From NCBI GenBank assembly GCA_963737265.1, contig CAVTRY010000013.1, positions 515,544 through 579,543 on the forward strand: a DNA stretch of 64,000 bases. The letters are read 5' to 3'. The first letter of the stretch is position 1, and each line of letters opens with the position of its first letter. The notes below the pieces were generated by a model that searched no databases, was not told the origin of the DNA, and saw nothing but the letters and a program-made list of their open reading frames with translations. Below are positions 1-64,000 of this stretch, one piece after another. The position numbers were made by a program, and so were the translations under genes. The stretch is from an uncultured delta proteobacterium (lineage in GTDB: Bacteria > Myxococcota_A > Polyangia > Fen-1088).

Positions 1-398
1 CCAGGGTTACCCCTGCGCGACCAGTAGAAAGGCATGAAGGCCGTGCTGCGGCCCTCTTTGCGGTAAAGGAGAATATCGGTGCTGCGGTCGAACGCCTGAC
101 AGCTGCCGCCGTCGCAGATGGTGTCGATGGGACACTGCTCGTCGCGCTCGCAGGTCTGGGCGGCCTTGGCCGCGACCGGCGGTTTTTCGAGGGCGGCTGC
201 CGGCGCTGCCTCGGCTTGCGCCGAGCGGAAGGGCAAGAGCAGCGCCTTCGCGGTCTGCGCGCTCTCCTCGGTTTTCACACCCCTGGGCGCGAACGGGTCC
301 AGGCCCGGCGTCGCGCTGGCCGTTGACGGCGCAAACGAATTCGCCGCGAACCCGAGGGTGGCAGCCAGAAGAAGACGGTGAGACTGAGTTTTTTTCAT
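1..398 (-). CDS. Exported hypothetical protein with Cys-rich motif; runs off the window edge
   Basis: Manual translation from ATG 398: MKKTQSHRLLLAATLGFAANSFA (signal-like) ... CERDEQCPIDTICDGGSC; no stop before base 1. Confidence 0.6.
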   Translation of the reverse strand, partial: MKKTQSHRLLLAATLGFAANSFAPSTASATPGLDPFAPRGVKTEESAQTAKALLLPFRSAQAEAAPAAALEKPPVAAKAAQTCERDEQCPIDTICDGGSCQAFDRSTDILLYRKEGRSTAFMPFYWSRRGNP

Positions 399-432
399 CC
401 GTGCGCGGGACCGGTAAGATGGGCGAGCCCGA

Positions 433-999
433 TCACTGCGGCGGAAGCATCTTCCATTCGTTGTTCTCGCGCACGAAGGGGATGTCGACGGTTTCCGACT
501 CGTCCCCCTTTTGCCGGGTAACCTTCAAGGTGGCGTTGTCGCCTTTGATGGACGAGCCCTTGAGGTTGAACTTCGTGCCGTCGACTTCTTTTTGCATCTT
601 CTTGAGACCGTCGTTCGCTTGGCCAAACTGCATGGCGAGCATGCCCTGAAACATCAGGGCGTAGGTGTCGATGACCTTTTCCAGGTTCCCCTCGGTCAGG
701 GCCTTGCGCCAGCGCTCGAAGGTCTTTTCCGGGGTTGAAAACTCGGGCCGGGGCGCGGGCAGTTGAAAGGTAATGCTCCGGATCTTTTCCTTGGGCACCT
801 TGACCGTCGAGCCCTGCGCTTCGACCGAGTAAACGCCGTCATAGTAGTGGACGATCTTGGCGTTCATCTTGGTCTTGTCGACGAGCTCGATGACCTCCGC
901 GCGCGCCGGGTGGGCGGCCGCAAGGACGGTTACGCTGGCCAGGCCGGCAAGGAGATAGGTGTGAAGGACTCGTGCGGTGGAACAACCGGAAGTGATCAT
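433..999 (-). CDS. Secreted hypothetical protein
   Basis: 188 aa ORF with signal peptide ending ARA-E and C-terminal IPFVRENNEWK; 6 bp downstream of glyA. Confidence 0.7.
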   Translation of the reverse strand: MITSGCSTARVLHTYLLAGLASVTVLAAAHPARAEVIELVDKTKMNAKIVHYYDGVYSVEAQGSTVKVPKEKIRSITFQLPAPRPEFSTPEKTFERWRKALTEGNLEKVIDTYALMFQGMLAMQFGQANDGLKKMQKEVDGTKFNLKGSSIKGDNATLKVTRQKGDESETVDIPFVRENNEWKMLPPQ

Positions 1000-1005
1000 T
1001 GGGGC

Positions 1006-2262
1006 CTACTTGAGAAGAATGCCAGGGGCTGGGAAACGGCGTGTGACGGCGAGAACCTCGGCCAGAACCTTGGCCGCGGTCTCGTCGTCGGGCGAGCTGA
1101 CCACGCGATCGATCCAGGCCGCGATTTGTTTCATTTCGGCCTCGCCCATGCCGCGGCTGGTGACCGACGGCGTTCCCAGGCGAATGCCTGATGGATCGAA
1201 CGGCTTGCGCGTGTCGTAGGGCACCGAGTTGTAGTTGAGCTCGAGGCCGGCCTTGTCGAGGGCCTTGGCGGCGACCTTGCCCGGCACGTTCTTGTTTGTC
1301 AGATCGACCAGGATGAGGTGGTTGTCGGTGCCACCGGAGACGACGTGAAAGCCGCGCGCCATGAGCTCGGCCGCCAGCACCTTGGCGTTGGCGACGACGC
1401 TGTGGGCATACTCCTTGAAGGCTGGCTGCGCGGCTTCATTGAGCGCGACCGCCAGCGCCGCGGTGTTGTGATCGTGCGGGCCGCCTTGCAGGCCGGGAAA
1501 CACGGCCTTGTCGATGGGCGCCGCATAGGGCTGCTTGCACAGAATCATGCCGCCGCGCGGGCCGCGCAAGGTCTTGTGCGTGGTGGTGCTGACCACGTCC
1601 GCATAGGGGATCGGCGTCGGGTGGGCGCCGCCCGCGACCAGGCCCGCGATGTGGGCCATGTCCACGGCGAAGCGCGCGCCGACCTCGCGGGCGATGTCGG
1701 CGAAAGCGGCGAAGTCCCAAAGCCGCGAGTACGCCGTTCCGCCCGCCCACAACAACAGCGGGCGTTCGCGGCGGGCCAGATCGCGGACCTCGTCCATGTC
1801 GATGAGGCCGGTATCCTTGCGTACGCCGTACTGCACCGACTGGAAGAACTTTCCGGTGATGGAAACGTTCCAGCCGTGGGTAAGGTGCCCGCCCATGGGC
1901 AGGGCCAGCCCCATGACCTTGTCGCCCGGCTTGAGAAAGGCCAAATACACCGCAAGATTGGCGGGCGAGCCGGAGTAGGGTTGCACGTTGGCGTGCTCGG
2001 CGCCAAAGAGAGCGCAAGCGCGCTCCTGGGCCAGCGACTCCAAAGGATCGACGTTCTGCTGCCCTTCGTAGTAGCGCTTCTGGGCGTAGCCTTCGCTGTA
2101 CTTGTTGGTAAAAACCGACCCGGACGCCTCAAGCACCGCGCGCGAGACGTAGTTTTCCGACGGGATCAGGCGGATCTTCTCCGACTGGCGGCGTTCTTCC
2201 GCGCGCACCAGCTCGTAGACCCTAGGATCGGAAACTGACAGCGTTTCATCGGCAACCTTCAT
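1006..2262 (-). CDS. glyA: Serine hydroxymethyltransferase
   Basis: LIPSENY, NKYSEGY, GGHLTHG, TTTHKTLRGPRGG (PLP lysine), FPGLQGGP. Confidence 0.98.
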   Translation of the reverse strand: MKVADETLSVSDPRVYELVRAEERRQSEKIRLIPSENYVSRAVLEASGSVFTNKYSEGYAQKRYYEGQQNVDPLESLAQERACALFGAEHANVQPYSGSPANLAVYLAFLKPGDKVMGLALPMGGHLTHGWNVSITGKFFQSVQYGVRKDTGLIDMDEVRDLARRERPLLLWAGGTAYSRLWDFAAFADIAREVGARFAVDMAHIAGLVAGGAHPTPIPYADVVSTTTHKTLRGPRGGMILCKQPYAAPIDKAVFPGLQGGPHDHNTAALAVALNEAAQPAFKEYAHSVVANAKVLAAELMARGFHVVSGGTDNHLILVDLTNKNVPGKVAAKALDKAGLELNYNSVPYDTRKPFDPSGIRLGTPSVTSRGMGEAEMKQIAAWIDRVVSSPDDETAAKVLAEVLAVTRRFPAPGILLK

Positions 2263-2377
2263 GGGGCCGCAAGCTAGACTGCCAAGGGGGCATAGTCAAC
2301 GCGCACTCGAAGCAACTTTTTTCTGGTCGGACCGAGAAGGTACTCGTTCCTTCAACCCTCAATCAGGAGAACCGACC

Positions 2378-2896
2378 ATGAAGCTCAGTCCCAATTTCTT
2401 CCGTTCCACGCGTCTTTCGACCCTGCTCGCCCTCTCTTCGCTGGCCCTGGTGGCGAGCCCCGGCTGTGACGGGAACCAGGCGAGCCAGGTGGAGGGCGGC
2501 AAGATCCTGCTCTCCTTGCCCACTATCCCGGAAAATGTGAATTGCGTTCGCGTCACCGTGACCGGCGCGTTCCGGGACGTGGTGAGCGACTTCGACGTTG
2601 TGCCGGGTGACAGTCTCAGCCAGGCATTCAGTGGGCTGCCCGTCGGCTCCGTCGTGTTTTCCGCCGATGCGTATGCCTCGGCGTGCACGAGCGTGACCAA
2701 GTCGACGATTCCCATGTGGATCAGCGAGGACGAGACCGTCAACGTCGTGCAAGGACGCAGCTCCAGCGTGACGCTAACCCTTTACAAGAACGGCCGGGCC
2801 AAAGTCACGGTCGAGTTCGCCGACCAGGAAGATGGCGGCACGAAGAGTGGGTCTACCGGCGGTTCCGCCGATGGTGGAACCGCCGGTCGCGGCTAA
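2378..2896 (+). CDS. Hypothetical lipoprotein
   Basis: AGGAGA RBS, ATG 2378, hydrophobic signal ending SPGC. Confidence 0.7.
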   Translation: MKLSPNFFRSTRLSTLLALSSLALVASPGCDGNQASQVEGGKILLSLPTIPENVNCVRVTVTGAFRDVVSDFDVVPGDSLSQAFSGLPVGSVVFSADAYASACTSVTKSTIPMWISEDETVNVVQGRSSSVTLTLYKNGRAKVTVEFADQEDGGTKSGSTGGSADGGTAGRG

Positions 2897-2908
2897 GGCA
2901 CAATCGCG

Positions 2909-2944
2909 AGGGGCGGGCGCGGACAAGATCCTCCCGCCCCTTTT
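2909..2944 (+). terminator. Rho-independent terminator
   Basis: AGGGGCGGG...CCCGCCCCT stem followed by T run, just after the lipoprotein stop. Confidence 0.6.
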
Positions 2945-3179
2945 ACCGTAATCCCGCGATCGGCGCAGAAGGTCGTGGCCGTGGCCGGAGTGATCCACGG
3001 CCACGCCGACGACGACGCTTACGACTGCCATGGGTGGCGCGTCCCTCCTGGAAAGGCGCCCTTTTCTGCCGCCTTCCGCGACGTCGCTGCGCTTGTCGCG
3101 GGATTACTGTTTTTCAGGATCCATCGACGCGGCAATCGCGCGATGATAGGTTGATGTCAGGAGTGCGCCAGCGGTAAGC

Positions 3180-4691
3180 ATGTCCAGTATCAAAGATGTC
3201 ATCGGAACACAGCTCGGGCGCTACCGCATCGTCGAGCACCTCGCCACCGGCGGCATGGCGGAAATATTTCTGGCGCGACAGGATGGCGAGGCTGGGTTTA
3301 GAAAACAGCTCGTTCTCAAGGTTCTGCAGCAGCGCTGGGAGGACCGACCCGAGGTCGTTAACTTGTTCCTGGGCGAGGCGCGCATCGCGGCGCTCATGAA
3401 CCATCCCAATATCGTCGACATCTACGATGTTTCTTCCGAGGACGGCAAGCACTTCATCGCCATGGAGCACATCCCTGGCAAGATGCTCACCGAGCTGGCG
3501 AAGCGCGCCATCCAGGTGACCAAATCCATCCCGATAGAGGTTGGTCTCTTCATCGCCGCGGAAGTCGCCGGCTCGCTTTCTCACATGTACGACGGCATCG
3601 GCGTCGACGGACAGCCTTTTCGCGTTGTCCACCGGGACATCTCACCCACCAACATCCTCATCAGCACATCGGGCGAGGTCAAGCTGATCGACTTCGGCAT
3701 CGCACGCCAAGGTGTCGCCGTGATCGAAGAGTCGGGGGCTCGTCCGGGCAAGGTCACGTACATGTCGCCCGAGCAGGTCAAGGGAAGACCGATCGACGGC
3801 CGCTCGGATATCTTCTGCCTCGGCACGATTCTCTACGAAATCACCCTCGGCCGTCGCCTGTGGCGCGGGCCGCGCGAGGTTGCGGTCAAGCGCATCATCG
3901 AGGAACGCCCCAAGCCGCCAACCTACGTTCGCCATGACTACCCCGCCGAGCTCGAGATCATCGTGATGCGGGCACTGGAGAAAAGGCCCGAGGATCGCTA
4001 CCAGTCGCCGACGGATCTCTACTTCGACTTACAGAGCTTCATGGAACGTTCGGGTGCCCATTTGCGCAACAACTTTCAAATGGCGGACTACGCTGCCAAG
4101 ATCTTCTCGGAAGAGGCGGAGGCCCTGATCTCCGACGTTGGCCGACGACGCGCGCAAGCATTCGCCGAGGGACGTGAGGGCACGGAGTCAGACGACGAGG
4201 ATCTGGATTTCGACGTGCAGCAGTCCGATGGCCCAGGCGCAGCTCTGGCTCGGGCCTTGCGCACCTCGACCCTGCGGCTAGGGACCGCACTCGGCCGGGC
4301 CCCCGAGGCTCAACCCGAGACATCTGACGCCGACGGTCAGCCAGAATCCGGCGGGGGCGAGGTTCAACCTCAAGGCGGCGATCCCAGGAACGGATCATCC
4401 GATGGGGTCAAGAGTGCGCTCGGATATGACGAAGCTGGGAATGGCGCGCCTCAAACCACCGAGTCGGGTGCGACCAGCGAGCAAGGGGTACGCAGCAAAG
4501 CGGAAACATCGAGCGAAATTAGAAGTGCGAAAATCGTGTCAAAGCCAAGTGCGTTTGGAGCCACGCCCCAAAAGCTGGACGTGGAGATGTCCGATCATCT
4601 TCCCCGGCGCTGGAATGGGGTTGTTGTGGCGGGGATCATCTTGGTCGCCGCATTGGTCGCCAGTGCGCTGTGGCTGCTGCATGGTCGGTAG
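3180..4691 (+). CDS. Hanks-type Ser/Thr protein kinase with C-terminal TM helix
   Basis: LATGGMAEIF, VLK, HRDISPTN, DFG, YMSPEQ, DIFCLG. Confidence 0.95.
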   Translation: MSSIKDVIGTQLGRYRIVEHLATGGMAEIFLARQDGEAGFRKQLVLKVLQQRWEDRPEVVNLFLGEARIAALMNHPNIVDIYDVSSEDGKHFIAMEHIPGKMLTELAKRAIQVTKSIPIEVGLFIAAEVAGSLSHMYDGIGVDGQPFRVVHRDISPTNILISTSGEVKLIDFGIARQGVAVIEESGARPGKVTYMSPEQVKGRPIDGRSDIFCLGTILYEITLGRRLWRGPREVAVKRIIEERPKPPTYVRHDYPAELEIIVMRALEKRPEDRYQSPTDLYFDLQSFMERSGAHLRNNFQMADYAAKIFSEEAEALISDVGRRRAQAFAEGREGTESDDEDLDFDVQQSDGPGAALARALRTSTLRLGTALGRAPEAQPETSDADGQPESGGGEVQPQGGDPRNGSSDGVKSALGYDEAGNGAPQTTESGATSEQGVRSKAETSSEIRSAKIVSKPSAFGATPQKLDVEMSDHLPRRWNGVVVAGIILVAALVASALWLLHGR

Positions 4692-4826
4692 CAGATGATG
4701 TATGTAGAACGGACACCATGGCGGCACGCCTTCGTACCCAGGCAAGTGTGATGAAGAACGGCAGGTATTCACCGAGCAATCGGGCTGTGGTGGCCTGCTT
4801 CGCCGAGGAGCTTTCGGGATCATAGA

Positions 4827-6449
4827 ATGAAGTTCGTCTGTGACCGCTGCCAGACCCGCTATTCCATCGCGGATGAGAAGGTCAGGCAGAAGATCCTGCG
4901 CATTCGCTGCAAGACTTGCGGCAATGTGATCGTCGTTCAAGGCGAGCGAGTGACAGCCTCGCTCGCGGGGCCAGCGGCGCTGCCGCGGCTACCGGTCGGC
5001 CAGGCGAAGGGCGCTGCCGCGGAGCCCGCCAAGCGCGCTGTTCCACCCCCACCGCCATCCCCGACCTCCAGCGCGTCAGACCCGGCGCCTTTGGGCGGCG
5101 GGGTGGAATGGTACGTCTCAATCAGCGGCGCGCAGGCGGGACCGCTTTCGCGCGCCGACGCCGCCAAGCGGATTGCGACGGCCAAAGCAGGCCAGCCGGT
5201 TCACGTGTGGAAGGACGGTATGGCGGCGTGGAAACCGGCCCGCGAGGTTTCGGTGATCGCCAGGGAGCTGAGCATCATGCGGCGTCCGCCACCTCCGCCC
5301 CCGCCCCCGCCTCCTCTTTCTACAGCGCCAACGGAGGGTGCGGTAACGCTGTCCGATGGCGCCGGGTCCGCCCCCAAGGTGGAGCCCTTCGCAAGGGCGT
5401 CGGCTCTTTCCAAGGCCGCAGAAAGCCGAACACCGCGGCTGCATTCGCCGACTTCGGGTGCCCCGGTGGCCAGTCTGGCGAGCGGGCCGGCCCCGGTGGT
5501 CCAGCCAGTGCCCGAACTTTACGAGGATCCCGCCAGTGAGAAGGCCAAGCATCTCCCCGATTTCCCCGCAGCTCCGGCGGTTGTCGAAGAAGCCCCCATC
5601 GCTGCGGTCGGAACGCCTGGCGTGATTGCGGAGACGATTGACGCCAGTGCCAGTGCGAGCTCGTCGATCCAGGATTCGATTGTTTCGAGCCTGGACTCCC
5701 TCCCACCTCCGTTGCAACCGCCCGCCGCCGCGAGCACGGCGAAACCGGTGGCGAGGTCGGGGCCAGCGCCTCGGCACCAGGGCCTGAAATATGTGATCGC
5801 TGCCGCCGTGATCGTGGTTTTGGTGATCGTGCTTGTCGTGCTCACGCTGCGAGGAGAGGCCGCCAAACAGATCGATCCAGCGAATACGGTGGGTGCCGCG
5901 GAGAAGGTCGAGCAACCTACGGTGGAGGAGCCCTCGTCTGGAGAGGCGGAGGCTCCCAACGCCAAAGCGGGGCGCGGAGAGAAGTCCTCATCGATCACGC
6001 ACTCGGGCGCCAGACACGGTGGCGGCTCGGCGAAGGCTAGTGCATACCCAGCGGCGCCGACACCTGAGCAGGAAGCCGCCCAAAGGCGGATGGCCAAGGC
6101 CCCTGTGCAAAGCGTCGGAGCGCCTCGCCCCAATCCCTTCGCCGAGAGCGCCCGGCCCGTCTCGCAAGATCAGATCGGCGCGGTCGTGCGTAACAAGAAC
6201 AATCAGGCAGCTTTGAAGACGTGCTACGAACGCGCGCTCAAGATGGACAACCATCTTACGAGCGGACGCATCGACGTGACGGTTTCCATTGGAACCTCAG
6301 GGATCGTTCAACGGGTCATCATCGATGCGCCATCGAGCTTCATCTTGATCGAGCCCTGCATCAAGGCAGCGGTCAAACGTTGGATGTTCCCGCCCAACAC
6401 AGAAGAATACGGCACCAACTTCCCACTCATTATGCAAGGCGGGACGTAG
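4827..6449 (+). CDS. Zinc-ribbon/GYF_2/TM/TonB-C-like protein (GltJ/AgmX-like)
   Basis: MKFVCDRCQTRYSIADEKV...CKTC, WYV...GP...VWKDGM GYF_2 motif, TM helix, C-terminal CYERAL...CIK domain. Confidence 0.8.
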   Translation: MKFVCDRCQTRYSIADEKVRQKILRIRCKTCGNVIVVQGERVTASLAGPAALPRLPVGQAKGAAAEPAKRAVPPPPPSPTSSASDPAPLGGGVEWYVSISGAQAGPLSRADAAKRIATAKAGQPVHVWKDGMAAWKPAREVSVIARELSIMRRPPPPPPPPPPLSTAPTEGAVTLSDGAGSAPKVEPFARASALSKAAESRTPRLHSPTSGAPVASLASGPAPVVQPVPELYEDPASEKAKHLPDFPAAPAVVEEAPIAAVGTPGVIAETIDASASASSSIQDSIVSSLDSLPPPLQPPAAASTAKPVARSGPAPRHQGLKYVIAAAVIVVLVIVLVVLTLRGEAAKQIDPANTVGAAEKVEQPTVEEPSSGEAEAPNAKAGRGEKSSSITHSGARHGGGSAKASAYPAAPTPEQEAAQRRMAKAPVQSVGAPRPNPFAESARPVSQDQIGAVVRNKNNQAALKTCYERALKMDNHLTSGRIDVTVSIGTSGIVQRVIIDAPSSFILIEPCIKAAVKRWMFPPNTEEYGTNFPLIMQGGT

Positions 6450-6522
6450 ACCTCCTCGCTTGGCCGTCAGGTCATCTCACAGGTCATCTGGCAGGTTTTG
6501 GCCAGCTGCTACACTTGCGCCG

Positions 6523-9432
6523 ATGTCTCGCCTGTCTCGCCGCCATCCCTACGCAGCGTTCTTGGCCAAGGTGCAAAAGCCCGCGCGCTACATCGGTGGC
6601 GAGTATGGCGAAAGGCGGATCGATCTCGCGGCGGCACGTGCGCGGGTTTGCCTGGCCTTTCCCGACGCCTATGAAATCGGGATGTCCCACCTCGGCACCA
6701 AGATTCTCTATGGCCTGCTCAACAACGCCGAAGGCATCGCGTGCGAGCGCGTGTTCGCGCCCTGGCTCGACATGGAAAGCGAGCTGCGCACCCGGGCGCT
6801 GCCTCTCCTCACGCTGGAGACGGCCAGCCCGATCGTCGCCTTCGACGTGGTCGGGTTTTCTTTGCAGTACGAGCTCAACTACACCGGCGTCCTCAACATT
6901 CTCGATTTGGGCGGAATTCCGCTGCGGGCGACCGAGCGAAGTCAGTCGCATCCGCTGGTGATCGCCGGCGGGCCGGTGGCCAGCCATCCCGAGCCGCTGG
7001 CACCCTTCATCGACGCCTTCTTTATCGGCGAGGCGGAGGAGCTTCTGCCCGCGCTGTGCTTGCAAGCCGCCGATTTGCGCCGGGCAGGGCTGCCGCGCGA
7101 GGAGATTCTGGCTCGCCTGGCGCAAGGCTATCCGCTGTACGTTCCCGCGCTCTATGCAACGGAGCGCGACGATTCGACCGGATTCGTGCTGGTGGCCAAG
7201 CCGACCGATCCACGTGTACCCGCGCGCGCTCGTCGAGTGTGGGTGAAAGACATCAACCGCTTCCCATTTCCCGCCGATTCTCCGCTGCCGCACGCCGAGG
7301 CCGTGTTCGATCGGATGGCGGTGGAAATCGCGCGCGGCTGCACCGAGGGGTGCCGCTTCTGCCAAGCCGGCGTGATTTACCGCCCGGTTCGTGAGCGCGA
7401 TCCGGTGGCCGTGGTCGACGCGCTCCTCGCTGGGATTCGCGCCGGCGGCTACGACGAAACCTCGCTGGCGTCGCTGTCGCCGGCGGACTATTCGTGCGTG
7501 ACGCCGCTGGTGCGGACGGCGATGGCCAAGCTGCGCGACGAACGGGTTTCGCTCTCGGTTTCCTCGCTGCGCGCCTACGGCCTCGACGAGGAATTGCTCG
7601 GCGACTTGGCCGCGGGCGGTATCACCGGCCTGACCTTTTCGCCCGAGGCAGGTACGCAGCGCATGCGCGACTTGGTCAACAAGAACGTTACCGAGGCCGA
7701 CATCCTGGAATCCGCCCATCGCGTGTTCTCGCGCGGGCACCAGCGCATGAAGCTGTACTTCATGATCGGTCTGCCCACCGAAACCGACGAGGACATCGTC
7801 GGAATCGTGGAAACGGCCGCGCACGTGCAAGAGATCGGACGGCGCTATCTGCGCTCGGCCAAGGTTGCGGCCGCGGTGTCCACCTTCGTCCCCAAACCGC
7901 ACACGCCATTTCAGTGGGCGGGTACGGACAGCCGCGAGGAAACCTCGAGGAAGCACACGCTGCTGGCCGAACACGCGCGCCGCCTGCGTGTGGAATTGCG
8001 ACTGCACGAGAACACGCAATCGCACCTCGAGGCGATTTTCGCGCGCGGGGATCGGGCATGCGCCGACGTGCTTGAGCGCGCCTTTCATCTTGGTTGCCGC
8101 TTCGATGGCTGGAACGAGGCGCTGCGGATCGATTTGTGGGAACAGGCCATCGCCGGCGAAAGGGCCACGCGCGGGTTCGATCCGGAGCGCTACCTCGGCG
8201 CGATTCCCGAGGGCGCGCGCCTGCCCTGGGACCACATCGACGTGGGCGTCGAGCCGGACTTTTTGCGCAAGGAGCTGCACAAGGCCATGCGGCACCAGTC
8301 GTCGCCTCCTTGCGGAAAACCGGTTGGCCAGCTCTTGCATCCGGCCAGCGTCACGGACGCCGAAGGCGCCGCGGAGCGCAGGCTGGTCTGTTACGACTGC
8401 GGGGTGGCGTGCGACCTCGATCGCATGAAGAGCGAACGCCTGTTTTTCCTGCGCCGGTTGAATGCATGGGCCGCGCGCGCGCCACTGCCGCCGCGCCGCC
8501 GGGACGCCAGGGTGGCCGGAAATGCCCCTACGCTTCATCCTCCATCGCCTCTTCCGGCGACGACGTCAAATCAAAGCGAGCCGGCGCGCTTTCGCTTGCG
8601 CTACAGTAAGCTTGGCTCCGCGGCGTTTCTCGCTCACCTGGATCTTGTCCGCCATCTGCCGCGCGCGTTTCGCCGCGCCCAGCTCGAGATCTTCTACTCG
8701 AAGGGCTTCCATCCCAAGCCGGGTCTTTCCTTCGGCCCGGCGCTCGGACTTGGCATTCCATCGCTGGGCGAGCTGCTCGACGTCAAGTTGGATGTCAGGT
8801 CGATCGACGAGCTGCCGGCCGGGGAAATCCTGCGCCGGCTTCAGGCCGTTTCTCCGCCGGGCATCGATTTTCTAGCTGCCACTGCCCTGGCGGAAGGTGA
8901 TGCGCCGCTCGGCCGCATTTTGACCGAAGCACATTACGTGGTTCGGCTGCCACCTGGATTTTCCGCCGGTCGTGCCGAATCGGTCTGGAACGCGGGCGCG
9001 CCCTTGCCCGTCACCCGTCGCGAGCGCAGCGACAGCCGCCGGCCAGATCGCGGCAACAGCGTCGACGTGAGGCCAAGCATCTTGTTCGCGGCCGCGCCCC
9101 AACCGGAGGATCGCCGCCAGCTCGCCGAGCGGCTCGACTGGCCCAGCGCCAGCGATGCGAACGACGATGATATTTTGGGTTTTGGTCTTGTGGTCAGCCC
9201 GCTTGGAAGTGCTCGCCCCGTCGAAGTCGTGGAGGCCTTGTACGGCGAAGCAGCGGCGCAAGGCTGCGAAATCGTGCGCACCGGGCTGTTTGCCAAGGCG
9301 GCGGAAAATCGGGTCGATCCACTCGACGTCGCGGCCCTGCGCGCAGGCGCGGTCGAGGTCGCCGAGCCCGGTGGCACGCCGGCCGTCGCGGGCGACGTCC
9401 TCTGTGGCCCAGAATCGGAAAAGCGCGCTTGA
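6523..9432 (+). CDS. TIGR03960-type radical SAM protein fused to a TIGR03936/DUF2344-like domain
   Basis: KPARYIGGE, FPDAYEIGMS, CTEGCRFC (CxxxCxxC), KLYFMIGLPTE, C-terminal FLAHLDL...YSKGFHPKP. Confidence 0.9.
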   Translation: MSRLSRRHPYAAFLAKVQKPARYIGGEYGERRIDLAAARARVCLAFPDAYEIGMSHLGTKILYGLLNNAEGIACERVFAPWLDMESELRTRALPLLTLETASPIVAFDVVGFSLQYELNYTGVLNILDLGGIPLRATERSQSHPLVIAGGPVASHPEPLAPFIDAFFIGEAEELLPALCLQAADLRRAGLPREEILARLAQGYPLYVPALYATERDDSTGFVLVAKPTDPRVPARARRVWVKDINRFPFPADSPLPHAEAVFDRMAVEIARGCTEGCRFCQAGVIYRPVRERDPVAVVDALLAGIRAGGYDETSLASLSPADYSCVTPLVRTAMAKLRDERVSLSVSSLRAYGLDEELLGDLAAGGITGLTFSPEAGTQRMRDLVNKNVTEADILESAHRVFSRGHQRMKLYFMIGLPTETDEDIVGIVETAAHVQEIGRRYLRSAKVAAAVSTFVPKPHTPFQWAGTDSREETSRKHTLLAEHARRLRVELRLHENTQSHLEAIFARGDRACADVLERAFHLGCRFDGWNEALRIDLWEQAIAGERATRGFDPERYLGAIPEGARLPWDHIDVGVEPDFLRKELHKAMRHQSSPPCGKPVGQLLHPASVTDAEGAAERRLVCYDCGVACDLDRMKSERLFFLRRLNAWAARAPLPPRRRDARVAGNAPTLHPPSPLPATTSNQSEPARFRLRYSKLGSAAFLAHLDLVRHLPRAFRRAQLEIFYSKGFHPKPGLSFGPALGLGIPSLGELLDVKLDVRSIDELPAGEILRRLQAVSPPGIDFLAATALAEGDAPLGRILTEAHYVVRLPPGFSAGRAESVWNAGAPLPVTRRERSDSRRPDRGNSVDVRPSILFAAAPQPEDRRQLAERLDWPSASDANDDDILGFGLVVSPLGSARPVEVVEALYGEAAAQGCEIVRTGLFAKAAENRVDPLDVAALRAGAVEVAEPGGTPAVAGDVLCGPESEKRA

Positions 9433-9496
9433 CAGTTTGGGCCGGGTCGGGCGTTATCCCTTCTGCCTGCATCGGCAAACCAGGAGAAACGCGGAA

Positions 9497-10069
9497 ATGA
9501 ACCTTCGCCCGGCACCGCCCGAACGCAACTTGGTCGAACGTTCCGAGATCCTGGATGCCGTGGGGATGGCCCGCGTGCTGCGGCGAATTGCCTTCGAAAT
9601 CGTCGAGCGCAATGGCCACGATGCTTATTTCGTCGGCATCCACACCGGCGGCGCCTTGCTGGCCGAGCGCATGGTGAAGCTGCTCGTGGAGGGCGGTGAA
9701 AAGCGTCCGGCGCTCGGTGCCATTGACATCACGCTGTATCGCGATGACGTTTTTCACGGCCTGCCCAAGCCGGAAATTGGGCCGACCGACTTGAAGGAAA
9801 GCATCGACGATCGCGTGGTGGTCCTGATCGACGATGTCCTGTTCACCGGACGGACCGTGCGCGCGGCGATGGATGTGCTGGTCGACTACGGACGACCGCG
9901 GGCGGTGCAGCTGGCGGTTCTCGTCGACCGCGGCCGGCGCGAGCTTCCCATTCAACCCGACTTCGTGGGCGTGCGTTTGCAAACCACGGCCGAACAGTCG
10001 GTGCAGGTGCTATTCAGCGAGCTCGGCGAACCCGACCGCGTCGTCGTACGCGAAAGGATCGGGCAATGA
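9497..10069 (+). CDS. pyrR: Bifunctional pyr regulator / uracil phosphoribosyltransferase
   Basis: [41 protein letters not shown]; RBS AGGAG. Confidence 0.95.
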
Positions 10070-11010
10070 AGGGGCCGCACGCGTTCTCGCAGAAGCACAT
10101 GCTTGGTGTGGAACACCTGTCGGCGGAGGAGATCACGACGATTCTCGATCTCGGGGATCGCTTTCTTGAGATTGCCGACCGGCCGATCAAGAAGGTCCCA
10201 ACCTTGCGGGGCAAGACGGTGATCAACCTGTTCCTGGAGCCGTCGACGCGAACCCGGACGTCGTTTGAAATCGCGGCCAAACGTCTGTCCGCCGACGGGA
10301 TCAATTTTACCGCGTCGGCGTCCTCGACGACCAAGGGCGAGACCCTCATCGATACCGCCACGAATCTCGATGCCATGAGCCCGGACATCGTGGTTCTCCG
10401 TCATTCGCAGGCCGGCTCCGCCCTTCTTCTGACCAAGCACATCCGGGCCGCCGTTGTGAACGCGGGCGACGGCCAGCACGAACACCCGACGCAGGCGCTG
10501 CTCGATGCGTCCACGATTCGCGCCCACAAGGGCAAGGTCGAGGGTCTGACCGTGGTGATTTGCGGCGATATTGACCACAGTCGCGTCGCGCGGTCGAACA
10601 TTTTCGCGCTTCGCACGCTGGGGGCGCGCGTGCGCGTGGCGGGCCCGCGGTCGCTTCTGCCCCTCGGCGTCACGAGCCTGGGTGTGGAAGCCTTCGACCG
10701 CATCGAGCCGGCGCTGGAAGGCGCGGATGTGGTCATGATGTTGCGCATTCAGCTCGAACGCAAAGCCGGCGGGCGTTTTCCCAACACGCGCGAGTATTCC
10801 CGCTACTTCGGCTTGAATCAGCGCCGCCTGAGCCTGGCCAAGCCCGACGCCATCGTCATGCACCCAGGGCCCATGAATCGCGGCGTCGAGATCGACCCAT
10901 CGGTGGCCGACGGCCCGCGTTCGGTGATTCTGGATCAAGTCGCGCGCGGCGTAGCCATTCGCATGGCCGTGCTCTACCTGCTCGGCGGTGGCAACGAGGC
11001 AGTAGAATAG
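10066..11010 (+). CDS. pyrB: Aspartate carbamoyltransferase catalytic subunit
   Basis: [41 protein letters not shown]; ATGA overlap with pyrR. Confidence 0.97.
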
Positions 11011-11068
11011 GCGATGGAGTTGTACTTGACAGGTTCGCTCGCCCACCTCTATGTGAGGAGCAATTTTA

Positions 11069-12361
11069 ATGGCTGACATCCTTCTGCGCGGTGGCCGCGT
11101 CATCGATCCCGCGCGCAACTTCGATGCCTGCGCGGACGTGCTCTTGCGCGACGGCAAGGTGGCTCGGGTCGAGCCGGAAATCGCCGCGCCCAAAGATGCG
11201 CGCCTGATTGACGTGCGCGACAAGTGGGTCGTGCCTGGGCTCATCGACATGCACACCCACCTGCGTGAGCCCGGCCAGGAATACAAAGAGAACATCGAAA
11301 CCGGAACCGCGGCGGCCGCCGCCGGCGGCTTCACCGCCGTGTGCGCCATGCCCAACACGGTTCCGCCCAACGATAACCGCGCCGTGACCGAGCTCATCGT
11401 GCGCCGGGCGCGCGAGGTCGGGGCGGTCCGTGTCTATCCCATCGGATGCATCACCCAGGGCCAGACGGGCGAGAATCTGGCCGAGATGGGCGAACTGCAG
11501 GAGGCCGGCTGTGTCGCCGTTTCCGACGACGGCAAGAGCGTGATGAACAGCGAGGTCATGCGCCGGGCGCTGGAATACGCCCGCGGCTTCGGCCTGCTGG
11601 TCATCCAGCACGCCGAGGATCACAATCTCTCGGCCAACGGCCCCGCGCACGAAGGTCCGGTCTCGACCCGCATCGGCCTGCGCAGTCAGCCAGCTGCGGC
11701 CGAGTCCGCCATGGTGGCGCGCGATTTAGAATTGGTGGCGCTGACTGGCGCTCGCTACCACGTGGCCCACGTGAGCTGCGCCGAAACGGTGCGCCTGGTT
11801 CGCGATGCCAAACGGCGCGGGTTGCCCGTGACCTGCGAGGTGACGCCGCACCACCTCACCCTGACCGACGAAGCGTGCGCCGGCTACGACACGTCGACGC
11901 GGGTGAATCCACCCCTGCGCAGCGGCAAGGACGTGGCGGCTGTGCGCGAGGCACTGGCCGACGGAACCATCGACGCCGTGGCCACCGATCACGCGCCTCA
12001 TTCCTCGGTCGAAAAGGACGTGGAGTTCGAGCAGGCGGCGTGCGGGCTCATCGGGCTCGAAACCGCGCTGGCCCTGTGCCTGGATTTGGTTCACGACAAC
12101 CTGATCACCCCGATGGCGCTGTTCGCACGCATGTCGACCGCGCCGGCCAAGATCCTCGGCCTTCCCGGCGGTACGCTGGCATTGGGTGGAGTCGCGGACG
12201 TGACGGTCATCGACCCGCAAGCGACGTGGATCTGCGATCCCAGCCGCTTCCGTTCGCGCTCGCGCAATTCGCCGTTTGGTGGGCGTACCATGCGCGGGAA
12301 GGTTATGCTCACCATCGTGGGCGGGAACATCGTATTCGCAGAGGAGAAACTCGTTGGTTGA
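11069..12361 (+). CDS. pyrC: Dihydroorotase
   Basis: [30 protein letters not shown]. Confidence 0.96.
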
Positions 12362-13499
12362 CGACGCAAGAATTTTTCCACCGGCGCTCCTGGCCCTTGA
12401 GGACGGCAGCGTCTACCGCGGGATTGGCTTCGGCGCGTCCGCGGATCAGGCCGGCGAGCTGGTGTTCAACACCGCCATCACCGGCTATCAGGAGATTCTG
12501 ACCGACCCGTCGTACTGCGGCCAGATCGTCATGATGACGGCGCCCGAGATAGGCAACGTGGGCGTGAACGCCGAGGACGATGAATCGATCCACCCGTTCT
12601 GCGCCGGCTTCGTGGTGCGCGATCTTTCTCCGCGCGTTTCCAATTGGCGGGCACAGAGCAGCGTGCCGGATTTCATGGCCAAGCACGGCGTGGCCGGCAT
12701 CTCCGGCGTCGACACGCGCGCCATCACCCGGCGCCTGCGAATCGGCGGCGCGCAACGCGCGCTCGTCACGCTCAAGGTGGACGATCCGGCCGGCGCCGTC
12801 GAGCGCGCCCGCAAGCATCCGTCGCTCGAAGGCCGAGACCTGGTCAAGGATGTCACCGCGGCCAAGCCCTACGACTGGAGTCAAGGCCTGTGGCAGACCC
12901 CGGGCAGCAAGCGCAACGACCCTCCGGTACGCCACCGCGTGGTGGCGTACGATTACGGAATCAAGCGGGGAATTCTTCGCCGCCTGCGTGCCTCGGGTTG
13001 CAGCGTCACCGTGGTGCCGGCGAGCACGCCGGCCAAGGACGTCCTGGTCTGCAAACCCGATGGAATCTTCCTGTCCAATGGTCCCGGCGATCCCGCGGCG
13101 GTTACCTATGCGATCGAGGCGGCGGCAGAGCTCTGCCGTTCGGGCAAGGCGGTTTTCGGCATTTGCCTCGGACACCAGATTCTCGGGCTTGCGCTGGGTG
13201 GCAAGACCTACAAGCTGAAATTCGGACATCATGGCGCCAATCATCCCGTGATGGATCTGACCACGCGCAAGGTGGAAATCACGTCGCAGAACCACGGCTT
13301 CGCGGTGGACGTCGATTCGCTGGCGGGCAAGGCCGTGCTGACCCACATCAACCTGAACGACAAAACGGTCGAAGGCATGCGCCATGACCGGCTACCCATC
13401 TTCAGCGTGCAGTATCACCCCGAAGCATCGCCCGGTCCCAACGACCCAAGCTACCTCTTCGATCGCTTCGTCAAGCTGATGGACGAAAACAAGCGGTGA
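12354..13499 (+). CDS. carA: Carbamoyl-phosphate synthase small subunit
   Basis: [39 protein letters not shown]; likely TTG start at 12354 after GAGGAG. Confidence 0.96.
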
Positions 13500-14191
13500 G
13501 CACCCACGCGTCCCCAACCTATCACTGGGATCCCGGGTCCATTCACACGCTGCTCGACGAGCTTGCGAGCGGCTACGGCGGGTCGGAGTTCCACGCCGAG
13601 ATCGCGGCTGCCCGCGAGGAGTATTTCACCCGTTCGGGCAAGGTGTTCGAGGACGACGCCGAGGTTCACGAAGCCCGCACCGTGGCGTTCCTCGAGTGGT
13701 ATGTGATTGAGCGACCGCTCGCGGGCGGACAGCCCCCGGTGATTCATGCCCTGGAAAAGGCGCGCGCGTCCTTGGCGCCGAAAGCGGAGCGCCTGAACGA
13801 CCTGGCACGCCTCTCCACCAGCCACCGCAGCCTGTTCGACATCGCCCACGTCGACGGCTACACCATCGAATTGGAGGACGTCCTGGGCGGTGCGCGTTTT
13901 CGTGTCGTCGAACGCCGCAGCACCATCGGCTTTGAGGTCGGGGCCCTGGTCGAGGCGCGCGTGGTGTGGGAAGGCGCGCAGGCGGTTTTCGCCAAGACCT
14001 TCCTTTTTCACCCCCGCGATGCGCGGAGCCAAGTCCTCGATCTTGTAGACGATTCCCTTGCCGCGGGCAAAGACCGCGACGAAATCATGTTTCACCTGGC
14101 CCAGCTCTACCTGCGCTGGCACCGCCACGGTCACACCAACGCCGCCCGCATCTACAAGGGCGGTTCCACCGTGGGTCCCGTTCCTCTTTGA
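13496..14191 (+). CDS. Hypothetical protein coupled to carA
   Basis: 231 aa ORF with GTGA overlap on the carA stop. Confidence 0.7.
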
Positions 14192-14212
14192 TTCCATGAG
14201 CACATGTACTAG

Positions 14213-15571
<1,359 letters not shown>

Positions 15572-15667
15572 CGCAATGCAAGAGTATTCCCGTGACTACC
15601 TGGTCGCGCCGCAAACGAGCGATGCAGGGAATGTCGTTTGCAGGTCAATCTTCTGGCAGAATCCGCC

Positions 15668-15695
15668 TTGCCACGAAATGACTGCTATCTATAAT
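15668..15695 (+). promoter_or_regulatory. Sigma70-type promoter
   Basis: TTGCCA-16 bp-TATAAT about 55 bp upstream of ATG 15751. Confidence 0.5.
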
Positions 15696-15750
15696 CCCCC
15701 GGCAATCCCCCGGCCAAGTGCCCGTCGATGCCCGTCGAAACGAGGAGCCC

Positions 15751-17457
15751 ATGAAGATCGTCTGTGACGCCTGCCAGGCTAAGTATTCGATAGCTGACGA
15801 CAAAGTCCAGGGTAAGTCCTTCAAGATTCGCTGCAAGAAGTGCAATCACGTCATCGTCGTCAAGACCGGCGGCGAAGGCGGTGCCGTCGCGCAAGCGGCC
15901 GAAAAGTCGAAGTCCGGGCTCCTCGCCGCCGCACCTGCGGCTGCTCAGGGCGTGTGGCACATCGTGGTCGATGGCGATCAGGTCGGACCGCTTGGCGATG
16001 CCGAGGTAAAGGATCGTTTGCGCCAGGGCCAGATCAACCCCGACACCTTGGTTTGGAAGGAGGGCTTGGCCGACTGGGTGAAACTGTCGACGGTACCCGA
16101 GCTTGCCGCGCCGACTGCAAGGGCCGCGCAGGGCGAGACACGGCGGTCGGCGACGCGCGAGTCCGTCCGGGTCGAAGCGCCCGCCAAGGTGGCGGCTGCA
16201 CCAGCTACCACTGACGACGCGGACGCGGACGTGTTTGGCGCCGCGACGGCGATAACCCCGGCCGGGACCGCCGATCTCTTCGCGTCCGCGATGGTGCCCA
16301 CCGTAGTGCCCACCCCGGTGGAGGCCGCTCCGTCTTCGCCCTTCTTGTTCGGAGGTTCGTCGAGTCAGACGTCCGAGCCTGCGCCGGTGGTGGCCAAGTC
16401 ACCGGGAAATGGAGCCGGCACGAGCCATCTCACCGGCCAGCGCAACGAGAATTCGGTGCTCTTCTCGCTGTCGAATCTCGAAGCGCTCGCGGTGCCAACA
16501 CAGTCGGCCGGCATTCGTGCTCCCTCGACCACGTCGACGACGGAAGGGTCCGGCCTTATCGACATTCGCTCGATGGCCGCCATGACTCTCAATGAGGGCG
16601 GCGCCCACGACGCACGGCGATCATCTGATTCGCTGCCGACCTTCTCGACACCGCAGTTCTCGCCAGTCGCACCGGTGCTGCTGCCCATGTCTTCGAGTGG
16701 ACCACCCAAGTGGGTCTATCCGATTTTGGGTTTGCTTGGCGTGGGTGTCTTGGTGCTGGGTTACGGGATCTTCAAGGTCGTTACCGCTCCGCCGCCGGCA
16801 TTGCCGCCGCCGATTACCATTCCGGCTCCGGTTCCTCCGCCCGCACCGGCGGTTCAACCGGCCACCAGCCACGTGGCTCCCGTGGTCGTGCCCTCGGCGG
16901 AAGGTGCCAATCCATCCAAGGCCGATGAAAATCCGTCCGCTGCCGCGGAAAGGCCCGCCGAAAAAGGCAAGGGCGGCGGTTCGAGCAGAGGCGAGAAGGG
17001 GCACCGCAAGGGTGGCGAACAGGCCAAAGGCGGATCGGACAGCAAGAAGGGCGCCGAGGCTTCAGCGCCAAACCCGACGCCGACCGGCAAGAAGGGCGGA
17101 AAGTCCATCGACGACATGCTGGGCGAAGTCGGCACCAAGAAGTCGAGCGGCGATGACGCGGGCAAACCGAAGCCAGCCCCAGTTAATCTAATTTCGCTAA
17201 CCCAAAGCGATATTGTCAACGCGATGCGGGCGGTCCAGCCCAAGATCCAGGCCTGCGCCAATCAATTCAAGGTGCCGGGAACTGCCATGGCCAACATCAG
17301 TGTCGCATCGGGCGGCAAGGTGGCTTCGGCGACGGTGGGCGGCACTTTCGCCCACACGCCCAGCGGAACCTGCGTCGAAGCGGCCGCCAAATCGGCTAAA
17401 TTCCCGGCGTGCAACTCGATGAGCTTTCCTTGGCCCTTCACGCTCAGCCCCCGCTAG
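15751..17457 (+). CDS. Zinc-ribbon/GYF_2/TM protein (GltJ/AgmX-like paralogue)
   Basis: GAGGAG RBS; MKIVCDACQAKYSIADDKV...CKKC, WHIVVDGDQVGP...VWKEG, RNENSVLFSL, SGLIDIR, TM helix, TonB-C-like end. Confidence 0.82.
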   Translation: MKIVCDACQAKYSIADDKVQGKSFKIRCKKCNHVIVVKTGGEGGAVAQAAEKSKSGLLAAAPAAAQGVWHIVVDGDQVGPLGDAEVKDRLRQGQINPDTLVWKEGLADWVKLSTVPELAAPTARAAQGETRRSATRESVRVEAPAKVAAAPATTDDADADVFGAATAITPAGTADLFASAMVPTVVPTPVEAAPSSPFLFGGSSSQTSEPAPVVAKSPGNGAGTSHLTGQRNENSVLFSLSNLEALAVPTQSAGIRAPSTTSTTEGSGLIDIRSMAAMTLNEGGAHDARRSSDSLPTFSTPQFSPVAPVLLPMSSSGPPKWVYPILGLLGVGVLVLGYGIFKVVTAPPPALPPPITIPAPVPPPAPAVQPATSHVAPVVVPSAEGANPSKADENPSAAAERPAEKGKGGGSSRGEKGHRKGGEQAKGGSDSKKGAEASAPNPTPTGKKGGKSIDDMLGEVGTKKSSGDDAGKPKPAPVNLISLTQSDIVNAMRAVQPKIQACANQFKVPGTAMANISVASGGKVASATVGGTFAHTPSGTCVEAAAKSAKFPACNSMSFPWPFTLSPR

Positions 17458-17491
17458 GCCGGTGCAGCCAGCAAGACAACTTCAAGGCCCC

Positions 17492-17713
17492 GTGGCCACT
17501 GCAGTTCGCGCGCACATAGCCGGGACCGTCTGGAAGGTCGAAGTGTCGTTCGACGACGAGGTCGACGAAGGACAAACCGTTATCGTGCTCGAGTCCATGA
17601 AAATGGAGATGCCGGTCGAAGCCCCGGTCGCGGGGCGGGTCACGGCAATCCATGTGGCGCCAGGGCGCTTCGTCGAGGAGGGCGAAGCGCTCATTGAGCT
17701 CGGCGAGCTCTAG
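17492..17713 (+). CDS. Stand-alone biotin/lipoyl carrier protein
   Basis: LESMKME biotinylation motif, AGTVWKV. Confidence 0.9.
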   Translation: MATAVRAHIAGTVWKVEVSFDDEVDEGQTVIVLESMKMEMPVEAPVAGRVTAIHVAPGRFVEEGEALIELGEL

Positions 17714-17722
17714 CTTGGCTAG

Positions 17723-18154
17723 CTAGGTGGGAGCGGCGTCGGGATTGGGCGGCGGCTCCGGCTTACGTGGTGGCGGTGCGGGCGGGCCGCGGTCGTCGCG
17801 CAGTTTGGCGACGAGCCGGTCGAGGAGCATTTGCTCATAGCGGTGTGGTAAGTCGGGAATAGAAACCGCCAGCCGGGTCGCGTCGCGCCCCTCCTTGTCG
17901 GTGATGCGGATGAACTCGAGCGATCCCTTGCAGGTCTTGGGGCCGTCGAGATAGTCGAACAGGATGTAGCCGGCGTCGTCGTCCTTCTCGCGAATCGGGA
18001 AATTTCGGTCGACGCGCAGGAAACGCACGGTGCTCGGCCAAACGTTCGCGACCGGATAGGGAACGACTTCCAGCGTGCGCGCCCAGACGACACCGGGAGC
18101 GAGGACAACCATCGCCGCGAAAACAATCGGGACGAGATACCGGTGCCGGCGCAA
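17723..18154 (-). CDS. Exported hypothetical protein
   Basis: 143 aa ORF with signal peptide and Pro-rich tail. Confidence 0.65.
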   Translation of the reverse strand: MRRHRYLVPIVFAAMVVLAPGVVWARTLEVVPYPVANVWPSTVRFLRVDRNFPIREKDDDAGYILFDYLDGPKTCKGSLEFIRITDKEGRDATRLAVSIPDLPHRYEQMLLDRLVAKLRDDRGPPAPPPRKPEPPPNPDAAPT

Positions 18155-18163
18155 GGGCCGCGA

Positions 18164-19217
18164 TCATCCTTCTTCGCCTTGCGCGGCGGCGCGCTTCGAT
18201 TCGACCACCAAGGTGCGCAGCGAGCCGGAAGCCTCGCCGACAAAAAGCAGGGCGACAAATCCCAGCGCGACATACCACACGAATTGAATGCCGTGCAGGG
18301 CAACCGCATAGGCGCCGCCCGCCGAGGTAAGAATCGACTCCGGCAGGTAGGCCGCGAGCGCGAGCACGATGCCGGCGTGGAATTGGCCGATCAGTCCGGG
18401 GGCGTTGGGCAAGGGAGATCAGACGCCGGTGAAAGCCATGGCGGCGAAGGCGCCGTGGATAGGAATGGGAATTTGCATGAGCGCGGGCGAGAATCCACAT
18501 CCCCAGCCCGTTGGCGCCCCAGTAAAGCAGCCGTCTGGATGAGGAACGGAATCATGTCGCGCGGGTGGCGAAGGGCACGAAAACCCTGAATCAGCGCGCG
18601 CAGCCTGTCGGCGACCTTGTCCGCGGTTTTCGGCGCGAGCCGCCGCATGAAGGTGAGCGCCAGGGCGAGTGCGATGGTGGCTTGTCGGGCCAGCGCAAGG
18701 CGCAGCCGAGAAAAATCGTCAGCCCCAGGAAACCGAGGAGAGCCAGCCACGCCGAAACCGCAAGCACGGCTGGGTACGCCTTACCACCGTGGGCAAACGC
18801 GAAGAGGTACGTAACGAAGAGAAGGATCGCGATCACCAAGCCGTCAACGATGCGTTCCACCGCCACGGTTCCAAGCACCTCGCTCATGCGCGACTGGCCC
18901 TGGCGAACGACATAATACGGGCGAACAAATTCGCCGAGGCGAAAGGGCAGGGCCAGGATGGCCATGAAACCCACCGTGGAGATGATCATCAGCCTGGCGA
19001 AGGTCAGCGACACGCCGATGGGACGCAAAAGGTACTTCCAGCGCCACGCGCGCAGGATGTGCACGGGCACGATCGACAGCGCGTAGATGAGAACTGCGGA
19101 CAGCGGGATGTTGCGCAGAACCGCGGCCGTCTGGCGCAGATCGACCTTGCGCACGGCCAGACCGACGCATAACGCACCGACGGACAGGGAGAGAAATATT
19201 TTCGCGAAGAGTTTCAC
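18164..19217 (-). CDS. Lysylphosphatidylglycerol synthase TM / flippase-like protein (UPF0104); frameshifted in this sequence
   Basis: RAWRWKYLL, LPFRLGEFVR, VERIVDG, PNAPGLIGQFH; split over frames near 18420-18680. Confidence 0.8.
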
Positions 19218-19238
19218 GGTGGTGGTGCCGCAGCGGAA

Positions 19239-19973
19239 CTAGGGCAACTCGCCGAGCAAGATACGTCGGGGGTTTTCCTCAAGCAACTGGGTCAGGACGG
19301 CAGCGTCCCGGTGCTTGCGAATCCAGGCGATGCCGTCGCCAATCTGGCCAGCCGTATCGGGGCTGTGCATGTCGGAGGCAACCGCGTGCGCGAGACCCTC
19401 CTCGACCAGTCGGCGCGCGGTTTTGGTTTCGGCGCGATTGTGGGTACCCGCCACTGCTTCCAAGTCCACGACTAAGGCGGCCTGTTTGCCCAACGTTTCT
19501 GCGGTTCCGAGGTCACGCTGAACCGGCAGGTAGCGTTCAGGATGTGCCATGACCGGCAGCTGGCCAGCCAAACGAATCTCGAATAGGGCTTCCTCGAGGC
19601 GCGGGGGAAACATCACCGGATTCACTTCGAAGAGAAACGCGCGACCGCCATCGTAACTCGGCACGGTGTGTCCGCGGAGGCGCTCGACAAAAACTTCGTC
19701 CCAGTAGTTCTCGGCGCCGAGGTGCATGCGCAGCGAAGGCCGCCGCGTTCTTGCCTCATTCTGGAACGTCGCGAGAGCGCCGCCAATAGCCTCGGCCGAA
19801 GGAATGAACAGCCCGTTCCGCTGGTGCGGCGTGGCGCATACCTCGCTGAACCCCATGGCGACGAGCTCTTGCAGCATCTCCATGCTGGTCGCGAGATCGG
19901 GAGAGCCATCGTCGATTCCGGGCAGAAGGTGGCAATGAAGGTCGATATACTGCGCCACTTGAGGTTCCGGCAC
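19239..19973 (-). CDS. PHP-family protein-tyrosine phosphatase (CpsB/CapC type)
   Basis: IDLHCHLLPGIDDGS, ATPH, GAE, AHPERY, ASDMH. Confidence 0.92.
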   Translation of the reverse strand: MPEPQVAQYIDLHCHLLPGIDDGSPDLATSMEMLQELVAMGFSEVCATPHQRNGLFIPSAEAIGGALATFQNEARTRRPSLRMHLGAENYWDEVFVERLRGHTVPSYDGGRAFLFEVNPVMFPPRLEEALFEIRLAGQLPVMAHPERYLPVQRDLGTAETLGKQAALVVDLEAVAGTHNRAETKTARRLVEEGLAHAVASDMHSPDTAGQIGDGIAWIRKHRDAAVLTQLLEENPRRILLGELP

Positions 19974-20071
19974 TGAAGATACCGGATCTTATCTTCCTCG
20001 GCTGCTTTTTCCCCTTTTGGGCCCGGGTAGTAATAAAAATGAACCCGTGAACGATTGGGGCTTGCGCGAAA

Positions 20072-20087
20072 GGGAACACCAATTGCA
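20072..20087 (+). promoter_or_regulatory. Possible sigma54 promoter
   Basis: GG-aacaccaatt-GC (-24/-12 spacing, TTGCA) about 30 bp upstream of ATG 20116. Confidence 0.35.
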
Positions 20088-20115
20088 AATTCAGCACCCG
20101 GAGGGAATGATCTAA

Positions 20116-20625
20116 ATGGGCGACAAAGTTGCTCTGCCGAGTCTCAATTTGCCGAAGCAGAAGACCCACTGGACGGTCAGCGTCGTCATTGTTGCCGGCG
20201 TTCTGCTGCTGATTCTGGTTGCCGCGCTGTATGCCGTTCTGCAACGCCAGCAGAGGGCCGAGGAAGCGTTCGCCAAGGCGGCCGCGGATCGCGCGGCCCT
20301 GGTCAAGGCAGAGACCGAGAAAGCCAAGGCCGAGGCGGAGCGGGCGGTGGCCGAGACCAGGAAGAAGGAAGCGGAGACTGCTGCCTCGAACGCGGCAGCA
20401 CAGCAGAGGAAGGTGGCCCCACCCAGTCCTGCCACCGACGACGACGGAGCGAAGAAGGCCGCCAAGAAGAAGGGCAGTCGCCACGGCGGTGGAGCGAAGG
20501 TCGCCAGCAGGGGTGGGCCGCCTTCGGCGACGCCGCCGGCACAGGCGCCGACACCGCCGGCCCGGCCCGCGCCGTCCTCGAAGGCCAGCAAGGACATAGA
20601 CGATCTGCTGAGGGGCCTCAAGTAG
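20116..20625 (+). CDS. Membrane-anchored coiled-coil hypothetical protein
   Basis: N-terminal TM helix, AEK-rich helix, Pro-rich linker, DIDDLL tail. Confidence 0.7.
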   Translation: MGDKVALPSLNLPKQKTHWTVSVVIVAGVLLLILVAALYAVLQRQQRAEEAFAKAAADRAALVKAETEKAKAEAERAVAETRKKEAETAASNAAAQQRKVAPPSPATDDDGAKKAAKKKGSRHGGGAKVASRGGPPSATPPAQAPTPPARPAPSSKASKDIDDLLRGLK

Positions 20626-20644
20626 GTTCCCTTCCAGGCAGCGG

Positions 20645-22157
20645 TCAGGCGCGCGTGCCGCGGGCCAGAATCTCCTCGATGCGGGTGTGTAGATCGCCAT
20701 CGCGAAGGGTGACGGTCACCGCATCGCCGGGTGCGAGACCGTCGTGGCTCTTGAGAAGGCTGCCGTCAGGGCCACGCGCCAGGCTGTAGCCACGATCGAG
20801 CACTTTGAGCGGCGAAAGGGCGTCCAGCTTGTTCGCCAGCGAGTTCGAGCGCCCGTCGCCGGGTGGCGAGAAGCTGCGAGCCAGTCTGCGCTAGACGGCG
20901 GTCGAGCACGGCGAGCGCCGAACGCTGATCCGCGATACGGCGCTGGGGGTGCGCGCGCAGCAGGCGTCCCTCCACAGTCTGGAGCTCTCTTCGCCGACGA
21001 GAGACATCGTTGGTCAGAAGACGGCCGGCGCGATCCGCCAGATCGTCGAGGCCCTGGCGGCGCTCGTCGACAATCCGCCGCGGATCCCCCAGGCGCGCAC
21101 GCGTGCGCTCGAGCGCCAGCCGCCGCGAACCGATTTCGCCGAGCAGGCCGCGCCCAAGGCGTCCCGCCAGCACGCGCATCTCGGCGAGCAGTTCGGCAGC
21201 GACCGGCACGGCGAGCTCGGCGGCGGCCGAGGGCGTCGGGGCGCGCACGTCGGCCACGAAGTCCGCGATGGTGAAATCGGTCTCGTGCCCGACCGCCGAA
21301 ATCGTGGGCAGCGGGCAAGCGGCGATGGTACGGGCGAGATTCTCGTCGTTGAAGGCCCACAGGTCTTCAAGCGAACCGCCGCCACGGGCCAGAATGATCA
21401 CGTCCACCTCTGGCGCCTTGCAGATTTCGTTCAGGGCGTTGGCGATAGCGGACGCGGCGCACTCGCCCTGAACCGGCGTGGGTGCGACCAAGATGGGGAC
21501 GGGAAAGCGGCGATGGGCGACGCGCACGATGTCCCGAATCACCGCCCCCTGGCGCGACGTCACCACGCCGATCCGGCGCGGCAAAAAGGGCAGGGGCCGT
21601 TTGCGCTCGCTGTCGAACAAGCCCTCGGCGAGCAGCTTCTGCTTGAGCGCCTCGAACGCCAGCGCCAAGGCACCCGCGCCTGCCGCCTCGACGGAAGCCA
21701 CCTGAAGTTGGAAGCGACCACGGCCCTCATAGATGGTCAGCTTGCCCTGGCAGCGCACGAGCTGTCCGTCGCCCAGGCGGAACTTCAACCGGCCGGCGTC
21801 GCGCGCGTACATCACACAGTCGAGCTGCGCTTCGCTGTCCTTCAGGGTGAAATAGAAGTGGCCATTCGCGGAGCGCTTGAGTCCCGACACCTCGCCCTCC
21901 ACGCGGACGTCGCCGAAGCGCGCTTCCAGCATCTGACGGGCCGCGCGCACTACTTCCCCGACCGCCAGAATGCGCACTTCCTTGGTCGGGTTCGGAGCAG
22001 CCGCGAGATCCGAGGGTGCCGGCTTAGGAGGTGTGGGAGAGGTCGCGAATCGATTCTCGAACGAGAGCTGCGCTTCCGGCCGTGCTTCCTTGCCGTCGGA
22101 CTTGTCAGTCTGCTTATCGCGACCGCTTTCGGGCGGTCGGCCTTGGCGCTGGCTCAC
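20645..22157 (-). CDS. xseA: Exodeoxyribonuclease VII large subunit; frameshift near 20840
   Basis: VEGEVS, GHFYFTLKD, ARGGGSLEDLWAFNDE, SAVGHETD, RAPTPSAAAE; LSPLKVLDRGYS continues in another frame to TGA 20645. Confidence 0.93.
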
Positions 22158-22744
22158 CTCGCCCCCCGCGTGGCCGCCCGTTCGTAGTCTGCCGCATCCA
22201 AGCGCAGACGCTCGAGGTCGGCGATGGCCGTGCGCTTGATGTCTTCGGCCCGCGCCGCCAGCCCGGAAAAGCCCCAACCCCAGTGCTTGTCGTGTGCCTT
22301 GCGATACACCATCGTGCCTGCCGACGTGACGATTTCGGCGCTTGTGCCGGGCGGGCTTGTCTCCGGCGCGCGCGTGCCGGCGGCGCCCACGAGCGTCTGA
22401 AGGTAACTCCAGTCATCCGGCGACAGCATCTTGGCGAACAGCGTTTGGGCATTCTCGCTTGTGGCTCCGGGCTCGAAGCGGCCGAGCAAGCGCACGCGCT
22501 CGGCGCCTTCGGGGACCGCACTTTGCGTGACGTCGTACGCCTCACGCCACGCGCGCTGGACGGTCATCCACGACCAGCGCGTGTCTTGGTCGACGGCACT
22601 CCACAACAGCGCTCCGTCGCGTGCACCGACGGCGGCACACAATCGCGCGTGGGCCTCCGCCGGCGTGCGGGCGCCGCGGGGACCGCACCCCGAACCAGCC
22701 ACCAGGGAAGACAAGATGACAGACAGTAGAACAGCGGATTTCAT
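22154..22744 (-). CDS. Hypothetical lipoprotein
   Basis: MKSAVLLSVILSSLVAGSGC lipobox; GTGA overlap with xseA. Confidence 0.7.
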   Translation of the reverse strand: MKSAVLLSVILSSLVAGSGCGPRGARTPAEAHARLCAAVGARDGALLWSAVDQDTRWSWMTVQRAWREAYDVTQSAVPEGAERVRLLGRFEPGATSENAQTLFAKMLSPDDWSYLQTLVGAAGTRAPETSPPGTSAEIVTSAGTMVYRKAHDKHWGWGFSGLAARAEDIKRTAIADLERLRLDAADYERAATRGAR

Positions 22745-22879
22745 GACGTGCAGTGACCGGATTGTTCGCCGGTCGGTCCCTACGCTAGTGGTGCCGAGCT
22801 AGGCATGCAAGATGTTGTTCCGGGGTGGACGCTTGGCGACCGCAAGATGGAGATGTGCTAGATTCCTCCGCTCTCGACG

Positions 22880-24010
22880 GTGACTGAAACTGGATCGCGG
22901 CCCCCGCTTGATTTTCCGGAGCTAGAACCGGATGGGCGTGGCGCGCCCGTCGACGAATTCGCCAACGTCAAGTCGCCGCGCAGGCGCCATCCCGGCGTCG
23001 CCCTGGCCGCCACGGCGCTTGCCCTTCTTCTCGTTTACCAAATCCATGACGATCTCTTCTTCGCGCTCTCCCATTCCGAAGCGCGCGATATTGGTGATGC
23101 TCGCCATCTGGCCGCGACGCCGCTCGACCAGGTTCCGCTCAACCAATACGTCCGCGTGTCCGGCATGGCCGACCGGGAAAGTGGCCTCACCATCGACACC
23201 GCGGGCTCGTGGCAATTCACCCAGTTTTTTCGTCTGCTTGGTACCGGCAGTCGCGTGTTCGTCAGCCGCGTACCGAATCCGATTCCCGTCGAACAGGCGG
23301 AGCGAGACGTCTTCGTCGGGCGCCTGGTCCGATTTCGTGATCTGTCGTTTCAAGCCGCGATTCGCAAGCATTTTGCCGACCGGGTGACGGCCACGCATTT
23401 TTTCGCGCCGGCCACGGTGCGGGATAGCGTGGCCGCCACGGGCGGTGGTCCGGTCGTGCTCGCGGACATGCTGGGCGAGAAGGTTTCGCTCGCGCCCAAC
23501 GACGAGTTGTCGATCGATGTGGCCCGCCAGTCCGACGTGCTCATCGAAATGCCGCGCGAAAAGTACCCTGACGTTGCGGCGGCGCGGGCCGCGGCCGAGC
23601 GGCCGGGAGCGAAGGTCCTCGACGACACGGTGAAGGCGTCGGATGCCAAGAGCATCGCGCTTGTCGTAACCTTTGCCGAGGGCACGCGCGACCAGGCCAT
23701 GAGCGCAATAGGCGACCTCGACCAGCACGTGCGCTTCCTTCCCGTTCGCGCGACCCGCGTGATTCGTATCGCGGATGTAACGGCCGGCAAGGACTCCCTG
23801 GTGGTAAAAGAAGGCGCGGCAGGAAACGTGGCGCTTCCACTTGGCTCTATCGTGGCGATTCAAACCTTGGCGAACGTGCAAATTCCCGCGGATGCGCTGC
23901 TGTTGCGCGAGGGCGAGCGGCCGCGCGATCACTTCAAGATTCTGATTGTGGCCGCGTTCCTGCTTGGCTTTGCGGCAGTCAACTTGCTGGCCCTGCGTGC
24001 GCGCGGGTAG
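22880..24010 (+). CDS. Hypothetical membrane protein with two TM helices
   Basis: 376 aa ORF with hydrophobic segments at both ends; immediately upstream of cysS. Confidence 0.7.
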   Translation: MTETGSRPPLDFPELEPDGRGAPVDEFANVKSPRRRHPGVALAATALALLLVYQIHDDLFFALSHSEARDIGDARHLAATPLDQVPLNQYVRVSGMADRESGLTIDTAGSWQFTQFFRLLGTGSRVFVSRVPNPIPVEQAERDVFVGRLVRFRDLSFQAAIRKHFADRVTATHFFAPATVRDSVAATGGGPVVLADMLGEKVSLAPNDELSIDVARQSDVLIEMPREKYPDVAAARAAAERPGAKVLDDTVKASDAKSIALVVTFAEGTRDQAMSAIGDLDQHVRFLPVRATRVIRIADVTAGKDSLVVKEGAAGNVALPLGSIVAIQTLANVQIPADALLLREGERPRDHFKILIVAAFLLGFAAVNLLALRARG

Positions 24011-24020
24011 AGGTTTTTCA

Positions 24021-25490
24021 ATGCAACGGATCTACGATACCCGCGAAGGCAAGAAGGTCGAGCTCGTACTGCGCGAGCCCGGCAAGGTTGGCATGTACGC
24101 TTGCGGCGTCACGGTCTACGACCTCTGCCACGTGGGCCATGCGCGCACGCTGGTGGCCTACGACATTGTCGTGCGCCACCTGCGCCAGCGCGGCTTGCAA
24201 GTCCGCCTGGTCCGCAACATCACCGATGTGGACGACAAGATCATCCGCAAGGGCCACGCCGAGGGGCGAACCGCCGCCGAGGTGGCGACGTTCTACGCCG
24301 AAGCCATGGCCGCCGATCTGGCCGCGCTTGGCGTTGCCCCGCCCGACGTCGAGCCGCGCGTCACCCTGCATATCGCCGAGGTCATCGAGATTGTGAAGCG
24401 GCTGGAAGAACGCGGCCTGGCCTACGTGGCTGAAGGCGACGTGTACTACTCGGTGGCAGGATTTCCTGGCTACGGCCAGCTTTCGGGCCAAAGCATCGAC
24501 GATCTACAGGCCGGCGCGCGCATCGAGGTGGGCGAGCACAAGCGAAGTCCGCTCGATTTCGCGCTGTGGAAGGCGGCCAAGCCGGGCGAGCCATCGTGGC
24601 CGAGCCCATGGGGGCCTGGGCGTCCGGGCTGGCACATCGAGTGCTCCGCCATGTCCCACCGCTATCTCGGCGATTCCTTCGATATTCACCTCGGTGGTTC
24701 GGATTTGATCTTTCCCCATCACGAAAACGAAATCGCCCAGTCGGAGGGCGCCTACGGCTCGTTCGCGCGCTACTGGATGCATTCGGGAATGGTCAACTTC
24801 GGCGGCGAGAAGATGTCGAAGTCGCTCGGCAACGTGGTGACCATTCGCCGCGTGGCCGAGACGCACGACCTCGAAGCGCTGCGCCTGTTGCTCATCAGCG
24901 TGCACTACCGCAGCCCGGTCAATTTCACCATTACCCGCGACAGCGACGGCCAGGCCGTGTATCCCGATCTGGACGAGGCCGAAGCGCGGCTCGACTATTT
25001 CTACCGGACGCTCGAGCGCATGGACGGGTTTCTGGCGCCGTCGAGTGCGCCATTCGCGAATCCGCCAGCCTCGGACTTGGCCACCAAGGTCGCCGAGGCC
25101 ATGGACGACGACTTCAATACCGCCGCCGCCATCGGCCATCTTTACGACGCCTTCGTGCTGGCCAACAAATTGCTCGACGATGTCAAGGCCATGCCCAAGC
25201 CCGCGCGTCAGCAAACCCTCGCCGCCATCGCCCGGGACGCGCGCACCGTGGGCGCCACGCTTGGAATCATGCGACGAGCGCCAGCGGAGTTCCTGCTGGC
25301 CAGGAGCGATCGCCTGTGCCTGCGGCGCAAGATCGATCGGGCCCTAGTGGACGCGCAGATCGCCGCGCGCACCGCTGCTCGGGCGGCCAAGGACTTCAAA
25401 CGCGCCGACGAGATCCGCGCCGGGCTCAAAGCATCCAGCGTCGAGCTGATGGACACACCCACGGGCACGACCTGGCGGGTGGCCGGGTAG
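24021..25490 (+). CDS. cysS: Cysteine--tRNA ligase
   Basis: CGVTVYDLCHVGHAR, DFALWK, GRPGWHIECSAM, FPHHENE, KMSKS. Confidence 0.98.
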   Translation: MQRIYDTREGKKVELVLREPGKVGMYACGVTVYDLCHVGHARTLVAYDIVVRHLRQRGLQVRLVRNITDVDDKIIRKGHAEGRTAAEVATFYAEAMAADLAALGVAPPDVEPRVTLHIAEVIEIVKRLEERGLAYVAEGDVYYSVAGFPGYGQLSGQSIDDLQAGARIEVGEHKRSPLDFALWKAAKPGEPSWPSPWGPGRPGWHIECSAMSHRYLGDSFDIHLGGSDLIFPHHENEIAQSEGAYGSFARYWMHSGMVNFGGEKMSKSLGNVVTIRRVAETHDLEALRLLLISVHYRSPVNFTITRDSDGQAVYPDLDEAEARLDYFYRTLERMDGFLAPSSAPFANPPASDLATKVAEAMDDDFNTAAAIGHLYDAFVLANKLLDDVKAMPKPARQQTLAAIARDARTVGATLGIMRRAPAEFLLARSDRLCLRRKIDRALVDAQIAARTAARAAKDFKRADEIRAGLKASSVELMDTPTGTTWRVAG

Positions 25491-25532
25491 TAGAATTTTC
25501 CAGGGGCGATTCGCGGTGGAGGTCGACGGCGC

Positions 25533-26408
25533 GTGATCGGTGTTTTCGATTCCGGTTTCGGCGGGCTCACGGTGCTGAGGTCGCTGGTGGCGCGCCTGCC
25601 GCACTACGATTACTTCTACCTCGGCGACAGCGCCCGCGCGCCCTATGGCAGCCGTAGCTTGGAAGTCGTGCACAGCTTTACCCGCGAAGCGGTCGAGTTT
25701 CTCTTCGACGCCGGCTGCCCGCTGGTGGTGCTGGCGTGCAATACCGCCTCGGCGCAGGCGCTGCGCACGCTGCAACAGCGCCACCTGCCCGCCCATCGTC
25801 CCGATCGCCGCATTCTCGGCGTGGTTCGGCCGTCGGCGGAAGCCCTGGCCGGCCTGCCACCCGGCGCGATTCCCGGCGTGACCCAGCCCTCGCTCGCGAC
25901 GGGAACGGTGGCGGTGCTGGGAACGACGGGCACGGTCGCATCCGGCTCCTACGCGCTTGAGCTAGCCAAGCTCGCCCCGCGCCTGCGACTTATCCAGCAG
26001 GCGTGCCCGCTGTGGGTGCCGCTGGTCGAGGCCGGCGAAACTTCGGGCGCTGGCGTCGAGCATTTCCTGCACAAATACCTCGATCCACTCTTCGCCCGCC
26101 CCGAAGCGCCGTCACGCATTCTTCTCGGCTGCACCCACTATTCGCTCTTGGCGGCGGGCATCGCCGCGATCGTTCCGGCTCGGGTCGAGGTGCTTGACCA
26201 GGGCGACCTGGTGGCCGAGCGCTTGGACGACTGGTTGCTCCGCCATCCCGAGATGGAGCAGCGCCTTTCCCGCGCGGGCACGCGACGCTACGCCACCACC
26301 GACGATCCCGCCTGGTTCGCAGCGCAAGGCGAACCCATCCTGCGCACACGAATCGCGGTGGAAAAGGTGCACCTGTCGCCGTGGCGGGAAGCGCCGAGAC
26401 ACCCGTAA
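25533..26408 (+). CDS. murI: Glutamate racemase
   Basis: IGVFDSGFGGLTV, PYG, ACNTASA, LGCTHY. Confidence 0.96.
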   Translation: MIGVFDSGFGGLTVLRSLVARLPHYDYFYLGDSARAPYGSRSLEVVHSFTREAVEFLFDAGCPLVVLACNTASAQALRTLQQRHLPAHRPDRRILGVVRPSAEALAGLPPGAIPGVTQPSLATGTVAVLGTTGTVASGSYALELAKLAPRLRLIQQACPLWVPLVEAGETSGAGVEHFLHKYLDPLFARPEAPSRILLGCTHYSLLAAGIAAIVPARVEVLDQGDLVAERLDDWLLRHPEMEQRLSRAGTRRYATTDDPAWFAAQGEPILRTRIAVEKVHLSPWREAPRHP

Positions 26409-26414
26409 CTACGG

Positions 26415-27485
26415 CTAGCAGGCTGGGCAGCGCGGCCGCCCCTGGGCCGACGGAGCACAAGCCTCGCATAGCATGTGGAGACGGTCGTCGCAGAAGACCG
26501 GTCGCAAGGTGGTTTGCGCGCAGCTCGCGCACGGCAGACGGTCGAGCTGGCGCGTGTCCGCCGGGATCTGCAGCACCAAATTGCCCGCGACCTTGCGGCG
26601 ACGGATGCGCAGGGTCACGCGCGCGACGGCCGCGGTGGCGCGCACGATGGCCGCCGGGGCCAAGACCACCCGTAAGGCATAGCGAGTCTCTAGATCGGCC
26701 AGCATTCGCGCGCGCTCGGCGTGCAGGTGATCGATGCGCGCTTGTCGGACTTCGGTGGCAACTATCCGGCGCGATGCCTGCGTGTCCGCAACGAGCGAAT
26801 CGAAATACTCGCCAATGCGCTCCCGATCCCGGTCGCGGCGCCGATGCACCGACGCGCGAAAGCCGGCCACTACCGAAGCTGCCCGCGCCTGTGCCCGCGC
26901 GATGATGGCACTCGGAACATGGGGAGCGGTGGGAACGCCGTCGAGCGGCGTGTCCGCGGACAACAGGCGACCGGCGCCGTATCCTGGATCGAGGAAGTCG
27001 GCGAATCCAGTTTCCGGCTCGGCCGCCGTGACAGCGTCGGCGACGATGCGCAAGACCGTCTCGAAACGATCGTCGGCCTCGGCCGTGACTGTGAAAAATG
27101 CCGCAAGGTAGGTCGCCTGGCCGCGCGCCACTCCGACGACGTCCACGACCGCGTTGCGCGGGACAAAGTATGCCAGCGCCGCGGAGCAGGCCGCGTCGCC
27201 GGGGGCCTGACCCGCGACCTTCGCCTCGGCGATGGGCACCTGGGTGCGCAGCTGCCCGAGCACGGTGTCGAGGAGCGGGCTACCGAATCCACACGCGGTC
27301 TCACCCGGCGACGCTGGCACATCGGCAAGTCTAACCTCCTCGCCGATCCCGAGCGTTGCTGCCAGAGCCGCCGGCGCCAACGCCAAGCCCCGATCGGGTC
27401 CACCTTCTACAAGCGCGCCTTGGCTGGCCAGGTACTCCGCCAACAGCTCGAACGGCGTGACCAAGGTGGCCGACGACGCAGTCAT
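26415..27485 (-). CDS. Hypothetical protein with C-terminal Cys cluster; partner of the SNF2 helicase (YqhG-like)
   Basis: ATGA overlap with the helicase stop; CASC...C...HMLCEAC...CPAC. Confidence 0.65.
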   Translation of the reverse strand: MTASSATLVTPFELLAEYLASQGALVEGGPDRGLALAPAALAATLGIGEEVRLADVPASPGETACGFGSPLLDTVLGQLRTQVPIAEAKVAGQAPGDAACSAALAYFVPRNAVVDVVGVARGQATYLAAFFTVTAEADDRFETVLRIVADAVTAAEPETGFADFLDPGYGAGRLLSADTPLDGVPTAPHVPSAIIARAQARAASVVAGFRASVHRRRDRDRERIGEYFDSLVADTQASRRIVATEVRQARIDHLHAERARMLADLETRYALRVVLAPAAIVRATAAVARVTLRIRRRKVAGNLVLQIPADTRQLDRLPCASCAQTTLRPVFCDDRLHMLCEACAPSAQGRPRCPAC

Positions 27486-29339
27486 TGGGCGAAGTCCTTG
27501 CCGAAAAGTGCCTCGTCGAGCGCCTTAACGTGCTCATGGTGGCCGCGGGCGGTAAGCAATTGGGCTTCCAATTCGGCGAAACCGCGACCCACGTCCTCCT
27601 CGGTATTCGCTCCGGCGTAGATCGACAGAACCCGTTCTTCCAGATCCCGTTCGTCGGTGAGGTTGCCGAGAACCATGTCCATCTCGCCGACCACCAACTC
27701 GAACAGTTGCAGGCGATCGTGGAGAACCGCCAAAACCCGCTCTTCGATGGTGCCACGCGCGCACAGATTGCGAACGGTGACTGCACCCTCCTGGCCGTAG
27801 CGATGCAAGCGACCGATGCGTTGCTCGATCACCATGGGATTCCAGGGCAAGTCGAAATTCACGAGCGAACGGCAGAACTGCAGATTGAGGCCCTCGGCGC
27901 CCACATCGGTCGCAAGGAGAAGCGCGCCATCGGCCTTGAACCTATCGAGTGCCGCCTGCTTCTCGGCGAGCGCGAGCCCGCCGTGCAGCACGGTCGCATC
28001 GAGTCCGAACAGCGCGATTTCGTGGGCGATGTGGTCGAGGGTGGCGCGGTAGCGGGAGAACACTAAGGTCTTGCCCGGCTGCGTGCGCAAGATATCGAGC
28101 AATACCGCGGTTTTGCGCGTGCTGAGGATGCGGACGGCGTCGCGCCCGAGGGCGAGCAGGCGCGAATCGATTGCGGCCTCGTCTTCATCCCGATCGCGCC
28201 GCTTCACCTCCATGCGTTCGATGGTCGCGGCCACCGCCTGGGGGCTGGAGCCCGCCTCAAGCAGTAGGGTCGTCGCCGCTAAGCGTGCCCCCGGCACGTC
28301 TGCGCTCTCGCGAAACAGGGCAAGCGCGCGCTCGTAGAGCGCCCGCTCTTCGGGCGATGGCTCGAACGAGCACCGTGGAGACGAAACGCGGCGGGAGCTT
28401 GAGCCCGCACTGAGCGCGAGTGTTGCGGACCATGACCTCGCCAAGCAGCGAGCGGAGCCGCTCGCGATTTTTGGGCGAGGTGGGATTGGCCGGATCGACG
28501 AAGGCGGCGCGGAAGGCAGCCGGGGTGGCGAACTGACCGGGCCGCAAGAGCGTGACGATTTGGTACAGCTCCTCGAGCTCGTTCTCGATTGGCGTCGCGG
28601 TCAGCAAGAGGAGGAAGCGGCTCTTGATGCCGTTCACAAGGCGAAAACCGGCCGAGCCGCGGCTCTTGACCCTGTGGGCTTCGTCGACAATGACTAGATC
28701 CCACGGCGTAGCCTGCACCGCCGCCATGTGGCGCGCGCTGCGTGCCAACGCCACCGAGGCCACCACCACGCCGTCGCCCTGCCAGAAGTCATCGCCCAGC
28801 AAACGCAACTGACGATCGGCGGTGTGGCGGACCACGAGGCCCGCCTTGGCACCCAACTCCTCGACCCACTGCCCGAGCAACGTCGGCGGCACGAGAATGA
28901 GCGCACGGCGCACCATGCCCCGCAGTTGGTACTCGCGCAGCACCATGATCGCTTCGATAGTTTTGCCGAGCCCGACCTCGTCTGCCAGCAAGCCACGGCC
29001 GCGAAATACCTTGAGCACGCGACGAACCGTTTCGGCCTGGTAGGGCAAGGCGTCCACGCCGACCAAAGTGGCCGGGGAAAGCAGCTCCGAAAAGCTGCTG
29101 GCCGCCGCCAGAGCGTGCGCGCGCAGCACGCGCGCCACCGCGGCGAGACTCACCGGCTGCGAAATCGCCGCCGCTGTGAAGCTTTCCAAGGCCGGCCCCT
29201 CGACCAGGAGGGCTGGGGCGTTTGTATGACCCGGCGTCACGGCTACGATCCGTAGCACGCCAGCTAGTTCCGATCCACACAAGCACGGCACCACACTCTG
29301 CACCACCGCTGCCAGTCCCCCGACGAGCACTACCTTCAC
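27482..29339 (-). CDS. SNF2-family helicase (YqhH-like); frameshift near 28370
   Basis: LLADEVGLGKT, DEAH, LLLTATP; second frame has GAEGLNLQ, DLPWNPMVIEQRIGRLHRYGQ. Confidence 0.9.
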
Positions 29340-29611
29340 GTTGGCGGTCAGCAGGCCCTTTAGCGTCAGCAGGCCGCGTCAGCGGGCTTACGGCGCGCGG
29401 TGAAGAAAGGATAGCGAACAGCGAATAGGCCGATAGCTGCGGCGGCAACTTGGAGGCTCAAATGGCGATTTGATGCCTCCAGTGCCCAGGCAGGCGGCGG
29501 CCAATTTCTCGAATCCGCGTTTTAGGGTGTCACATAACTGTTGCGGAGGGCGAAGCAAACACGTCAGCATGCACCGGCTTCGCCAAGTGCGTTCCATCGA
29601 GAAGGATAACG

Positions 29612-32044
29612 ATGTCACACTGCCCGGACTGCTTTTTTCCCCATTTCGCGCTCACGCTCGGTGTCGGCCTGCTGCTGCTCGGCTGCCGGACGGTCGACAA
29701 TTCGCCGGGCGGCGCAGGGGCAAGCGCTGGAAGCACAGCCAGCGGAAACGGCGGTTCGGGCACGGGCGGCGGCGGATCGACGAAGACCGGCGGAACCAGC
29801 ACTGGCAATGGCGGCAACACCGGCAATGGCGGCAATGGCGGCCAGCCGGGCGCAGATGCCGGCACACCGACCGATGCCGCCGTTCCGAGTCCGCTTGCCA
29901 TCAACAACGTCATGACTTGCGACACCCCGCCGCTGGCGGTGCCCACCCAGCACATCGAAGCGGAATGTGCTTTTGGCCCGACGACCGGACAGTGCAAGGG
30001 CACGACGGGCGGACAGCAGGGCACGCAGACCGAGAACAACGGCACCGACGTCGGGTTCATCGAGGGCGGCGACTCGCTCTGGTACGCGGGCGTGGTGATG
30101 GACGGCATCAACACGCTGACGCTTCGCTATGCCAAGGGCGTCGACGGCGGCACCGTCGAGGTCCACCTGGACAGCGCCACCGGCCAGTTGTTGGGGACGT
30201 TCACCCCGGTTTCCACCGGGTCGTGGACCACCTGGCAAAACGGAACGGTCGTGCTCAGCGCAGCGACAGGCACGCACACGCTCTACCTCGTCGCGGCCGG
30301 CTCCACGGGTGGCATTCTCAACTTGGACTGGATCGAACTCTCCGCCTCGTCGTCATCGGGAACGAGCGCCGCCGCGCCGCTGTTCCACATGAACCACTTG
30401 GGCTTCGACACTATGGGCGCCAAACACGTCGTGGTCGAAGGCGCCGCGGGGCTCGACCGTTTCTACGTCGTGGCGCCCGATCATACGGCAGTCTGGTGCG
30501 GATCGCTCACCAGCGTCGCCTTCAGCGCCTGGGGCAGCAACAATTCCTTCTATGCCGTCGACTTCACCCCGCTGACCCGCGCGGGAAGCTACCGGCTGCA
30601 AATCGGCAATGCACTATCGGACCAATTTAATATTAGCGACAGCAATCTCTTCACGGCGACCTTCGTCAATGTCCTCGGCTACTTCAAATCCTCGCGCGCC
30701 GACGACCCCGATGTTTGGGCTGCCGACGCCAGCGTGCCCTTCTTCGGCAGCAGCGCGCGCGCGAACGTGCAGGGCGGCTGGTACGACGCCGCGGGCGACA
30801 TCTCGAAGTACCTCAGCCACCTGAGCTACGCCAACTTCATGAACCCGCAGCAGATCCCGCTTGTGGCGTGGGCGCTGGCCTGGGTCTACGATCAAGGCAG
30901 CACAGCGCTCGCGGCGAGTGGCGGGGCGGCAGCGTTGCAGGCCGAGGCGCTGTGGGGCGCGGACTATCTGCTGCGCGTGCTCGATCCAGCGGGCTACTTC
31001 TACATCAACGTCTTCGATGGCTGGTCGGGGAACGTCGGCGCGCGCACGATTTGTGCTTTCGTGGGCCAATACGGCTCTGAAACCGCGGACTACCAGTCGG
31101 CGATGCGCGAGGGCGGCGGCATGAGCATCGCTGCCCTGGCGCGCGCGGCCCGCTGGAAGGTCGACGGCAGCTTCACCAGCGCGCAGTACCTGGCCGGCGC
31201 CAAGAGCGCGTTCGACTACCTCAACACCAATGGCGTCAAGTACTGCGACGACGGCAAGGAAAACGTCATCGACGACTACACCGGATTGCTCGCGGCCAGC
31301 GAGCTCTACGCCACCACGCAGGACGCGACCTACCTTCAGGCGGCGCGCGGCCGTGCCACGTCGCTGATTGGACGCTTGGGCGCGGACGGCTACTTCATCG
31401 CCGACGGCGCGACTCGCCCGTTCTGGCACGCGTCCGACGCCGGGCTGCCCGTCGTAGCGCTCGCCCGCTACGTGCAGGTCGAAACCGACGCGAGCAAGCG
31501 CAGCCAGGCCAAGCAGGCAATCCAGACTCATTTGAGCTACCTACTCACCGTCACCAGCGCCGTCGCCAATCCCTTCGGCTACGCCAGGCAACACACCGCC
31601 GCGGGCACCGCCGGCTTCTTCATTCCGCACATCAATGAAACGGGCTACTGGTGGCAGGGTGAGAACGCGCGCCTCGCCTCGCTGGCCGCCGCGGCACTGC
31701 TGGGGGCGAAGGCACTGGGAACGACGGGAACCCAATACCTCGACATCCTGCGCTTCGCCGGCAACCAAATCGACTGGATTCTTGGCAACAACCCCTACGA
31801 CATTTGCTTCCTGAACGGTTCGGGCAAAAACAACCCGCCGCCCTACTGCGCTTCCAAGCCACAGGCCGGAACGCTGGTCGGCGGGATCTCAAACGGCATC
31901 ACCGGCGCCAACGACGACGGTAGCGGCATCCAGTGGAACGGGCTCACGCCCTATAGCACCTGCGGCGACGACTGGCGCTCGGTCGAGCAGTGGATCCCAC
32001 ACGCCGCCTGGTTCATGGTCGCGACGGCCGCGCTGGCGCAATAG
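29612..32044 (+). CDS. Lipoprotein with CBM6-like, Ig-like and GH9 glycoside hydrolase domains
   Basis: LLGC lipobox, Gly linker, HIEAE...TGSWTTW...NLDWIE, GGWYDAAGDISKYLSHLSYANFMNPQQ, WWQGENARLASL, EQWIPHAAW. Confidence 0.88.
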   Translation: MSHCPDCFFPHFALTLGVGLLLLGCRTVDNSPGGAGASAGSTASGNGGSGTGGGGSTKTGGTSTGNGGNTGNGGNGGQPGADAGTPTDAAVPSPLAINNVMTCDTPPLAVPTQHIEAECAFGPTTGQCKGTTGGQQGTQTENNGTDVGFIEGGDSLWYAGVVMDGINTLTLRYAKGVDGGTVEVHLDSATGQLLGTFTPVSTGSWTTWQNGTVVLSAATGTHTLYLVAAGSTGGILNLDWIELSASSSSGTSAAAPLFHMNHLGFDTMGAKHVVVEGAAGLDRFYVVAPDHTAVWCGSLTSVAFSAWGSNNSFYAVDFTPLTRAGSYRLQIGNALSDQFNISDSNLFTATFVNVLGYFKSSRADDPDVWAADASVPFFGSSARANVQGGWYDAAGDISKYLSHLSYANFMNPQQIPLVAWALAWVYDQGSTALAASGGAAALQAEALWGADYLLRVLDPAGYFYINVFDGWSGNVGARTICAFVGQYGSETADYQSAMREGGGMSIAALARAARWKVDGSFTSAQYLAGAKSAFDYLNTNGVKYCDDGKENVIDDYTGLLAASELYATTQDATYLQAARGRATSLIGRLGADGYFIADGATRPFWHASDAGLPVVALARYVQVETDASKRSQAKQAIQTHLSYLLTVTSAVANPFGYARQHTAAGTAGFFIPHINETGYWWQGENARLASLAAAALLGAKALGTTGTQYLDILRFAGNQIDWILGNNPYDICFLNGSGKNNPPPYCASKPQAGTLVGGISNGITGANDDGSGIQWNGLTPYSTCGDDWRSVEQWIPHAAWFMVATAALAQ

Positions 32045-32208
32045 CGGCGCGCCGCTGTCAATCGTCGCCATGCGGGGGACCGTGAAAACGCAGGCGGCTC
32101 ACGAGCACCATCAGCGCGAGAAACATGGGTGCCTCCCTGAAACGGGGGCCCCAGCCGGGGGCTCGGTGAGGTAGCAACTTCTGGCGGAGTGCCGCCGAAA
32201 ACGCAGAT

Positions 32209-32612
32209 ATGGAACAGCGAGGAACGGAGAAACAGAGACAGGATGACTTTACTGGGCAAATTATCGCCGCCTGCATCGAAGTCCACCGTCACCTCGGTCC
32301 CGGGCTGCTTGAGTCGGCCTACGAGCACTGCCTGGCGCGCGAGCTAGGCCTGCGTGGATTTCGCACGCAACGTCAGGTCGCGATTCCTCTGCAGTACAAA
32401 GGCATTGACCTCGACTGCGGCTATCGCCTCGACCTCATGGTGGAAGGCCGTTTGGTCGTCGAAGTCAAGGCGGTAGAGCAGTTGCTTCCTGTCCACTTGG
32501 CACAGTCATTACCTATCTCAAGCTCCTACGACTGCCGGTGGGCCTGCTCGTCAATTTCCACGTCCCCGTACTTCGCGAGGGTCTCCGCAGGGCCAACGCA
32601 TCTAAATTGTAA
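32209..32612 (+). pseudogene. GxxExxY protein; frameshifted, with the 3' end interrupted by a MITE
   Basis: LGPGLLESAYE, RLDLMVE, VEVKA; YLKL...GLLVNF in a shifted frame. Confidence 0.85.
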
Positions 32613-32776
32613 GTGATCTTGCGGAGATGCCGATAGTTATGCCGGTCTCCGCGCCCGTGCGCGCTGCCGAACCTGCCTGCACACCGGCGCGCGCACCGAC
32701 CCCAGGGGAAAACCTTCCAGAAATGGCCGAGACTCTGATGGATCCTGCGTCGATGTAGGATGATGCGATGGCCCTG
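32588..32776 (-). mobile_element. 189-bp ISAs1-derived MITE
   Basis: TIRs CAGGGCCAACGCATC / CAGGGCCATCGCATC; 10-bp TSD AGGGTCTCCG at 32578-32587 and 32777-32786; encodes ISAs1-like tail YNLDALAL. Confidence 0.8.
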
Positions 32777-32897
32777 AGGGTCTCCGCCGCCTCTCAACCC
32801 AACCCGTGATCCCTCTGGTCCTCCGTTCCTCCCTGTTTTTCCCTCCGATCCCACCTGCGCGGGGCGAGGTGAAGCCCCAGCCCCCATTTCAGGGAAG

Positions 32898-33217
32898 CAC
32901 CCGAGAAACATCGGCACCTCGACGTGGCTGTAGTATTTCGGGAACGAGCCGACCCAGGCGGTGCTCCAGATGACCACCGAGCGTACGTGGATCGGAATGC
33001 TCAGGGTGATCAGCACCAGCGCGAAGCCATAGACGACACGCATCCACGGATTGCCGGTGAAGCGCTTCCACGACATCCAGCCCGACACCGACGCGATGAT
33101 CATGAGCATCGCGAATACCACCTCCACACGAGGGGAAAACACGTCACGCAGGAAGCGCTGCGGCCCGAGGATGATGTTGAGCGAGTGCAGCACCGCGCCC
33201 AGCAGAAACGTCAACAT
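32898..33217 (-). pseudogene. Fragment of a multi-pass membrane protein
   Basis: Three or four hydrophobic helices with no native-looking end. Confidence 0.5.
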
Positions 33218-33244
33218 GGCCACTGCCGCGGGCTTACGCGTGCA

Positions 33245-33410
33245 GGTGCGGCGCCAAGGTGTAGCAGCCCTCGGCCATGAAGCGGACGCCGCAAAACACG
33301 ACCAGGTTTGCGTCGACGTCGCGCGCACGCACCGCCAGTTCGAAGGAATCGCCCACGGTATCGGCGATGGCTTGCACCTCGGGTACTTGGTAGTTGTGCG
33401 CGCGAAGGGT
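33245..33410 (-). pseudogene. nadA: Quinolinate synthase N-terminal fragment
   Basis: [23 protein letters not shown]...[10 protein letters not shown]. Confidence 0.8.
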
Positions 33411-33596
33411 GGTCGTGGCCGTAGACGTGGGATCGTGGCCGTGGCCGGACATTTTGGACGTGCAGAACGCCAGATGTTAGTGCCTGCCGCCGTCGACTGG
33501 CGAATCGAGGACGCACGTCTGTCCTGCTGGCTGATGGCTGCGGACGGAGCAAGTCACTCGGCCACGGCCACGGCCACGACCACGGCTTCGCGAGCG

Positions 33597-33930
33597 CTAG
33601 CGTTTGGCGTGCTGGCTTGAAGCCGCGCGCGCTCTCGCCTGGGCCGCTCGGCGCAACTCCTTGCCGGTGGGGCCCTTTCCCAGTTTGTCGCGCGCATCCT
33701 CGCCGTGGCCAGGGCCAAGCACGTCGCGCAGATAGGCCGTGTAGTTGAAGGTATCGGAGTGCTTTTCGTTGTGGCAGTGAAGGCAAATCGATTCGGGCGT
33801 CTTGCTGCGCCCGGCGAACGGCGACTCCTTGCCGCGCTTGTCAACGTGGATGGAACCGGGTCCGTGGCAAACTCGCACTGGACGTCCTCGAGTCCCTGGG
33901 TGTAGCCGAGGCTCGAACCGCCCACCTCGC
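33597..33930 (-). pseudogene. Multiheme cytochrome c (c554-like) C-terminal fragment
   Basis: VQCE(x)CHGPGSIHV across a frameshift, and CLHCH. Confidence 0.7.
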
Positions 33931-34015
33931 TCCTCTTCGATGGCAAACAGCAGGTGGCACAGCACCGTTGGTGCTCCAAGCAACTTCCGTGACCCGCTGA
34001 CCGACATCCTCCTTC

Positions 34016-35447
34016 GTGGCGGCAGCGGCATGCGCACAGCCCGCGTCTGCGGGACAGGTCTATTCACGGCGACAGCCAGAACTCGGCACCCTGTACCAGG
34101 TGGTGCGCGAGAACCTGCGAACCCTCTACGCTGCCGCCCAGGACGGTTTCGCAGGGGCTGCATTGCCGCCATTTGTGCGCCAAGAATTCGAGGGCTATCT
34201 TGACTGCGGCCATCTTTCACGAGGCTTCGCACACTTGGAATGCGAAGACTGCCACTCGCATCTTCTGGTGGCCCGGCGCGGGATCATCGAGGCCGGCGAT
34301 GACCTGACCGTCCTCGATGACGGCTTTGCAGAGCGAGAGCCGGCGCTCGCGCAACTGGCCGCCGCCGCCGTCGCCGGTCTGGCCATCCCTGCGGAACCTA
34401 GGGCCTGCACGCCCTGCCCCTGCCCCACGCGGCTTCGCCGCGCCCGTCGCCCGCCGGACCCGAGTTGCGCCGCCGCCCCGCCCCCGTGGCTCTGCGCGGA
34501 CATCCCGGCGTCGAGATCACCGCGCCCCTATCGGTCACCGAGATGGGCTTCTCCCTGCACGCTGCCACTCGTGCCGGCGCCGACGATGCCCGTGCTCGTG
34601 AGGCTTTGTGCAAGTACATTCTTCGCCCGCCGTTAAGCCAGGAGCGCCTGCACCTCTTGCCCGATGGCCTCGTCCGCATCGAGTTGCGCAAGCCCTACCG
34701 TGACGGCACCTACGCCGTCGACATGGACCCACTCTCGCTGCTCTGTCGTCTTGCGACAAGCATTCCTCCCCCACGTCGGCATACGGTTCATTACGGTGGC
34801 GTGCTCGCCCCAGCATCCAAGCTCCGACCCACGGTCGTGCCACCGCCAGCCCCGATGCCCGCAGGGCAGGAAGTCCCAGCAACGTCCAGGCCCCCCACGC
34901 ACAGGTCAATCTATCGCCCGTGGTGTGAGCTGCTCAAAAGAACATTCGCCCAGGACGTTGAGAAATGCGCCACGTGTCGGGGGGATTCCCCCCGCAAGTC
35001 CGTTGTTGGGGGGCCTGGACGCATGAAACTCAGGGCCCTGGTGCAGAAGCCAGAGAACATCGCTCGCTTCCTGAAGCATCTGGGCGAGCCCACCGAACCT
35101 CCGCCCCTGGCCCCCGCACGTGCTCCGCCGTACTGGCAGGCTCGCGAGCTGCGCCACAAGCCCCAGGCACAGACCGAACTGCTCGAACGCTTAAGCCATG
35201 CCCGCCCGGCCCAGCCTCATGCCCCACGGCCCGGCCCCATGCCCCAGCCTCATGCCGCACGCTCAGGCGGGTAGGCCGGGCACCCGTCTGCCCAGGCGTC
35301 CCAATTGTGGGGTAAATTGCCGCCTTCGAGTGGCGCCTTCCCTGACCCCAGCGCTTCGCCAGCCCGACGCCAGCCTCGATGCGGCCCGTGTGCGCCGCGC
35401 CAAAACCCCTCCGCCGCCCGCAGGACCCCGCTTGTTTCGCTACGCGT
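34016..35447 (+). mobile_element. IS91/ISCR-like rolling-circle element with internally deleted, frameshifted transposase
   Basis: RRQPE..LYQVV, EFEGYLDCG...CEDC zinc domain fused to GFSLHA...LCKYILRPP; HUH region missing; ends GCTTGTTTCGCTACGCGT. Confidence 0.8.
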
Positions 35448-35636
35448 CGCCGAACCCGCGGGAGACCTGAGCATGAAGCGCCTTCTGGCCAACCTCGTCG
35501 GTTGGGTTGGCGGATACTTGGCGGAGGTCAAGTTGGAGACGAGTCACTCGCCCAGACTTTCGTTATCGCTTTCCTGAACGGGTGCTGCCGGCGCGGATGG
35601 CACTCGCCCGGCAAAGGCAGCTGGATAGGCCTGTCA

Positions 35637-36035
35637 TCATTGCTCCCCTGTCCTCTTCGCGATACCCACCCAATCGTCGATGATCTTCCCAGTCGCCTCG
35701 TCGAGGCCCACGCCGTGTCCGGTCTTGGGCAGAAGGACCAGACGCTTTGGCCCCCTGAGCGCCTGGTAGACGCGTTCGGAATGCGCGGGCGCGGTTTCGC
35801 GATCCCCGGCGCCGTGGATGAGCAGCACTGGGATTGACAGGCGGGCCACCGCCTTCACCGGGCTGACTTCGTCCACCACGAAATGCCCCTGCGTCTCCGC
35901 GAGCGCCAAGGCATCTCGAAGGTTGCCCGCGCTGGCGGAGAACGGCGCACGCTCGCTGGCCACGGTTCGCAAATCCGAAAACGTCGAGATACCGACCACA
36001 CTGGCCACGCGAGGGTCATCCACCGCGGTTCTGGA
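35637..36035 (-). pseudogene. Alpha/beta hydrolase C-terminal fragment
   Basis: PVLLIHGAGD...HS...GH present; the GxSxG nucleophile region is missing. Confidence 0.75.
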
Positions 36036-36123
36036 TTGCCGTTCCGCATCGATCCCATATTCAAAGCCATCGGCCGGCAATGTGAGCTTCGCTCAAAGCA
36101 CAGGATGAGGTATCTATCTGGCC

Positions 36124-36495
36124 ATGGCTTACGGATCGGACCTTCCCTCAGCGGCTCGGCGGCACCTCCATGCGGCAGAGGTTCTTGACGAAAACAAGCG
36201 GCGGGACGTCGCAGGCTATCTCTACGGGATCGCCGCCGAATGCGCGGTGAAAGCGATCGCCATCGGGCAACTTCGGCAGGATGACTGGCACCTAAAACAC
36301 TTTCCGGATTTGCGCACCTTGTTGCGAGACGGGATATACGGAAGAAAGCTTGCCGTGCTCAGCCAGTTCATCAACGATGATTCATTCATGAACAACTGGG
36401 ACGTCAAGATGCGATACGCCTCCGGTAAAGAGATCCTTGACCGCTGGGTGGACGACTGGAAGCGCCAGGCCCGTCAGGTAGTAAGCAAGATCTGA
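36124..36495 (+). CDS. HEPN-like protein
   Basis: Helical pattern AARRH...AGYLYGIAAECAVKA...H..L...W...RY typical of HEPN domains. Confidence 0.65.
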   Translation: MAYGSDLPSAARRHLHAAEVLDENKRRDVAGYLYGIAAECAVKAIAIGQLRQDDWHLKHFPDLRTLLRDGIYGRKLAVLSQFINDDSFMNNWDVKMRYASGKEILDRWVDDWKRQARQVVSKI

Positions 36496-36508
36496 ACATG
36501 AGGGTGAT

Positions 36509-37879
36509 ATGAGCAGACTCTACTTTGACGAAAGTCTCCCAACGCTCGTCCGCATCATCGCAGGCGAACTTGGTGCGGACGCTCTTCACACCGGTAGGGT
36601 CATACGCGACTCGACTGGACGTCTTGCATTTTTCTCGCGCGTCGAACTCGAAATCTCAGCTGTGGAAAGACTTTCCAGCCGATTCCGTAGTGAACTGGGA
36701 ATTTATTCCAGAGACGATCGACCAATAGCCACGGTCGCCGATTTCGGAGCCAGGGGAGTCCTGGACGAGAGTGGGGTTCTCTCGACGATAGTGGAGGGAC
36801 ATCGTGTTGCACTTCTGGACCGGCGTCTAGTCGGAGCTGATTGGTTGGTGGCGCCAGCACCAGGAAGTCCCCCCCCGCCTCGCATCGTCTTTGCGAGCAT
36901 GAAAGGTGGGGTTGGGCGGTCTACGGCGTTGGCGGTAGCGGCCGCAAGCCGAGCGGCCCGCGGAGATCGCGTCTTGGCGATCGATCTCGATATGGAGGCG
37001 CCGGGACTCGGAACGATGCTACTCGATGCGCGGACAACGCCGGAATTCGGCACGATCGATGTGCTCGCAGAAGGCGCGATGGCCTCCTTGGATGAAGAAT
37101 TCTATTCGGATTTGATTGGTTCCGCGCCACTGTCGGCTCATCGGGGAAGGATCGATGTGATCCCAGCGATCGGACAAAGGTCCATCAAGAATCCAGCGGA
37201 TATCTTGTCGAAACTAGCGCGTGCCTACACAGAAGGTGCCAATCCTGATGGTGGCACTAGCACCATCGCGGACCGAGTCCGTACTCTAGTGGACCATTTT
37301 TCGGACCCCAAGAGGTACGACGCTATTCTCGTGGACTCGCGTGCGGGGCTCCACGAGACCACTGCCTCTTCCATCATGGGACTGGGTGCGGAGGTGCTGC
37401 TTTTCGGTTTGGATGAGCCGCAGACGTTTCAGGCATACGCCGCCCTTCTCGGTCACCTGGCGCGCTTTGTTCCGGCCGATGGCCAGCCACCTGAGTGGCT
37501 AGAGCGCCTGACGGGTGTTCAGTCGAAGGCGCCAGAACCTGCCGGCGATCGATCACCTTTCAGCGACCGTTGGCGCCGCCTATTCGAGCAAGCTGGATTG
37601 GCCCGACAATTGCCCCGTACCCCCAATGAGATCCCATTGCCCGCCGAACCGCTTGCTAACGTTCCTTGGGGAGACGATCCACCAGATTCTGAGACGCTTC
37701 TGGAAGAAGGATGGGCAGTTCAATCCCCTCTCGCTATCCTTGACGATACTCGATTCCGAAATTTCGACCCACTGCCGCGAGCTGATCAGCTAGAGGAGAA
37801 TGCTTGCCGAGCTACCTTTGGGACCTTTCTGAATTGGGTTGATCAGGCATTGGCACCGGACAAGGACAAGATTCGATGA
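36509..37879 (+). CDS. ParA/MinD-like ATPase, KGGVGR-motif variant, with extra N-terminal domain
   Basis: FASMKGGVGRST, IDLDMEAPGL, ILVDSRAG. Confidence 0.85.
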   Translation: MSRLYFDESLPTLVRIIAGELGADALHTGRVIRDSTGRLAFFSRVELEISAVERLSSRFRSELGIYSRDDRPIATVADFGARGVLDESGVLSTIVEGHRVALLDRRLVGADWLVAPAPGSPPPPRIVFASMKGGVGRSTALAVAAASRAARGDRVLAIDLDMEAPGLGTMLLDARTTPEFGTIDVLAEGAMASLDEEFYSDLIGSAPLSAHRGRIDVIPAIGQRSIKNPADILSKLARAYTEGANPDGGTSTIADRVRTLVDHFSDPKRYDAILVDSRAGLHETTASSIMGLGAEVLLFGLDEPQTFQAYAALLGHLARFVPADGQPPEWLERLTGVQSKAPEPAGDRSPFSDRWRRLFEQAGLARQLPRTPNEIPLPAEPLANVPWGDDPPDSETLLEEGWAVQSPLAILDDTRFRNFDPLPRADQLEENACRATFGTFLNWVDQALAPDKDKIR

Positions 37880-39357
37880 CCTCTGAGCAAGAACTCTATG
37901 CTGTGGTCCGAACCTCGCTTGCATCGATGTCTGGAGATGTATCGCACGACGCAGTTGGCAACCGCATACCGGAAGCCTGCGAAATCTATGCGCCGGAGAC
38001 CCACGCCGCTGCGCTGGACCCCCAAACGTCAATTGTCCTTGGTGCGAGAGGGACTGGAAAGAGTTTCTGGGCTGGCGTCCTCGGGAATGACGCCACTCGA
38101 ATGGCGGCCAGTGGGGCGTATCCTCGGTTGGCGCTAGACACCGTCGATGTGGGATTCGGTTTTACTGGACTGGGCGGCCCCGAAGGCATCGGCAGAGATG
38201 CCCTGGATGATCTACTGCCAACATCGGCGGGAGCAGAAGAGGCCAAACAATTCTGGCGAGCCACTATTCTCCACGCGGCCGCCCTGTCTACAGGCGCCGG
38301 GGCTGGCAGAAGCTTGGACGACGCGCTCAATCAAGCGGGCGATAGAAGAGCAAGGGAACAGACCCTCAATGATGTTGAACGCGGTCTGCGAGCGAAGAAT
38401 CGGACTCTCCTTATCGTGTACGACGCCCTTGACAACATAGCAACGGATTGGCCTCGTCGTAGATTGCTGACGGAAGCGCTGTTCGAAGTAGTGTGGGCCA
38501 TGCGAGCCTATCGGGCTATCCGATTGAAGCTTTTTCTTCGTCCCGACCAAATCGACGATGAGGACCTGCGCTTCGTTGAGCTGCCTAAACTCAGAGCTGG
38601 TGCGGTTAACCTTAAGTGGTCGCGTATCGATCTTTATGGATTGCTTTTCTCACGAATTGCTCTTGCACAGGACGCGCAAGCAAGAAGTGCGTTCGGACAA
38701 ATCGTCAAGAGAGAAGGCATTGCAGATGCCGATCAGCAGAGCGTACTTACGCGCAGGTGGGCCCTCGCATATTCGCTTGATCAACAGCGCAAGGTCATGA
38801 GCATTCTGGCCGGGGATTACATGGCCAGAGGCAACTTCGGGTACAAAAAGGGGAACACCTACGATTGGCCACTCGATCACCTAGCAGATGCGTTTGACGA
38901 GGTTACTCCGCGCAGCTTTCTCGGTCTCATGATCGCTGCGGCCAAGCACGGTGAGAGACCCACCGACCGAGTCATCACCCCAGATGGTATTCGACACGGA
39001 CTCCGAGCAGCCTCAAAGACTAGGGTTGATCAACTCCACCAGGAATTCCCCTGGATCAAAGCCGTGCTGGCACCACTAGCGGGTCTGTTGTTGCCTCAGA
39101 AAGATGAACAGGTATTCAGAGCCTGGCGGCAGGCAAGAACTGTCGCCACAGTGCTGAGCGATGCCCAGAAGAACCACTATCTGCCACCGTACCCACCGGT
39201 GGCCGCAAATACGGCTGGTGATGAATCGCTCTTGTTCCTGGCTCTTGAGCGCATTGGGGTAATGTTTCGTAGGAGCGACGGGCGCATCGATATGCCTGAC
39301 TTGTTCAGGGTCGCCGCGAAGCTCTTGAAGAAGGGCGGCACGGCCCCTCTGGACTAG
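37876..39357 (+). CDS. P-loop ATPase (Sll1717-like)
   Basis: Walker A GARGTGKS, Walker B LIVYDALD, KLFLRPD, TPRSF; ATGA overlap with the previous gene. Confidence 0.8.
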   Translation: MTSEQELYAVVRTSLASMSGDVSHDAVGNRIPEACEIYAPETHAAALDPQTSIVLGARGTGKSFWAGVLGNDATRMAASGAYPRLALDTVDVGFGFTGLGGPEGIGRDALDDLLPTSAGAEEAKQFWRATILHAAALSTGAGAGRSLDDALNQAGDRRAREQTLNDVERGLRAKNRTLLIVYDALDNIATDWPRRRLLTEALFEVVWAMRAYRAIRLKLFLRPDQIDDEDLRFVELPKLRAGAVNLKWSRIDLYGLLFSRIALAQDAQARSAFGQIVKREGIADADQQSVLTRRWALAYSLDQQRKVMSILAGDYMARGNFGYKKGNTYDWPLDHLADAFDEVTPRSFLGLMIAAAKHGERPTDRVITPDGIRHGLRAASKTRVDQLHQEFPWIKAVLAPLAGLLLPQKDEQVFRAWRQARTVATVLSDAQKNHYLPPYPPVAANTAGDESLLFLALERIGVMFRRSDGRIDMPDLFRVAAKLLKKGGTAPLD

Positions 39358-39675
39358 CGCCCCCTGCCAAAAGTATCGCCCCCCCTCCTCATGCGAGATT
39401 CTCGCCCCTCCGAGGTGAAATGGGGCAAAGGCTGACTTCCGCACCCCACTTCACTTCCCATTTGACTCCACGCCCCTCATTCAAGCAAACTAACTCCGCT
39501 TTCTGAGAATCAAGCGCGCAGTTGCCGGACCGAGGAGGGCGGGGTTGCTTTGCAGCCTCCACGTTGTTGGCCGCTCCCTCGGTTGATGTTGGGCAACTCG
39601 CCCTGAGTTGTTGAACCTCGTTGCACCTGTAGTACCCGTAGTACCTGTTGCACCCCCACATCAAGGAGACAGTCA

Positions 39676-40411
39676 TGCCAGCGAAGACCCGTTATGTAAC
39701 TGAAACTGAATTGATTGTTATTGGCCGCCGTTACGGCGCGGATGAAGTGGCATTGGAGGCCAGCGAGGCGTCTGCACGCTGGAAGCGCGATTTGTCGGCG
39801 CTCGCGAGCTGCGGGTATGGTCAGGGCGCGTTCGATGCGTTCAGCGCGGATTTCACTGAACATGCGAAGTTGCGCTCGGCGCGCCCGTAGGCGGTGACGG
39901 AGAAGAAGATGTCGGTCAGCACGCGCGACAAGCAGGTCTCGTCGGGTTGGAAGTGGGTGGATCGCGTGGCCTCGGTGCTGGGCGCGCTGGCGCGCACGGA
40001 TCAAGCACGGCACTATCCACGGCGAAGCCGACCGACGACGCGGGACTGGAAGCCGGGATCCACGCGATGGCCACCATCTTGGTCGAGAGCAAGGGCCGCT
40101 TGCCGGCGGATGCCGAGGCGGACAAACGTTTGTCCGAGGTCGACGGTTTGTGCGCGGCTTTGCGGATCTCGCCTGGCACGGTCCACACCTCGAAGGGGCA
40201 GACCGTGGCGGACACGGCGCAGATCGATCTGTACGATGGCAAGCTGTACTTGTGCATGCGCGACCTCAACTCGGCCGGCCGCAAAGCCATTCGCAACGGC
40301 GATTTGCGTGCGGGTCTGCACGAGCACGCGTTCCACCACCTCAAGAACTCAGGCAATTCGAACCCGGCTCCCGCGCCAGTGCCCGCGCCCGCTCCGGGGG
40401 CCACGGGCTGA
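39676..40411 (+). pseudogene. Hypothetical helical protein with in-frame TAG and a frameshift
   Basis: AAGGAG RBS, ATG 39676; TAG at 39888-39890; frame change near 40005. Confidence 0.55.
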
Positions 40412-40428
40412 TCGCGGACGGCGACTCG

Positions 40429-40471
40429 CCCCTCACCCTGGCCCTCTCCCCGCTGACGCGGGGCGAGGGGA
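40429..40471 (+). repeat. REP-like palindrome
   Basis: CCCCTCACCCTGGCCCTCTCCCCGC-TGAC-GCGGGGCGAGGGGA between convergent genes. Confidence 0.7.
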
Positions 40472-40559
40472 TGAAAGGCGCCGCGCCTCTATGGCGGCGT
40501 GGCCATTGCGCATACCGGCGATGGGTCTCACGTCGGCATACTGTTCGGGCTCGGCACTG

Positions 40560-41886
40560 TCAATGCGCGCCTCTATCCACCAGCTCTTCTTCGAGAGCGG
40601 TCCAGTCGAGCTTGGCGCCGACTTGGGCCAGGACGGCATAAAGGCCAATCCGAATGCGGAAAAGGAACATCAGTTTGCCGGGAAGATGGAGTCGCAACAG
40701 ATTCTTCTTGAGCTTTGCCACCTGTCCCATGGTGATGGCTTGGTCGGGCTCCACGCGATGACGGCCGGATTCGAGCAGGGGTGCGTAGAAGCCGCGCAAA
40801 ACAGACCGCGTGACGTCGAAGTCGCGCGACGGATTGGATGCCCCGAGCGACAACAGCGCACCTTGCATCTCGGTGGTGTTGTCCGCACGCACGGCACGCG
40901 ACAAGCGGACCAGCGCGGCCACCACGTCAGACTCGAACTCGCGCACGCAGCCGTGGTCGAGAATGGTCACGCGACCGTCGTCCGCAAATAGCAAATTGCC
41001 TGGGTGAGGATCGGCATTGAAGAGGCCGTGGCGATAGAGAGCGCCAACGTAGAACTCGTAAAGCGCCCGCGCTGCGCGCACCTTTTCCGCTTCGTATTTG
41101 GTCTTTGCCACGAACGCGTCGAGCATGGCTCCGTCTTGCCAGCTCGAACGTCAGAACCCGCGGGCCGCAATAGTCGCGAAAGGTGGCCGGAATGGTGATG
41201 GCGGCGTGCCCGGCGAAGACTTCATGAAATCGTATCTGATGGCGAGCCTCCAGCGCATAGTCGCATTCTTCGAGAAAGCGCGTCTCGGCCTCGGCGAGGA
41301 AACTCTCGACATTGGCGCCGGGAACCACCACATGAGCGAAGAAGCTGCCGACAGATGCAGTCTTGAAGTCGGCGCGAATGGCGTCTGCGATGCCGGGGTG
41401 GCGAACTTTCACGGCGACGCGCGTGCCATCGTCCAGCGTCGCACGATGAACCTGGCCGATGGACGCACTCGCCACCGGCACGGGTTCCAGGCGAGGCAAA
41501 AGCGTGCGCGAGCGCGCGCCGAGATCTTCGCGAATTGCCAGATGGATCTGCGACAGCGGCGTGGGCTGCGACATGACTTGCAAAACAGAAAGCAAGCGCC
41601 GAGCTTCCGGTGACAGCGAAACATCGAAGTAGGACAAAATCTGCCCGGCCTTCATGGCGATGCCCTTGAGCTCGCCCAGGCTCTCGACCAGTTTGGCGAT
41701 GGCGTCTGGCGACAGCGCAGCGACGGTGAGGTCTTCGCCGCGCAACCGTCCCGCAATTGCTCCGACGCCCAGGCGGGCCGCGGCGGTCGCCGTCTTTTGC
41801 AGACGCGAGAAGGATGACGTGGGAAGGGTCTTTCCGCTTTTCGCGCGGAGATTCTCGAAGAGCAGCTGGCGACGATCGTTGGCCAT
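40560..41886 (-). CDS. AarF/ABC1/UbiB atypical kinase; frameshift near 41130
   Basis: LKGIAMKAGQ, ASASIGQVHRA, VAVKV, NADPHPGN, LDHGC. Confidence 0.88.
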
Positions 41887-41906
41887 CGAAACCTCTTACT
41901 ATTTAG

Positions 41907-42199
41907 ATGGAAACCCTCAAAGGGTTTCCATACCTTCCCGCGCACCGGCTCCCCGGGGCTAAGCCCCACCTCGCCTCCGCGAATCTATGGAAACCCTCAA
42001 AGGGTTTCCATACCTTCCCGCGCACCGGCTCCCCGGGGCTAAGCCCCACCTCGCCTCCGCGAATCTATGGAAACCCTCAAAGGGTTTCCATACCTTCCCG
42101 CGCACCGGCTCCCCGGGGCTAAGCCCCGCCTCGCCTCCGCGAATCTATGGAAACCCTCATCGCCTTCCCATGCCTTCTCGCGCACCGGCTCCGCGGGGA
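41907..42199. repeat. Tandem 80-bp palindromic repeat, three copies plus a degenerate partial
   Basis: Units start at 41907, 41987, 42067, 42147; hairpins ATGGAAACCCT-CAA-AGGGTTTCCAT and GGGGCT-A-AGCCCC. Confidence 0.95.
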
Positions 42200-42211
42200 C
42201 GCCGCATTGGA

Positions 42212-43666
42212 TCAGATTGCGCAGCAGATCGTCTGCATTCCCGTTTCAGTTGCCGTCCCTGTGGATGTCGTGGGGTTGGCGGTGCAGCCACCGTCCGCGA
42301 TGACGTCCAGCGCCCTCACGCTATTGTACCCAGGGTCGATTCCGCTCTGTACGGCTTGGCATCCCAAGTTGAGGGTTGCAATGGGTGCCGCATACCCGGC
42401 GCAACCGTCGTTCTGAAGAGTGATCGATCCGCTGCAAGATCCAGTGATGGGGCCACAGGTGCATGCGGTGCACCCCCTCGTATCCTCGTATCCGGTCGAT
42501 GCCGTCAATGGGTTAGGGTAATCCGATGGGCAGGTGGCGTTGCCGGCGACGTAAACACAAAGCTGTTGACCGCCGTTGAGCGGTGGGACGCACTTCCCGC
42601 TGCCGCTGCAGGATTCGGGAAGCGCACATGCGCTGCGCATTGTCGACCAGGACACGGCCGGAATCGTCTTCGACGGTTGAAACGTGCAGCTGCCCGTGGC
42701 GCCGAATTTCGCTCCCACGAGCCAAGCTACCATCGTCGTTGGGAGGCTCGACGTGAGCATGGCGCAATCCAGGGATGAAGACAGAGTCGCGAGGATGGTC
42801 GGCGGCGTGAAGCAGTCGCCTGCATACCCAAGCGTCACATTGCTGCAACTGAGTTGGCCTTTCGTCGGCGTGCCACATGAACAACCGCACTGCGCTGCCG
42901 GCGCAGCAAGCCCACTATGCGCGGTCAAAACTGAGCTCGGCGCAAGGGCAGGGCAGCTAGGTGCGGTCGGGGATGCCGCAGAAACCAGAACCACCGGGCC
43001 ATTCCACCCGGGAGGCGCCGTCTTGCACGTGCTTGCAGCGTTGCCACACGCCGAGCCGCCTGTGGCCGTCATGCCGCCGCTGCCGACGCCGCCCGTGGCC
43101 ATCGCGCCGCCGCTGCCGACACCGCCCGTGGCCATCGCGCCGCCGCTGCCGACGCCGCCCGTGGCCATCGCGCCGCCGCTGCCGACACCGCCCGTGGCCG
43201 CCCCGCCAGAGCCGCCGGTGGCGATGGGAACGTCGCTGCCGCCCGCTCCGCCCGACGGGGTCCCGCCATCGATCCCGGACGCTCCGCCGCGACCACCAAC
43301 ACCGGACACGCCGCCCGTGCCGACGGTGCCGCCAGCAGCGTCAATCCCACCAGCCGAAAGATCCGGACTCGTGTCCGGAGTCAATGGAATGTCCGCCAGT
43401 TCCGGAACATCCGGTCCCGCGTTCAAGCTGACGTCGTAGCCGCCCGGTTGGGACGCATCCACGCTCCCGCGACTGTCGATTCCCGTGCTGCCCGCGCCGC
43501 TGTCCAGCAAGCCCGGTGCCGTATCCACCAGCCCAATCTGAGCGCCGGCTTCACTTCCAGCGTCGATGGCATTCCCTCCGTCAACCATCGGCTTGAGACC
43601 AAAGTCGTAGCCACACGAGGGGGTGAGGAGGAGGAACAAGAACGAAACCCAAACCCGCTTCGTCAT
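42212..43666 (-). CDS. Lipoprotein with Gly-rich linker and Cys-rich C-terminal domain
   Basis: MTKRVWVSFLFLLLTPSC lipobox; GGVGSGGAMAT repeats; many Cys, ends TICCAI. Confidence 0.8.
   Translation of the reverse strand: MTKRVWVSFLFLLLTPSCGYDFGLKPMVDGGNAIDAGSEAGAQIGLVDTAPGLLDSGAGSTGIDSRGSVDASQPGGYDVSLNAGPDVPELADIPLTPDTSPDLSAGGIDAAGGTVGTGGVSGVGGRGGASGIDGGTPSGGAGGSDVPIATGGSGGAATGGVGSGGAMATGGVGSGGAMATGGVGSGGAMATGGVGSGGMTATGGSACGNAASTCKTAPPGWNGPVVLVSAASPTAPSCPALAPSSVLTAHSGLAAPAAQCGCSCGTPTKGQLSCSNVTLGYAGDCFTPPTILATLSSSLDCAMLTSSLPTTMVAWLVGAKFGATGSCTFQPSKTIPAVSWSTMRSACALPESCSGSGKCVPPLNGGQQLCVYVAGNATCPSDYPNPLTASTGYEDTRGCTACTCGPITGSCSGSITLQNDGCAGYAAPIATLNLGCQAVQSGIDPGYNSVRALDVIADGGCTANPTTSTGTATETGMQTICCAI
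43073..43199 (-). repeat. 33-bp coding tandem repeat, about four copies
   Basis: Encodes (ATGGVGSGGAM)n. Confidence 0.85.
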
Positions 43667-43715
43667 CAGAATGCTGCTCCTTGCCACTTGCGCGAGGTGG
43701 TAGTCACGGGGTCCT

Positions 43716-44705
43716 TTAGAATGCGGCAGCCAGACCAAATGGTGTGATGTGAACGGCGGTGTTCTGCCCAGTGTTCTGGCCATCGTCGCGCCCGAGCCAA
43801 TAGGTGACGCCGGCGGTGACTGCCAGCGCAGCGGCGGCGATGCCGCACCCGATGGCGATGTTGCTCGCGCTTTGCGTGTCGGATCTGGCGGAGTCGCGTT
43901 TCTGGGCCACGCTCGGATCTCCGGTGTTGTACTTCTGGAAGTCCGAGTAGTGACCGCTGGCAATCATCCAAAAGGCGCCAGCCGTTGCCCCCGCTGCGAG
44001 TGCGCCCGCAAGCGTCGACCACGTGACGATCCGCAAAGCGCGGGTCCTAGGATTCGGCTCTTGGCTGACCGGAGAGGAAAGGTCGGGAGTCGGCGCGACG
44101 GTCACCGGTGGTGACTGCATCGGGGTTGCGGTCGGCGCCGGCGTCGGGCTCGGCTCTACTTCGAGGCTGAGCAACTCCAACTGCTCCTTCCCTGAAACCA
44201 GCTGTACCGCTCGGCGCTCCCTTCGATAGCCAGACCGGGTCGCCTCGATCACGTGTTGGCCCGGCGAGAGGACCAAGGGCCCGCGCACAAGACCAGCCCC
44301 CGTATCCTTTCCATCTACAGCGAGGCGGGCATCGACGGGCTCGACCTGAACAGTCAGTCGAGCGACGAGCGAGCGAATCTCCGCTTCCCGTCTTGCCGTC
44401 GCCGATTTTATCTCCGGCTTGAGCACCTTGCCGAAATCGTGGTTGAGGCGTTCAAGGGTCGTCAGCGCGTCCCCGTAGCGCTGCATCGCTTGGTAGCAGT
44501 TGGCCAGATTGAACAGGCTGTTTTGCGTCGCAAACAGAGCCGTCGATCGTTCGAAATTGGCGGCGGCGGCCACGAAATCGTCCAGCTTCATCAGTTTCAG
44601 TCCTGACTCGAACAGCTGTTTGGCTTCGTCTTTCTCGCTGGCCACGGCCGGAAGGGCCAGGCACAGGGCAAGCGTCAACAAGGGGAACTCTAGTCTCATT
44701 TTCAT
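43716..44705 (-). CDS. TPR + PEGA domain membrane protein
   Basis: Signal peptide, EAKQLFESG...LFNLANCY TPR, VEPVDARLAVDG...PGQHVIEATRSGY PEGA, C-terminal TM helices. Confidence 0.85.
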   Translation of the reverse strand: MKMRLEFPLLTLALCLALPAVASEKDEAKQLFESGLKLMKLDDFVAAAANFERSTALFATQNSLFNLANCYQAMQRYGDALTTLERLNHDFGKVLKPEIKSATARREAEIRSLVARLTVQVEPVDARLAVDGKDTGAGLVRGPLVLSPGQHVIEATRSGYRRERRAVQLVSGKEQLELLSLEVEPSPTPAPTATPMQSPPVTVAPTPDLSSPVSQEPNPRTRALRIVTWSTLAGALAAGATAGAFWMIASGHYSDFQKYNTGDPSVAQKRDSARSDTQSASNIAIGCGIAAAALAVTAGVTYWLGRDDGQNTGQNTAVHITPFGLAAAF

Positions 44706-44741
44706 GGTTTACTGCCTATTTGAGGAATCGGACCTTGTTAC

Positions 44742-46184
44742 CTATTCGAACTGCTCGGACATCTCGGTTCCCCGTCCGCCACGCCGCAAGCGCTTGCCGC
44801 CGGCATTCGATTTCTTGCCACGCGTGGGCGGTTCGGGAGCAGACTGCGCGGCTTGTGCGGGCCTGGGTTCGGCAGGCACGGCCACGACCTGCGATGGGGC
44901 GGGATCGACAATTGGCGGGGCTGCTTGGGGCGTGGGGTGCGCGGGAATCGCGGGCTCGGCCAGCGTCTTGCCTTGCGGGCTAGTGGGGAGAGGACTTGGC
45001 GACGTTCCTTTCCGCACCCAAAGGGCAGCACCGACTAGTATAAGCACGGCTGCCAGGATGGCGCCCGCGACGACGAGGCGCCTCGAACCACGAGGTGCCT
45101 CGTCCACTTCCTTCTCGAGTGCCTGGCTCTGGGCCTGGAATGCCCGCCTCGCGCGTGTGGCAGCAGCGAAGGTGCGGCTGCCCACCCTTGCCGAAGTCAA
45201 TTCGTTGGGGCCCAAATCGCCCGCGGCAAAGGTGCTCTTGCCCATGCTGGAACTGAGAAAGGCCAAGCGTTCGCCGCGCTTCTCGAAACCGGATAGCGTC
45301 TTGAGGGCTTCCAGCATCTCCACTGCACTCTGGAAGCGCTCGTCGGGCTTCTTACGAAGGGCTTTGCGTAGGATGGGCTCGGCCTCGACGGGAAACGCCG
45401 GGTAGACCTCGCGTGGCGACCGCGGCTCCTCGGTCAAGAGCTTGGCGAAGAACTCGGTGAAGTTTTTCCCCGAGTAGGGCAGCCCGCCGGTGAGAATCTC
45501 GAATAGGATCGTGCCGATCGAGTAGAGATCCGTACGATGATCGATATCGGAGGCACCGCACGCCTGCTCGGGAGACATGTACGCGGGGGTGCCAAGGATC
45601 GAGCCGGTTTGGATGCACGACACGTCTGGCGAGCTCGTCGTGATCTTTGAAAGCCCAAAGTCGATGATTTTCACGACCGGAGGCTCGTCGGATTGATGGG
45701 CAAGGAAGATGTTGTCGGGCTTGAGATCGCGATGGATGATCCCTTGGCGATTGGCGGCGGCAAGGGCCAATAGGGTGGGCTCCAGCACCGCGCAGGCGGC
45801 GCCCACGTCCATCGGCCCCGAGCGCTTCATTAGGCTGCCCAGGCTCTCCCCCTCGAGGTATTCCATAACCAGGAACGGATCGCCACCGGCCGAGAGTCCG
45901 ACGTCATAGACCTCGATGATGTTCTTGTGCCGAATCGAGGCCGCGACTCTGGCTTCTTGGTCAAAGCGCTTGACCACCTCGTCCTGCCCCGCAAGTTCGA
46001 GGTGCAGGAACTTCACGGCAACCCGCTTGTTCAACCCGACGTGTTCCGCCAGGTGCACCGACCCCATGCCACCTTCGCCGAGGAGCCGGATGATGCGGTA
46101 ACGCTTGTCCAGAAGCAGGGCCGACTCATCCTCCTGCGCGAGCGCCCGTACGGCGCCGGTCTTGCTTCTCGACTTGTATTTCAT
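44742..46184 (-). CDS. Hanks-type Ser/Thr protein kinase with TM helix
   Basis: LGEGGMGSV, VAVK, HRDLKPDN, DFG, GTPAYMSPEQ. Confidence 0.95.
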   Translation of the reverse strand: MKYKSRSKTGAVRALAQEDESALLLDKRYRIIRLLGEGGMGSVHLAEHVGLNKRVAVKFLHLELAGQDEVVKRFDQEARVAASIRHKNIIEVYDVGLSAGGDPFLVMEYLEGESLGSLMKRSGPMDVGAACAVLEPTLLALAAANRQGIIHRDLKPDNIFLAHQSDEPPVVKIIDFGLSKITTSSPDVSCIQTGSILGTPAYMSPEQACGASDIDHRTDLYSIGTILFEILTGGLPYSGKNFTEFFAKLLTEEPRSPREVYPAFPVEAEPILRKALRKKPDERFQSAVEMLEALKTLSGFEKRGERLAFLSSSMGKSTFAAGDLGPNELTSARVGSRTFAAATRARRAFQAQSQALEKEVDEAPRGSRRLVVAGAILAAVLILVGAALWVRKGTSPSPLPTSPQGKTLAEPAIPAHPTPQAAPPIVDPAPSQVVAVPAEPRPAQAAQSAPEPPTRGKKSNAGGKRLRRGGRGTEMSEQFE

Positions 46185-46443
46185 GACAACCGTGGCGGGC
46201 ACACTTTACAGAGTCCTCGCCAGAATCAAAGAACTTCTGGAGACCGCGGTCGGTCAGGCGCACGGGACAGACGGCGCTCTTGCACGAGGGCTCGACGGGA
46301 ATGCATAGGCGGAATGCATAGGCGAATCGAATGGGGTATTTCCGGTCCGAGAACCCAGACCTCCTCGGACCACCACACCCTCGCGCGCACCTGGATAGCA
46401 TGGCGGAGCGGGTTTGGCCGGCGGGATTCGCGTGGCGAAAGGT

Positions 46444-46951
46444 CTATCTTGACTGCGGCCATCTTTCACGAGGCTTCGCACACTTGGAATGCGAAGACTG
46501 CCACTCGCGTCTTCTGGTGGCCCGGCGCGGGATCATCGAGGCCGGCGATGACCTGACCGTCCTCGATGACGGCTTTGCAGAGCGAGAGCCGGCGCTCGCG
46601 CAACTGGCCGCCGCCGCCGTCGCCGGTCTGGCCATCCCTGCGGGACCTAGGGCCTGCACGCCCTGCCCCTGCCCCACGCGGCTTCGCCGCGCCCGTCGCC
46701 CGCCAGACCCGAGTTGCGCCGCCGCCCCGCCCCCGTGGCTCTGCGCGGACATCCCGGCGTCGAGATCACCGCGCCCCTATCGGTCACCGAGATGGGCTTC
46801 TCCCTGCACGCTGCCACTCGTGCCGGCGCCGACGATGCCCGTGCTCGTGAGGCTTTGTGCAAGTACATTCTTCGCCCGCCGTTAAGCCAGGAGCGCCTGC
46901 ACCTCTTGCCCGATGGCCTCGTCCGCATCGAGTTGCGCAAGCCCTACCGTG
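46444..46951 (+). mobile_element. Near-identical copy of the IS91-like fragment at 34195-34702
   Basis: 508 bp; three substitutions seen by eye; shares the same internal deletion. Confidence 0.85.
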
Positions 46952-47229
46952 TGTTCATATATGCATGGCACAAAGACCGCGCCTGGGGAGGATCCGGTCG
47001 AACGGCGGATTCCCGACCGCGCTGAGTGCGATCGCCCCGTACACTCATGGCGAAGGAAATCGGGGACGTATACAGAGGTAGAGCCGCTGGTAGAGCCGCC
47101 CTCGCCCAGGTCGCACAGTATAGTATTCCAGCCCATGGATTGCAAGCGCAGACGCATCGCGTCAGGTGTTCCGCACGGCGCAGGATGCAAAGGGCGGACA
47201 TTACGCCCGGCATCCGCTACGCTCCTGCC

Positions 47230-47507
47230 ACGCGTAAGGGAAACAAGCGGGAGACGCGTAAGGGAAACAAGCGGGGGCCAGGGTTCGAAAACCGGGTGAG
47301 AAGGGCGTGGACGGGGTTGCCAGCCCGGGGAGGGAGCCCAAGAAGGAGGGGACGAGGACAGGGTTTTGGTCACCTTGGGCGGCAGCATAAAGCGGCAATG
47401 GCGTCTTCGGGCAGACGGCGGCCCGGGCGGCGCGGTCTACGGGCTGCTTGGGCTAGGCGTGGAACATATCGGTCTGAGCATGGGGCTTGCGGCGCAGCTC
47501 GACGCGT
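47230..47507 (-). mobile_element. Mini IS91/ISCR-like terminal fragment
   Basis: Near-identical to the ends at 48748 and 53081; carries only the last codons (ELRRKPHAQTDMFHA); ACGCGT on both sides. Confidence 0.8.
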
Positions 47508-47564
47508 GCCCCGGAAAAGTTGCTCGAAAAGCACCCACGGAAAGGGTCGATGGCAAGGCAGCGG

Positions 47565-47760
47565 CATAAGACGCGCGAGTGGCACCATCCCGCACCGACG
47601 GCATGTCGCTCTGGCCTGCGCGACCGCGGTTGCGCCTTCCCCGGCTGCACCCACAACCGATTTCAGCACGGCCACCACATCCAGCACTGGCTGCTTGCAC
47701 CAATGGTCCGAGGATCGCGGCTAGACCTCGGTGCGGATGCCAAGATGCCGCTTTGGCACC
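47565..47760 (+). pseudogene. Degenerate DUF222/HNH endonuclease 3' remnant
   Basis: LRDRGCAFPGCTHNRFQHGHHIQHW. Confidence 0.65.
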
Positions 47761-47817
47761 AGGGACATGCTCGGTTCAAGCAGAAGCTCCCCGTCCGGGC
47801 CGTGCTATCCTATCGGC

Positions 47818-48024
47818 ATGGCGCACGCACTGCGAGCAACCGTGAGAGCCGGACACCTTGTGGTCGATGAGCCGGTAGATCTGCCGGAGGGGACAGTCGT
47901 TGACCTTGTGCCCGTTCCCCAGACTGTCCACCCGCGACCCAAGTTCGGCAGCGCGCGCGGACGTGTGCAGATGGCGGCTGACTTCGATGCCCCCCTCGAA
48001 GACTTCGCGGACTACGTCCCGTGA
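47818..48024 (+). CDS. Antitoxin (VapB-like)
   Basis: PVDLPEGTVV...RPKFGSARG...DFDAPLEDF; GTGA overlap with the PIN gene. Confidence 0.75.
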   Translation: MAHALRATVRAGHLVVDEPVDLPEGTVVDLVPVPQTVHPRPKFGSARGRVQMAADFDAPLEDFADYVP

Positions 48025-48413
48025 GGATCCTGCTCGATACGCACGCCTTCCTATGGCTCATCGCTGGCGATGCGAACCTTAGCCCCAAGGCCCGCGACAT
48101 CATCGAGGCACCCGACAACGACCCCTTGTTGAGCGCAGCAAGCCTTTGGGAGATGGCCATCAAGGTCAGTCTGGGCAAGTTGACGTTGAGTTTCGAAGAG
48201 CCATTCGCGGAAGCAATCGGTAACCAACTACGCGTGAACGGGGTCACCGTGCTGCCGCTTGATATCACCCACGTCGGTCAAGTAGCAGTCATGCCCTTCC
48301 ACCACCGCGATCCCTTCGACCGTCTGATCGTCGCGCAAGCCCTGGTTGAAAGTCTTCCCATCATCGGCCGAGACCAAGCTTTCGACAGCTACGGCGTGCA
48401 GCGGATCTGGTGA
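48021..48413 (+). CDS. vapC: VapC/PIN toxin
   Basis: LLDTHAFLW, SLWEMAIK, HRDPFDRLIVAQA, D..F. Confidence 0.92.
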   Translation: MRILLDTHAFLWLIAGDANLSPKARDIIEAPDNDPLLSAASLWEMAIKVSLGKLTLSFEEPFAEAIGNQLRVNGVTVLPLDITHVGQVAVMPFHHRDPFDRLIVAQALVESLPIIGRDQAFDSYGVQRIW

Positions 48414-48438
48414 CGACGCCAAAGGATCACCGGCGGAA

Positions 48439-48747
48439 CCGGCTGCACACACAACCGATTTCTGCACGGCCACCACATCCAGCACTGGCTGCACGGAGGC
48501 GTTACCAGCTTGGACAACCTTTCATTGCTGTGCTCGCATCACCACCACCAGGTCCACGAAGGCGGTTGGTCCGTCGAGCGAACCGCAGACGGGGATTTGT
48601 GCTTTCGCGCGCCCAACGGGCACGAAGTACCTGCCGTGCCTGCGCGCGAGGTCAGCGAAGATGCGCTCGTGTTCTTGCAAGAATGGGCCGAGGATCGCGG
48701 GCTGGACCTCGGGGCGGATACCAACATGCCGCTTTGGGATGGGACGC
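48439..48747 (+). pseudogene. Second DUF222/HNH endonuclease 3' remnant
   Basis: GCTHNRFLHGHHIQHWLHGGVTSLDNLSLLCSHHHHQVHEGGW. Confidence 0.75.
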
Positions 48748-49510
48748 ACGCGTAAGGGAAACAAGCGGGGGCCAGGGTTCGAAAACCGGGTGAGAAGGGC
48801 CTGGACCGGGTTGCCAGCCCGGGGAGGGAGCCCAAGAAGCCCGGGGAGGGAGCCCAAGAAGGAGGGGACGAGGACAGGGTTTTGGTCACCTTGGGCGGCA
48901 GCATAAAGCGGCAATGGCGTCTTCGGGCAGACGGCGGCCCGGGCGGCGCGGTCTACGGGCTGCTTGGGCTAGGCGTGGAACATATCGGTCTGAGCATGGG
49001 GCTTGCGGCGCAGCTCGCGAACCTTCCAGTAGGGCGGCGCCCTCGCCGGGGCCAGGGGTGGTGGCTCGGTCGGCTCTCCCAGGTGGCGCAGGAACCTGGC
49101 GATGTTCTCGGGCTCCTGCACCAGCGATTTGAGCTTCATCTTGCCCCCGCACTTCGGGCAACGGTCGATGTCTTCCTTGAAGGTTTTCTTGGCGAGGATG
49201 GCCCACGGGATGTAGGCGCAGCGATGGGTAGGGGGGGTGCTTGCGGGTTTGGCGGCATCGCCCTGGGGCGGAGGCGGGGGTAGCGGCACGATCAGAGGGC
49301 GGAGCTTAGCGGCGGGGGCGAGAACACCGGAGTAGCGCACCCCATGCAACCTTGGCGGAGGAATCGTGGTGGCAAGACGGCAAAGCAACGAGAGCGGATC
49401 CATGTCGACGGCGTAGGTGCCGTCTCGGAAAGGCTTGCGGAGTGAAGTGGACCCCAAAAATGGGACCAGGAGCTAAGGTGTAGTCCGCCTCAACAACGAG
49501 GCAGGACACG

Positions 49511-49804
49511 ATGAAAACGAACCGCCAAAAGCACACAGCACTCTTCAAGGCGCAGGTAGCTCTCGAAGCCATGCGGGAGCAGGCAACGGTTGTGGAGATC
49601 GGGCGCCGATACAAGATCAACCCGAACCTGGTTCACAAGTGGAAGAAGGAAGCCGTCACACGGCTGGCCATGGTTTTCGAACCAGGCCATGCAAATGCAG
49701 AGGAATCGGCGAACGCCGAACGCGAATCGGAATTGCTGCGCAAGGTGGGGCAGCTGACGCTGGAGAATGATTTTTTAGCACGCGGGCTCGCGCGCATTCG
49801 CTGA
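49511..49804 (+). CDS. IS3 OrfA (HTH)
   Basis: FKAQVALEA...WKK; T-run slippery site near 49770. Confidence 0.88.
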   Translation: MKTNRQKHTALFKAQVALEAMREQATVVEIGRRYKINPNLVHKWKKEAVTRLAMVFEPGHANAEESANAERESELLRKVGQLTLENDFLARGLARIR

Positions 49805-49818
49805 CGGAGAAGCGCGCC

Positions 49819-50655
49819 ATGATCGAGTCCCACAACGACCTATCTGTCCGTCGGCAGTGCGAGCTGCTGAATCTTGCGAGATCGGGCATCTACTGGGAGC
49901 CGATGCCGATGGCAGAGGAAGATCTGGCCATCTGCAAGGAGCTGGACAAGCTGCATCTTGAATTGCCAGCATTCGGCAGCCGGAAGCTGTCACGGTTGCT
50001 AAAGGCACAGGGGCAGACGGTGAATCGCAAACGGGTGCAGAGACTGATGCGAATCATGGGCATCGAAGCGCTGGCGCCCAAACCACGGACGACCGTGCCC
50101 GCGCCGGAACATACGAAATTCCCGTACTTGCTGCGCCATCTCGCGATCATTCGGCCCAATCAGGTGTGGGCCTCGGATATCACGTACATCCCGACGAGAC
50201 AGGGGCATTGCTACCTGGTCGCCGTGATGGATTGGTACACGCGCCGGGTTCTGTCCTGGCGCATTTCAAACACGATGGACAGCCGTTTTTGCATCGAGGT
50301 CGTGGAAGAAGCTCTTGCGAACTTCGGCTTGCCGGAGATCTTCAACACCGACCAGGGGTCGCAGTTTACCGACGACAACTTCACATCGGTTTTGCTGGAC
50401 AAGGGCGTAAAGGTCAGCATGGACGGTCGCGGCCGATTCATGGACAACATCTTCGTCGAGCGTCTATGGCGGTCTGTCAAATGCGAGGAGGTCTACTTGA
50501 ACGACTACCGAGACGTGGCCGACGCCCGCAGTGGCATCGCGATCTACCTGGACAAGTACAACCACAGGCGGCCTCACCAAACCCTTGGATTTCAGACACC
50601 CGTAGCGTTTTACGAATTCGAACTAAAGAAGTCGGCGATGAAAGAGGCCGCCTAA
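49819..50655 (+). CDS. IS3 OrfB DDE transposase
   Basis: WASDITYI, FNTDQGSQFT, DNIFVERLWRSVKCE. Confidence 0.92.
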   Translation: MIESHNDLSVRRQCELLNLARSGIYWEPMPMAEEDLAICKELDKLHLELPAFGSRKLSRLLKAQGQTVNRKRVQRLMRIMGIEALAPKPRTTVPAPEHTKFPYLLRHLAIIRPNQVWASDITYIPTRQGHCYLVAVMDWYTRRVLSWRISNTMDSRFCIEVVEEALANFGLPEIFNTDQGSQFTDDNFTSVLLDKGVKVSMDGRGRFMDNIFVERLWRSVKCEEVYLNDYRDVADARSGIAIYLDKYNHRRPHQTLGFQTPVAFYEFELKKSAMKEAA

Positions 50656-51230
50656 ATCGCCGCTGCATCATGCTGATGGCACGCTGCCCACAACTGCAAC
50701 GCGTTCACCTGCTTCTGTGGGGCCGTGCGCGCATTGCATCCGTGGACAGCAGCCATCAGCATGCCTCCGCTCTCAACAATTTCCTTGCCGGCGAGGCTCA
50801 CCCGGATCTACAAACAAACCCACGCGGACTCTCTCTTAGCTCGGGCCATTTCTGGTCCTACCAAAGGGGTCCACTTCAGAGCGTGATGCGGACCAGACCG
50901 TCTGGCAGGAGGCTCAGGCGCTCTTGGGCCAGGGGCGGGCGAAGCACGTACTTGCACAGGGCTTCGCGGCCACGAGCGTCTTCGGCGCCAGCGCGAGTGG
51001 CAGCATGCAGGGAGAACCCGAACTCGGTGACGGAAAGGGGCGCTGTCACTTCGACGCCGGGGTGGCCGCGCAGCATCACGGGTTCGGGGCGGCGGCGCAA
51101 CTCGGGGCCAGCAGGCGGCAGGCCAGACACGGCGGCAGCGGCCAACTGGGCCAGGGCCGGCTCGCGCTCGGCGAAGCCGTCGTCGGCCCTGCGCCTCAAT
51201 CATCTCGAACGTCTCGTTAACGGCAAGGCG

Positions 51231-51422
51231 TTAGCCAGACGGCGGAGGGACTTCGAGGTCACGACAAATTTTGCGGGCAAGGTGGTCGTTGATCTCGGTG
51301 TGACGAGGAACCGTCGAGGTCTTTCGAGCCACCGTATTCATGAAGACGGAGTGGCGCCCTCCCTCGCGCAGGAGAACGCACCCATGACTCTGTAGGTGGT
51401 GGACGAGGTCGCGACGTTTCAA
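51231..51422 (-). CDS. hicA: HicA toxin
   Basis: LREGGRHSVF, VPRHTEI, KICRDL. Confidence 0.9.
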   Translation of the reverse strand: MKRRDLVHHLQSHGCVLLREGGRHSVFMNTVARKTSTVPRHTEINDHLARKICRDLEVPPPSG

Positions 51423-51640
51423 CGGTGGGCCGCCTGGAGCGGTTCTCGGATGTCGGCCTGCCCGGCGTCCTGCTGGGCCATCGTGCGATTGGCCTCAAGC
51501 ACCAACTCGACGGCCTCCAGGAGGCTGTCCCGTGCTTCATCGAGAGTACTTCCCTGGGTGTTTGCTCCAGGCAGTTCCTCGACGTACCCGATGTATCCCT
51601 CGGGGACCTTCCGGAAGACGGCCGTCAATGCGATGTTCAT
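51419..51640 (-). CDS. hicB: HicB antitoxin (short form)
   Basis: ELPGANTQGSTLDEARDSLLEAV; overlaps the hicA start. Confidence 0.9.
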   Translation of the reverse strand: MNIALTAVFRKVPEGYIGYVEELPGANTQGSTLDEARDSLLEAVELVLEANRTMAQQDAGQADIREPLQAAHR

Positions 51641-51667
51641 GGTACGAAGGATAGCGCGCGGGACGAT

Positions 51668-51760
51668 GGCTAACAAGTAGGCGTTTGATCCGGCCGCAGC
51701 CATAGATATTCCCCTGACTGGCTGAATTCGCGCGCGGCCGGATTGAACGTCTGGTTGAGC
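51668..51760 (-). other. attC-like recombination site
   Basis: GCTCAAC-cagac-GTTCAATCCGGCCGC...GCGGCCGGATCAAAC-gcctactt-GTTAGCC. Confidence 0.6.
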
Positions 51761-52023
51761 CAAGCCGCGGGTTCGGGAGGAGAAGTGACTCTTCTGCCCA
51801 TGGGCAAAGCAGGTCGACTTTTCGAGCAGCGGGGCGATCGGGACGATGCTTTTGCTGGGGTCGGAGGTTGTCGACGGTCGCGAGTGAACCGAGAAAACGA
51901 GAATCGTGCGTGCTCGAAGGCGCGGGAAACCCGTCGCCCACGACGAACGCACAGAGGTTTCCATGGCCGTCGGAATGAAGACGACAGCCTGGTTGCAGGC
52001 GACAGCTCCAAGCGAGAGGACAT

Positions 52024-53080
52024 TCATGACGAGTCGAGCGGCGGGGCGCGTGCCGATGGTCGCGTGTCAGCGAGCGGTTGGCTCAACATGGGGCCACCGC
52101 AGCTGGAACAGGTGCCGAGGTCGATGCCGGTGAGCTTCTGAAAGAGAGCACGCCAATCCAGGGCGTCGATTTCTTGAGCCAGGGGCGCTGGCGGCAGTGG
52201 CGCGTTGTGGCTAGGCTGATGATTGCGATTTTCGATAGCAGTGCGGGCGGCAGCAAGGTTGGAATGGACGTTGCTCGCGGCGTACAGGCCGAAGTGTCTG
52301 ATCTTCACGAAGCCGCGAGGCAAGACGTGCAGAAGAAAACGGCGCATGAATTCCAGGATGACGAGCCGACAGAATTTCTTGTCGCGCGTGCGGAAGACGA
52401 CCTCGTTGTCATCGACGTGCAGCAGCCGCTGGTTGGAGATGGCGACCCGGTGGGTGTACAGGCCAAGGTATTGAAAGAGAGCATCGGGGTTTTGGAAGGG
52501 TGCCTTCGCATAGACCACCCAGTTCTTTTCGTAGAGAGCATTCTTGAGGTGGGCGAAGGCGGCGGGCTCGACGAGAGCGGCGACGGCTTTGGGAGGGCGC
52601 AGACCGGGTTTGAGTTTGCCGTCGGCAACCAGGCGATTCAGGCCATCGAGGAATTTCCCGCGAAACAGTTTGCCGAGGACTTTGACCGGAAGCAGATACT
52701 TTTCAGGCGAATCGACCCACGCGCCGTCGGCGCCGAGGCCGCCGCCGGTGACGATGCAATGAAGGTGCGGGTGAAAGATGAGATTGCGTCCCCACGTATG
52801 GACGACGCCGGTGACGCCGACCAGTGCACCGATCCGTTGCGCGTCGTGTGCGAGTGCAAGGATGGTTTCGCTGGCCGCTTTGAACAGCAGGTCGAGAAGC
52901 AAGACCTTGTATTCGCGAACCAGCGGGCGCAATTCGGCGGGCAGGGTGAAGACGACGTGAAAGTGGCGCACGGGCAGTGCGCGCTCCATGCGCGCGGCGA
53001 CCCAGCGGGCTTGTCGCAAAGCCTGGCACTTGGGGCAGTGCCGATTGCGACACGAATTGTAGACCACGCGCGCGTCGCCG
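52024..53080 (-). mobile_element. Canonical IS91-family Y2 transposase, 5'-truncated
   Basis: YNSCRNRHCPKCQ, HVVFTLP, HTWG..HPHLH (HUH), YLGLY (YxxxY), KIRHFG. Confidence 0.92.
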
Positions 53081-54620
53081 ACGCGTAAGGGAAACAAGCG
53101 GGGGCCAGGGTTCGAAAACCGGGTGAGAAGGGCGTGGACGGGGTTGCCAGCCCGGGGAGGGAGCCCAAGAAGGAGGGGGCCAGGGTTCGAAAACCGGGTG
53201 AGAAGGGCGTGGACGGGGTTGCCAGCCCGGGGAGGGAGCCCAAGAAGGAGGGGACGAGGACAGGGTTTTGGTCACCTTGGGCGGCAGCATAGAGCGGCAA
53301 TGGCGTCTTCGGGCAGACGGCGGCCCGGGCGGCGCGGTCTACGGGCTGCTTGGGCTAGGCGTGGAACATATCGGTCTGAGCATGGGGCTTGCGGCGCAGC
53401 TCGCGAACCTTCCAGTAGGGCGGCGCCCTCGCCGGGGCCAGGGGTGGTGGCTCGGTCGGCTCTCCCAGGTGGCGCAGGAACCTGGCGATGTTCTCGGGCT
53501 CCTGCACCAGCGATTTGAGCTTCATCTTGCCCCCGCACTTCGGGCAACGGTCGATGTCTTCCTTGAAGGTTTTCTTGGCGAGGATGGCCCACGGGATGTA
53601 GGCGCAGCGATGGGTAGGGGGGGTGCTTGCGGGTTTGGCGGCATCGCCCTGGGGCGGAGGCGGGGGTAGCGGCACGATCAGAGGGCGGAGCTTAGCGGCG
53701 GGGGCGAGAACACCGGAGTAGCGCACCCCATGCAACCTTGGCGGAGGAATCGTGGTGGCAAGACGGCAAAGCAACGAGAGCGGATCCATGTCGACGGCGT
53801 AGGTGCCGTCTCGGAAAGGCTTGCGGAGCGTGATGCGGACCAGACCGTCTGGCAGGAGGCTCAGGCGCTCTTGGGCCAGGGGCGGGCGAAGCACGTACTT
53901 GCACAGGGCTTCGCGGCCACGAGCGTCTTCGGCGCCAGCGCGGGTGGCAGCATGCAGGGAGAACCCGAACTCGGTGACGGAAAGGGGCGCTGTCACTTCG
54001 ACGCCGGGGTGGCCGCGCAGCATCACGGGTTCGGGGCGGCGGCGCAACTCGGGGCCAGCAGGCGGCAGGCCAGACACGGCGGCAGCGGCCAACTGGGCCA
54101 GGGCCGGCTCGCGCTCGGCGAAGCCGTCGTCGAGCACGGTCAGGTCGGAGCCAGGCTCGATGATGCCACGGCGGACAAGGTGTGCGAGGACGCGGGTACG
54201 CACCACCTGCAAGAGGTCGCCGACCTCCTCGGTCGAGAGGCGTGGCAGGGCGTGGAAGACCGGCTTGCCGTCGGGCACGGTCGCAAAGACACCATCGACG
54301 AAAATGGCGTGCAGGTGCGGGTTAAGCTTCACGTCGGCGTTGTTCCGCTGCGCGACCATGACCGCACCGCTGCGGCCGTCGCGAATGCCTTCGTCGCGCA
54401 TTCGGCGTCGATACCATCCAAGAACCGAGTCCATGAAGATCCTGCCGACCGCGCGCAGGGTCTTGCCATCGTAGGCCAGACGCTGGCGAAGCTCGAAGGG
54501 AAATGTCACCACGAACTGTCGCAGGGGAGTTGCTGGCAGCACGTGTTCGAGCCAATTCGTCGCGGTCTGTGCCATTCTTCTACCCGTACACGAGGGGCAA
54601 AATCCGCGCGACTTGCAGCT
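53081..54620 (-). mobile_element. IS91/ISCR-like element; transposase 53355-54620 lacks its N-terminus
   Basis: SCKSRGFCPSC, RQFVVTFP, NPHLH, LCKYVLRPP (single Tyr); terminus CCCGCTTGTTTCCCTTACGCGT. Confidence 0.88.
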
Positions 54621-54719
54621 CCAGCTTGGCCTGGCTGGTGAGCTTCGGCGTGTATCAGGTTGGCCGCGCTCTGGGCGGGTAGAAGAGGACACTGGATGGG
54701 TGTCACTACACATGCTACT

Positions 54720-54938
54720 ATGACACCCATGACGAAGACTCAGGTCTATTTGCAGGATGAAGATTTGGCAGCCCTGCACCAAATTGCAAAACGGACCAGT
54801 CGGCCCGTGGCCGGGTTGATCCGCGAGGCGATCCGAAAGGTCTGGCTTCGGCCGTCGACGAAGGGCCCGGTCGGTCTGTGGGACGGGCAGCCCCGCGCCA
54901 CCTCCGCCGAACACGACGCCATTTACGACCAGCCGTGA
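54720..54938 (+). CDS. CopG/RHH antitoxin
   Basis: KTQVYL...L...A.....VAGLIREAI; GTGA overlap with the PIN gene. Confidence 0.8.
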   Translation: MTPMTKTQVYLQDEDLAALHQIAKRTSRPVAGLIREAIRKVWLRPSTKGPVGLWDGQPRATSAEHDAIYDQP

Positions 54939-56853
54939 CTCGAAGCAACGATCTGGTCTTCGTGGATACAGGTGCCTGGATCGCGCTGGCGCTGACCCGC
55001 GATCCCTTGCACGATCGAGCCAGGGCCGCATGGGAGGGATTGCTCGACAAGGGGTCGCGACTGGCGACCTCGATTCCGGTCGTACTAGAAACCTGGTTCA
55101 TCGCGCGTTCGGGTGATTGCGAAGGCAACGGCGTAGCCGCCGCTCCGGGGGCCGGCAAGGCGCTTCGCGCCTCCTCCGCTTCGCTCCGGCCCTACGGGTG
55201 ACGGCCTCCTCGCTGGCGGCTCAGGTGCTGCTATGCGACGACGAGGATCTCGTCGCCGCGCGCGACGGTGCGCGAAATGAAAAGTGGACGTCCGTCGGTG
55301 ATCCTTCGGGTTTATGCAAATCACGAGGAACTCCCAACGAACGTCCGTCCCTGGTATTTTGGCATTGCAGCTGGCCATTGCAAACGGCTGGCGTGTCAGT
55401 TTCGACAGCTACAGCGGTACCGATGGCTCCTGGCATGTACACCTGTATCCGACCAGGCAGTCGGCTGTGTGCTCCGGCTGTGGAGAGACCAAGCGCTGCG
55501 CGCTGGATATCAAGAATTGCGCCCGGGCCTGGCGTCATCTCGACGGTTGGGGCATCCGCACGGTCGTCATCGCGCCTCTGCGGCGCGTGCGCTGTCGCCG
55601 CTGTGGGATCCGGGTCGAACAGGTCCCGTGGGCGCGCACCGGCTCGCGCATGACTCACATGTTCGAGGCGGAGGTCCTGCGGCGTGCCCGCACGACTTCC
55701 ATTGCCGGCGTGTGCCGCCAACTCGGGCTGCACTGGACTACCGTCATGCGCCTCATCACCCACTGGGTCGAGGATGCGGTCGAGCGCCGCTTCCATCGCA
55801 AGCTTCGCATCATCGGCGTCGACGAGGTCAGCTACGGCCGAGGCCAGAACAAGTATCTGACCATCGTCTGGGACCACGAGGCCGGACACGTGGTTTGGAT
55901 CGGCGAGGGCAAGCAGGAGGAAACACTCAAGCAGTTTTTCGTGAAGCTGGGACCGCGCCGGTCGCATCGGCTGGTGGCAGTCACGCTGGACATGGCCCAA
56001 GGCTACATCAACGCCATCTGCGAACATGCCCCACAGGCTGACCTCGTCTTCGACCGATTCCACATCGAGCACCACCTCACCGACGCCGTCGACCAGGTCC
56101 GCAAGGCGGAATTTTGGCGCAAGGGTGGCCTGTATCGCGAGGCCATCCGAGGCAAGAAGTTCCTCCTGCTCAAGAAGCGTCGTCGTCTTCACTGGCGTCG
56201 CCGTCGCGAGCTTGACGAGCTATTCCGCCTCAACCGACGTCTCCAGGTAGCGTACCTGCTCAAGGAGCAGTTCGACGTCGTATGGGGCTATCACACTGAG
56301 GTCGGTATGGCTGCAGCACTCGACCACTGGCGTCGCCTATTACGCTGGCAACGACTTGGCTCGTTGAAGCGATTCTGGAACATGATTAAGCGCCATTGGT
56401 CGGGCGTTATTGCCTGGGCCAAGCACGGTCTTTCCAACGCAGCCCTCGAAGGCAACAATTCACGTGTTCGCGGCATCAGCCAGCGTGGCCACGGCTACCG
56501 CAACCCCGACAACCTCATGCAGATCCTGTATTTCTCATGCTGCCACTGACCCTCGACGGAAGCTCACCCGAAAGCGTGATGGGCGAGAAACCTTCACCTT
56601 CCTCGATCGCAACGCGACCCAAGACGTTGCTCTCGCCTGGAAGAACTCCTTGGCTAGTCTGCCGCGATTTCGTCTGCTGGAGTGCGGGAGCCACGACCTC
56701 GAACGTGCTTGGGTCTACTTCGCCAAACCCGAGCTCCACAAGCTATCCGCCGTGGACGCCACCAGCTTCGTGCTCATGGCGCGCGAAAGGATCCGACTGG
56801 CGTTCGCCTTCGACCACCACTTCGCTTCAGCCGGTTTTCGCATGGTTGACTAG
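54935..56853 (+). pseudogene. vapC: VapC/PIN toxin split by ISL3
   Basis: VFVDTGAWIA...VVLET, then FTFL...LSAVDATSFVLM...FAFDHHFASAGF after the IS. Confidence 0.88.
55095..56585 (+). mobile_element. ISL3-family IS, 1491 bp; transposase 55314-56549
   Basis: 8-bp TSD AGAAACCT; imperfect IRs ending TTCGGGTGA; IGVDE, TLDM, FDRFHI, SNAALEGNN. Confidence 0.93.
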
Positions 56854-56904
56854 CTGCCGGCAGGTGGAGTCGTTCGCCGAGCCATCGGCGGCGAACACAG
56901 GGAT

Positions 56905-56998
56905 TCGCGTCCAATGCCCATGCCAGACCGATGCGATTGGAGCTGAGGGTGGAGTCGCAACGGCATTTTATGACCTGAATTTTCCAAGTTCCCGTACG
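56905..56998 (-). pseudogene. Orphan C-terminal remnant of a subtilase paralogue
   Basis: TGTWKIQVIKCRCDSTLSSNRIGLAW resembles TGMYTIMATKWRCDSTFASNRIGLAW at the end of the upstream protease. Confidence 0.65.
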
Positions 56999-57065
56999 CA
57001 CCGACACAACGCGGACCCTCGGGAGGCATTTCCTTCGGGTCCGCGTGATACGATACTATTGTCGC

Positions 57066-57463
57066 TTAGTCCCCTCCGGTATCGCCCGCATTTCCCGTTC
57101 CACTGTCGCCCACGGTGCCAGCATCTTGCGGATAGCACGCGTTGTAGTTCGCTTCCCCAGACTTGTAGCAGGTTCCATCGTCGTCCTGCCACCCTTGCGG
57201 AACGAAGCAGTCCGCCATCCCCCAACAGTGCCCGGCCGGATCTCTCAAACCAAATGTCAGCTGACAGCCGGGGACGTCTGCAGGCCAACAGGCAACAGGG
57301 TCGATCTCTTCTACGCACTGATCGTCCAGCCAGCCGGCAACAATAGAACGGCACTGTGAGTACTTCCCACAATCGGTGGGCGCTACGTTGTAGCAGTCAA
57401 CGGGCTTGCTGCTGCAGCAGCAAGCCCGAACAGAGCAAGAAGAATGGGACAGCGAAAACACAT
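57066..57463 (-). CDS. Small Cys-rich lipoprotein; apparent frameshift at the lipobox
   Basis: TGATG coupling to the protease; MCFRCPILLALFGLA(A)C-SSKPVDC... with about eight mature Cys. Confidence 0.6.
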
Positions 57464-59550
57464 CACGGCGCCTGGTGCCAGGCCAAACCAATGCGATTGG
57501 AAGCAAAGGTGGAATCGCAACGCCACTTCGTGGCCATAATCGTGTACATACCTGTCTGAGAGGGCACAAAATCACCATATTCATAATTGTTGTCGTAGCT
57601 ATTAGATAGGACATACACGTTGCCCTGGGGATCCTTGATCATAAGATCCATATCTGCCTGGGGCTGATTGGCGTATTGGCTGTAGTTGGGGTCTTGCGTC
57701 CATGCAATAGCCAATCGCGTCTGTTTCCCAGCGATGAGATACATCGGCCAGGTGTACGGCCACGTGCCAGAGCACTGCGGCGGCGTATCTCCCCTCCAGT
57801 TTCCGTTGACGCCCCTTACGATATCGCCCGCAACCCCGATGTTGACAAGCCCCGCGCCATAGTGGTCTCGGTCTGAAGTCGGCAGCGGCTGCGCCGCAGC
57901 CATCATGATAGCCTTCACGGTTTCGGGCCACATGACTGGTGCTGACTGAAGCAATAGAGCCGCCGTACCAGTAACAAAGGGCGCAGACAGACTCGTCCCA
58001 TCGACTTCGCCCGTCAGGTTGCAGTTGGCGCTGTCGAAAGTAGTCTTACCACTGCACACTTCTAACGTGTTGAGGCCCACAGCGGGCGCGATGACCTCGG
58101 GCTTGTTTCTGTCACCGTTGGTTGACAATGGGTTCTTCCACGCGGAACAGGGCCAGATGTCGGGATAGGTCGACCCGATCTGCCCGTCGGCGCCGCCCAC
58201 TGTTATCACATTGAATCCCAATCCCGGCGACATGACCATTCCAGTTGAAACCATGCCAGGGGACTGTTTCCAACAGTCAGGCTGCTGGTCCGTCGAATTG
58301 CCAGCAGAAAACACGATGTTTATCCGATTGCTAAAGACCAGGGAGTCGAAGAACTTGTCGTCGTTCGTCGGCCTGGATCCGACTGCTGTTGTATCTATTC
58401 CCCAACTGTTATTTATCGCGACCGCACCCCATGTCTTGCCGGCAGTCGCCTGAGCCTCGAGATATGACGAGCTGGACTTGCACATGCCGGCAATATAGCG
58501 GGCTATGTTGGGAGCCACGCCTTTAAATGTATATTCATTCGATCCCATAACACTGGCAACCCTTGCCATATGACTGTAGTCATCCGGGCAGCCTGTCCCC
58601 GGTTGGGGTTCGGTGAAGGGCGAAATCTCCGGTACCACGCTGGCAGCAGGCAATGGCGCGGTTGGTTCGACTTGCGCTACCTTGACCCCATTGCCGGTAA
58701 GGCTGATAGGTGCCGCTTGTAGTCGGCTGTAACCCAAATTGTTTTTGGCATAGTCTAGTTGAGCCTTGGGTTGCCGGTCAGCAACGTCGACAGTATCAAC
58801 ATCCAAATCGGCCTCCAGCGCCGCAATGGCGGCGGGAGGCAGGGTGGCGATGAAGTAGGGTTGATCGCCCACGTCGATGGCATTGGGATCGAGCTTGCGC
58901 AACTTGGCCAAGAAACGGGCCTTCACGTTCGCGGTCGACTTCGCGTAGGCCGCGTGGGCCACGTTCCTGAGCGATTCGACGGCTTGGGTATTGAGTCGCA
59001 ACGACTCCGGAGCACCGTCACCCACCGGGGATACGGTCTGGGGAACGATGTCCGAATCGGGCACGTGAAGCCAGAAGCTGACCTGGAGCTTCTGCGCCGC
59101 CGTTGCCAGCTGCACCTTGTTGTGGAGGTCCACGGTCCTCTTGCCATACTTCGCCCGCCTGGCCGCTTCCTCCGCGGCGATCAGGCTGTCCGCATCGACT
59201 TCGTTGCCGTTTCCATCGACCGCAACGGCGACGGCACCAGGTTGCCCACCGGAAAGTGTGAAGGCCTTGTGTCTGGTGATGGGTCCTTTGCCGGTCAATG
59301 GCAGCGTCAAGGTCTGCCCGGCCCCGAGGGTGACCGCGGCCGGGGCCACGCCGAGTTTCGCGGCGGCGAGCCCAACGAGGGTGGCGTCAGCGGCTCCGAC
59401 GGGAGCCGATAGCTGCGCATGAGCAGCTCTGCCACCTAAAGGGACGGCCGCGGCTCGGTCACATCCGAGTTGAAACAGGAGCGACACTGCCAATATCGTC
59501 CCCCCCCCCGAAGCTTTGCACAATCTCCAACTGCTAGAACTAACCACTTT
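57463..59550 (-). CDS. S8 subtilase-family protease, possibly a lipoprotein; start uncertain
   Basis: SHMARVA (His), NNSWG, FSAGN, KPEVIAP, GTSLSAPFVTG (Ser), YGAG; LGC lipobox. Confidence 0.88.
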   Translation of the reverse strand, partial: KVVSSSSWRLCKASGGGTILAVSLLFQLGCDRAAAVPLGGRAAHAQLSAPVGAADATLVGLAAAKLGVAPAAVTLGAGQTLTLPLTGKGPITRHKAFTLSGGQPGAVAVAVDGNGNEVDADSLIAAEEAARRAKYGKRTVDLHNKVQLATAAQKLQVSFWLHVPDSDIVPQTVSPVGDGAPESLRLNTQAVESLRNVAHAAYAKSTANVKARFLAKLRKLDPNAIDVGDQPYFIATLPPAAIAALEADLDVDTVDVADRQPKAQLDYAKNNLGYSRLQAAPISLTGNGVKVAQVEPTAPLPAASVVPEISPFTEPQPGTGCPDDYSHMARVASVMGSNEYTFKGVAPNIARYIAGMCKSSSSYLEAQATAGKTWGAVAINNSWGIDTTAVGSRPTNDDKFFDSLVFSNRINIVFSAGNSTDQQPDCWKQSPGMVSTGMVMSPGLGFNVITVGGADGQIGSTYPDIWPCSAWKNPLSTNGDRNKPEVIAPAVGLNTLEVCSGKTTFDSANCNLTGEVDGTSLSAPFVTGTAALLLQSAPVMWPETVKAIMMAAAQPLPTSDRDHYGAGLVNIGVAGDIVRGVNGNWRGDTPPQCSGTWPYTWPMYLIAGKQTRLAIAWTQDPNYSQYANQPQADMDLMIKDPQGNVYVLSNSYDNNYEYGDFVPSQTGMYTIMATKWRCDSTFASNRIGLAWHQAP

Positions 59551-59553
59551 TGT

Positions 59554-61218
59554 GGGTCTTCTAGGAATGTTCTGCAATAGGCGCAGATCAGAGCCCTTTT
59601 CGGCCGAGATTCTGCGATCTAGCGCAACCGTGAAACTCGTCTACTCCAGTTTTCCGCAGATGCGGAGGATTTTGAGCTTGAGGTAGTCGCGATCATGGAA
59701 CCCGTAGGCCTGCTTCTTGATCGTGCCGACCACGTTGTTGAAGCCTTCGGCCATGCCGTTGGCCACACGGTGCTGGAAGTAGTTCTCAATCCCGGTCCTT
59801 CGTCGTTCGATCGTCTTGAGGACGTGAACGAGTTCAGGAATGCCGCTCTCCCGCACTTGCCCCTCCCATTCCTTTAGTCGCTTTCGCCCGTCCTTGAGAT
59901 CCTTCGCTTTGAAGACTTCTCGAAAGGCTTCCTTGAGTATGTGGCCTGCTGTGAGGTCTGTGTTCAGCGCGAGCAACTCCTTCAGCGAGACGCGTTGCCG
60001 GACGCTCAGGCTCTCCTGGGCTCGTAGCAGAACGTAGCGCTGTCCCTTGATGAGCCTCCGTCCGGCAGGGGACAGTTGCCGCTGAAGGCGGCGGCGGATC
60101 TCGTCGAGGGCATCGTGCACGATCTTGCTCACGTGGAAGTGGTCGAAGACAATGGCCGCCTTGGGCAGACGTTTCCGCAGCACCTTCACGTAGGGGTCGT
60201 GCATGTCCGTCACCGCAACCTTGATCCGCCTCGCGCGCTGGGGCCCAGCCACGTGAGGAACCGGCCCACTGCCCGGCCGTCATTGCCGTGTGTCGCGTAG
60301 ATCACCCGGTGGCCATCCAGATCGGTTACCAGCGTCAGGTACTTGTGGCCTTTCTGGTACGACACCTCGTCGATCCCGATGCGGGTCACGCCGCTCAGGT
60401 CGCGCTTGCGCAACAGACCGCGGATGTAGCGGACCTCCGCGTCCTTCACCGTTTCCCAGTTCAGTGCCATTCGCTTCGCCACCGCCTTTACTGTCGAGTC
60501 GCCCGTCAGCCTGAATAGGTGCTTCTCCATGCGCCTCGTGCACCGAGCGTACTGCCGCGCCAGACTCACCGCCACTTCCGGCCGGCCACACCTGTCACAC
60601 TCGATGTGGTGTACCCGTACCAGTAGCTCGATGTGCCGCCTGCCGACGTCGAGATCACGGAGCGGCTGCCATCGACTCGCTCTGCCTTCGGCGACTGTCT
60701 CCCGACACCGGGGGCAACGAAACCGCAACGCCTCGGCACTAGCGTCAGGCGGCCCCAACCAGCCCAGCGCTTCGCGGCCACCACCACATAGCGGGGCAAG
60801 TCCAGAAGCGCCCGGATACTCTGGGCTATGTGGTCGCATTTTCTTCCTGCCATCGGATCCTCCCGATGGCAGCAGAGCATGCGTTTGCCAACCTTCCGCC
60901 CACCAACCAGCCAGTGCCGTGGTAGCTAGAAACCGTCCGAGCGAGACACACAACCACCCAGCTTGCGCCTACCACGGCGGCGAGCGCGCAGCCGGCCGAT
61001 CAGCGCGCCCCACCAAAGGGCGCGCCGGCTGGCGGCGCCGTGGACGTCAAAGTTGAACGTCTTCGCCGCCGTGGCGCCGAGACAGAGCGGCGCTAGGTGC
61101 ACTCCGAGTCTGCGTGTGGCGTGAGAGAGAAGTTCGGCAGCGACGCGACCACTCCACAACCGCAGATCGGTGTCACGTCATCCCCGACACTTGATTGCAG
61201 AACATTCCTAGAAGAACC
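59554..61218 (-). mobile_element. Second ISL3-family IS; transposase about 59641-60853 with two frameshifts
   Basis: 25-bp IRs GG(G/T)TCTTCTAGGAATGTTCTGCAAT; IGIDE, VTDM, FDHFHV, NGMAEGFNN, AYGF; no TSD. Confidence 0.88.
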
Positions 61219-61324
61219 CGAATTCCTTCCCCGGGCTCAAGAGGTTCTAGGCGAAGCCGGCTCCAGGCTGCTGGAGAAGCCGTTCATGAGCGCGAAAGAG
61301 CGCGAAATGAGCAGCATCCACTAG
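61219..61324 (+). pseudogene. Possible response-regulator C-terminal fragment
   Basis: FLPRAQEVL...RLLEKPF (receiver KPF motif). Confidence 0.35.
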
Positions 61325-61351
61325 CCTCTCGCACTGTCTTCGATACAACTG

Positions 61352-62242
61352 CTAAATGATCGTGCCGTCGACGATCACACCGTTCTTTGGGATGACGATG
61401 ATTCCTTCACGGATGTAATAGCCGGCGCCGTCGTGATTGACCACACCTGCCTGGTTCACGATGCGCACGCCGCGACCGATACGAGCGTTCTTGTCGACAA
61501 TAGCGCCTTCGATGACCGAGTCTGCGCCAACGCCGATCGGAGGAACACCGCGGTAGTCGGCCGCCACAATCTCGGAAAGCGTCTCGTAGTCATCGGCACC
61601 GAGGAGCAGACTGTTACGAATACGTACATTCTTGCCTAGGCGGCTGCGAATACCGATGATGGCACGCTCGATGGTCGCCCCCTGGACGACGCATCCCTCG
61701 GAGATGAGTGCATTCTGGACCGTGCACTGTTCAAGCTTCGACGCCGGTAAGAAGCGCGAATTGGTGAATACCGGACGAGTGGTATCGTAGAAATCGAACG
61801 GGGGCACCGGCTGGCACAGCGCCAGGTTCGCTTGAAAATACGAGGAAATGGTTCCCACATCCTCCCAGTACCCATGGTACACGTGTGCCTGCACGCGCAG
61901 GCCCGGAACAGCATTCGGGATGACGTGTCGCCCAAAATCAACCAGCTTGGAATCGGCAATCGCTTGTTCGAGTACCTCCCGCTGAAAGATGTAGATTCCC
62001 ATCGAAGCCAGGTACCCGGGAGCATGGCCAGGGACATCGGAAACAAGCGCGGCTAGACGTTCGCGCGGAGGCTTCTCGTCGAAGTGGACGATGCGGCCGG
62101 TGCTGTCCAGTTTGACGATGCCGAAGCCAGAGGCCTGCACCTCGGGCACGTGGGTGACCGCAACCGTGGCGTCGGCGCCGCTCTCGCGGTGTGTGCGCAG
62201 CATCTGGCGAAAATCCATGCTGTAAAGTTGGTCGCCTGAGAG
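61352..62242 (-). pseudogene. glgC: Glucose-1-phosphate adenylyltransferase, 5'-truncated
   Basis: LSGDQLYSMD, ASMGIYIF, DFG, GYWEDVGTI, IVDKNARIG; N-terminal GGxGxRL domain absent. Confidence 0.88.
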
Positions 62243-62985
62243 TGGTATCCTAATGCCGGAGGCGTCTGTTATGCTCGTCCATGGGATCCATACATTGTGA
62301 ACAGGACATCCTTCGCTACAAATTTTGGCGGCTACCGTGGCGGCGGCTACGGTGGCGGCGGTTTTGGTGGCGGCGGTTTTGGTGGGCGGTACGGCGGGAA
62401 CCGAAACACACTTCTCGGCAGCAGCTATGTTCCGATAAATGCGCGCGGCGCCGCGGGCGCATCGATTGCTCAGGTTTCAGCCTTCGGCGGACGCGGCGCC
62501 TACCGGTCGCTGCCTGCCGGTTCGACGGCGTTCAGAGGTGGCCACTATGTCGGCGCGCCTGCCAATGGCGCCTCACCGGTCGCCGGACCTCCGGCGGCGC
62601 GTGCCACGGCGTTATCGACTTCGCCCACACGCTTCGTTCAACACGATCCCCCGGCGTCGGTGTCTCGTGCCGCACTTTCCCGCACAGTTAATCGCGTCGC
62701 ATCGCCGCTTCAGAGCCCATCGGTCGCACGGCAGACACTTGCGCAGCGGCCATCTGCTGCTGCGACAAATGTCCGTAATCCGGGACTTACGCGCGGGGCT
62801 GCTAACACACCTGGCCGCGCAAGCGGGCCAGTATCTGCCTCAGGCAGGGGGACCAGGGTCTTTTCGGCCGGTGTGATGTCAGGTGGAGCGAACCGCGCAC
62901 AAAACGCTGCCAACCGTGCGCGCATGGCTCTCGGCATGCCGCGCAGCGTTGCTGGCGCAACCGGTATGCGGCATCCGTCTGTATC
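62243..62985 (+). pseudogene. Fragment of a Gly/Ala/Pro-rich protein
   Basis: GGGYGGGGFGG repeats; no clean start or stop. Confidence 0.4.
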
Positions 62986-63465
62986 CGGCGATGCTGCTGC
63001 ACCGGGACGTCAGCAAGAAGGAGGCGCTCGACCGGGCCGTCGAGGTTCTCGACCTGGTGGGCATGCCGCGGGCGCGGGAACGGGTCGACGAGTACCCGCA
63101 CCAGTTCTCCGGCGGCATGCGGCAGCGCGTGATGATCGCGATGGCCCTGGCGTGCGATCCGAAGCTGCTCATCGCCGACGAGCCGACCACCGCGCTTGAC
63201 GTGACGATCCAGAAGCAGATCCTCGAGCTCATCGACGACCTGCGGCGGCGGCTCGGCATGGCGGTCATCATGGTCACGCACGACCTCGGCGTGATCGCCG
63301 GGCGCGCGGACCGGGTCGCGGTCATGTACGCGGGCAAGGTGGTGGAGACCACCGACACCAACGCCCTGTACGCCAACCCGCGCCATCCCTATACCGAGGC
63401 GCTCTTTCACGCCCTGCCGGAGAAGTCGGCGGAGACCAGGGAGCGGCTGTACTCGATTCCCGGCG
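62986..63465 (+). pseudogene. OppD/DppD peptide ABC ATPase internal fragment
   Basis: [50 protein letters not shown]; no Walker A. Confidence 0.85.
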
Positions 63466-63529
63466 CGGATATGGGCGATGGAGATCGTGCAAATGCATAC
63501 GCATCCCTCAGCCCTTCGCGGCGCTCGCG

Positions 63530-64000
63530 GGCATCCGAAAATTCCGTGCAGGAACCAACGCTGCGAGCCAGTGGTGGTGTCCTCGCCATCGCCCGAGCGA
63601 TAGATCCAGAAACGCTCGCCCGCCTCGTCCTCAACCCGGAAATAGTCGCGGACCGTGGAGAGTTCGGCGTCCAGCTTCCACCATTCCCCAAAAACCCGCT
63701 CGGGGCCGTCCGCGCATGTCACTCGGCGCCGAACGCCGCGCCAGGTGAAACTGACGGGCGGATGGTCGGGCAGCAAGCGAGCGTCTCGATCGGCTCGGGT
63801 CTCGGCAACAGACGTGCGGGGCGCGGCCAATGGTACGGCCAAAGATTGGCCAAGTCTCGGTTTCGGCGCAAGCGGCTCGGCGAGGGTGGCGGCAAGGCGC
63901 ATCATCTCGATTCCGAATCCTGGATCGATGGTTTCGATCTTATCGCAGAGGAGCCGGTTCATACGCGTCCCGTCGCGCACCGGCAGCGACGTGCCGATGC
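63530..64000 (-). pseudogene. imuB: ImuB (Y-family-like) C-terminal fragments
   Basis: IDPGFGIE and LPDHPP...GPERVFGEWW...RDYFRVEDEAGERFW...WFLHG, with the middle part deleted. Confidence 0.75.

Follow-up and report, generated by a model that had tools for sequence, protein, structure and literature searches.

The three adjacent genes described here, found in a 64,000-nucleotide stretch of DNA (the window), almost certainly belong to a candidate system that has already been catalogued under two names, PDC-M28 and HINPO. The first-pass annotation, made from the letters alone, had proposed that these genes, which encode a small HEPN protein (A), a ParA-like ATPase (B) and a further P-loop ATPase (C), form a new and unnamed defence system. 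The claim of novelty fails because the triad matches a described system. All three proteins match the PADLOC models PDC-M28A, PDC-M28B and PDC-M28C nearly end to end and are encoded by adjacent genes, membership being read from these HMM matches. The broader proposal, that a small HEPN protein and two NTPases point to conflict or defence, is supported by the identities of A, B and C and by the conservation of the triad. The cassette is real but of a kind already catalogued, and its function is a prediction.

PDC-M28 is a candidate system in PADLOC-DB v2 (Payne, Hughes, Fineran and Jackson, bioRxiv 10.1101/2024.01.29.577857), whose candidates originate from 'guilt-by-embedding'; the name PDC-M28 is absent from the main text of that preprint. 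HINPO comes from a computational study by Li, Burroughs and Aravind (bioRxiv, Oct 2026), which presents it as a HEPN gene followed by an iNTase-ParA gene and then an ORC/CDC6-like ATPase gene and makes no mention of PADLOC. We infer that the two are one system and join the names here. The family has been predicted to be immune twice, independently: from its embedding in defence systems and from comparative genomics of the ParA clade. We found neither the name 'PDC-M28' nor any experimental validation of the system in the literature searched; other PDCs have been experimentally tested, PDC-M28 not among them. The window shares with HINPO the upstream small HEPN gene, a ConB2-type ParA that carries an additional N-terminal domain, and the downstream ORC/Cdc6-STAND AAA+ gene. 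The occasional ParA-ORC fusions of HINPO were observed independently in relatives of the window's genes. No tested feature contradicts membership.

The cassette occupies positions 36124-39357 and, as first described, consists of three intact, co-oriented genes on the forward strand. Gene A (36124-36495) encodes 123 amino acids and is separated by a 13-nt gap from gene B (36509-37879; 456 amino acids), which is preceded by a Shine-Dalgarno-like GAGGGTG string. Gene C (37876-39357; 493 amino acids) overlaps the end of B in the sequence ATGA. The claim that these genes are more AT-rich than the core genes is borne out: GC is 0.54-0.60 across 36000-39500 and 0.62-0.70 in the flanks, and GC3 is 0.56-0.70 in the cassette genes versus 0.75-0.84 in five core genes. 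From GC, GC3 and the end of the hydrolase homology we place a lower-GC island at approximately 36030-39500. At its start an alpha/beta hydrolase gene on the reverse strand is cut off, leaving a C-terminal fragment (35637-36080). Pfam matches of this piece are confined to the C-terminal parts of alpha/beta-hydrolase profiles, same-genus orthologues have open frames of 277-426 amino acids, and similarity to a same-genus orthologue stops at about 36027; the cassette does lie next to a 5'-truncated hydrolase gene.

The neighbours are as damaged as had been reported. In each of three neighbours, an IS91 element (34016-35274), an ABC1 kinase gene (40560-41886) and an SNF2 helicase gene (27482-29339), the coding sequence is divided between two frames; downstream of the cassette lie a PIN gene, an IS3 element and further IS91 copies. 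Acquisition of the cassette by horizontal transfer is likely. No empty site was found, the homology between the window and a same-genus hydrolase locus being the hydrolase fragment alone; there are no direct or inverted repeats of note around the island, and promoter-like and terminator-like sites stay within what shuffled sequence would give. Part of the stretch is present in one soil-metagenome DNA run.

Is A a HEPN protein, as first proposed? It matches the PADLOC PDC-M28A model with an E-value of 1.6e-24 (profile positions 4-127 of 138) and corresponds to PA-HEPN1 of HINPO. Its score against the Pfam HEPN family PF05168 is 20.6 bits, under the gathering cut-off of 22, and 21 of the 102 members of its family match that profile at E<=0.01. 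A profile search against solved-structure sequences gave no matches; by structure, the nearest relative is AF0298. On these profile and fold results A belongs to the HEPN superfamily. A-type HEPN proteins are numerous, with 1257 representative clusters at E<=1e-3.

The E..K/H/RY pattern noted at the outset is conserved. Five residues (E39, K43, H59, W92 and R97) are invariant in 102/102 A-family sequences, those aligned with the HEPN Glu/Lys, His and Arg positions among them, and R97 is followed by a conserved Y98. The canonical Rx4-6H motif is not conserved: no His follows the invariant R97 in the 102 sequences, and although the window's A contains a literal R51-x4-H56, position 56 is Tyr, Phe or Arg in the others. 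The caveat originally attached to the HEPN assignment is therefore upheld. AF0298-type HEPN domains are predicted, in the 2013 survey of Anantharaman et al. (PMC3710099), to rely on an alternative His that precedes the motif Arg, and the invariance of H59 and R97 fits this predicted site. No demonstration of RNase activity for the alternative-His type was found in the literature consulted. AbiV was considered as a precedent for a motif-less RNase and rejected, since the lactococcal AbiV, an RNase, carries 91-RNHKSKH-97, which is an Rx4-6H motif.

B matches PADLOC model PDLC04559 (PDC-M28B) over the whole protein (E 1.2e-89; profile positions 3-434 of 438). Its central region, residues 123-320 (36875-37468), is a ParA/MinD-type ATPase core of the KGGVGR (ConB2) kind; residues 123-317 score 171.5 bits against NCBIfam NF047398, the KGGVGR-motif variant AAA ATPase, well above the cut-off of 90, which secures the ParA-like identity given earlier. 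The profile of B matches the structures of MinD, FleN and ParA. The motifs KGGVGRST and DSRAG, picked out from the letters, recur throughout the family: KGGVGRST and D276-x-RAG are invariant in 20/20 B sequences, as are KGGVGR137 and D159-L-D161-x-E-A-P165-G166. The landmarks of the core are thus the signature K132, R137 at the P-loop Lys position, D159-x-D161, P165-G166 and the Walker B D276. Because Arg stands where Lys is expected, B does not have the canonical KGGxGK[ST] Walker A. The Arg replacing the Walker A Lys and the PG after the sensor-1 DxD are the marks of ConB2 (Li, Burroughs and Aravind 2026). The Arg suggests that B might not hydrolyse ATP, and comparable MinD/ParA-like domains were termed inactive by Kaur et al. 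2020.

The rest of B is less constrained. Mean pairwise identity is 0.67 in the core, 0.47 at the N-terminus and 0.38 in the C-terminal region (residues 321-456 and the stop codon, 37469-37879), which is weakly conserved and has no family match. The N-terminal domain of about 120 residues (1-120; 36509-36868) is a conserved feature of the alignment that evolves faster than the core; it has no Pfam or NCBIfam match. The HINPO preprint describes the domain of this type as an inactive Pol-beta-type nucleotidyltransferase (iNTase), and in our hhalign comparison with 19 minimal nucleotidyltransferases the window's domain reached 0.3%.

C matches PADLOC model PDLC04561 (PDC-M28C) with an E-value of 2.9e-114 (profile positions 10-478 of 480). 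An AlphaFold2 model of C has a pLDDT of 88.6, and a Foldseek search with it gave six matches at E<=1e-3, all of them ORC/Cdc6-type or related archaeal AAA+ proteins; next in rank came BrxC, NLRs, Apaf-1, CED-4, Avs3, TnsC and MuB. As judged from this model, C has the ORC/Cdc6-STAND fold. A profile search against solved-structure sequences returned three chance-level matches and nothing useful. The landmarks of C are Walker A (G56-S63), Walker B (D183/D186), R222 and T344-P-R346. The GARGTGKS and hhhhD motifs initially noted are present, and GxRGxGKS and D183-A-L-D186 are invariant in 23/23 C sequences. C had also been called a Sll1717-like P-loop ATPase. A P-loop ATPase it is, of the ORC/Cdc6-STAND clade; the Sll1717 part holds as a likeness only, as C scores 59.7 bits against NCBIfam NF047389 (P-loop ATPase, Sll1717 family), under its cut-off of 75. 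Some proteins in which B and C are fused pass that cut-off. By the NCBIfam rule C is a relative of the Sll1717 family, not a member.

The triad travels together. The genes follow one another as A-B-C in 20 of 24 related loci, which come from Alpha-, Beta- and Gammaproteobacteria and Myxococcota; of the other four, two run off the end of a contig and two are remnants. The triad has no conserved fourth neighbour. B (in its ParA core) and C have mean pairwise identities of 0.67 and 0.60, and A of 0.51. Four genomes carry B and C in one polypeptide of 883-923 amino acids, and in two of these both domains score above the NCBIfam cut-offs. HEPN-like ORFs lie upstream of all four assessable fusions: a single such ORF gave 21.8% against the A profile, and a joint profile of the four gave 94.3% against the A family. 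Within the phylum, the KGGVGR domain scores above cut-off in 27 of 301 genomes, a patchy distribution, and in some proteins such a domain has no HEPN partner and is joined to TPR, WD40 or pentapeptide arrays. The genome that holds the window has a second, divergent copy of the cassette on contig 15, the two being 26-37% identical. Relatives of C were found on 23 plasmid records, conjugative ones included, and on one plasmid the cassette adjoins an integrase gene; none was found among 50,697 phage records. Most of the 24 chromosomal loci have no mobile-element genes within 7 kb.

Defence-island enrichment had been put forward as a check on the immune reading; the association is present but modest. 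A clear PADLOC match (E<=1e-20) lies within 7 kb in four of the 24 loci, or five if an RtcR-like regulator is counted. In one locus the immediate neighbours of the cassette are DrmD, AbiU and a type III methylase, a DISARM-like cluster, which agrees with the 'guilt-by-embedding' origin of PADLOC candidates. The window copy differs in not being embedded in BREX, DISARM or RM, and both copies in this genome are without such PADLOC neighbours among the ORFs scanned.

What might the cassette do? A role against mobile elements is quite probable, and this copy of PDC-M28/HINPO, likely horizontally acquired, fairly probably works as sensor, switch and effector. We infer all three roles: sensor for C, switch for B and RNase effector for A. 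The order of events, from C to B to A, is put forward more tentatively. C, with both Walker motifs intact, would be the component that recognises a cue from the invader, foreign DNA being the most likely one. B, which keeps the Lys of the dimer signature and has Arg for the P-loop Lys, would combine with C into a single switch or assembly gated by nucleotide. A, whose HEPN fold is of the AF0298 type and whose R97 and H59 are invariant, would in turn cut RNA and so drive the infected cell into dormancy or death. A more specific version is rather unlikely: B and C would form one two-NTPase machine in which the Arg P-loop ParA is a nucleotide-gated latch, its release would license the R97/H59 HEPN RNase, and the two copies in the genome would recognise different invaders. 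If that version were true, the 'alternative-His' HEPN class would gain its first demonstrated activity, and a ParA-clade immune switch would be shown at the bench for the first time.

This scheme weights A as effector more heavily than do Li, Burroughs and Aravind, who propose, in section 22 and the discussion of their preprint, that C senses the DNA of selfish elements and guides B into multimeric ParA assemblies. Those assemblies would be the main effector, physically blocking the replication or expression of the invader; the HEPN protein would be a backup for death or dormancy, and the iNTase would sense nucleotides or nucleic-acid fragments. In favour of their mode are the higher conservation of B and C as a pair, the fusion of the two in several genomes and the KGGVGR domains that lack a HEPN partner. 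Yet A-type genes precede every assessable fusion, and the five polar or aromatic residues of A that are invariant over 102 diverse sequences suggest that selection steadily maintains an enzyme here and that A is no dispensable accessory; the Arg in the P-loop also casts doubt on B cycling as a polymerising ParA. That the ParA assemblies are the main effector we consider rather unlikely. Less probable still is that A is a non-catalytic HEPN-fold adaptor which cleaves no RNA, the output coming from the NTPases or an unlinked partner. The missing Rx4-6H, the sub-threshold Pfam score of the window's A and the many HEPN domains that the 2013 survey (PMC3710099) lists as inactive would fit an adaptor; the invariance of the residues at the HEPN Glu/Lys, His and Arg positions does not, and the nearest structure, AF0298, falls in the class predicted to use an alternative His.

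Three further explanations dispense with immunity. HEPN-ParA/Soj gene dyads have been proposed as toxin-antitoxin modules (Anantharaman et al. 2013, PMC3710099), and by analogy A could be a toxin restrained by the ParA-like ATPase in a cassette that mainly stabilises the mobile DNA carrying it. The plasmid records and the integrase neighbour, the setting of the window's cassette amid IS and TA-type genes and the tight coupling of A to B across 13 nt lend this some appeal. We nonetheless consider it improbable: the dyads of the precedent belong to another HEPN family, MAE_18760, whose members have the Rx4-6H motif (PMC3710099); addiction pairs do not usually come with an equally conserved third gene for a large ORC/STAND-type ATPase that some genomes fuse to B; and mobile-element genes are missing near most of the chromosomal loci. 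Very unlikely is an inert passenger with no present function in this genome, one that has happened to stay intact while the IS-rich DNA around it decays. Three neighbours are frame-split, the hydrolase gene is truncated and RNA data for the stretch were not found, but measured against the PADLOC profiles none of the three ORFs is shortened, and none has lost an invariant residue. Decayed relatives look different: in one locus A and B are fused by deletion (L012), in another B is split (L016), and two are remnants (L025 and L026). Partition or positioning of the ParA type is hardly credible. B does resemble ParA, MinD and MipZ profiles at the Walker A region, yet its scores against partition and MinD equivalog models are far below their cut-offs, Arg occupies the P-loop Lys position, and B is accompanied by a HEPN protein and an ORC/STAND-type ATPase. 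Our scan of the window's context, which covered 106 ORFs of at least 110 amino acids, found no ParB or Min family, in line with the reported absence of parB and minCE; a MinE-sized ORF would fall below that limit.

The value of the cassette is that it represents a widespread family in clean and intact form, with folds confirmed for two of its three proteins (A and C) and candidate key residues in each: E39, K43, H59 and R97 in A; K132, R137 and D276 in B; and K62, D183 and R222 in C. It bears on whether ATPases of the ParA clade with an Arg P-loop are immune switches and whether HEPN domains without the motif are real RNases. It also shows that one genome can carry two copies that are merely 26-37% identical.

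Known systems resemble the cassette in part. In the MAE_18760 dyad a HEPN gene likewise adjoins a ParA/Soj-type ATPase gene, and the idea of an ATPase that controls a HEPN protein is common to both; that dyad has two genes, against three in the window's cassette, and no ORC/STAND partner, and the dyad's HEPN protein has Rx4-6H and its own N-terminal domains (PMC3710099). In HEPN-MNT toxin-antitoxin pairs (for example SO_3166/SO_3165, MntA-HepT) the MNT partner is catalytically active and modifies the toxin; the N-terminus of B, by contrast, is reportedly inactive, shows no sequence likeness to such MNTs at 0.3% and is fused to a ParA ATPase. C shares its fold and P-loop motifs with STAND/Avs-type and ORC/Cdc6-like immune NTPases and with BrxC of BREX. 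Compared with STAND/Avs-type proteins it is short, at 493 amino acids, and has no repeat-type sensor arm; in the window the effector is a separate gene, and a ParA-clade ATPase comes in between. Elsewhere, one KGGVGR protein (L103) also contains, by fusion, an Mrr nuclease and a NACHT module, placing ParA-like, nuclease and STAND parts in one chain.

Three co-oriented genes form a cassette in the window: A (36124-36495, 123 aa), coding for a small HEPN protein; B (36509-37879, 456 aa), coding for a KGGVGR ParA-like ATPase; and C (37876-39357, 493 aa), coding for an ATPase of the ORC/Cdc6-STAND type. The open reading frames and the sequence agree with the first-pass annotation on this layout. 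A and B are separated by 13 nt, with the string GAGGGTG preceding the ATG of B, and B and C overlap in ATGA. The genes had also been described as more AT-rich than the core genes, and so they are: GC content is 0.54-0.60 in the cassette stretch and 0.62-0.70 in both flanks; at third codon positions it is 0.56-0.70, whereas five core genes of the window have 0.75-0.84. The feature proves real and intact, and goes beyond chance.

What does not survive is the proposal that these genes make up a new, unnamed defence or conflict system. Pfam gives a HEPN match to A of 20.6 bits, below the cut-off of 22, a match at the Walker A end only of B, and a weak AAA_16 match to C. In NCBIfam, the core of B scores 171.5 bits against the KGGVGR-motif ATPase family (cut-off 90). 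C had been called an Sll1717-like P-loop ATPase; the second half of that label stands, and its score of 59.7 bits with the Sll1717 family (cut-off 75) makes it a relative of that family, not a member. In the PADLOC library, A, B and C match PDC-M28A, PDC-M28B and PDC-M28C nearly end to end (E 1.6e-24, 1.2e-89 and 2.9e-114). The PDCs are 145 'phage defence candidates' added to PADLOC by Payne et al., derived from genes located inside BREX, DISARM and type I RM systems (10.1101/2024.01.29.577857). Experimental tests have since been published for some PDCs, PDC-M28 not among them.

The same architecture appears in the HINPO system, which was described computationally and is enriched in multicellular bacteria (Li, Burroughs and Aravind, bioRxiv, 22 Oct 2026). 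There a HEPN gene, PA-HEPN1, lies upstream; the middle gene joins a ParA of the ConB2 clade to an N-terminal inactive Pol-beta-type nucleotidyltransferase; and the last encodes an AAA+ protein of the ORC-CDC6/STAND clade, in some cases fused to the ParA protein. The marks of ConB2 are Arg at the position of the Walker A Lys and a PG motif that follows the sensor-1 DxD. PADLOC goes unmentioned in the accessible text of that study; our searches of the searchable literature found no mention of 'PDC-M28', 'KGGVGR' or 'Sll1717', and no experiments on the PDC-M28/HINPO system. The cassette is a new member of a catalogued, computationally described system. What it still offers is a well-defined candidate with which to put the family to a first experimental test, and a link between the names PDC-M28 and HINPO, whose equivalence we infer.

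A profile run against 1.84 billion representatives (E<=1e-3) returned 1257 relatives of A. When 102 of these are aligned, G35, E39, K43, H59, W92 and R97 are invariant; 21 of the 102 match Pfam HEPN and 10 match HEPN_AbiV (E<=0.01). Against 26 genuine PF05168 proteins encoded by genomes in the same class, hhalign scored A at 92.1% (E 6.3e-7, 109 columns), pairing its E39/K43, H59 and R97-Y98 with conserved HEPN positions; controls reached 0.2% for the reversed template, at most 0.4% for 20 column shuffles and at most 1.3% for four unrelated alignments. With the AF2 model of A (pLDDT 94.7), Foldseek retrieved nothing at E<=1e-3, and ranks 1-10 are all HEPN structures. The HEPN fold ascribed to this protein is thus borne out, as is the remark that the canonical Rx4-6H motif is not evident: no His follows R97 in any of the 102 relatives. 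HEPN proteins of the AF0298 type are without the motif His and carry a second conserved His N-terminal to the motif, a predicted alternative active site (Anantharaman et al. 2013, PMC3710099). A fits this pattern. Lactococcal AbiV is an RNase and carries Rx4-6H, so we found in the literature no 'alternative-His' HEPN with proven activity.

The motifs KGGVGRST and DSRAG noted in B are conserved: K132-GGVG-R137-ST, D159-x-D161, P165-G166 and D276-x-RAG are invariant in all 20 B sequences. B thus bears both ConB2 marks. The signature Lys, as used across ParA dimers, is kept and the P-loop position is Arg, as it is in all 45 of the Walker A strings retrieved by a pattern open to Lys or Arg. Mean pairwise identity is 0.47 in the N-terminal 120 residues, 0.67 in the core and 0.38 in the tail; a profile comparison of the N-terminus with 19 minimal nucleotidyltransferases scored 0.3% and did not confirm the nucleotidyltransferase fold described for HINPO. 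The Walker motifs reported for C hold equally well, with Walker A, D183-A-L-D186, R222 and T-P-R346 invariant in 23 of 23 sequences. Its structure model (pLDDT 88.6) gave six Foldseek matches at E<=1e-3, namely ORC, Cdc6 and related archaeal AAA+ proteins, followed in rank by BrxC, plant NLRs, Apaf-1, CED-4, Avs3, TnsC and MuB.

Is the triad conserved? A search with C yielded 24 loci in Alpha-, Beta- and Gammaproteobacteria and Myxococcota (55-67% identity). The order A-B-C is kept in 20, two are cut by contig ends and two are remnants; no recurrent fourth gene stands beside the triad in the loci compared. The 20 include one locus with A fused to B through a deletion and one with a split B; these are the decayed Accumulibacter cassettes L012 6549-9166 and L016 7938-11446, respectively, both with C intact. 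The same genome holds a second complete cassette, with overlapping genes, at about 169771-172903 of contig C15 (L027 8266-11398). Its A, B and C share 26%, 37% and 35% identity with those of the first cassette, and its C scores 485 bits with the PADLOC model, above the 380 bits of the window's copy.

Of 301 genomes from the phylum, 27 have a KGGVGR domain above its cut-off, often in several copies; 14 control genomes have none. Among the best 30 loci, 10 have separate A, B and C, one has B and C only, in five B and C share a reading frame, and in 14 the ATPase stands alone in the short stretch examined. In longer stretches B and C were seen to form a single protein of 883-923 aa in four genomes; in a fifth the fusion carries a frameshift. 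Both NCBIfam domains are present in the fusions, above cut-offs in two of the four genomes. Four of the fusions could be assessed for a small ORF upstream, and a joint profile of these four ORFs scored 94.3% against the A family. In other proteins the KGGVGR domain is joined to TPR, WD40 or pentapeptide arrays: a 1245-aa protein (L103 1-3735, minus strand) starts with the ATPase, followed by an Mrr nuclease, a NACHT/nSTAND1 module and pentapeptide repeats, and one of 1885 aa (L102 2914-8568, plus strand) follows the ATPase with pentapeptide repeats and WD40 propellers.

The B-C fusions speak for B and C working in physical association. We infer roles for all three proteins: C would detect an invader cue, DNA being the obvious candidate since C is of the ORC/Cdc6 type (an argument of Li et al.); B would be a nucleotide-dependent dimerising switch or assembly; and A would be an RNase that halts the infected cell. 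Li et al. weigh the parts differently, with ParA multimers as the main effector and the HEPN as backup only, and an older proposal for HEPN-ParA/Soj dyads would make the ATPase an antitoxin (Anantharaman et al. 2013, PMC3710099); we rank both as rival readings. Several points speak against any firm mechanism, among them that A is without the canonical catalytic motif and that comparable MinD/ParA-like domains of other conflict systems have been termed inactive (Kaur et al. 2020).

Enrichment in defence islands had been put forward earlier as a check. PADLOC models (E<=1e-20) run on 209 ORFs within 7 kb of the triad matched in 5 of 24 loci. PDC-S15 and SoFic each occur in a locus of their own; another has DrmD, AbiU and a type III methylase immediately after the triad, another PtuB with a DpdF/GajB-like helicase, and the last an RtcR-like regulator, which is excluded from the defence count. 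In Allochromatium palmeri (L013 8199-18158) the DrmD - AbiU/AIPR - type III methylase cluster lies ~290 bp downstream of the cassette, and the decayed Accumulibacter cassettes adjoin SoFic, PtuB and the helicase, of 1736 aa. Pfam, applied to 103 of the 209 ORFs, from 11 loci, mostly showed housekeeping genes, along with a TIR-PDZ protein, SIR2, an integrase and a PIN/MqsA pair. Because PADLOC matches are few and the flanks mainly housekeeping, the association is a modest one, a general trait of PDCs according to Payne et al. (10.1101/2024.01.29.577857). Among 72,556 plasmid records, 23 carry relatives of C; the 50,697 phage records contain none. An Agrobacterium plasmid has the three genes in this arrangement, with an integrase next door; their annotation there goes no further than hypothetical, AAA family ATPase and hypothetical.

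In the window, the cassette sits where the 5' half of a hydrolase gene was expected. The fragment upstream (35637-36080, minus strand) matches only C-terminal parts of alpha/beta-hydrolase profiles; orthologues in same-genus genomes are open frames of 277-426 aa, and DNA homology to one of them stops at ~36027, with no synteny beyond. Broken neighbours amid insertion sequences were likewise recovered: an SNF2 helicase (27482-29339, minus), an IS91 transposase (34016-35274, plus) and an ABC1 kinase (40560-41886, minus) are each split into two overlapping frames, and could be pseudogenes or assembly indel errors. PIN, IS3 and more IS91 genes follow downstream of the cassette. A 356-aa ORF adjoining the SNF2 gene (26415-27485, minus) has a weak YwqJ-like deaminase match (E 6e-4, below cut-off). 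A 583-aa ORF (42212-43963, minus), without a Pfam match, contains repeated GGVGSGGAMATGG units and has a Cys-rich C-terminal half. Downstream of the ABC1 kinase gene, the overlapping ORFs at 41907-42420 (plus) each start with METLKGFPYLPAHRLPGAKP, which points to a tandem repeat of about 80 bp.

Follow-up and report, generated by a model that had tools for sequence, protein, structure and literature searches.

An integron cassette starts with TTRRRY and ends with RYYYAAC, an imperfect palindrome and a G, and the integrase IntI recombines its folded bottom strand. Two kinds of mobile elements are known to occupy a fixed place, in a fixed orientation, in the attC sites of cassette arrays: IS1111-attC elements of the IS110 family, which have a DEDD transposase, and group IIC-attC introns, which are ribozymes with a reverse transcriptase. 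Both insert inside attC. In IS91 and ISCR elements oriIS lies downstream of the transposase gene and terIS upstream of it, and the targets are CTTG or GTTC. ISCR1 is found beside class 1 integrons, linked to the 3' conserved segment and not to attC. ISfinder/TnPedia reportedly covers IS91 members whose integrase gene lies upstream.

We analysed a window of 64,000 nucleotides, by which the whole stretch of DNA is meant. In it, the 3' end of an IS91-family element, IS-B, is joined to a hicBA toxin-antitoxin pair. The existence of this array-unit junction, formed by an IS91 end, a hairpin and a hicBA cassette, is confirmed and lies far beyond chance. The region is probably the junction of two units of a cassette array, namely the 3' part of a dead, cassette-shaped IS-B and an ordinary hicBA cassette. 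The coordinates of the IS-B end, the hairpin and hicBA are all read on the minus strand. The features are listed below; a slash in a motif marks a junction.

53081 to 55031, minus strand: IS-A, a second IS91-type element with a 558-aa ORF (Pfam Y2_Tnp, 67.9 bits), whose 3' end truncates IS-B
52024 to 53097, minus strand: Y2 (HUH) transposase gene of IS-B, its 5' part cut off at about 53080 by the IS-A end
51754 to 51768, minus strand: right inverted repeat (IRR) box GCGGCTTGGCTCAAC, reverse complement of the IS-B left end
51683 to 51748, minus strand: terminal hairpin, supported by folds and stem covariation
51675 to 51682, minus strand: unpaired tail GCCTACTT, of the family type CTAnnn ahead of GTT, based on the tails of relatives
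51668 to 51674, minus strand: GTTAGCC in the R' position, with the IS/cassette junction G/TT between 51674 and 51673
51419 to 51640, minus strand: hicB antitoxin gene (Pfam UPF0150-like, 26.5 bits, just below the cut-off of 27.3)
51231 to 51422, minus strand: hicA toxin gene (Pfam HicA_toxin, 38 bits, cut-off 27)
51217 to 51236, minus strand: start of the cassette attC, first 20 nt, with R'' GGCTAAC, spacer GCCTT and L'' GCCGTTAA
51183 to 51217, minus strand: piece of about 35 bp from inside the reverse-transcriptase gene of a group II intron (100% match to C7:243887-243918)
50880 to 51190, minus strand: piece from inside the transposase gene of IS-A that duplicates approximately 54128-53820 and is cut by an IS3-family element
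49511 to 50879, plus strand: IS3-family element with orfA and orfB (ORFs 49511-49804 and 49819-50655), which terminates the IS-A fragment

The transposase ORF of IS-B ends at 52024 (minus strand), and CCGCGGCTTG-GCTCAAC is located at 51770-51754 (minus strand), 253 nt past the stop codon. The IRR box is the reverse complement, at 14 of 15 positions, of the IS-B left end GTTGAACCAAGCCGC at C11:1184473, and its last 7 nt, GCTCAAC (51760-51754), stand in the role of R''. The sequence-only reading had described an imperfect palindrome ending in GTTAGCC, a hicB start 27 nt further on and a hicA stop codon within GGCTAAC, and the sequence bears out all of this: GCTCAAC (51760) to GTTAGCC (51674-51668) spans 93 nt, hicB starts at 51640, and GGCTAAC (R'') lies at 51236-51230. 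The 3' terminal structure of IS-B at 51668-51768 (minus strand) consists of the inverted repeat, the hairpin, a short tail and GTT. The two hairpin arms, 51748-51734 and 51697-51683, are 15 nt each; the hairpin also contains an internal loop and bulges. The tails closest to that of the window are CAAACGCCTATTGGTT in G001, a genome of the same genus, and CAAACGCCTATTAGTT in locus L029. All seven genome copies of the IS-B 3' end stop at ...CTACTTGTT and diverge directly past GTT.

The hicBA unit is a genuine integron cassette: it meets the cassette criteria and begins at the crossover point G/TT, that is, at G/TTAGCC. Its bounds are TTAGCC at the start and GGCTAACGCCTTGCCGTTAA at the end. The hicB gene is paired with hicA and is kept in five other genomes of the family. 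GGCTAAC is followed by GCCTTGCCGTTAA and then by foreign DNA, the cassette attC being cut off after 20 nt. The same 20 nt begin the full attC at C17:104530 and close a vapBC cassette at C13:372320; the hicBA and vapBC cassettes have GTTAGCCA...CTGGCTAACGCCTTGCCGTTAA in common. The sequence past the cut attC of vapBC was also considered as a possible IS end, and this is unsupported, there being only one partial extra copy. In G001 a 94% identical hicBA cassette stands behind an ordinary 104-nt attC (...CAACGGCTTG/TTAGCCA), and in genomes G009 and G007 the cassette has attC sequence on both sides. The attC-family end and the location behind an ordinary attC in G001 uphold the suggestion, made from the sequence alone, that hicBA is an integron-type cassette.

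The same reading held that the cassette is truncated by another element. It is indeed truncated, but the first piece past the cut attC is the group II intron fragment of about 35 bp, and the internal fragment of an IS91-type transposase comes second. The intron fragment is 93-94% identical to three C14 copies, and a full copy of the intron matches Rfam RF02003 (106 bits), RVT_1 and GIIM. The ORF at 50876..51199 repeats part of the 558-aa ORF of IS-A. IS-A contains a 75-bp tandem repeat at 53100-53253 (2.1 copies, 100% matches), and its 51-nt end recurs at more than ten places. The IS3-family element ends in TGAAGTGGACCCC; its family was assigned by eye, without a profile scan.

About 36 attC sites, arranged in arrays, are present in the source genome together with a single full intI gene (C17:93644-94585, 455.7 bits against the TIGR02249 cut-off of 265). 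The covariance model R1, built from 15 attCs of this genome, gave 38 matches across it at E ≤ 1, two of which repeat a matched site on the opposite strand. The attCs of C17 lie at 96887-104530, past the 3' end of intI and on the opposite strand. A direct-repeat search upstream of this intI found no array, and a naive attC finder (RYYYAAC...GTTRRRY with a forced fold) found nothing in C17:60000-94000, as it was too strict and the attCs lie outside the scanned stretch. Strict word searches with the halves of the hairpin yielded few sites; the attC family was revealed by the 20-mer at the hicA end.

The IS-B hairpin occupies the place where the attC of an IS-B "cassette" would be, and it satisfies the array-position criterion for attC, a location at the 3' end of a unit with R' complementing the next R''. 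This complementarity extends over 7/7 bases in the window, C13b, C12, C23 and L140, and over 6/7 in C11a and L141; there is no match in C11b or in L139, where the R'' of the next attC is TATCAAC. The reverse complement of the first 7-mer past the end occurs within 700 nt downstream for four of the seven IS-end copies, against a background of 5.2% at 99,577 random GTT sites (P = 2.3e-4). The inverse core RYYYAAC is matched by GCTCAAC, and the core GTTRRRY is not strictly matched by GTTAGCC, which has C at the third R. Among the other copies of the IS-B end, GTTGGGC and GTTGGAC fit the core and GTTCGCC does not; the last six bases of the R' core are part of the next cassette.

Scoring with an attC covariance model had been proposed as a check. 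The hairpin does not score with R1, which represents the attCs of the source genome and is not the model of IntegronFinder. Applied to the window, R1 gave no match on the hairpin at E ≤ 10, and with filters switched off the best whole-hairpin alignments scored 5.0 bits (opposite strand) and 4.0 bits. The only R1 match in the window that rests on attC family sequence is the 20-nt attC start (14.2 bits); two weaker ones look like chance. No match to the hairpins of G001 was seen at E ≤ 0.1, and no IS-B hairpin copy was found by R1. The Rfam search of 51000-52100 at E ≤ 10 gave only three chance matches, none of them relevant. The palindrome is real, yet its spacing geometry is opposite to that of the host attCs: with a stem that begins at GACGTT, the unpaired spacers measure 2 and 5 nt (5 and 8 nt as counted in the sequence-only reading), whereas in the host attCs they are 5 and 2 nt, and thus the asymmetry is reversed.

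IS-B satisfies the Y2 HUH transposase criterion for membership in the IS91 family. Its transposase matches NCBIfam NF033538 transpos_IS91 with 337.8 bits (cut-off 125) and Pfam Y2_Tnp with 189.7 bits, and the match to Zn_Tnp_IS91 is limited to profile positions 45-90 of 90; the untruncated start of the protein is seen in the copy on contig C11. Intact copies of the element have a length of 2.6-2.7 kb, start with TTGAAC... and, as anticipated from the sequence alone, contain a gene of an IntI-like tyrosine recombinase upstream of the Y2 transposase gene. The search for the predicted left end with two mismatches produced noise, and the left end of IS-B was located via the recombinase instead. 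The N-terminal part of the IS-B recombinase matches the integron-integrase model TIGR02249 with 104 bits, and three recombinases of relatives score 187-197 bits, all below the cut-off of 265. The latter match in two stretches, indicating that the IntI insertion is absent. Thus the IS recombinases do not meet the integron-integrase criteria, either the TIGR02249 cut-off or the IntI-specific insertion; their best NCBIfam matches are XerA/integron integrase and integrase_gron. The passage of Smyshlyaev et al. (bioRxiv 10.1101/542381) on these proteins assigns the recombinases of IS91 elements to an "Integron-like" subgroup, found in IS91 and IS3 transposons; among the homologues of IntI it ranks them closest, the IntI insertion being absent.

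Sites of IS-B insertion were considered in several genomes. The source genome contains no intact IS-B and only one 5' junction, attC...CCACGGCTTG/TTGAACCAAGCCGC. The attC at this junction scores 53.6 bits, and the junction indicates that IS-B begins at the R' core of a real attC. In G001 all three intact copies are preceded by an attC ending in the first bases of the element, and further attCs on the same strand flank each of them on both sides; each copy takes one cassette slot. In G011 two attCs lie downstream of the single copy. In the L140 array the R' of each attC complements the next R'', and the rule continues through the element: R' GTTGAAC of the attC matches IRR GTTCAAC of the IS, and R' GTTAGCC of the IS matches the next R'' GGCTAAC. 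The plan of IS-B is that of a cassette: the TTGAAC... start has its complement in the IRR, which acts as R'' and is followed by a long hairpin, an unpaired tail and G. The pair of left (IRL) and right (IRR) inverted repeats of the IS-B type is present in 37 of 80 related loci. Among 33 relatives examined, the last base of the IRR pairs with the first base of the IRL in 28, and the tail repeats the first triplet of the element in 21, compared with 23/99 for the other three triplets.

The hairpin had been suggested to precede cassettes. This is true of the IS-B lineage, where five of the seven 3' ends in the source genome are followed by a toxin-antitoxin or other cassette ending in attC-type sequence and where the G001 arrays agree. 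Residence in arrays is a property of the IS-B lineage (G000, G001 and G011; G002 by eye) and not of the subgroup at large. A lineage of 65% identity with three copies in a genome of the same genus has no attC nearby and varied 5' flanks. None of the relatives from other phyla was shown to reside in an attC array, no R1 match being found in the five loci scanned, and relatives multiply outside arrays. The motif ...CTT/GTT is present at both junctions in the IS-B lineage, whereas in other lineages the left flanks vary. A test for family-wide targeting of hairpins was negative: sequences upstream of the elements of relatives (n = 32) show no hairpin enrichment, with a mean of -8.5 versus -8.3 kcal/mol (p = 0.38).

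Since the hairpin replaces the integron recombination site, the element sits in arrays as if it were a cassette. These data are best read as an IS91 lineage with the shape of a cassette, for which the attC core is the point of entry into arrays. The architecture, positions, complementarity rule and conservation are established directly, and the inserting enzyme is not shown. The junctions are compatible with both targeting of attC and mimicry of attC. The Y2 enzyme would produce a circular, probably single-stranded, copy of IS-B; this step is inferred, no circular form having been seen. A tyrosine recombinase, either that of the element or the host IntI, may then recombine the folded IRR-hairpin-tail-IRL site at N/TT, a supposition made without any observed enzyme activity. 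In genomes with integrons this putative reaction would place the element at the R' core of an attC. On a broader and clearly more speculative view, which we consider possible but would not favour, IS91 elements with recombinases are self-mobilising cassettes: Y2 would supply the single-stranded circle and the IntI-like recombinase would integrate its folded IRR-hairpin-IRL site at N/TT through the chemistry used in attC x attI. In that case this transposon family would have a common origin with IntI and attC, and these elements could transport cassettes, or whole sections of arrays, from one genome to another.

An alternative that we regard as unlikely, while taking it seriously, is ordinary rolling-circle insertion of an IS91 element by Y2 alone, beside a short word (CTTG/GTT, on the other strand NAAC) within the conserved attC sequence GGCTTGTT. 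The tyrosine recombinase would have no role in insertion, and the likeness to a cassette would be a by-product. The IS91 family is known to insert beside CTTG or GTTC without duplication, every attC of the host family contains CTTGTT or a near variant, ...GGCTT precedes the 5' junctions in G000-C11, L139 and L140, and the flanks on the other strand are GAAC, CAAC or TAAC. Indeed, the junctions themselves cannot distinguish CTT/GTT insertion from G/TT crossover. However, such insertion predicts that the R' following the element complements the R'' of the preceding attC, which fails in L139 (GTCGAAC versus GTTAGCC) and L140 (GCCGAAC versus GTTAGCC). What complements the start of the element is instead its own IRR, and in L140 and L141, though not in L139, its R' is complementary to the R'' of the following cassette. 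Moreover, the left flanks of two-copy relatives end in CCG, CG or G and not in CTTG, and this alternative accounts neither for the conservation of the recombinase gene nor for the covariation of the terminal triplet.

It is still less probable that the hairpin is a true host attC and not part of the element, IS91 being inside an ordinary cassette or having captured attC by read-through. The 3' arm with the tail (AACGCCTACTTGTTAG) almost exactly matches C13:211791-211864, C13:212428-212501 and C11:1222-1392, the global alignment with the first of these has z = 5.6, and hairpin pieces of 29-69 nt without the IS body are present at C12, C11:681190 and C14. However, the terminal architecture of IRR, hairpin and tail is the same in all 33 relatives examined, from several other phyla, with the hairpin starting 1-5 nt past the IRR in each. 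In the stem alignment 91% of cells are paired, both sides have changed in five of the 20 pairs, and the covariation score is matched by none of 500 shuffles, so the changes are compensatory. In copy pairs from other genomes the hairpin belongs to the identical part, and it is not scored by R1. Finally, the tail CAAACGCCTAnTnGTT is inherited in the IS lineage (L029, G001, G002 and G011), and thus the three odd attCs are more likely to be hybrids or scars of the element. We conclude that the hairpin was inherited within the IS subgroup and is not a captured attC; that it travels with the element had been proposed, and both the compensatory changes and the copy pairs agree.

The last explanation, by which both the palindrome next to a toxin-antitoxin pair and the complementary 7-mer arose by chance, can draw on the fold of the transposase-sense (minus) strand as single-stranded DNA, which is only modestly better than shuffles (-23.0 kcal/mol, z -2.1, 6/200 equally stable; for the plus strand -27.8 kcal/mol, z -4.0, 0/200), but is already refuted by the frequency of the 7-mer, the stem covariation, the architecture of the relatives and the 20-nt attC start common to two unrelated toxin-antitoxin pairs.

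The interpretation given by the sequence-only reading is supported with qualifications: the hairpin is inherited, it does not score with R1, and array residence is limited to the IS-B lineage. Recombinases of the IS-B kind, lacking the IntI insertion, are the "Integron-like" ones of IS91 and IS3 transposons, and the passage that describes them (10.1101/542381) deals with proteins only and contains nothing on DNA ends, the hairpin or residence in arrays. In the titles, abstracts and some passages of the literature searched, supplements not included, no attC-like end or array residence is described for IS91 elements.

Integrons are a major route of gene collection in bacteria, and the origin of attC and IntI is unsettled. 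The known residents of attC, IS1111-attC and group IIC introns, merely use the site, whereas IS-B has all the formal features of a cassette. It supplies a folded site of its own and, next to a transposase producing single strands, encodes the nearest relatives of IntI known so far. If this shape reflects the mechanism, it connects rolling-circle transposition with integron recombination in a way that can be tested, and it would add a new way of seeding, breaking or moving arrays. For annotation, it means that attC models will miss the IS-B ends and that arrays will be split into apparent attC clusters without an integrase.

Like IS91 and ISCR elements, IS-B has a Y2 transposase and an exact 3' end, with structured sequence about 250 nt past the gene. 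Unlike them, it has an additional gene of an IntI-like recombinase, its right inverted repeat is set back from the end by about 95 nt, with the hairpin and the tail after it, and the terminal triplet varies together with the element's first base. IS1111-attC elements and group IIC-attC introns are similarly mobile elements fixed at the attCs of arrays, but they use other enzymes, insert inside attC and have no cassette form, whereas IS-B stands at the crossover point with its own attC-like site. It differs from an integron cassette in its length of 2.6-2.7 kb, its own recombinase and transposase, the R box of 15 bp, the reversed spacer asymmetry, the failure to match the host attC model and the multiplication of its relatives outside arrays. 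Like an integron cassette, it is bounded by G/TT on both sides, its first bases complement the box before the terminal hairpin, and it occupies one array slot in the cassette orientation, with the R'/R'' rule running through it.

The IS91-family element whose broken 3' part ends in a hairpin before hicBA, here called IS-B, and the cassette genes that follow it are arranged as follows.

53097..52024, minus strand: Y2 transposase gene of IS-B (NF033538 and Pfam Y2_Tnp)
253 nt, minus strand: non-coding DNA after the Y2 transposase gene
51768-51754, minus strand: right-repeat box GCGGCTTGGCTCAAC
51748-51734 and 51697-51683, minus strand: hairpin with 15-nt arms
after the hairpin, minus strand: unpaired tail GCCTACTT
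51674-51672, minus strand: GTT after the tail
51640..51419, minus strand: hicB
51422..51231, minus strand: hicA
51236-51217, minus strand: GGCTAACGCCTTGCCGTTAA, cut attC start at the end of hicA

The transposase clearly belongs to the IS91 family (NF033538, 337.8 bits with a cut-off of 125; the Pfam Y2_Tnp model matches as well). Its zinc domain is halved, because another IS91-type element, IS-A, ends against it at 53081. Three foreign pieces lie 3' of hicA: about 35 bp from the interior of a group II intron reverse-transcriptase gene, full copies of which were confirmed elsewhere in the source genome, then an internal part of the IS-A transposase gene, and then an IS3-type element. The sequence-only reading, which described an attC-like hairpin between an IS91 element and a hicBA cassette, was right in all details but one, the nature of the piece that truncates first, now assigned to the intron reverse transcriptase. 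The window copy of IS-B is a dead relic. IS-A itself (window 53081-55031, minus strand) has a 558-aa ORF, and its 3' region includes a perfect tandem repeat of 75 bp (53100-53253). More than 10 places in the source genome share the 51-nt end of IS-A, and several broken copies lie within the window, also at 46900-47400 and 48520-49460.

The source assembly (6.55 Mb, 25 contigs) contains seven copies of the IS-B 3' end, 29 to 501 nt long. All seven halt at ...CTACTTGTT (GCT in one), with divergent flanks beyond. No intact IS-B was found anywhere in this genome. The front part is known from a second partial copy on contig C11: it opens with GTTGAACCAAGCCGC as the left end, continues with a tyrosine recombinase gene interrupted by about 9.4 kb of inserted DNA, and includes the beginning of the Y2 gene. 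Of the 15 positions of the left end, 14 are reverse-complementary to the box before the hairpin. At C14:308791-309350 one group II intron copy has, about 130 nt ahead of its reverse-transcriptase ORF, 29 nt of the IS-B end (the last bases being CTTGCT); a normal intron 5' end would not fit into this gap. The intron is present in full at C14:373000-375800 (Rfam RF02003), near C14:389776 and near C7:243900.

The 20-mer 3' of hicA led to the site family GNCNAAC-GCCTT-GCCGTTMAGC...GCTKCAACGGC-TT-GTTNNNC. A covariance model, R1, was built from 15 sites of this family; three sites with a 3-nt insertion were excluded, and no IS end was included. In the source genome it yields 38 matches at E<=1, two being opposite-strand repeats of the same sites. 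The arrays that they form are on C11 (1170802-1198917), at two places on C13, and on C7 and C17. The genome has a single complete integron integrase gene (C17:93644-94585, 456 bits, cut-off 265), besides several fragments. At C17:93644-104530 the full intI (plus strand) and the nearest attCs (minus strand, 96887-104530) are convergent, not divergent as in the textbook integron, and the attI side was not found there. R1 has three weak matches in the window. Sequence of the attC family underlies just one of them, the truncated site 3' of hicA (14.2 bits, E 0.19); the one at 27515-27604 (plus strand, 12.5 bits, E 0.5) is most likely due to chance.

The hicBA pair is a true integron cassette. In the same-genus genome G001 it is 94% identical over 441 nt and directly follows an ordinary 104-nt attC, ...GCTGCAACGGCTTG|TTAGCCA; in two further genomes (G009, G007) attC sequence is present at both sides. 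A vapBC pair after another IS-B end is bounded by the identical words GTTAGCCA...CTGGCTAACGCCTTGCCGTTAA, and the reverse complement of the first flanking 7-mer occurs within 700 nt at 4/7 IS-B ends, compared to a background of 5.2% (n = 99,577; P = 2.3e-4). The attCs after hicA (window 51217) and vapC (C13:372339) are cut at the same base, GCCGTTAA|, with unrelated DNA beyond; what follows the vapBC site recurs only once more, in part (C13:377015-377132). At C11:681906-682020, the attC of an RHH-PIN cassette extends only as far as GACTAACGCCTTGCCGG, where a series of GGGATCCCCTCCGAGGGTACTTTCC-like repeats cuts it off.

The sole IS-B 5' end in the source genome reads GCCCAAC...CCACGGCTTG|TTGAACCAAGCCGC and starts exactly at R', the 3' core, of an attC scoring 53.6 bits with R1. 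A DNA match was observed in 12 of the 41 genomes searched, own and related. G001 has three intact copies (93-97% identical mutually, 73% to IS-B), each at an attC whose last bases are the first bases of the element, with more same-strand attCs at both sides. The G011 copy has two attCs downstream. The G002 copy is preceded by ...GCAACGGCT|GTTGAAC, and R1 has no match at its 5' flank. The region G002:C21:78868-85800 has an intI (281 bits, one internal TGA), directly after it one element of the IS-B kind, and beyond that a second on the other strand.

Each R' in the array at locus L140 is complementary to the next R'', the inverse core (GTTCGGC/GCCGAAC, GTTCGAC/GTCGAAC, GTTCGGC/GCCGAAC), and this rule holds through the element (GTTGAAC/GTTCAAC, next GTTAGCC/GGCTAAC). 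At L141 it holds for 6 of 7 bases, and at L139 it does not hold. Had the element simply inserted into a single attC, the R' that follows it should be complementary to the R'' that precedes it, which fails at L139 and L140. The element has formal cassette anatomy and fills cassette slots at G|TT.

Probably, IS-B is a cassette-shaped element that enters arrays at the attC core, although the inserting enzyme is not established. In IS91-type transposition the Y2 enzyme yields single-stranded DNA, and it would be the expected source here. By inference, a circular copy would join the tail to the left repeat, so that an R box of 15 bp encloses the hairpin; strand exchange at N|TT might then be the work of a tyrosine recombinase, either the element's own or the host IntI, which is undecided. 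The recombinases of IS-B and three relatives have the XerA/integron-integrase and integron-integrase models as best matches, below the integron cut-off; the model is matched in two stretches, and thus they lack the IntI insertion. In a preprint on tyrosine recombinases (10.1101/542381), those of IS91 and IS3 transposons form an 'Integron-like' subgroup, the closest IntI homologues without its insertion. The other possibility, that the Y2 enzyme alone targets the word CTT|GTT by a plain rolling-circle mechanism, is unlikely.

Neither the window hairpin nor those of G001 are matched by R1; when its filters are switched off, the top alignment spanning the entire hairpin reaches 5.0 bits, on the opposite strand. 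There the spacing, 7-5-6...6-2-7, is that of host sites, and therefore the spacer asymmetry is reversed in the cassette orientation. Three otherwise typical host attCs (C13:211791-211864, C13:212428-212501, C11:1222-1392) have the IS-type tail (CAACGCCTACTTGTT or CTATTTGTT) instead of CAACGGCTTGTT. As the tail CAAACGCCTAnTnGTT is inherited within the IS lineage, it is more likely that these sites are hybrids, or scars left by the element, than that they were its source. That the hairpin is a captured attC seems very doubtful. Residence of the cassette-shaped element in arrays is demonstrated for the IS-B lineage only: a 65%-identical lineage is present in the same-genus genome G012 in three copies, whose 5' flanks vary and none of which has an R1 site closer than about 3 kb; five more named relatives that were scanned also lack R1 sites; and hairpins are not in excess among relatives over the 70 nt that precede the element (n = 32 against 1388 control windows, p = 0.38).

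The hairpin is a property of the insertion sequence IS-B. Related transposases (40-54% identical) come from many phyla, and 80 of 591 confirmed loci were kept. Four within-genome copy pairs delimit 2.5-2.6 kb units of recombinase, transposase, right repeat, hairpin and tail. A recognisable repeat pair exists in 37/80 loci; 33 of these, with enough sequence and without duplicate copies, were examined. The hairpin starts 1-5 nt past the right repeat in all 33. Pairing between the left repeat's first base and the right repeat's last base is seen in 28, and in 21 the opening triplet of the element (GTT, ATT, TTT or CTT) recurs in the tail within 12 nt (23/99 for the other three triplets). In an alignment of seven 3' ends, from the source genome, G001, G002 and one named relative, representing only about four lineages, 91% of cells are paired and 5/20 pairs have changes on both sides. 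The covariation, 0.157 against <=0.048 for slid controls, was matched by none of 500 shuffles. As an explanation of the whole junction, chance can be practically dismissed. The strand that is 'bottom' relative to cassettes folds at -27.8 kcal/mol versus -23.0 for the other, which G-T pairs alone may explain. At L154 (G012:C37:103000-111000, the same as L029) the 3' end of a tRNA-like sequence is present on both sides of the element, in inverted copies, and the flanks would, without the element, form a long palindrome centred on GTTAAC.

Full-text literature searches gave no description of attC-like ends or array residence for IS91 elements. The known attC dwellers rely on other enzymes.
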